Source: Octopus vulgaris (taxonomy: Eukaryota). From it: a DNA stretch of 64,000 nucleotides. The translations under genes were made by a program, and so were the position numbers. Where the stretch lies: assembly GCA_951406725.2 (NCBI GenBank), contig OX597824.1, positions 27,900,001-27,964,000 on the forward strand, read 5' to 3'. The number at the start of each line of letters is the position of its first letter. Position 1 is the stretch's first letter. Shown here piece after piece: positions 1-64,000 of the stretch. The notes beneath the pieces are model-generated. The model ran no database searches, was not told the DNA's origin, and worked only from the letters and a program-made list of their open reading frames with translations.

Positions 1-14082: not shown

Positions 14083-14520
14083 TATATATACATCTTTGTA
14101 TGTAAGTCATTATTCAGTTTGTTTCAAGATTTGTTGCCAATAGAGAAAGAACCGGTATCAAACCCAGATCCAAAACTCCTTCACTGGAATTTCAACATCA
14201 ACAAGGTAGTTTTGTTTGTATTTACGTATGTATGTATGTTTGTATGTTTAAATGTACACAAATGCATAAAAATAATTTGTAATTCCATTAGTCATTCTAA
14301 AATACTATTAAATTTCATTCAATTTTAAAAAAGTTAAAATCGGACAGAACTTATGGGATGACCTGGTATATATACATCTTTGTATGTAAGTCATTATTCA
14401 GTTTATTTCAAGATTTGTTGCCAATAGAGAAAGAACCGGTATCAAACCCAGATCCAAAACTCCTTCACTAGAATTTCAACATCAGCAAGGTAGTTTTCTT
14501 TGTATTTACGTATGTATGTA
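13962..14520. repeat. 284-bp tandem duplication spanning the mariner 5' TIR and flank
   Basis: 13962-14245 is repeated almost identically from 14246. Confidence 0.9.
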
Positions 14521-14907
14521 CGCAACCACTATGTTTTGGATTCACGTTTATGTATAAATATTCATAATCGAGTACTTCGTATATACACACTCAGTCATAT
14601 GAGCATAAATAACCAGTCACACCGACACGCACTCACACACACATGTACACAGAAACACAAATATATTCACATGGGTTAGTTACAAGCACATACTCGCACA
14701 TAGATAAACACACATTAATTGTTGAAGGACAATTGACATGAATCTTCCTGTATAGGTAACATCGATTATAGAAAATAAGATACATAAATTTATATACCCG
14801 GTCACAGGCATATACAAGACTACGTAGATTTATACATACGTACATAAATACATATATCCATATATAAAGAATATATATATATTTCATAGCATTTTTTCCG
14901 ATGGCCG

Positions 14908-14968
14908 GATAACTGAAGAGATGGCGGCGTGGATTTCCACCTCGGCATCCGAAACTCGGAGTTTTATC
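14908..14968 (+). ncRNA. Type I hammerhead motif, family F4, in a ~120-bp TA-flanked insert (14884-15006)
   Basis: gataa-CTGAAGA-gatg...gtgga tt tccac...catc c-GAAAC-tc g ga-GTT-ttatc; perfect 5-bp stem I and long stem II. Confidence 0.75.
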
Positions 14969-15003
14969 ATGGCTAGCGAATAATAGTCACATCTTACATT
15001 TAC

Positions 15004-15056
<53 letters not shown>

Positions 15057-15057
<1 letters not shown>

Positions 15058-15644
15058 CAATTTAGGAATGGCCTTAACAGGCCATTCGTCCACTAGACAG
15101 AGCAGCCATAACTCCAACCGCCAAGTAATGTAATTCGGAAATAGGTGAAAAATTAAAAACGTTTACCCTAATTCATCTTTTAGACGATGCATCGTTTCTG
15201 CGTTTTTAATGATAGACCAGCTTAATTAAATTAAATTAAGCTAATCTACCATAGGTCACGCTTCGTCAGTAAAGAAACCTTTGGTAGAGGCAAATATACA
15301 CGAGGCTACTGCATCGAAGCCTCTGGAATATCTGTCTTAAAATTTTCGAAGACCAGCGCAATCGCGCCAACCTTATCAGCAGCAAATATAAACTGCCGAT
15401 TCAATTTCAGAATTAGTCAGAAAATAATCAATTAATCAATTTAGGGTAGAAAAAATTCGATAGAAATTTATCACTACCAGCGGCCCAGTGGAAAAGAAAA
15501 ATAGTCATGAGACTAAAATGTAAATATATAACAATTTAGGAATGGCCTTAACAGGCCATTCGTCCACTAGACAGAGCAGCCATAACTCCAACCGCCAAGT
15601 AATGTAATTCGGAAATAGGTGAAAAATTAAAAACGTTTACCCTA
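15057..15644 (-). mobile_element. Partial-tandem hammerhead element (474-bp unit plus 114-bp identical direct repeat), Penelope pLTR/retrozyme-like
   Basis: 15057-15170 is identical to 15531-15644; TA tracts on both sides; internal hammerhead; no ORF. Confidence 0.8.
15177..15274 (-). ncRNA. Type I hammerhead ribozyme, family F5
   Basis: Minus strand cttta-CTGACGA-agcg..[atggtagattagcttaatt/aattaagctggtctatcat]..cgca-GAAAC-gatgcatc-GTC-taaaag; 12-nt palindromic stem III acgatgcatcgt. Confidence 0.85.
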
Positions 15645-15834
15645 TACATATATATATATGTATGAAGGGACGGGACATGAGCAACTGGTCAGAGTGTTGC
15701 ACTTCAAGTCCAAGACCGAGTAGTACCTTGTGGTCTTCAAAACACCAGGTCTTGTTTGTTGTTTACCAAATATTCTGCCATGTTTCTTCTTCCATTGCTG
15801 ATGCACTCTCGAACGCTAATCAGCCCACGACCAC

Positions 15835-15868
15835 ATTTATTATTATTTTTATTGTTATTATTATATTA

Positions 15869-15943
<75 letters not shown>
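15835..15943. repeat. (TTA)n microsatellite, 3' flank of the Dong-like LINE
   Basis: Direct observation. Confidence 0.95.
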
Positions 15944-15944
<1 letters not shown>

Positions 15945-16880
15945 TCACTTTTCAGAGCTCTTGATTTCACCTGCTCCCGTTAATTCTGTAAGAGCGGACA
16001 ACAAACTGTTTTCAAGAATCTTACGGAGTGTCATTCTAAGTATCACTATTGAAACCCTCACTGCTCCGAATAGAGGAGTTATCTGAGCGTCTACTACTCT
16101 AACGTGAATCCCAATTTCTTCAATAAATCTCGCAAACCTCTTTACTAAATCTCCCAGTGCACCAACAACTACTGGAATTAAATCTACTTAATTGCTCACA
16201 ATCGTGAGTTCTTATTATTTAGTGTCTTGTGGTTTTCAACCCTTTCTATTCCATTGTCTTCCTCTCGTACAGACCCAGGTTTGACAATGTCTCCGAAAAC
16301 GTTTTACTTCATCAATAGTCTTCGACAGCAATGTCTGGTCTCCGAGCATCAATCACCGAATCACACTGGATTGTAAAGTCACTATTCTCGTTGACACCTA
16401 TTTTATCCTCATATTACTTCAACACACTTTCAAGACTACTTCTCTCACAGTCTCCAATGGACATACTTAACTATGTTATGATACCTTTTCTATATTCTTT
16501 TTGAGTAATATGCTACGCTCATTCACAATATATGAGATTTAAGCATTTTCTTCCACGCATCCTTCAAAGGAGTGATTCGTTACACTTATATATTTGGAAC
16601 CTGAGCGCTGCATTTCAATACCTCTGTGCATCATTTCGGATCACTTTTCCGTAACCACTTCCAGGTGTGTGTCTTGTAGTTTTCTTCCATTGCTCTGAGA
16701 TATTGCCTATGCATCACTTACATTTTCTAGTCGTTCAATCTTTGTTCTCCATAATGTTTCTTAAATGTTTTTGGCTGTGTCACATTTTAGCTAGGAATCG
16801 TATTGCTATTTCTAATAGTAACAATTAAATATTCAATCTGCTGTTTGGCGTACCATCCCAGACTATTATCGTTATTGACT
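15945..16880 (-). mobile_element. R4/Dong-clade LINE 3' fragment, decayed
   Basis: Minus-strand frames give MHRQYLR..., QKEYRK..YHNIVKYVHWRL, DFTIQCDSVIDARRPDIAV and IPVVVGALGD; the 3' end abuts (TAA)n, the known Dong target. Confidence 0.85.
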
Positions 16881-17834
16881 GTTTTCCTTATTATGTGATA
16901 CGTATTCAATTTCTGGACTATGGACGATGAACGATACTGAGAAGACTGCGAGGGAGTGTGAGAAAATGATACAGAGAAAGAAATAGTGAGTGAAAGAGAG
17001 AACGAAGTAGGAATATATCAGATGAGACAAAGAGAGCGATCAATCCTTTACGACTGTAATAATTTCCCATAAAGATGTCAGGAAGGTGGCATTAACTTAA
17101 AACATGTACATGTATATACATATGCCTATATATTTACATACAAATATATGCATATATATATATATATATGTGTGAGTGTGCATATACACATACTTAATAT
17201 ACATGTGCATTTGTGTATATATACACAGACATACAGACATAGCGGTGCACACGGTCATATATAAATACACCTGCGCACATACATTAATTTTAAATAGCAC
17301 CGTGTTTGCGCTCTTATTTAATTATTGCCGTCATTGACTTCATCAATCTTCGTGAATGCCTTCTACGATGTTTGCAACAAAAATATTTGTAAGTCCATTG
17401 ACTTTTGAACCTCTACTTCACGCCATGCCTTGAGTGAAATGACGACAATGGAGTCTTATTGAAGCGTTTAAAATTACGCAGCAAACAAATGTACATGGGA
17501 AAGACATGGTCGCCGGAATTAAAATTCTCAGCAGTTAACACCTGTTTATTTTCATAATATATTTTACGCATGACGTGTCTTTTGAGCTTGATAAAATGTT
17601 CAACATATAGCGTATTTCATGGCGTTCTAATGATAATTTTAATATTATCAACTGAATATTCTTATATTTTGCACATTGTCTGTATTATGTATTATAATGG
17701 CTCATTGTCAGGAATTCATGCCCAGCCAAGAGAAAGTATCATTTACTTTTGTTTGAAGTATCAGCATTATTCATAACGTCACATTTCAGTTAGTGTCTTT
17801 GTAAATATTTGTTATTATTATAGTGTTATTACAC

Positions 17835-18410
17835 AAGGCGGCAAAATCGTCAGGGTCAAGTTTGCCTTTCTTCATGTTCATTTAGATAAGTACCAGTTGA
17901 GCATTTGGGTCGATGTATTCGACTGACCTCCACCCAACAAATTTCAGATCTTGTGCCTATAGGCAGAAAGGATTATTATTATAAAGGAGACGAGCTGGCA
18001 GAATCGTTAGCACACCGGGCTAACGTCTTTACATTCGGAGTTAAAATTCCGCCTAGGTCGACATTGGCATTCTTCCTTTCGGGGTTGATTAAATAAATAC
18101 TAGTTACGTACAAGGGTCAATGTAATCGACTAAACCCTACCCTAAAATTTCGGGCCTTGTGCCTAAAGTAGAAATAAATATGCAAATACTAATCAAGGCG
18201 GCGAGCTTGCAGAATCATTAGTGCACCGGGAATAATTCTTTGCGGTATTTAGTCCGTTTTCACCTACTGAGTTCAAATTCCGCCTAGGTTAATTTTATCT
18301 TTGATTCATTTGTGGTCGACAAAATAAGTACCAGTAAGCTCCTAGGGTCGACGTGATCGCCTACATCCATCCCCACAGTTCCAGACGTTGTACTATAGCA
18401 GAAAGTATTA
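17835..18410 (+). mobile_element. Cluster of three degenerate SINE-N copies
   Basis: Repeated aaggcggcgagct(g/t)gcagaatc...aaattccgcc.aggtc...taagtaccag. Confidence 0.75.
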
Positions 18411-18506
18411 TTATTGTGTTACTTTACGCTTATATACGACACATATTTATATCCAATGAAATGTTCATATTTTTGAAAACCAGGAGGTATTCGGCTTATG
18501 TATGTG

Positions 18507-18835
18507 AAGGCGTGTGGCTTAGTGGTTAGGGGCATTCGGCCCATGATCGTAAGGTCGTGAGTTCAATTCCCGGCGGCGCGTTGTGTCATTGAGCAAGACA
18601 TTTTATTTCACGTTGCTCCTGTCCACTCAGTTGGCAAAAATGAGTAGTGCCTGTATTTCAAAGGGCCAGCCTTTTCACACACTGTGTCACACTGAATCTC
18701 CTCGAGAACTACGTTAAGGGTACATGTGTTTGTGGAGTGCTCAACTACTTTCCCCTTTACTTTCACGAGCAAGCTGTTCCGTTGATCATATCATCTGGGA
18801 CCCTCGTCATCGCAACCGACGGAGTGTTCCTCCAT
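18507..18835 (+). mobile_element. tRNA/CORE-type SINE, head A with tail X
   Basis: A box tggcttagtgg, B box gagttcaattc, gtgtcattgagcaagac; tail shared with 39019. Confidence 0.85.
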
Positions 18836-19124
18836 TCGATTTATGTAGAAGAGTTTTACACTGGTCTGTGTATTTTTAGCCTGAGATTATAAATGCCATA
18901 TATATATATAATTGAGTGTGTTCTTATATTGTCAAATATTTCGGTCCTGCCTGTGTTCCAATAAACACTTTCTAATCATGTTCGCTGCTTGGCCTTGAAT
19001 CCATAACTTACAGATTAACAGATGTAAATTCATAGCTTCAGGTTCAGGTCCAAAAGGATATTATTCCACCTATTTCAGAAATTTGAGGAATCTTTCACTA
19101 CAGTATATATGTATGTCTATAATT

Positions 19125-19134
19125 TATCTATCTT

Positions 19135-19233
<99 letters not shown>

Positions 19234-19250
19234 GTCTGTCTGTCTATCTG

Positions 19251-19326
<76 letters not shown>

Positions 19327-19348
19327 ATCTATCTGTCTGTCTGTCTGC

Positions 19349-19414
<66 letters not shown>

Positions 19415-19419
19415 GTCTG

Positions 19420-19505
<86 letters not shown>
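19125..19505. repeat. (TATC)n/(TGTC)n microsatellite
   Basis: Direct observation; similar arrays at 31648-31795, 35757-35900, 36790-37560, 51100-51275, 57122-57197 and 59255-59370. Confidence 0.95.
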
Positions 19506-19514
<9 letters not shown>

Positions 19515-19515
19515 A

Positions 19516-19850
19516 CTAGGGTGAGCTGAACAGTTCATACGCTGAGTATGAACGTGTAATGCTTCAGCTGTGAAATCTTGCATCCAGTAAGTTCACTTTT
19601 CTTAAATAACTGCATCGTTTCTCTCCAAATAAACTGACTTCTGACTGCTCAAAGACGACCTCAATTGTAAATGGTAGCGTCGTCTCTTAAAAGTGGACAA
19701 AATGCGGTATTTTGATGTCATCAAGTACCAGAAAAAAAGGGTTTAGCCCCATCTATATGGTTGCTATATGAGATGATGACAGTTCAGCTTTATCAAGAGT
19801 GCAAAATGGGTAGCTGAATTTAGGAGAGGAATGGAGAATCTTGTAATAAT
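19516..19850 (+). mobile_element. Mariner (irritans/Himar-like) 5' fragment
   Basis: Decayed DKMRYFDVIKYQKK.GLAP...SSALSRVQ.WVAEFRRGMENL helix-turn-helix region. Confidence 0.6.
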
Positions 19851-20498
19851 TGAAACCATTAGTGTCAGAATGCAATTAGACACAAGAATCGTATCAGAAT
19901 CATGAGAAAACATGGGAACAAATGGGTAAACCAAAATTACGTTGTCCAAATAAAATAGAGTATAGGGTTACGGGAAGAAAATTATATTTCACGGGCAAAC
20001 TCGCTTGTGATATAAAGTATAAACTTGACTTAAAGCCACATTAAATGCTCATACAGCATCAGGAGAAAAGACAAAGAGACAAAAATAAACTAGGCAAAAA
20101 ATTACTGGATAATTCCAGATCACAGATTTCTCGCTTTGCATAAGAAATGTCTTTCCTTTCGGGATCTGGAATTATCCAAGTTTTAACTGCTATTTCCAGC
20201 ATGGTGGTATTTCTTAGATACCTTAAATTATAATTTTAAATAATTTTCAATAATTATTACGTATGAAAGGTTTTTATTCCCATGCAGGCCACCTGATAAG
20301 GTCGGTATTTTAATATCGATGTTATATATATATATATACATATGTCTTGCACTTAGCATTAGATCGGTATGATATCCGAGATAAATATCAATCTTCTATG
20401 AATACAATTTGATTTCTGCATTAACAGTTTATCTTCCAGGCCTGCATCTACGTTGAAAATATATGTACGCAAGCTCTTGATCATAGTTGCAGTTTTTT

Positions 20499-20544
<46 letters not shown>

Positions 20545-21671
20545 GTAAATACACACAAGCTGACACATACACACACACGCACATGACTTTTATACGTATT
20601 CTGTAGAAAATGCTAAGTTTTGCAAGAATATCTCTGGCTAGCTTTTCACGCATTCTTTTCTTAAATCCTTCCGTTGTATACTTATTTTCCCATGTTATAT
20701 TTCGTATTACTCTCTCACTCTCTTTCTTTTTTCCTATTTCTTTACACATATTTTATTTATGTATTAATGTTTATGTATTTCAATGTATAAATATAAAATA
20801 TGAATACGCATGTTTATGTGTGTATATATGTGTTTCCATGTAAGTATATGTATATTATGTATACCCATAGGCAAAAAAAGTAACAAAAATGTATAAACAA
20901 AAATCCATACATATATGTGTATATGTCCAGATATGTATGTACTCATACATACTCCAAAACGCACACACATGTACACTTATGTGTGTTTGTTCCTTTAGCC
21001 TTATGCGTCTGCTGCCTATATATTTACCTATCTCCCTATCTATTCACCTTCCTACACATCTACCTATGTAGTAGACTACTGCTTTATCAAAACATCTACT
21101 CAAAACTCAGACAGGCACCTATATTTGTCTTTCTATCTAAATCGCTATGTATCACTTTCACTTTCACATTTACTATCTCTTTCACCGCTCTGTCTCACAC
21201 CACACTCACTGCCATTACACCCTTCATTGTCCATCTGTATCTGTTCTTTTATCAAACAAGCTCTACTCATCTAATTATGACACCATCACAGAGCGATTGC
21301 AGTCAAGCATCCAACAGAGACAACCATCAGTGGTGATGATTAGAAGGCAAGCATTAATATGTGTTGGAGTCAGGCATAATATAATGCCTTTTCAATGACC
21401 GTTACGCAAGATCGCGTCACTGTGACGGATAAGATTCGCTGATACTTGGTCAATGGATGTCCGATATTGCTGACGAAATGAAAAATACATTTGTGTTATT
21501 ATACTATCCCTCGTGTGTATTTATATGCATGTGTCAACATCATTGTATATATGCACACACATATATAGGTATACACACACATATATGTATACATGTATGT
21601 ATATATGTATGTATCCATATATTCATGTATGTATTTGATGTACAGAAACATAAACAAACATACAAACACTC

Positions 21672-21743
<72 letters not shown>

Positions 21744-21846
21744 GTGTGCATATATAGATATATTTATATATCTATATATGTCTCAATCTCTGTGTGTCTC
21801 TCTCTATATATATAATCACATAAATATATATATACATGTACATATA

Positions 21847-21884
<38 letters not shown>

Positions 21885-21944
21885 TTGTATATATATATAA
21901 ATACAGAGAGAGAGAGAAAGAGGCAGAGAGGCAGAGTGACACAC

Positions 21945-22018
<74 letters not shown>

Positions 22019-22723
22019 AGCTGTGTGTATTTGTGTCTATGTGTATATTTGTAAACACACATGTAGGTGTGGGTGTAAATGTAGAAATATATGCATCTGT
22101 GATTCTATGTTGAAGATTATGTATAAATAATTTCGTATTCCCTCGACTCCGTTTTCATATGTTTGTCATTTATCATCTGTGCCGGTACCTATGAAGATAC
22201 ATTCATGTGCACGTGTGAAAAGCAAATCACACACAAATACACGCGTACGTGCACACTCGTAAACGCTCTCTCTCATACACTAATACACAATTGCTTCACT
22301 CTACAGACACATACATACATACATACATACATACATACATACATACACGGATACACGTAAAGGAACAAACATGCATCGACGGTAGCAGTCACATCCATGC
22401 AATTTTCAGCGAAGATAAAAAAAAAACACAATCTTTATTGCATTTCGCAGAGAAATAAACCACTGTTTCCAGTAAGTTTCATTGTGTGTATGCACGCGCG
22501 TCTGTGCATCACTGTGTGTGCATATATATATATATGTATGTGTGTGTTTGTGTGTGCATATGCACATACATATATTTAATGAAACACAAATATGTATATA
22601 TATATATACATATATATATACTTTTATTTATATATATATGTATATATATATGTATATATATATATTTTTATTTATATATATATATATGTATATATATATG
22701 TATATATATATATATATATATAT

Positions 22724-22842
22724 CACGTGATCACGTGACCGACCAGACCATCAGATGTTGTTACACATCGCTGGTCACAATGCGTTCGCATTGTTTTAGC
22801 CTTCGAATAACGCCACCCCGGTGGCTAAGCGAGCAGGCCAAT
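22724..22842 (-). mobile_element. Isolated SINE tail Z in a TA tract
   Basis: Reverse complement of the 61507-61622 tail. Confidence 0.8.
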
Positions 22843-23457
22843 ATGTATATATATATATTCACAAATACATATATGTATACGTACAAATATCTGCATGTAT
22901 ATACATGTATATATTTACATATGTATACGTATATATACATATACATACATTTATATGTGTATGCATACACGTATATATATATATACACACATTCCTACAT
23001 AATATATATACATACAAACAGATATACGTACATATATGTATATATATGCACAAAGATACATATGCATATATATATGTATATATACATATATATATATACA
23101 TATATACATTTATATATACGTGCATACACACACACACACGCACACACAGACACACTCATATATATATAGTAGTTTCTCAGCATCGATGGTCAAAAGCATT
23201 CCAACCATGGCTATCCCCTAATTTTTTCTTGAGATATTAGTACTCCAAGTTCCTACTTGCCTTTTTCGTTGTCCTTCCATTATTTTTCACATATTTAGCT
23301 GGGTGCTTTTCGTCGAGCTTATTTTTTTTTCAAGCAGTTTTGCCAACTGCTAAGTTATCTCGCTCAGAGTCCATTTTTCATTTGGTATGTCTTACCTACG
23401 GTCTTATTTATAAGAAATATTGATATGTAACACGAATCAAATATATTCGAAGCAGAT

Positions 23458-23621
23458 AGGCGCAGGAGTGGCTGTATGGTAAGTAGCTTACTAACCAACA
23501 ACATGGTTCCGGGTTCAGTCTCACTGCGTGGAATCTTGGGCAAGTGTCTTCTGCTATAGCCCCGGGCCGACCAATGCCTTGTGAGTGGATTTGGTAGACG
23601 GAAACTGAAAGAAGATTGTCG

Positions 23622-23714
<93 letters not shown>

Positions 23715-23940
23715 CTGTGTTTGTGTGTCTGTGTTTGTTCCCCTAGCATTGCTTGACAACCGATGCTGGTGTGTTTACGTCCCCGTCATTAGCGGTTCGG
23801 CAAAAGAGACCGATAGAATAAGTACTGTGCTTACAAAGAATAAGTTCCGGGGTCGATTTGCTCGACTAAAGGCGGTGCTCCAGCATGGCCGCAGTCAAAT
23901 GGCTGAAACAAGTAGAAGAGTAAAAGAGAGTAAAAGAGAG
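23458..23940 (+). mobile_element. SINE-M, full length
   Basis: aggcgcaggagtggctgt...(TA)n(TG)n...gactaaaggcggtgctccagcatggccgcagtc...gagtaaaagag. Confidence 0.9.
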
Positions 23941-25967
23941 AGATATGGCTATATAGTGAAGAACCATCCTTTGTATCCTCAATGTTTCGGGTTCTGTCCT
24001 TCTGCATTGCATCTCGGTTAAGTGTTCTCTAATATAACCCCGTCCCGATTCCTACCCTATGAGCGAATCGGTTGACGGAAAGTGCGAGAGTGCACATCGT
24101 TGTATATAGTCTGTATATACTAAATATACATTCTTTATCCCAGTCCCTACCATCATGCTTTTGTAATTCGTTTGCTATTCCATATAATAAAAATAAAATT
24201 CATTGGGCAGATATCTAACCGCAGGATCCTATGTCCGACGCCAAGAAATATTTTTATGTATTCATTTATTTTACTAACATCATCATCATCGATGTTGAAG
24301 TTCATCATCGTGCTTCTCCTTCCCCTCATCTACATCATTGTCGGTCACAACTCAGCATTAACATGGCCCTCAAGCACGTATTGCAAAATGCCAAGCAGCA
24401 CTTCGCCCGTTTATAAATTCTGAGATCAAAATCCGCAGATGTAATATTTTCTTTTCATCCATTCGGTGGTCGAATAAAATAAGTACCAGCCAAGCACTGG
24501 GGTAGATGTGTTCAACTAGCCCCCTCTTCTCCGCAAAAGCTTCGGGCCTCGTGTCAATAGTAGAAGAGTACAGGATAAATATATATCATCGTCCTTTGTC
24601 TTCGACGTCTTTGTCGATTCCTTTTCGTCACCACGGCTGTCATTTTCACCATCGTCGTCCTCGTCATTATCATTCGTTGTATTTGTCGTCACCATCATGA
24701 CTACCACCGCAGCCAACATGGCCACCACCGCTGCTACTATAAGCACGGCAGTTTTCAGCATCGTCAACGTTGTTGCCATCCGTGAGTCAGTACCATTGAA
24801 TATACATTCATTTAAATTGCTCGTCAGTTTTTTTTTTTCTTTCATTTAAGATTTGGTTCTAACATATAAATCAGAAAGTGACTTAAGTGTATTAGGGATT
24901 TATAGAATCGCTGTATTTTTCACTCTTGGAGGATTATCTGCATGGCTTTGATAAGACAATGAAATATATACTTATGTGTAAGCTGATTAAAATATACAGT
25001 TTTTGTTTAATCACGGACTACACGCACGACAGAACTTTCGAAAAGTTTTCAGGAAATAAGAATTCCCCAATGTGCTAAAAACACCAGTCAAATCTATCTC
25101 AAATTACATCGTTACTGTTTTTATTTATGACTGAAAGACATTTCGATATTTCGTCCGTTTTTATGATCTAAGTTGAAATTCCGCTGAGGTCAGCTTTAGT
25201 TTTCAGCCTTCGGAGTCGATAATATAAATACCAGTGTAAGTGTAATTGACTTACCCCTCTCCCCGAATACCTGGCCTTGTATCAAATTTATGAAATCAAT
25301 GATGATAGTGACAATAACTTTGCTTTACTCATTAATGTTTGACGATTCGTGCAAATTATTCTTCTAATCGTTTGAGCTTTTGTAATCAAATGGGGTATAA
25401 TAATGGTGTTGTTAGACTGGACCACTGGCGAAAATTTAAAGTCTCGATGGAATTTGAACTCGGAATGTAAATAGATGGGATACATATCACTATGAATCTC
25501 ACTCGATGTGTCTAACCATTCTTTCTTTCTGTCAGTACATCACTCTGGGCATTATTTATCAATTTCGAATGAATGAAATGTAAAATTAAATTCAGCGCGA
25601 TTTGAAATCCGATAGTGTAGATGCTGGTGAAATTGATGATAAAATATATTAAATACTATTTCGAGTCCCGGGGACTAAACAGGCAGGTTACTCAGTTTCT
25701 CTAACGTATAAAAGACCGTGATCGAACGGGATGCTGGTCTGTTGTGGGTTATGCAATAACAGTTTCTGAGTGGACAGGAGCAACACGAAAGATGTGGTTT
25801 ACTCGGTCCTGGAATAGAAACTTTATGATCGCTTTTATCGTTATTGCAAAACGCTAACCAGTGGTTTCCACACATTCACTAATTATTATGAGCATCAGAA
25901 AATAATATATTTGTTGAAATCTGTAAACAAAAGCTGCTAGTACTGTTTTGTTCAGATGTCCGGGGGT

Positions 25968-26347
25968 ATACTCTTTAACTTGTTTCAGTTATTTGACTGC
26001 GACCATGCTGGAGCTCCACTTTGGTCGAGCAAATCGACCCCAGGACTTATTCTTTGGAAGCCTAGTACTTATTCTATCAGTCTCTTTTTCCGAACCGGTA
26101 AGTTACGGGGAGGTAAAAACACCAGCATCTGTTGTCAAGCGATGTTGGAGGGACAAACACAGACACACAAACATACATATATATATATACATACATACAC
26201 ATATATGACGGGCTTCTTTCAGTTTCCGTCTACCAAATCTACACACAAGGCTATGGTCGGCCCGAGGCTATAGTAGAAGGCACTTGCCCCAGAAGCCACG
26301 CAGTGGGAATGAAGCCGGAACCATATGGTTGGTAAGCAAGCTACTTT
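25968..26347 (-). mobile_element. SINE-M
   Basis: Colinear with 23458-23940. Confidence 0.85.
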
Positions 26348-26570
26348 ATTTCATTAAGATTTGCCATAAACGCATTATAAAGAGTAGCTTGTGGAATGAA
26401 CACATACATTGATGAGGTGAATGATGATAAGAAAAGAAAAAGAAAAAGGAATGATATAGATGGGAGAAGACAAAAAACGCATGCCTATTTTTGCTTCTCT
26501 AACAAATTCCTTTTTTTTCCAACAGTAAAAAATAAAACGAGGTATTGAACATCCCACTACAGTTTTTGCA

Positions 26571-28098
26571 ATTATTGGACTTAAAAGTCCATTACAAATA
26601 ATAACATACAATAAAATATTCAATATATAATCAACACTAGTCCATTTACAAATGAGGCGCTGAGTCTCTTACATATTATAGCAGTGAGGCTTTTCAATCT
26701 CTTGTCAATTTTCCACCTCATCATCGCTTGTACCCATCTACTCCACCATCACCCATGCTTGATTAAAATCAAGGCGGGCTCCGAGTCGGCGTCACCCGGC
26801 CACGAGCGATATTCCTCTTTTAGCCCCTTCAGCCTTTGTAACATGCGCAACATTATGATCGCTACAGCTATCTGCGGAGGCCATTCGGGTTCCCGTATGA
26901 AGGCTAAAGGTACTCTCTTGTAGTGTTCTTTCAGCACCTTTTTCCATCTCTCCACCTCTACAAAAGAAGACCAGCAGTTCTTCCTCCTCCTCCAGATCCA
27001 AGGTAGTCAATTCTACCATTGGCGGCACAATTACCGCCAATAGCATCCCCCCACGCCGGTGGTACAAGCCCCAGCGACGAGGCTCCGGGACACTCCTGCA
27101 CCATGTCTCCGACTGCCGGCATTGTCCCGTTTCTCCTCCTCCTCCTCCTCTTCCCGACTGGGGGAGGGTGCGTCTCCTTCGTGACCGAGAGATTCGCCTC
27201 TCCCCTCACCCATTGTTGCTCACCTTCTTCCTTTTGCGGCTCTTCTTTGACGAGTCCTCCGTCTCCGCGGCCGCTTTCATTCCTTCAACCGCTCCAAGAC
27301 TTTGCTTTGTCCTTGAGTATAGTTCTTTTTTATATGGCCTGGCTCCAAGCACCGATGACACTTGGAGGGAGGCGTTCCTCGAGCATCACCGGATACCTAG
27401 ACGGGTTAGTCTCAAAAATCTGGAAATACCAGACTTTCGGCTGACTAGGTCCATAGAGTCAAAACTGCTTGTGACCCCTCCCAGTCAGCTGCAGGCAGAA
27501 TATTTACGTTGAGGAGCTTGGTGCTACTACCACCCTAGTATCGCCTTTCCACTCGGGTCCAACTCCGGGTGGCCAGCCCGGGTGGCCAGCCCGGGTGGCC
27601 AAGCCCTCGTCAACTTCCCAGAATAAGTGGGAAGAATCAAAATTTCATTGCCCTCCAGGGGCTGGATCGCATTTTCACAAGCCACTTCTGGGGAGTCAAG
27701 CAGCACTTTGACCCCCGAGTGATAAAATTAATTGCTGGCTTAAATCCTGCCAGCTGCCTTTCGATTATGTATTTTTTGAAAACGGCAATGACGTCGAGGG
27801 TCCTAGGGTATGTCCTCAAAACCACCGTCTTACCTTCAAGTTTTTTTAGCCATCTTTTGGGTGGCGTAATTTCCCACTCTAGCAACTTTCCATTGTTCTT
27901 TGCCATGTTTTTTTTTTAAGTCCAAAAGTACAGTTCTTAAAACAGAAAATAATTAAGGAAAAAGAAGGAAGCGAAAAAAGTCCAAAGAAATAGGAGGAAA
28001 AAAATTAACAGTTCAATAAAGAGTTTGTTTTTAAATAGAAGATATATGAAGAGAGAGAGCAACAGTTCAAAACAAAGCAAGGTCCACTTGGTACTCCA
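26571..28098 (-). mobile_element. L1/Tx1-like LINE retaining a decayed ORF1 (gag-like zinc knuckle) but lacking ORF2
   Basis: GC-richer block; ORF1 start MAKNNGKLLEWEITPPKRW..., knuckle CHRCLEPGHIKKNY near 27320-27360, low-complexity basic C-terminus; then LYNVRRL and a T-rich 3' end with hairpin ggac-ttttaa-gtcc plus aataa. Confidence 0.65.
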
Positions 28099-29280
28099 TA
28101 TATATACATAAATATCTGACTTCTATTTCTAGCAATGCTTGTTTTGATTAGCGCCCCTAGTCACATTTGTGACGTATGTATTACTGCCATTTGGTTATAT
28201 ATATATATATATACATATACAAATACACCCACGCAAGCACGCGTATTTACTCACACATATACATATGTACACAAATGTAAACTCAATTTTTCATGTGCAT
28301 GTATGTATACAATAAATATTTTCGCGCTTGTGTATGTATGTTTGTATGCGTTTGTTAAGTTCGGTCGTTGTTTGTGTAAGTTTTAATATATTTCAATGGA
28401 AGAATAAACAGGAAATTATTATGTGTTTCCGTTACTGAACATTTTATAGAGACACATTGCATGTGATTCGCACACGCACGCACTCAGACACACACATCTA
28501 CGCATGTGCACCCTCACTACGTATGCATACATACACGTAAACATACGTACATACATACATACAAATCTACATAGATACATGTATAAATACAAAAATGCAT
28601 ACACAAACACATACATACATACAATCAAACAGACGTAAGAAACAGCTTAGCATGTACACACACCACAATTTATTGTACATGTTGTAAGAGTGTATTATTT
28701 GTATGATGGATATCACTCTTAGATATTGACCGGATGTTCTGACACGGATATCATTTTACCAGAGCATCTGACTGTGTGTGGTCCTCGTAGTCATTACTGA
28801 TAGACATGTCTTTCACTCATTCCGCTACCGAAAGCAATGGGGGACTCGTTGTAAATGAGTTGATGTTTGTATAGCACAAAGGTATGACGAATTAAAGAGT
28901 AAAACAATATAGAATGTTGTTCAAAATGAAGATAAAATATATATTAAAATATATAATCAAAACAAATATCAACAGCCATTATCATCAAAGTACCGAGATT
29001 TGTTAAATTCTAGGGTGTCTTGACCTAACTGTATTAGCAATGTTATATTCATTCTTGTATTTTCAATATTACTACTGTCTTATTAGCCAGCAGCTGGCAG
29101 AATCGTTAGCATGCCGGGCAAAAATTTTAAGTGGCTGTTCATCGGTCTTTTAAGTTCTGAGTTCAAATTCCACCAAGGTCGACCTCAATTTACATCCTTT
29201 AGGGGCCGATTAAGTAAGCACCAGTTGTAATCGACTGAAAATTGCTGGCCTTGCATCCGAAATTGCTGGTCTTGTGCAAA

Positions 29281-29420
29281 ATTGTTTTAGCCTTCAAACG
29301 ACGCCACCCAGCTGGCTAAGTGAGCAGGCCAACAGAAGAAAGAGTGAGAGAATGTTGCGGCGAAAGAGTACAGCAGGAGTACTGCAGGAGCCTCGTGGAG
29401 CTTTAGGTGATTCGTTCAAT
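29281..29420 (-). mobile_element. SINE fragment (body B with tail Z) nested in a SINE-N cluster (29090-29590)
   Basis: cctcgtggagctttaggtg and gctggctaagtgagcaggccaac match 61317-61622 in reverse. Confidence 0.7.
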
Positions 29421-30140
29421 ATTGCTGACCTTGTGCCAAAATTTCAAACCAATATTAAAACTGTCTTAAACGGCAGCGAGCTCGCTGGACAAGGTGCTTG
29501 GTCCATCATTACGATCTGAAGTTCAGATGCCGCCGCAGTCGACTTGCTTTTCATCCTGAAGGGGTCACTACAATAAGTAATAGTTGAACACTTGCGTTTA
29601 TTTCGCTTGATAGTTTCTATATAAATATTATTATTGGCACGCTATCGGTGAGATGATATGTTAAGGTGTTTTCATCACCCAGGGGCTTTCAATGTCTGTA
29701 CACGTGTCACAATAAACTAGTCGTCATATGTCATCACGCATAACGACGTAGTTTAGGGAAATGATGACAGAGACGGGAGTAACAAGAAAGACAGGATCGA
29801 AAGAAAAGTATGTACGTAGAGTTGGGAGCAACTAAATTGCTCATACGGAACGTATACATGCATGCATACACATGCATATATATATACAAATGCACACACA
29901 CGCACACCTGTATAGACATATATGTAAATATGTGTGTATATATATACCCGCATTTAAATTGATGTAATGATTGCATTCTTCAATTAAATGGAGCCGCTTG
30001 AAACGGTCGTACTGCATCAGCTCTTGATATACTGTTGCTTATTTTGATTATATACATACGCACACACACACACACACACATATATATAAATATATATATA
30101 TATTTATATGTGTATGTGTATGTATATATATATATATATG

Positions 30141-30221
<81 letters not shown>

Positions 30222-30223
<2 letters not shown>

Positions 30224-30965
30224 TCATTTGCTTCAACCACGGCCCCTGGACGACTTGTCTTGCAAAAATTATAGACGGTCTCCTTGTTTAAATTGGTGAA
30301 TGCTGCCATAATCCTTACATTCAGTTCGTATTTGGTGTTACAATCAGTTTTGTTAGTCACTTTCTCAAAATCGCCCTACGCTTACTAATCAAGTAAGTTG
30401 CAGTTGGGGAGTTTAGTGCCCAGATGTTAAGGGTCATGAGGACGCAGAATTTGTCTCATAGCCATGACTGTGTTCTTCTGCTCGTTTGGCATGGTGCAGA
30501 GTCCTGTTGCCAGACATAGGGTCCTCCAGTAGCCACCCTCTTGACCAGGGCAGCACTACCTCCTCCAGGCACTTGATGTAGGCCTTCGTGTTGAGTCTGA
30601 GGCCGTGTGGGAAGATAAATGGAGGCATAATGTCGCCATCACTAGTGATCACTCCAAACATCAGGTCATTGATTGGATATTTGACTTTTATCACTCTCCG
30701 TTCATGTCCTCATTGCACTGTCTTCCGATTGATACCCAAAGATTCTGTATTATTCGTATTGGAAATTCTGGCGCCAATACAAAGCAGTACAGCATGTTGT
30801 TTCCAAATTTCTGGCAGAGTGAACTGCATCATGGTGTTGCTTTTCTCAGAGACGGTACCCAGCTGACCCTACTATATTGTGTAGTCGACAAAAATTAAAA
30901 ATAAACATGCACATGTGCGAAATTAATAATGCAAAATGCCGACAATTTACCCATCGCACACTTTG
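30222..30965 (-). mobile_element. Tc1/mariner DD37D (maT-like) transposon relic
   Basis: [77 protein letters not shown]; TIR-like end near 30935-30965. Confidence 0.8.
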
Positions 30966-31647
30966 TGTGTGTACTTTTGTATACTTATATATATGTATAT
31001 ATGTGTGTGCGTGTGTGTGTGTATATATGTATCACTCTCTCGTACATATACTATCCTTAAATGCCAACGAGCGTGTAGTTAGATTAAGCAAACGATAAGA
31101 TAAATTGAGGAATAAGATGAATGGAAACGATAATAGTTTTATAGCTGGTTGTTAAGTGTTAAATGTTATGTATTAAAGCTCTCTCGAGTAATGACGTAAG
31201 GAGCTAAAGTGGCTCTTACAGCTTGAAGCTTAGATACGAGGATTTGTGTGCGTGTGGCATTCAAGAGAACTAGCGCAGTTTTGAAGATTGACAGAAAGAG
31301 TGACTACTGTTATAGATTTTATGATCAGAATATTTAAATATTGTTTAAAAAATTGTACTATCCTACTTTTAAGAAGTATATTTGTATGTACAAGTATATA
31401 AAAATACTAGCAACACTCAGCCACCAATGCATATGTGTATTTTTTTTTCATTTCTCTTTTCTTTTGTTCCTTTTCCTTTTTTTAATTTTTTGTTCTTTTT
31501 TTTCCCTTTTACGATCCCTTTTGATCGAAAACCTACCCCACTTTTTTTTGTTTCTTTTGTTTTTTGTTTTTTTCATCCCCCAAATGAAAAGTTCTACCTT
31601 GTAACTTGTCCCATCTGTGTGCAGCCCTGTGTGGCCAATAAAGAAAC

Positions 31648-31796
<149 letters not shown>

Positions 31797-31841
31797 CGTA
31801 TATATCTATATGTAGATATGTTTCTGTATGTGTATATATAT

Positions 31842-31892
<51 letters not shown>

Positions 31893-32048
31893 GAGAGAAG
31901 TTATGAAAAGTAATGGTGTCAATAAGACCCAAATGTATCAGGTAATACTGAGTATTGGCTATGGACCGACTATAGTTACGCTCCAGGTTCGGCGATTTTT
32001 CGAATAAGGAGTCCAACGTAGGCCATATATCAATATGTGTATATACCA

Positions 32049-32300
32049 AAAAAATTTCAGGCTGAGGTAAAAATCAAGGCTTGTGAAAGATTTTAGAACA
32101 TTTTTAATTACAAGATCTTACTGCTGTTTCCGGTATATTATATTATAGATAAGAGAAAAAAATCTATCAGAAAGGAACTCTCTCTTAAAAAAATATCTTT
32201 TGATAAGCATAACAAATGCGCAACCGGTAAAAAGAACTTTCACCTAATTAAATACACTCTCCCTTACTTAAATTATTTTGTCAGCATTTTCTTCATTTCC

Positions 32301-32352
<52 letters not shown>

Positions 32353-32592
32353 TATCGGAGACGGTGTGAGAAAATGGTTACGCCATCGTTATTTTAGATA
32401 AGATATGAAATAGAGTGACTTCCCTCTCTATTTTATATCTTATCTAAAATAGCTATTGCTTAACCATTTTCTCACACCGTTTCCGATGAAGGGATATATA
32501 AAATATCCCGGAAACAGCCGTAAAACATTCTATTTATAAATGTTCCAAAATCTTTCACAGGTCTGGATTTTTATCTCATTCTGAACATTTTA
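32049..32592. mobile_element. Head-to-head inverted hammerhead element (family F3) with an insertion in the left arm
   Basis: Inner arms 32344-32415/32425-32497, outer arms 32049-32140/32503-32592; ~200 bp including (TA)n is inserted in the left stem II loop. Confidence 0.75.
32479..32526 (+). ncRNA. Type I hammerhead motif (U4C core), family F3
   Basis: gttt-CCGATGA-a-gggatat ataaa atatccc-g-GAAAC-agcc-GTA-aaac. Confidence 0.75.
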
Positions 32593-32609
32593 TATATCTA
32601 TATGTATCC

Positions 32610-32659
<50 letters not shown>

Positions 32660-32717
32660 GTCCTGAAGAAGAGTTTATAGATTCAAGATATAGAAATATA
32701 CATTCAGCCTACATCAT

Positions 32718-32783
<66 letters not shown>

Positions 32784-32788
<5 letters not shown>

Positions 32789-33146
32789 ATTCAGTTAGAT
32801 AAGTGTTATTAATGTTATTAATAATATTAATAATCATAATAATAAGGTTGCCAGCAAGTTTGCACGTCAAATATAAACTAAATTCAAATTCATTGCATTG
32901 GCCGTGTATATCTTAATAGTGAGTTCATTGATTAAACCTCGCCAAGTTAAATATTTCAATCACCTGAAGAATGACTGTAACTCGAATTTTTATGGATTGG
33001 ACAGCCATGAAACGATCGTAGTGTTATACTAATTATCTTTTTTTAATAATTTTGATATATATTTAAAATAATATAAATTAATTAATCTTATGTATTGGCT
33101 TAAGTTTTTCATTGTATGATTTGCCTAATAGTGGTTTTATCTCTAA

Positions 33147-33216
<70 letters not shown>

Positions 33217-33422
33217 CGGAGATTATTATATATAGATATACTAAATGCACTCGCTATAAACAGAGCCATCGCTCCAAAACTACCTATCACTCACTATTAA
33301 GATGTACACGGCCAATGCATTGAATTTGAATTTAGTTTATATTTTACGTGCAAACTTGCTAGCAATCTTATTATTATGATTATTAATATTATTAATAACA
33401 TTAATAACACTTTTTAAACGGA

Positions 33423-33429
<7 letters not shown>
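32784..33429. mobile_element. TA-flanked hammerhead element with ~140-bp terminal inverted repeats
   Basis: 32784-32924 is the near-perfect reverse complement of 33289-33429; hammerhead at 32961. Confidence 0.75.
32961..33023 (+). ncRNA. Type I hammerhead ribozyme, family F6
   Basis: cac-CTGAAGA-atgactgt...acagccat-GAAAC-gatc-GTA-gtg; canonical core, palindromic stem III acgatcgt. Confidence 0.85.
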
Positions 33430-33473
<44 letters not shown>

Positions 33474-33476
<3 letters not shown>

Positions 33477-33701
33477 TTTTTTTTTACTCTTATACTCTTT
33501 TACTTGTTTCAGTCATTTGACTGCGGCCATGCTGGAGCACCGCCTTTAGTCGAGCAAATCGACCCGGAATTTATTCTTTGTAAGCCCAGTACTTATCCTA
33601 TCGGTCTCTTTTGCCGAACTGCTAAGTGACGGGGACGTAAACACATCAGCATCGGTTGTCAAGCAATGCTAGGGGGTCGAACACCGACACACAAACACAC
33701 A

Positions 33702-33776
<75 letters not shown>

Positions 33777-33883
33777 GACAGGCTTCTTTCAGTTTCCGTC
33801 TACCAAATCCACTCACAAGGCATTAGTTGGGCAGAAGACACCTGTCCAAGATGCCACGCAGTGGGACTGAACCCGGAACCATG
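33474..33883 (-). mobile_element. SINE-M (5'-truncated)
   Basis: Colinear with other copies. Confidence 0.85.
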
Positions 33884-34411
33884 TATATATATATTGTATA
33901 ATGTCTCTCATATTTGTTATGAGTTTGTTGCTTCGGCGAGCCTTGTCAATGGCATGCGCTTACAGACAAAAATACGCGTAGAATAAATTTATCTCTCGAA
34001 GATTACTGCATTTATTTGGATTTCAACACTATATAATAAATATCAAACATAGATTGCGCTTTAAATTATACATATATATACACGCACACACACACACACA
34101 CACACTCACACACAAACGTACACAAACACCAAAGCATACACATTCATCACTATATCGGATGTTGTTACAATACGCACTCAAGTGTTTACAGTTCGCTTCC
34201 AAATGATATCAAGCCGTCGGGGTAAGAGGACAGCAATTATTTCTGGTAAACGGAACGTCCGTCCGGCTCGGGGTTACCCATTTGCAGGCGAGCTACCCGA
34301 AGCAAGACGAAACGAGGAATTTTGCTGGATAACACAACGTGGGTCCGGGAAGTAAAATATCGAATTTCTGATAGAAATTGCAAATCTATTACCACTAGTC
34401 AAACACTATGT

Positions 34412-34595
34412 AAGGGAGAATTCACAAAAAACAAACCAAAGACGAAGACAGGTGGTGTAGACAACAAACAGATGTATTATTTTAACGCTCGGAAAGTGAA
34501 AAAGTCTTTAATGTTTCGAGCCTACGCTCTTCCACAGAACGGAACACATAAAGAAACACGTAGAGAAAATAAAGAATGTGTAGTGGCTAGCGATA
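34412..34595 (-). mobile_element. Hammerhead-bearing element family F1 (motif 34506-34541)
   Basis: Highly similar to 50837-51026 and 57282-57470; minus strand CTGTGGA-a-gagc gtag gctc-GAAAC-ATT-aaag. Confidence 0.8.
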
Positions 34596-34648
34596 TATGT
34601 GTGTCTTTGTATGTGCGCACGTGTGTGCCTGTGCGTCTCTGTGTCTGC

Positions 34649-34689
<41 letters not shown>

Positions 34690-34723
34690 TATAGGTATAT
34701 CTATATCTATCTATATCTATCTA

Positions 34724-34863
<140 letters not shown>

Positions 34864-35163
34864 TGCTTACACACACTCATATATGTATACGTATGATGTG
34901 TGATTTTAGATGTATTCCTAAAAAAGTATCAGTACAATTTCCCTCAAACAAATTGCACTCTATTAGATAAGTTATGCATTGACGGAATTAACGATTATAT
35001 TACCAGTAAACATTTCGGCATCGATAGTTAAGAGAAAAAAAAAACAAAAAAAAACACTGTCACGATAGATCACAAGAAATATTAAGACTTAGCACATGTA
35101 CAAATTTTCAGCCTTTTAGCTTTCACTCCATGTATATATAGATAGATTGATGGATAGATACAT

Positions 35164-35197
<34 letters not shown>

Positions 35198-35238
35198 ATG
35201 TCTGTGTGTTTGTGTGTGTTTGTATATATATATGTATA

Positions 35239-35347
<109 letters not shown>

Positions 35348-35589
35348 GTGTATATAATGCACATGCAGTGTGAAGTGCGAAGCTGTTGTTTTGTTCTTTT
35401 CATAGGAAAATTCTTTTTTTTACGTCTGAAAGAGACGCGTACACCTTGTATATAGAAACATCATTTGTGAGTGTGTCAGTGTAAGTGTGTATATGTGTGT
35501 GTGTGTGTATGTGTGTGTGTCGAGAGGGAGAGAGATTGTGTGAGAGAGACTTATGTCTGTATACATGTATATGAACATATATATATATT

Positions 35590-35620
<31 letters not shown>

Positions 35621-35756
35621 ATCTGCGGGTACTTACTGCTATTTAACGCCAAAGGAAACGAAAGTAAAAGCTACTTAAGTTCTTTTTTCAGTGAAAAATC
35701 TATTAAAAGTACGGAAAGGGGAGGAAAATATCGGTAAAAATACGTGTTTACACATT

Positions 35757-35814
<58 letters not shown>

Positions 35815-35815
35815 C

Positions 35816-35878
<63 letters not shown>

Positions 35879-35929
35879 CAGATAGATAGACAGATAGACA
35901 TAGATGCAAATATATATATATGTACACAT

Positions 35930-36003
<74 letters not shown>

Positions 36004-36327
36004 ACTCAGACACACATACATATAGGTCTATAGTATGTATATAAAAGTATTAAAGGAAAAATTATAAATGAGTGTATATAATTGATCAATCACTTGTCAC
36101 GTTCACATATTGATCAAGCGGCATCCTTCTATCTTTGGATTCGATCATCTCAACTGGAATGAAATTAAACAAGCACTTAGATTTCGTGACAAACTATAAT
36201 GCCGTTTTTTTTTCTGTTTTTCTATCGTTTCTTTTATCGTGTTGTTTTGTTTTTGCACTCCTTCGTCTTTTACATATATTCACCCCCGCTTAAACAGAGA
36301 AGAATAACCCAGGGAGCAAAACACACA

Positions 36328-36422
<95 letters not shown>

Positions 36423-36823
36423 ATTCACGTTGAATGGAAATTCAGTTCAGCACACCGACGTACACACACATACGTATACACACTCACGACACAAAATCAC
36501 AAACATACACACATATCAATGCGTACATTCGTAAATACAATCTAGCAAACACACAGACACATGCAAACACATACAGACACGTATATACACATCTCCTAAC
36601 TCTCACAAGAAGACATAGATTCATATACACACATTCGGTGAGAAACGCTTGCACGCTCATACAGATACAGAGAATGTCAGAAACTAACGCACATCTGCGC
36701 AGGCGTACGTTAGCACACATTCTGACACACACAAACACACTACATATAAAGTGTATTGGCCACTGATCAATGTAACTACCAAGATATTATATCTATCTAT
36801 TTATCAATCTATCTATCTATATC

Positions 36824-36946
<123 letters not shown>

Positions 36947-37333
36947 CTATGTATCTACCTGCATGCCTGTCTGTCATTCTATCTAACCACCTTTCTGTCT
37001 ATCTGTTTATCTATCAATCAATCTATCTAACTATTTATCTGTCTATCCAGCTACCTAGCCATCCGTCCAACGACCAACGTATCTACCGATCTATGTATGC
37101 ATGTATGTATATATGTATATATGTATCTATCTATATATCCATTCTATCTATCTATATATATGTACATACATATATACACAATCACATTGAATGTATATAT
37201 ATACACATACATACATACATACACATTCACTTTGAGTGTGTGCATATATATATACTGATCTATCCACCGACCTATCTATTTATCTATATATCTACCTATC
37301 TATCTATCTATCTATCTATCCATCCATCTATCC

Positions 37334-37391
<58 letters not shown>

Positions 37392-37393
37392 TC

Positions 37394-37449
<56 letters not shown>

Positions 37450-37454
37450 GTCTG

Positions 37455-37521
<67 letters not shown>

Positions 37522-37574
37522 GTCTATCTATTTATCTACGTATCTAACTTATCTACCTACCTATCTTATCACTG

Positions 37575-37621
<47 letters not shown>

Positions 37622-37662
37622 TTAGGTTTCTCAGTTTCTCATTTTCTCGATCTAATTGTACG

Positions 37663-37731
<69 letters not shown>

Positions 37732-38110
37732 CACCAGTGTGTGCGTGTGTACTTATAAAGTATTTCAATGAACTCGATATACACCTGCTTACTGCCTGGC
37801 AGGCTATCTTACTTATATATATATACTATATATTTTTTTTGTTTTTTCTTTTTATTGTTTAATTTTACAGACCCACACATATTTAAATGGCTACACATAA
37901 CACACAGGCACATACACGACTCGCACACGACGCACACACGCACATATGCCTGTGTGAAGTGTGCATTACACTTGTGTGCTTTTTAATGTATTTGCGTACC
38001 TATACACGCACAAACACACACACACACATTTATATACGCACAGTATACCTATATATATATATATATAGATATATATGTATTTATGAGTCCCCTCTCTCTA
38101 TATATGTATT

Positions 38111-38141
<31 letters not shown>

Positions 38142-38352
38142 AAATATATGTATCTATGTATACCTATATGCATATATCTTTCTATAACTATATATATGCA
38201 TATATATCCATATATACATACGTGTATGTATTTATATATATATACAACTTGTTACATGAATATATGTATATTTATATACATACAGACACACACGCATATA
38301 TATATACATACCTGCATGTATACACACACTTATATGTATATATACACAGGCG

Positions 38353-38387
<35 letters not shown>

Positions 38388-39018
38388 AGTTTGTATAATT
38401 ATTACCCTTTTATACTTGTATACAACCTCAAACATTATTTGTTCCTACTTTATTTTTTCTGTTCCACTGTTCCGTGACACTAGTTTTGTGGAAGTGATAA
38501 GGAATTGTCCCTTCTTCTTCTATAAAAACGATACACATGACAAAATAGCATCTCTACAAATCTCATTCTAGCATCTTCTTAGAAATGTCTCTGGTAATTT
38601 CTATCTTTATGATGACGTTTTTTTTATATATATATATAAGAAAAAAAAGCCGAAAGGGGTTAGTGGAGAGAATAAGAATAAGTGGAAGATTTGGTTGAAG
38701 AACTGACGATGTTGAGGACGAAGAGGGGTTGCTACACGTTTAAAAACATTTGATGATGGTGATAATGATTCTGACCATGATTGCTGTGGTCATCATCATG
38801 ATAGAGTTTGTAGTTGTTGCAGTGAGCCGTGAGTGAGATGATGAGCCGTGAGTGAGATGATTATGGTGACGGTGATGATGAAGATAATGACGATGATCAT
38901 GACGTTGATAACGATGATGATGACGATGATGATTATTATGAATTTTGTGTTAGCTCTGCTTCTGTCGAAGGTATTCACGTTATCTTCTCCTTTCGTCATC
39001 CTCCTACAACTACCAGTA

Positions 39019-39405
39019 GGAGGCGCAATGGCCCAGTGGTTAGGGCACCGGACTCGCGGTCGTAGGATCGTGGTTTCGTCTCCTAGACCGGGCGTTGTGA
39101 GTGTTTATTAAGCGAAAACACCTAAAGCTCCACGAGGCTCCGGCAGGGGATGGTGGTGATCCCTGCTGTACTCTTTCACCACAACTTTCTCTCATTCTTA
39201 CTTCCTGTTTCTGTTGTACCTGTATTTCAAAGAGCCGGCCTTGTCACTCTCTGTGTCACGCTGAATATCCCCGAGAACTACGTTAAGGGTACACGTGTCT
39301 GTGGAGTGCTCAGCCACTTACACGTTAATTTCACGAACAGGCTGTTCCGTTGATCGGATCAACCGGAACCCTCGTCGTCGTAACCGACGGAGTGCTTCCA
39401 TCCAC
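39019..39405 (+). mobile_element. tRNA-derived SINE, head B with tail X
   Basis: aggcgcaatggcccagtggttagggc...gcgaaaacacctaaagctccacgagg; tail as in 18507. Confidence 0.85.
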
Positions 39406-39429
39406 AACTACCAGCAATTTTATTATTAT

Positions 39430-39612
39430 TAGTTTCAAATCTTGGCAAAAGGACAGCAATTTCGGCTAAAGAGTTTTAGTCGATTTCATCGATCCCAGTG
39501 TTCAACTGGTATGTATGTACTTTTGTCGACCACGAAAGGACGAATGGCAAAGACTACCTCGTCAGAATTTGATCTCAGAGCTAAAAGAGAGGCGAAAATT
39601 CGTTAAGCATTT
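39430..39612 (-). mobile_element. Degenerate SINE-N
   Basis: gtcgatttcatcgatcccagtg...gtcgaccacgaaagga...gaatttga. Confidence 0.65.
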
Positions 39613-39625
39613 TGCTCGACATAGC

Positions 39626-40027
39626 CTTTTACTTGTTTCAATCATTTGACTGCGGCCATGCTGGAGCACCGCCTTTAGTCCAGCAATTCGACCCAGGATT
39701 TATTTTTTTTAAGCCTATTACGTATACTATCCCTCTATTTTTCAGAACCGCTAGTTTAGGGGGGTGTAAACACACCATCATCTGTTGTCAAGCAATGTTG
39801 GGGGGGGGGGTACAAACACAGACACACAAACATATACACGCACATACATATATATGCATATATACGACGGGCTCCTTTCAGTTTCCGTCTACTAAATCCA
39901 CTCACAAGGCATTGGTCGGCCCGAGGCCATAGTAGAAGACACTCCCCCAAGTTGCCACGCAGTGGGACTGAACCCGGAACCGTGTGGTTGGTAAGCAAGC
40001 TACTTACCACACAGCCACTCTTGCGCC
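39626..40027 (-). mobile_element. SINE-M
   Basis: Colinear with other copies. Confidence 0.88.
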
Positions 40028-40411
40028 TTCTCTTGCGGCATGTGAACGATTCCACCATCTCGCCACCCTAATTAAATACGACTTTTGTCAAAGAATATGC
40101 AACATGAACGGAATCACAAATATGACACCGTTGCACATGATTTCGATCTCCAAAATTAATGGAAAAAAAGGATAAAAAAGAAAAAGGTATTTCATTTCCT
40201 CTCCTTATCATAATCCAATTTGGCAATAAAGTTGTTGTTTATTCCCTCACCCTAATACAACCCCTTCTTACTGACATTTTAATGTTCCCCAGACTAAATA
40301 TGTCAACATGAACTTAAAGACCGTTTTTAGTAATGTGAGTGAAACTTCCGCGTCATATGTTCACCCGGCAATTCTACATTCCTATTCTAACTGATCTAAA
40401 ATGACTTATCT

Positions 40412-40697
40412 TCTATCTTTTATTCTTTCAGTCAATAGACTGCGACCATTCTGGGGCGCCATCTTGAAAAATTTTCGTCGAACGAATCAATATTTAGTAT
40501 ACCGCCTTTAATATTTTTTTAAAGCCTGGTACTTATGCTATCGGTCACTTTTACCGAACCGTGAAGGAACGAGGACGTAAACACATGAACACCTTTTGTC
40601 ATGCGGTGGTGTGAGACAACTTCATACATACATGCGCGTACACAGAGGCACAGGCACAGACACACAAACACATACGCATACATCTATACAAATATGC

Positions 40698-40735
<38 letters not shown>

Positions 40736-41410
40736 CTAGCAGTATCGCCCGGCGTTGCTCGGGTTTGTAAGGGAAATAACTATATAAGCATTTTTAGAGA
40801 GTTACTTCCCTTATAAATTCGGGCTTTCTTAGCCATTTTTATTTTGGTGTCTTCAAGCCATGAAGTCGTTGTTCTAAAAGAACGCTGGTTTCCTTCACAA
40901 CGCATTACGACGTTGATTTCTTTACACTCCCTTCCCCACAGCTTCACGAGGAAGGGAAGGGAGAGAAGCAAACAGGTGCAGCTGTGAGCGTGGACGCCAA
41001 CTCCGCCGCCATCGACATACGATTCATTTTATGCATTAAAATGGAATAAAAAATGATGTTAAATTATTTTTAAAATCGTAGACTCATCGTTGACGCGCGC
41101 TAATAGTCAGACGGGCTCGATATGAATCACGACTATAAGATACCCGAATTTGGTTAAACTGCCCCGCAAAATGTGGGAGGAGTTAGGAATCTAAATCGAA
41201 GGGGACAGACACTCACACAACTAGAGTTTTATATATATAGATATATATTCATATATACGACGAGTTTATTTCAGTTTCTGAATACCAAATCTACTCACAG
41301 GGCATGGGCTAGATCGAAACTATAGCAGACGATATTTGCCCAAGATTCCACTCATGTGGGAAAGAACATGCAACCATCTGGTTAGGAAGCAAACTTCTTA
41401 GCAAAGAGCC
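40412..41410 (-). mobile_element. Old SINE-M split by a Helitron in its internal (TA)n
   Basis: 3' half at 40412-40700, 5' half at 41255-41410. Confidence 0.7.
40736..41241 (-). mobile_element. Non-autonomous Helitron
   Basis: Minus strand 5' TC...cccgagcaacgccgggcgatactgCTAG; the same 3' terminus as 6557-6937. Confidence 0.8.
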
Positions 41411-41642
41411 TAATATTCTCATCACCACTTCGAAGAATGGAGTTAATTATTTGCTTATGTGTGTAAAATAGAGCCGAAACATCTTATGACAAGCGTTTCG
41501 ATGTTTGCTCTCCAGCCACATGGTTCCGGGTTCAAGCCCATTGCATGACATCTTCAAGAAATTAGTGTCTTCTACTGTAGCCTCGGATCAACCGAAGCCT
41601 TGCCTTATGAGTGAATTTGGTAAACGGGTACTGAAGTCCCTC

Positions 41643-55734: not shown

Positions 55735-55940
55735 CAAATTTTGACACAACGCCAGCAGTTTGGCGGGAGGTGTAGTCAAATAAATCAACCCCGTTTCTCA
55801 TAAGGGACTTATTTTATCAAATCCGAACTGATAAAATGCGGTGTCGATCTCGGTGAGATTTGAACACAGACCGTAAAGATGGACGAAATGTCGCTAAGTA
55901 ATTTGCCCTGCGTGCTAACAATTCTGCCAGCTCACCAACT
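55735..55940 (-). mobile_element. Degenerate SINE-N
   Basis: gtgctaacaattctgccagctc, gatttgaac. Confidence 0.65.
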
Positions 55941-56980
55941 TTATTCGTGTTTCTATATTAAAAAGTAATAAACCAGCTTGGTATCATTATATCACCAGTG
56001 CTGTTCATGTCATCCCTAGCCAAAACCCCGTCAACTGTGATTTCTCGTCATTAGACAACGTCGTCTAATACAGGTTAGGAAATTTCGTTCTTTTTTCTTT
56101 TTACAGATGCTATAATGTGATATGAAGGGAAAAAAGAAATTAACATGTCTATCAAAAGTGTATATGGTAATAAAGAACGAACAAACCTCTAAAGTACGCC
56201 AATATTAAGTGACGAGCTAGCTTAACATGAATTCATAAACATTCACAATCATATAGAGGCAGAGTGCTTATTCTACAAATCGATTCTTTGGAAAATATTC
56301 CGTGTATGAAATCAGCAGCTTTTACCGTTATTTCCAAGAAGCATGGACCTTCTCAGTGCCTTCCCCTCTGTCCGGCTGTCTGTCTGTGTGGCTGTTTGTC
56401 TCTCTCTGTCTGTCAGTCCTTCCCTCTCCTTCACTCTCTCCTTGTCTTTATTTCTCTATGACCAGGAGAAAGGAAGAGAGAGAGAGAGAGAGAGAGGGAG
56501 GAAAGAGGGAAAGGGAAAGAAGGAAAGAGCGAGAGGGATAGAGGGAGAGAAGTCATGGGAAGATTGCGATCAGCGATGCAAAAACTTACAACCGATTGAT
56601 TGATTACCAATACATTATACAAACGATCGATTACTCAGTAGGTTAGATATTTGGCCATTTGACTAACAATAAATGATATTGAACCAGTGCGTGTTTTTAT
56701 TAATGGCGTAATGACCCGCCCAAGAAAAACAAAATATATGTATATGTGTGTGTGTATTTATGTGTATGTGTGCGTCCGTGTGAGTGAGTGTGTCGTCACC
56801 TCATACCTTGTAGCTATAATCCACTCTACTGGACATACATTTGCATCTTACAAGGTAACACGGGTCCAGGAAGCGGAAGGTAGTACTCCAAGTGATATAT
56901 ATTCGCTGTACAGTCTTTGATCTTATGAGTTTGTAGGTTCCAGAAAGGCGCTATGGATATATTCATACGTACATTTTTTA

Positions 56981-57122
56981 CGGCGCAGGCTGTGTAGTAA
57001 GACGCTTGCTTCCCAACAACATGGGTCAGTCAACTTGGATTAGTGCCTTTTACTACAGCCTCGGGCCAACCAAAGCCTTCTGAGTGGATTTGGTAGGTGG
57101 AAACTAAAAGAAGTCAGTCGTA

Positions 57123-57197
<75 letters not shown>

Positions 57198-57219
57198 GCA
57201 TCTCATCTCTCTATCTCTC

Positions 57220-57284
<65 letters not shown>

Positions 57285-57700
57285 GGAGAGTTTACGAAAA
57301 AAACAAAAGACGAAGACGGGTGGTGTACAAAACAAACAGATGTATTAGTATAACGCTCAGGAATAGAAAAAGTCTTTTACGTTTCGAGCCTACGCTCTTC
57401 TACAGAAAGGGACACAGAAAAAACAAGGAGAGAAAAAGATGTGTGTAGTGACTAACGATCTATCATGGCTGATAGTATACATATATATGCTCTCACACAC
57501 ACATGTACATATGTATATATATGTGTGTGTATGTGTGTGCTTGTGTGTGTGTCTGTGTTTGCATCCCACCATCGCTTGGCAACCGGTGTTTCTGTGTTTA
57601 CGTCCCTCTAACTTAGCAGTTCAACAAGGACACCAATAGCACACTTAATTAGCTTACAAAGAACAAGTCTGGGATCGATTTCGTGGAGTAAAATTCCTCT
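56981..57700 (+). mobile_element. Degenerate SINE-M with a hammerhead element nested in its microsatellite
   Basis: Head at 56981-57120, tail at 57545-57700. Confidence 0.7.
57282..57470 (-). mobile_element. Hammerhead-bearing element family F1 (motif 57374-57409)
   Basis: Minus strand cttt-CTGTAGA-a-gagc gtag gctc-GAAAC-GTA-aaag. Confidence 0.8.
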
Positions 57701-58190
57701 CGTTTGGAACTGCAATGCTTATAAGCACTCACGTTTATAGCGCTAGCAGGAAACAATCGATCAAGACCATCGCCAGGACTACCAGATCATGTGATTTCTG
57801 CCTTACTTGGCCTTTTCAGTGGTAGACACCCGTGGCTAAATGTACCAGCAACTTCACCGTCAGCGATCTATATAGAATTCCACTGTCTATTCAGGCATTA
57901 GTGTCGCAAATAGCCTGTGAGCTCATTGAAACATAATAGTGACAGAAGCATTACCATTCCAATTTATTTTATTAAACGCCTTGATTATAATCTCATTCCC
58001 AACTTTTATTGCCTTCTGAAATCTGCTATTTTGAATATGCACGTATATAACGAACAGTTTTCGTATTAATGCCAAACCTTCTTTCCAACTATCTGTCTTG
58101 TAATGAAAGAAACATTATAAGGAAAGGAAAATAGCTGCAATAAAGCATGGTTACTCTCTGTAAATAGCTTTCATTAACTGTTGCATAAAG

Positions 58191-58505
58191 AGGCGTAATG
58201 GCCCAGTGGTTAGGGCAGCGGACTCACGGTCGCAGATCGCGGTTTCGATTCCCAGACCGAGCGTTGTGTTTGTTTATTGAGCGAAAACACCTAAAGCTCC
58301 ACGAGGCTCCGGCAGGGGATGTTGGAGACCACTGTTGTACTCTTTCGCCACAACTTTCTCTCACTCTTTCTTCGTGTTTCTTGTGCAACGCTACGACGGA
58401 CTGGCGTCCCGTTCAGCTGAGGGAACACATACACCATAGAAACCGGGAAACTTGGCCCATGAGGCTGGCTAGGCTTGAAAAGGGCGCATAAATAAAAAAT
58501 AAATA
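58191..58505 (+). mobile_element. SINE, head B with tail Y
   Basis: Head as in 39019 and 61317; tail gactggcgtcccg...gaaaccgggaaa...ggcgcat as in 63460. Confidence 0.85.
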
Positions 58506-59259
58506 ACTGTTGGATAAGCAGTTGTCGTTGATGATGTGTGTATTTGAGAAGGCGTGAATATAATTGTCCAAAAGCTTTCTAATGCTGTCTCAATACAAAC
58601 TTAGTCCAATGGATAAAAGCATACACAAACTTTTTTACCTACTAACAAACATTTCTATGTATTGCTTTGTGTCTCTGAAAGTAGAAAACGAAATTGTCGC
58701 TTACTCGATAACTCCTTCAAACGCAGTATCAAGTGTAAACTATTTGAAACTTTCTGAAGTGTATCCAGAACAACGTTATTGTAAAAACCCCGCGGTCTTC
58801 TGAGGTCACTCAGAGGTATGATGAAGAAGTAACGATATTCTGTGATGCATGCTATTTTCCCTACAGATATTATTATTAATAATTTTTGGCAATTGCTTAG
58901 CTTAAAGAAGAGCAGCTAAATTTTATATACAATTTGTATAATATTATTTACGACACATTTGATACGCATTTGATTCAATCTCTATGTGTAACGTACAATC
59001 GCAGATATACACTTCCATATACAAGCACTCAGGCGTACATAACCGTATAAACATTTATATACGCACACACATACACATACATATGGATATATGTATCTAT
59101 GTATGTTAATCTAATCGGTTACGCTATACAGTTGTAGAGAACGAATTTATTATTCTTAAACAAGAATATTATTGAGAGTCACTTACATGTTTCGGCTTCT
59201 TAAGCCGTCTTTGTTGTTTAAGAATAATAAATGTATGTATGACTATATCTACCAATCTA

Positions 59260-59332
<73 letters not shown>

Positions 59333-59388
59333 CTCTATCTATCTATCTATCTATATATCTACCTATCTATATGTATGTTACCTGTCTG

Positions 59389-59433
<45 letters not shown>

Positions 59434-59434
<1 letters not shown>

Positions 59435-59593
59435 AAAAAACTGTTACTCGGAGTTTCACGCTCGCGATCGTCAGATGATTTTGTTTCTAAACAAAACTGT
59501 CCGACGAACGGGAACGTGAAACTCCGAGTAACAGGTTTTGTGATATTTTTGCTGCTTTTCAATAAAGCATATTACTCTACCTCAAATTATCGA

Positions 59594-59595
<2 letters not shown>
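59434..59595. mobile_element. Inverted double-hammerhead element family F2 in a TA tract
   Basis: Palindrome 59434-59540; plus motif 59497-59534 ctgt-CCGACGA-acg ggaa cgt-GAAAC-tc c ga-GTA-acag; minus motif 59441-59478 with CTGACGA core. Confidence 0.8.
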
Positions 59596-59666
<71 letters not shown>

Positions 59667-59669
<3 letters not shown>

Positions 59670-59858
59670 CAAATTTAGATAAAGCAAAAGACGAAGGCAG
59701 CTGAGGGAACAACCAAGCAGGTAAATTAGTTTAACGCACGGGAAGAATGAAAAGGTCCGTAACGTTTCCAGCCTACGCTCTTCCACTGACAGGACTGAGA
59801 AAACAAATAATGGGGAGAGAAGGTAAAAAAAGAAGAGAGAAAACTATTTAGGTCTCAT
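59667..59858 (-). mobile_element. Divergent family F1 hammerhead element (motif 59757-59792)
   Basis: Minus strand ctgt-CAGTGGA-a-gagc gtag gctg-GAAAC-GTT-acgg. Confidence 0.7.
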
Positions 59859-60084
59859 GTATATATATGAAGTGATAGCGATGACCCCCTCCACCCCGAA
59901 GTAATTTCAAACTTGCTAAGTAATTATTTTTATACTATGATTAACATTTGTTTCGTAAATCCATATGTACGATATTTCATTGCTAGTTTTTCTTCTGCTT
60001 ACGTTACGTTTTTAGTATTAACTGGGATATATATGGTATAGTGTTTTAATAATTGTTTTTAATTATCCTACGAAGAAGGGACTA

Positions 60085-60342
60085 AAGATTTAGTGCACCA
60101 ATCCGACCGTGGCCGATGCCAGCCTCGCCTGGCACCTGTTCAGGTGGCACGTAAAAAGCACCCACTGCACTCACAGAGTGGTTGGCGTTAGGAAGGGCAT
60201 CCAGCTGTAGAGGCGTTGCCAGATAAGACCGGAGCCTGGTGCAGCCTTCTGGCTTCCCAGATCCCCGGTCGAACCGTCCAACCCATGCTAGCATGGAGAA
60301 CGGACGTTAAACGATGATGATGATGATGATGATGATGATGAT
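60085..60342 (+). mobile_element. 3' part of a SINE with (GAT)n tail
   Basis: ggcgttaggaagggcatccagctgtag motif, common in RTE-associated/V-type SINEs, ending ggacgttaaac(gat)n. Confidence 0.65.
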
Positions 60343-60696
60343 ATAGTGCAAATGTTATTCCTTAAGTCCCCTAATTTAGATATTAATCTTAAAATAGCTA
60401 ATATACAATTGGTATATAGGTATTGATTTTAAAATAGCTTATATGGACTTGGCGTAGTTCTACAGTCTAGAAAATAGTGGAAGGATCTAAGGTCGAAGTT
60501 TTTTCAAATAAGTCTACGTTTATATTGTTGAGATGTGTAGAGAGGCTGCAGCATATATTGAAGTACATCGTTTTTTACATTTACAAACACTGGATATTAT
60601 GTCATATGCCTCTCTAATAACGCCTACAGGCGAGAGTTCTTGTGTCTACACACAGCATAATTGTTGCCGAGGACGCATCATCATCAAAATCATCAC

Positions 60697-60764
<68 letters not shown>

Positions 60765-61316
60765 ACAGCAGCAGCAGCAGCAGTGTCTTTACAGTGATGT
60801 GGTGTCGGGTTGCTAAGCTTCTCCTCCTTTTCCTTTTATCGGTTCCTTCTTTCTATTTAGATCCTTATTAGCATTAGGATTATACGTAATGGGGGCCTCA
60901 TCAGCTTTAACAATTCCTTAGCCATATCAACCTCTCTGTCTTTATCTATCCTTCTTCATAGCGTGTCACAAGTCTTACTGTAAATCTCCCAAGTCTCTTT
61001 TGTTCATCTACATTCATCGTCATCCTATATTTCCTGTAGACTGCATCTAGCTCACGTATTGTTTCCTGAATGCTGCAATGTGCAGTTGTGGTTACATCCT
61101 GCATCTTGGCTTCTACTGACCAAAAAAAACCCAGAGAACTCAAGAGCTCTACAAGTACATGAAACAGAATACAACGGTGAAGAAAGCCATTCATTCGAAG
61201 AGTATATGGTTGATTACATATTGCCTCAAGTGCCGTCTTAATACAGAGTTCTTCTGTATGAATAAAGGAGTGGCAGCATGTAATGTTGAAATCATAAAGT
61301 CTATATAGTCTGTGTA

Positions 61317-61622
61317 GAGGCTCAGTGGCCCCGTGGTTAGGGCAGCGGACTCGCGGTCGTAGCATCGCGGTTTCGATTCCCAGACCGGGCAGGCGTTGTG
61401 AGTGTTTATTGAGCGAAAACACCTAAAGCTCCACGAGGCTCCGGCAGGGGGTGGTGGTGATCCCTGCTGTTCTCTTTTGCCACAACTTTCTCTTACTCTT
61501 TCTTATGTTGGCCTGCTCGCTTAGCCAGCGGGGTGGCGTCATTTGAAGGCTAAAACAATGCGAAGCGCCTTGTGACCAGCGATGTGTAGCAACATCTGAT
61601 ATCTTGGTCGGTCACGGTGATA
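61317..61622 (+). mobile_element. SINE, head B with tail Z
   Basis: A box tggccccgtgg, B box gtttcgattcc; body as in 39019; tail as in 22724-22842. Confidence 0.85.
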
Positions 61623-62051
61623 TAGGCTGTAGCGTTTGTTGTTAAAGATGTTCTATGAAATGAACCATTCGCAACTGTTAAAGACGTACATCATCTATTA
61701 CATTTACAAACACTGGATTATGATGTTATAGTCTTCTCTAATAACGCCAGTTGACAACAGATCTTCTGATTATAGTGGTTACAGCTTGCTCACTGGCTTC
61801 CATTCACCAATAAAACGGAGAATTTCAGGGCTATCCAAAAGGATGGCACTGTTGATGCATGTCTAAGTACATAAAACAGAATATAGCTGTGAAGAAAGTC
61901 ATAACCGTCATAAACTTCACAACTCTCAGACATAATGCGTAGCTGATTATATATTGTCCAAAGTGTCTTCTTGATACGGAGGATATCTTTATGAATAAAG
62001 GATATTAGCTGTCTTTTTTAGTGTATATTATTACAACAGTGATGTTTTCTT

Positions 62052-62271
62052 ATTCTCTTTTACTCTTTTACTCTTATATTTGTTTCAATCATGCTGTGTC
62101 CATGCTGGAGCACCGCCTTTAGTCGAGCGAATCGACCCCAGGACTTATTCTTTGTAAGCCTAGTACTTATTATATCGGTCTCTTTGCCGAACTGCTAAGT
62201 TACGGGGACGTAAACACACCAGCATCGGTTGTCAAGCATGTTGGGGGGGACAAACACAGACACACACACAG

Positions 62272-62329
<58 letters not shown>

Positions 62330-62508
62330 TTATATACATATATACGACGGGCTTCTTTCAGATTCCGTCTACCAAATCCACTCACAAGGCTATAGTCGGC
62401 CCGAGGCTATAGTAGAAGACACTTGCCCAAGGGGCCATGCAGTGGGACTGAACCCGGAACCATGTGGTTCGTATGCAAGTTACTTACCACACAGCCACTC
62501 CTACGCCT
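62052..62508 (-). mobile_element. SINE-M, full length
   Basis: Colinear with other copies. Confidence 0.9.
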
Positions 62509-63124
62509 TGTTCAACATTGTCTCATTATGGTTTACCTTATTAATGTAACGTTACCAAATACAATGTAGTCGATAGTAATATTTTCTTTGACAAATATTT
62601 TAGCAATAAAATGGTTTGTTATAATGACATTCATATAATATTGCCCAGCTTAATATGAATTCAGATTTTTCTTCGTTTCCCAGTTTTACCAATAGTAACA
62701 ATATCTGTAGATTGTACAAATATATGAGAAAAAAATTATTATAATAAATCAATACATTTTACACTTTGTCAAAGAAATAATTTAAAGATATAACATCAGT
62801 ATTGAATATAAATAGAAGTAATATTGAAGAATATTGAATAGAAAATAATGGTATGTGTTGAGCAGGAAATGTTGGGAAAGAGGGGGACATTTTTGGTATG
62901 AAAACTTAGCATGGTTTGGGTGGGGTTTATTAGAGTTTGTTGATGTATTTTTGGTGCATTCAGATATGGATATCAGTTTGATGTAATAATAATGATTTAA
63001 TTACATTTCATATGAAAGTCGATATGAAAAGGAATAGGATGTGCATACATCCTGTACGCAGGTATATCACAGATATTTAATTTATATTTACGTAATTGTA
63101 CGCATATATATACATGTATATATA

Positions 63125-63175
63125 TTGTTGGCATCCTTTTTGTCTCGGGAGACAATGGAGTTGCACATAAAGTAG
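63125..63175 (-). mobile_element. RTE-type LINE 3' end remnant
   Basis: Minus strand ccattgtctcccgagacaaaaaggatgccaac resembles RTE 3' stem-loop termini. Confidence 0.4.
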
Positions 63176-63459
63176 TCTATTCCTGCTTTTACATTTCATG
63201 TCCTGATACATTTCCTGCTGGCAGGTACCGCAAACACTCCCTCTGGCAGGTACCGCAAATGTAGCGAAGACTGTTCCTGGCTGGTTGTAGTGTCATAGTT
63301 TCTTGTTGACGTCTCTTCATTTCTTTCTATTTCTCCTCTCTCTCTCTCTGTCACTCCTTTGTATTCCCTCTTTTACGGTACGTCGCCATTCTCCACGGTT
63401 GCCGGCAATTGCCTCCTAACCGCTAGTGTATATATATATGTATTATACCTATATATGTG

Positions 63460-63718
63460 GAGGCGCGGAGCTTAGTGGTTAGGGTCTCAGCATCATGATC
63501 GTAAGATTGTGGTTTCGATTCCTGGACAGGGCGACGCGTTGTGTTCTTGAGCAAAACACTTCATTTCATGTTGCTCCAGTCCACTCAGCTGGCAAAAATG
63601 AGTAACGCTGCGATTGACTGGCGTCCCGTCCAGCTGGGGAATACAAATGCCCTAGAAACCGGGAAATCGGGCCCATGAGCCTGGCTAAGCTTTAAAAAAG
63701 GCGCATTTATTTATTTAT
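63460..63718 (+). mobile_element. SINE, head A with tail Y
   Basis: gcttagtggttaggg...gtttcgattcc...gtgttcttgagcaaaacacttc; tail as in 58191. Confidence 0.85.
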
Positions 63719-64000
63719 TATACCTATATATATATATATATATATATGGAGAGAGAGAGAGAGAGAGAGATAGAGAAAGAAACATATATATATATATATG
63801 TATATAGATATATATATATATCCAGATTTTCCAAGGCCAATAAAGAAAGTTACGATGTTTCGTATCAGAATACCTCCACTTTAATCATGCAATCGAAGGC
63901 AGGATTAACGTAATGGCTGAATATCCATATTTCAAGAGTTATTGCTCTTTCATGAGCATCACATTCAACCCATTAACCACCCACGAACACATTGTTTCCA

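Follow-up and report, generated by a model that had tools for sequence, protein, structure and literature searches.

A 5'-truncated, non-coding hammerhead retrozyme of Octopus vulgaris, its family's two fixed 3' ends, and a modest excess of 5' ends near the predicted ribozyme cut

The window, by which we mean the whole 64,000-nucleotide stretch of Octopus vulgaris DNA that was analysed, carries on its minus strand a short retrozyme insertion set between two TA-rich tracts. Positions within the retrozyme unit are numbered as nucleotides after the predicted ribozyme cut (c1 to c474), and the features of the locus are as follows.

15006..15056, no strand assigned: (TA)n tract at the 3' end of the element, taken as the target from the sequence and from the ends of sister copies
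15057..15644, minus: whole insertion, 1.24 retrozyme units, from c13 round to c126 (sequence and family comparison)
15057..15170, minus: 114-bp repeat, second copy, whose 3' end is fixed site A (c126), the putative start of reverse transcription
15176..15277, minus: predicted type I hammerhead (sequence and compensatory changes; cleavage is a prediction)
15277-15270 and 15182-15176, minus: hammerhead stem I, 5' strand and 3' strand respectively
15269-15263, 15262-15199 and 15198-15195, minus: hammerhead core CUGACGA, stem II and GAAA respectively
15182..15183, minus: predicted cleavage bond, after the C of GUC (the triplet ends at 15183)
15184..15195, minus: stem III, a perfect 12-nt palindrome predicted to pair between two ribozymes (dimer fold -20.1 kcal/mol)
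15209..15252, minus: stem II extension of 19 bp with three G-U pairs, 15252-15234 pairing with 15227-15209
15431..15441, minus: fixed site B (c225-226), a 3' end in sister copies, unused as an end here
15531..15644, minus: 114-bp direct repeat, first copy (c13-c126), whose 5' edge is the truncation point (self-comparison)
15645..15663, no strand assigned: short TA-rich tract at the 5' junction, the other half of the target (sequence)

Self-comparison within the window aligns 15057-15170 with 15531-15644 without a mismatch at a period of 474, and the match extends beyond the 114-bp boundary to 15050/15524 because TA is common to unit and target there. Read on the minus strand, the insertion starts at c13, passes through one full round and ends at c126, so that 12 nt separate the predicted cut from the first base of the element; since the first TA may belong to the target, we give this distance as 12-14 nt. 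The unit is 36% GC with all six reading frames closed, and is thus non-coding; Pol III boxes were looked for within it and none were found. This copy is single-armed and 5'-truncated with one ribozyme, its direct repeat contains none, and the length of the repeat differs among sister copies. The usual unit of the young subfamily is 475 nt, the 474 nt seen here reflecting a private 1-nt deletion. The original prediction of a 474-bp unit followed by an identical 114-bp repeat, of a minus-strand start 12 nt downstream of a GUC cut, and of a hammerhead with a 12-nt palindromic stem III and a stem II extension of about 19 bp is borne out in its coordinates and numbers, whereas its description of the core as canonical is correct for the core letters only, the base of stem II being an A-A.

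Two other features of the window were recorded. On the plus strand at 14874-15005 lies an unrelated second hammerhead-like repeat (5-bp stem I, CUGAAGA core, GUU triplet), whose end falls in the (TA)n tract that also borders the retrozyme, the two being arranged tail to tail; contig depth is far higher over this repeat than over the retrozyme, and it is therefore likely to belong to a very abundant family. Between 26000 and 28000 the window is GC-rich (46%) and contains a number of open frames, 90-200 codons long and overlapping one another, which may mark the start of a gene or a further repeat.

In principle the 114-bp stretch could have been collapsed or duplicated during assembly. Assembled contigs of eight runs have no joints inside the element and mark no start or end sites there; such contigs cannot show RNA ends, strand or circles. 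The junction between units at 15531 is bridged by contigs from other runs (records 14, 23 and 30). The flanks of the insertion are bridged by none of the listed records from other runs, so for this one locus the assembly is the sole witness. For the family an artefact is excluded by the matches described below, by the absence of matches to backward controls, by dozens of other loci with 1.1-2.2 units and differing 5' ends, and by the contigs that cross the unit junction, and we consider this explanation of the present copy hardly credible.

The predicted ribozyme has canonical letters throughout its catalytic core, and the cut, which we take to lie after the C of GUC, was placed by hammerhead consensus. 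Stem I consists of four A-U pairs and two more past a bulge. The base of stem II (10.1/11.1) is an unpaired A-A throughout this lineage (A-C or A-A where the lineage of the present copy is set beside its sisters), and is G-C in sister lineages. Between sister families, 7 of the 15 core pairs are changed on both sides (stem I contributing four, stem II two and stem III one), a covariation that rests in effect on two or three lineages, so that figures obtained by shuffling overstate the support. Among the lineages the letters of stem III take three forms, each of them a perfect palindrome, as is expected of dimeric hammerheads according to part of PMC4209133, and the core together with the stem III palindrome is retained in 184 of 194 ribozymes, some loci being counted twice. 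Two diverged subfamilies (L216 and L238) have a CCGA core variant in place of CUGA. Rfam gave no match in the window at the gathering score, and none of the 19 weak hits near the element was to a hammerhead model. The unit folds far better than shuffled sequences (z -6.4), and the catalytic fold is predicted to lie about 8 kcal/mol above the best fold. We infer a ribozyme that would be kept by selection but would be weak as a monomer.

To place this copy among its relatives we searched an assembly of 2.8 Gb in 227 contigs. The element itself gave 87 matches, 88-99% alike (40 scored of 1,781 candidates). Three exact patterns were then used so as to avoid picking copies by their 5' end: the site A end pattern (93 matches, all places taken), the stem III and cut pattern (195 matches, the first 100 matches listed being taken) and the site B end pattern (61 matches, of which 38 new places were taken). 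Each of the three patterns read backwards gave 0 matches. The first two pattern sets and one locus from the element search comprise 102 insertions after removal of duplicates, and the B-selected set adds 37, for 139 in all. Duplicates of one junction were dropped (L003, L007, L089 and L090; L055, L084 and L086-L088; L240), as were repeat fetches of one place and L245-L246, which lie outside the B pattern, before anything was counted; L185, with the same junction as L155 but other flanks, was also dropped, perhaps wrongly. L155 and L185 lie on different contigs with unrelated flanks and have an identical arm-to-arm junction, which would reflect a hotspot for such junctions or the renewed copying of a two-armed insertion.

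The copies are dispersed, tandem arrays reach 6.9 units, and insertions of the young subfamily differ from one another by 2-3%. A sister retrozyme family (L193-L206; 2,574 candidates at first look) has a 470-nt unit about 75% alike, the canonical G-C at the base of stem II, and the same two 3' ends.

The 3' ends of the family are fixed. The 102 insertions have 163 arms between them, of which 85 stop at site A (c126), 65 at site B (c225-233) and 13 elsewhere, so that 150 of 163 end at one of two sites 100 nt apart, and (TA)4 or longer adjoins 137 of 141 scored arm ends. Just over half of the insertions (53 of 102) are head-to-head, and of these 47 are A+B, one is B+B, five have one other end and none is A+A. 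The ratio of A to B means little, because the first search pattern favours site A, but the pairing is still informative; in the B-selected set (n = 37) an A partner was mapped in 21, another partner in 3 and none in 13, and pairing of B with B only was seen in 0 of 37. A shared motif at the two sites that changes in step between the 474 and 470 families was considered and rejected, as a third lineage breaks the pattern, and the sites have a loose motif in common and nothing further. It is thus the 3' ends (c126 and c225-233), and not the 5' end, that are set by the mechanism, and the 114-bp repeat is the stretch from a fixed start of copying to a stop reached after one full round.

This anatomy has a close counterpart in the same genome. 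A young autonomous Penelope-like element (PLE; L134 993-5352, L135-L153) has an 811-codon reverse transcriptase-endonuclease frame with an RVT_1 match and, in its translations, a C-X4-C-X2-C linker ahead of the GIY-YIG motif, by which linker we assign it to the Neptune type. It has two fixed ends about 40 nt apart, targets (TA)n, and pairs A with B in 11 of 12 two-armed copies by hand count. As this element leaves a matching footprint, an enzyme of its kind is likely to copy the retrozyme. In work on the anole PAc element, a Penelope-like enzyme starts internally at two sites that lie downstream of the hammerhead and define the genomic tail, and ribozyme cleavage is dispensable for insertion in vitro (PMC11167929); pseudo-LTRs, inverted 5' copies, one-sided tails and a (TA)n bias are described for Penelope-like elements in part of PMC8557442, and the (TA)n preference of the octopus family matches that of Neptune and Naiad. 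The tail of the retrozyme, at 100 nt, is longer than the roughly 40 nt of the local Neptune-type family and the 30-40 nt given in papers. The Neptune-type family (L134-L153) is very young, many copies having an identical-scoring 811-codon frame after an overlapping 495-codon frame, and its 3' region contains a minimal hammerhead-like motif in which U3-A8 replaces C3-G8.

Among 50 PLE-bearing loci, 10 other loci and the window, we found no autonomous element that shares the sequence of the unit (26,916 candidate PLE places in the genome, 109 scored). The 20 loci of the young Neptune-type family and five other PLE 3' regions, compared by eye or by profile, have no likeness to the unit, and the best outside match (E 1.5e-4) is a 43-nt piece lying outside the PLE. 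A frame combining reverse transcriptase and GIY-YIG is absent from the unit and none is continuous with any arm. With no sequence-sharing partner found, the enzyme is assigned from its footprint.

One apparent partner was rejected. Six loci join the unit at c27 to a piece of open reading frame with a DKG motif, but the join is head-to-head, the piece is part of an older Poseidon-like family, whose other copies are 88-95% alike to it and in which 20 loci show no likeness to the unit, and the six loci are duplicates of one event. The chimera itself (L085 2036-2595; also L055, L084 and L086-L088) consists of a site-B arm head-to-head with a 350-bp Poseidon-like ORF piece, lies between TA tracts and is present also in contigs of runs X2 and X7, which suggests that the enzyme is able to take a second, unrelated RNA.

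An alternative is that an autonomous PLE left the unit as a solo pseudo-LTR, with repeats generated by local unequal crossing-over in the manner of satellite DNA and without a retrozyme RNA cycle. A pseudo-LTR route of this kind is proposed in a recent preprint (10.64898/2026.07.22.740005). Local change does occur, as duplicates of one insertion on contig C31 (L002, L003 and L007 against L089 and L090; L002 and L089 compared for the junction) share that junction and differ by a whole unit, with B arms of 765 and 289 nt, a unit gained or lost after insertion. However, no arm in 139 insertions runs into a matching ORF (the one chimera being with an unrelated element), both arms of inverted insertions stop at fixed RNA sites, and the dispersed copies sit in unrelated (TA)n tracts, so that we regard this route as very unlikely.

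The 5' ends behave differently from the 3' ends. Arms were scored as runs from the fixed start toward the 5' side and stops were compared per base at risk, counting only past the pattern that had selected each locus; six complex insertions, arms with other 3' ends, the copy in the window and chimera L085 were left out. Single-armed copies of the first set have 8 stops in c1-35 against 2.5 expected (P 0.004), a value that becomes 0.095 if any 35-nt window is allowed, the width having been chosen after the data were seen. Two-armed copies of the first set show no excess (9 against 8.4). The B-selected replication set has 12 against 4.8 in c1-35 (P 0.004), mostly in two-armed copies, with 8 against 1.8 in c1-15 and no stops in 22 entries to the interval just past the cut. 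Pooled and stratified by arm length, c1-35 has 29 stops against 16.1 expected (P 0.002), an excess of about 1.8-fold, although bins at c71-105 and c281-315 are likewise about 1.5-fold high. Only one of 197 arms starts exactly at c1, the 5' ends are otherwise scattered, and 115 of 144 passes (about 80%) continue through the cut site. Four of the pooled ends fall at c1-c5, within stem I, and eight at c9-c14, just 3' of it; positions in diverged subfamilies are accurate to a few bases.

Mapping the 5' ends of the copies against the cut, the check proposed with the original prediction, therefore comes out weakly in its favour: the ends are non-random and the excess was replicated, but it is weak, starts at c1 are rare and most passes read through. 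Nearness of 5' ends to the cut is a real but modest tendency of the family, about half of it being expected anyway. With 29 stops against 16.1 expected, one start in 197 at c1 and read-through of about 80%, the odds that the present copy lies near the cut by chance are about even.

A rival reading is that the 5' end near the cut is chance truncation by the Penelope-like enzyme and the ribozyme itself a weak passenger. Of the 29 ends in c1-35, 16 would be expected without any effect; the G-C pair that sister lineages keep at the foot of stem II is missing from the youngest lineage, which spread all the same; and eight of nine Xenopus retrozyme dimers remained uncleaved in vitro (10.64898/2026.07.22.740005). 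Against this stand the reappearance of the excess in an independently chosen set and the retention of core and palindrome among the ribozymes noted above, and we think this reading unlikely.

Copying passed once round the unit, for which the template would have had to exceed one unit in length or be circular; arms of more than 126 or 226 nt call for a multimer left uncut, for a circle, or for a jump from one cut end to another. All 109 scored cases have a gap-free cut-site junction, many of these cases having been selected by a pattern that spans it. Copies resemble their partners within an insertion more than they do copies in other insertions in 31 of 32 arm pairs and in 35 of 35 unit pairs (one of the latter nearly tied), the units and arms within an insertion being two to five times closer than between insertions, and this likeness indicates that both arms came from one source. 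A circle, a freshly homogeneous array and later gene conversion would all fit. The 23 rare letters that the copies of an insertion all have in common (T>C 5, C>A 5, A>T 4 and A>G 4 among them) show no clear bias of the kind expected from RNA editing. None of 72 young arms contains two intact ribozymes, even though young arms of up to 2.1 units exist, whereas two or more are present in 11 arms of older subfamilies. The young subfamily accordingly has a source that is either absent from the assembly or a circle.

It is possible, though not the reading we favour, that the same enzyme repeatedly copied a covalently closed circle of 474-475 nt and that the excess of 5' ends arose by stalling at the foot of stem I (c1-c8). 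The frequent passes through the cut with gap-free junctions, the arrays of near-identical units, the rare letters common within an insertion and the young arms just described are all in keeping with a circle, and the eight ends just 3' of stem I are in keeping with stalling. In mussel, coral and axolotl it is the circular form that is abundant (part of PMC7229834). On the other hand, the stem II hairpin, which is much stronger, has few stops (ratio 0.4-0.5 at c351-420), four ends lie inside stem I, and a circular template offers no end at which to stop. For the excess by itself, templates whose 5' end had been cut by the ribozyme are the likeliest explanation, at about even odds; stalling at the folded ribozyme is a lesser possibility, and a sampling effect a slight one. 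The excess of 5' ends just short of the cut may be a mark that ribozyme activity has left in the genome.

We propose, with a probability of roughly 0.8, that the copy in the window is a 5'-truncated, non-coding retrozyme of 474-475 nt likely written into (TA)n by a Neptune-type Penelope-like enzyme. In this model the enzyme would nick the (TA)n target and reverse transcription would begin inside the RNA, at c126 or about c226; where both DNA strands prime, each would use one site, giving a head-to-head insertion. For the present copy, synthesis would have started at c126, crossed one ribozyme site that was either uncut or religated, and, after a complete circuit of the unit, ended with 12-14 nt still to go to the following cut site. 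The family structure, the fixed ends, the target, the Neptune-type likeness, the 5'-end excess and the helix covariation are observed in the sequences, whereas the enzyme, the form of the template, cleavage and expression of the retrozyme are inferences. The original prediction had called the locus the footprint of reverse transcription of a self-cleaved multimeric or circular RNA; reverse transcription of a multimeric or circular RNA, in a young retrozyme of the Penelope-associated kind, is supported, but the ends that are fixed are the 3' ends, and nearness of the 5' end to the cut is modest.

We found no support for ranking this copy as the best candidate for activity. With its single ribozyme it cannot release a unit-length RNA, and it lacks the two consecutive ribozyme-bearing units by which the preprint recognises active copies. 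Its private deletion has one match in the genome against 52 for the common form, and is thus found nowhere else; a late mutation or an assembly error could, however, hide daughters. The identical repeats show recency only, and the copy is probably inactive as a source, a dead end.

In its general properties the element belongs to a type that is already known, the protein-free animal non-LTR retrozymes (PMC7229834, in part; 10.64898/2026.07.22.740005), and it has the marks of that class that we tested: a low-GC, non-coding tandem unit with a type I hammerhead in each, a palindromic stem III, dispersed copies from monomers to multimers, and Penelope-like elements in the same genome. The unit of 474-475 nt exceeds the 170-400 nt given in part of PMC7229834 and lies inside the 51-972 nt of 10.64898/2026.07.22.740005. 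The octopus family differs in its long stem II extension and A-A stem II base, in that no target duplication is readable in (TA)n, and in being known here from the genome alone.

With Neptune-type PLEs (PMC8557442, in part) and the anole Poseidon element PAc (PMC11167929) the family has in common a partial-tandem pseudo-LTR, an inverted 5'-truncated arm, a one-ended tail, two internal starts downstream of a hammerhead, and AT-rich or (TA)n targets; unlike them it has no ORF and a tail of 100 rather than 30-40 nt, and it has no likeness to the local Neptune- and Poseidon-type families tested. Non-autonomous Chlamys elements such as MRC1 (PMC8557442, in part) are similarly protein-free, with pseudo-LTRs, head-to-tail multimers and microsatellite targets. 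These Chlamys elements generally resemble an autonomous partner at their 3' end and mostly have no canonical hammerhead, whereas the octopus retrozyme has the ribozyme and a partner was not found by sequence. Plant LTR retrozymes (PMC4918200) are also non-coding, hammerhead-bearing retroelements with a terminal direct repeat; they are summarised in PMC7229834 and 10.64898/2026.07.22.740005 as having a type III ribozyme in both LTRs, a primer-binding site, a 4-bp duplication and a Gypsy partner. The octopus ribozyme is of type I and its direct repeat is free of ribozyme and varies in length with truncation, so that neither a type III ribozyme nor two LTRs of fixed length are found.

Mapping of insertion ends against the cut is absent from the main text of 10.64898/2026.07.22.740005 and from the covered part of PMC7229834. 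We found no paper that maps retrozyme ends in this way in literature that leaves out most subscription journals, and among the matches listed for cephalopod hammerhead ribozymes none concerns retrozymes by its title.

The single locus is in itself of little importance, and what the octopus family contributes is an excess of 5' ends close behind the cut that is modest but was replicated. We tentatively suggest, as a possibility rather less than probable, that a dimeric Penelope-like enzyme primes both (TA)n strands, at two different fixed sites 100 nt apart on RNA of one origin, while a deliberately weak, dimer-dependent hammerhead cuts only some junctions, in which case the 5'-end pile-up would be a readout of cleavage in vivo and the loss of the stem II base pair in the youngest lineage would be tuning, not decay. 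If so, most cDNAs would run through to give tandem arrays and a measurable share would fall off just before the cut, so that the genome would record how the hammerhead cleaves a Penelope template, something that was undetectable in the anole study.

Mobilisation of animal retrozymes by Penelope-like elements has been proposed (part of PMC7229834) and so far argued from co-occurrence and pseudo-LTR likeness (10.64898/2026.07.22.740005), and the anatomy of the insertions described here is a more direct line of evidence. The family supplies two exact start sites and a target for testing in vitro, and the replicated excess of 5' ends amid extensive read-through is a testable handle on the role of the hammerhead.
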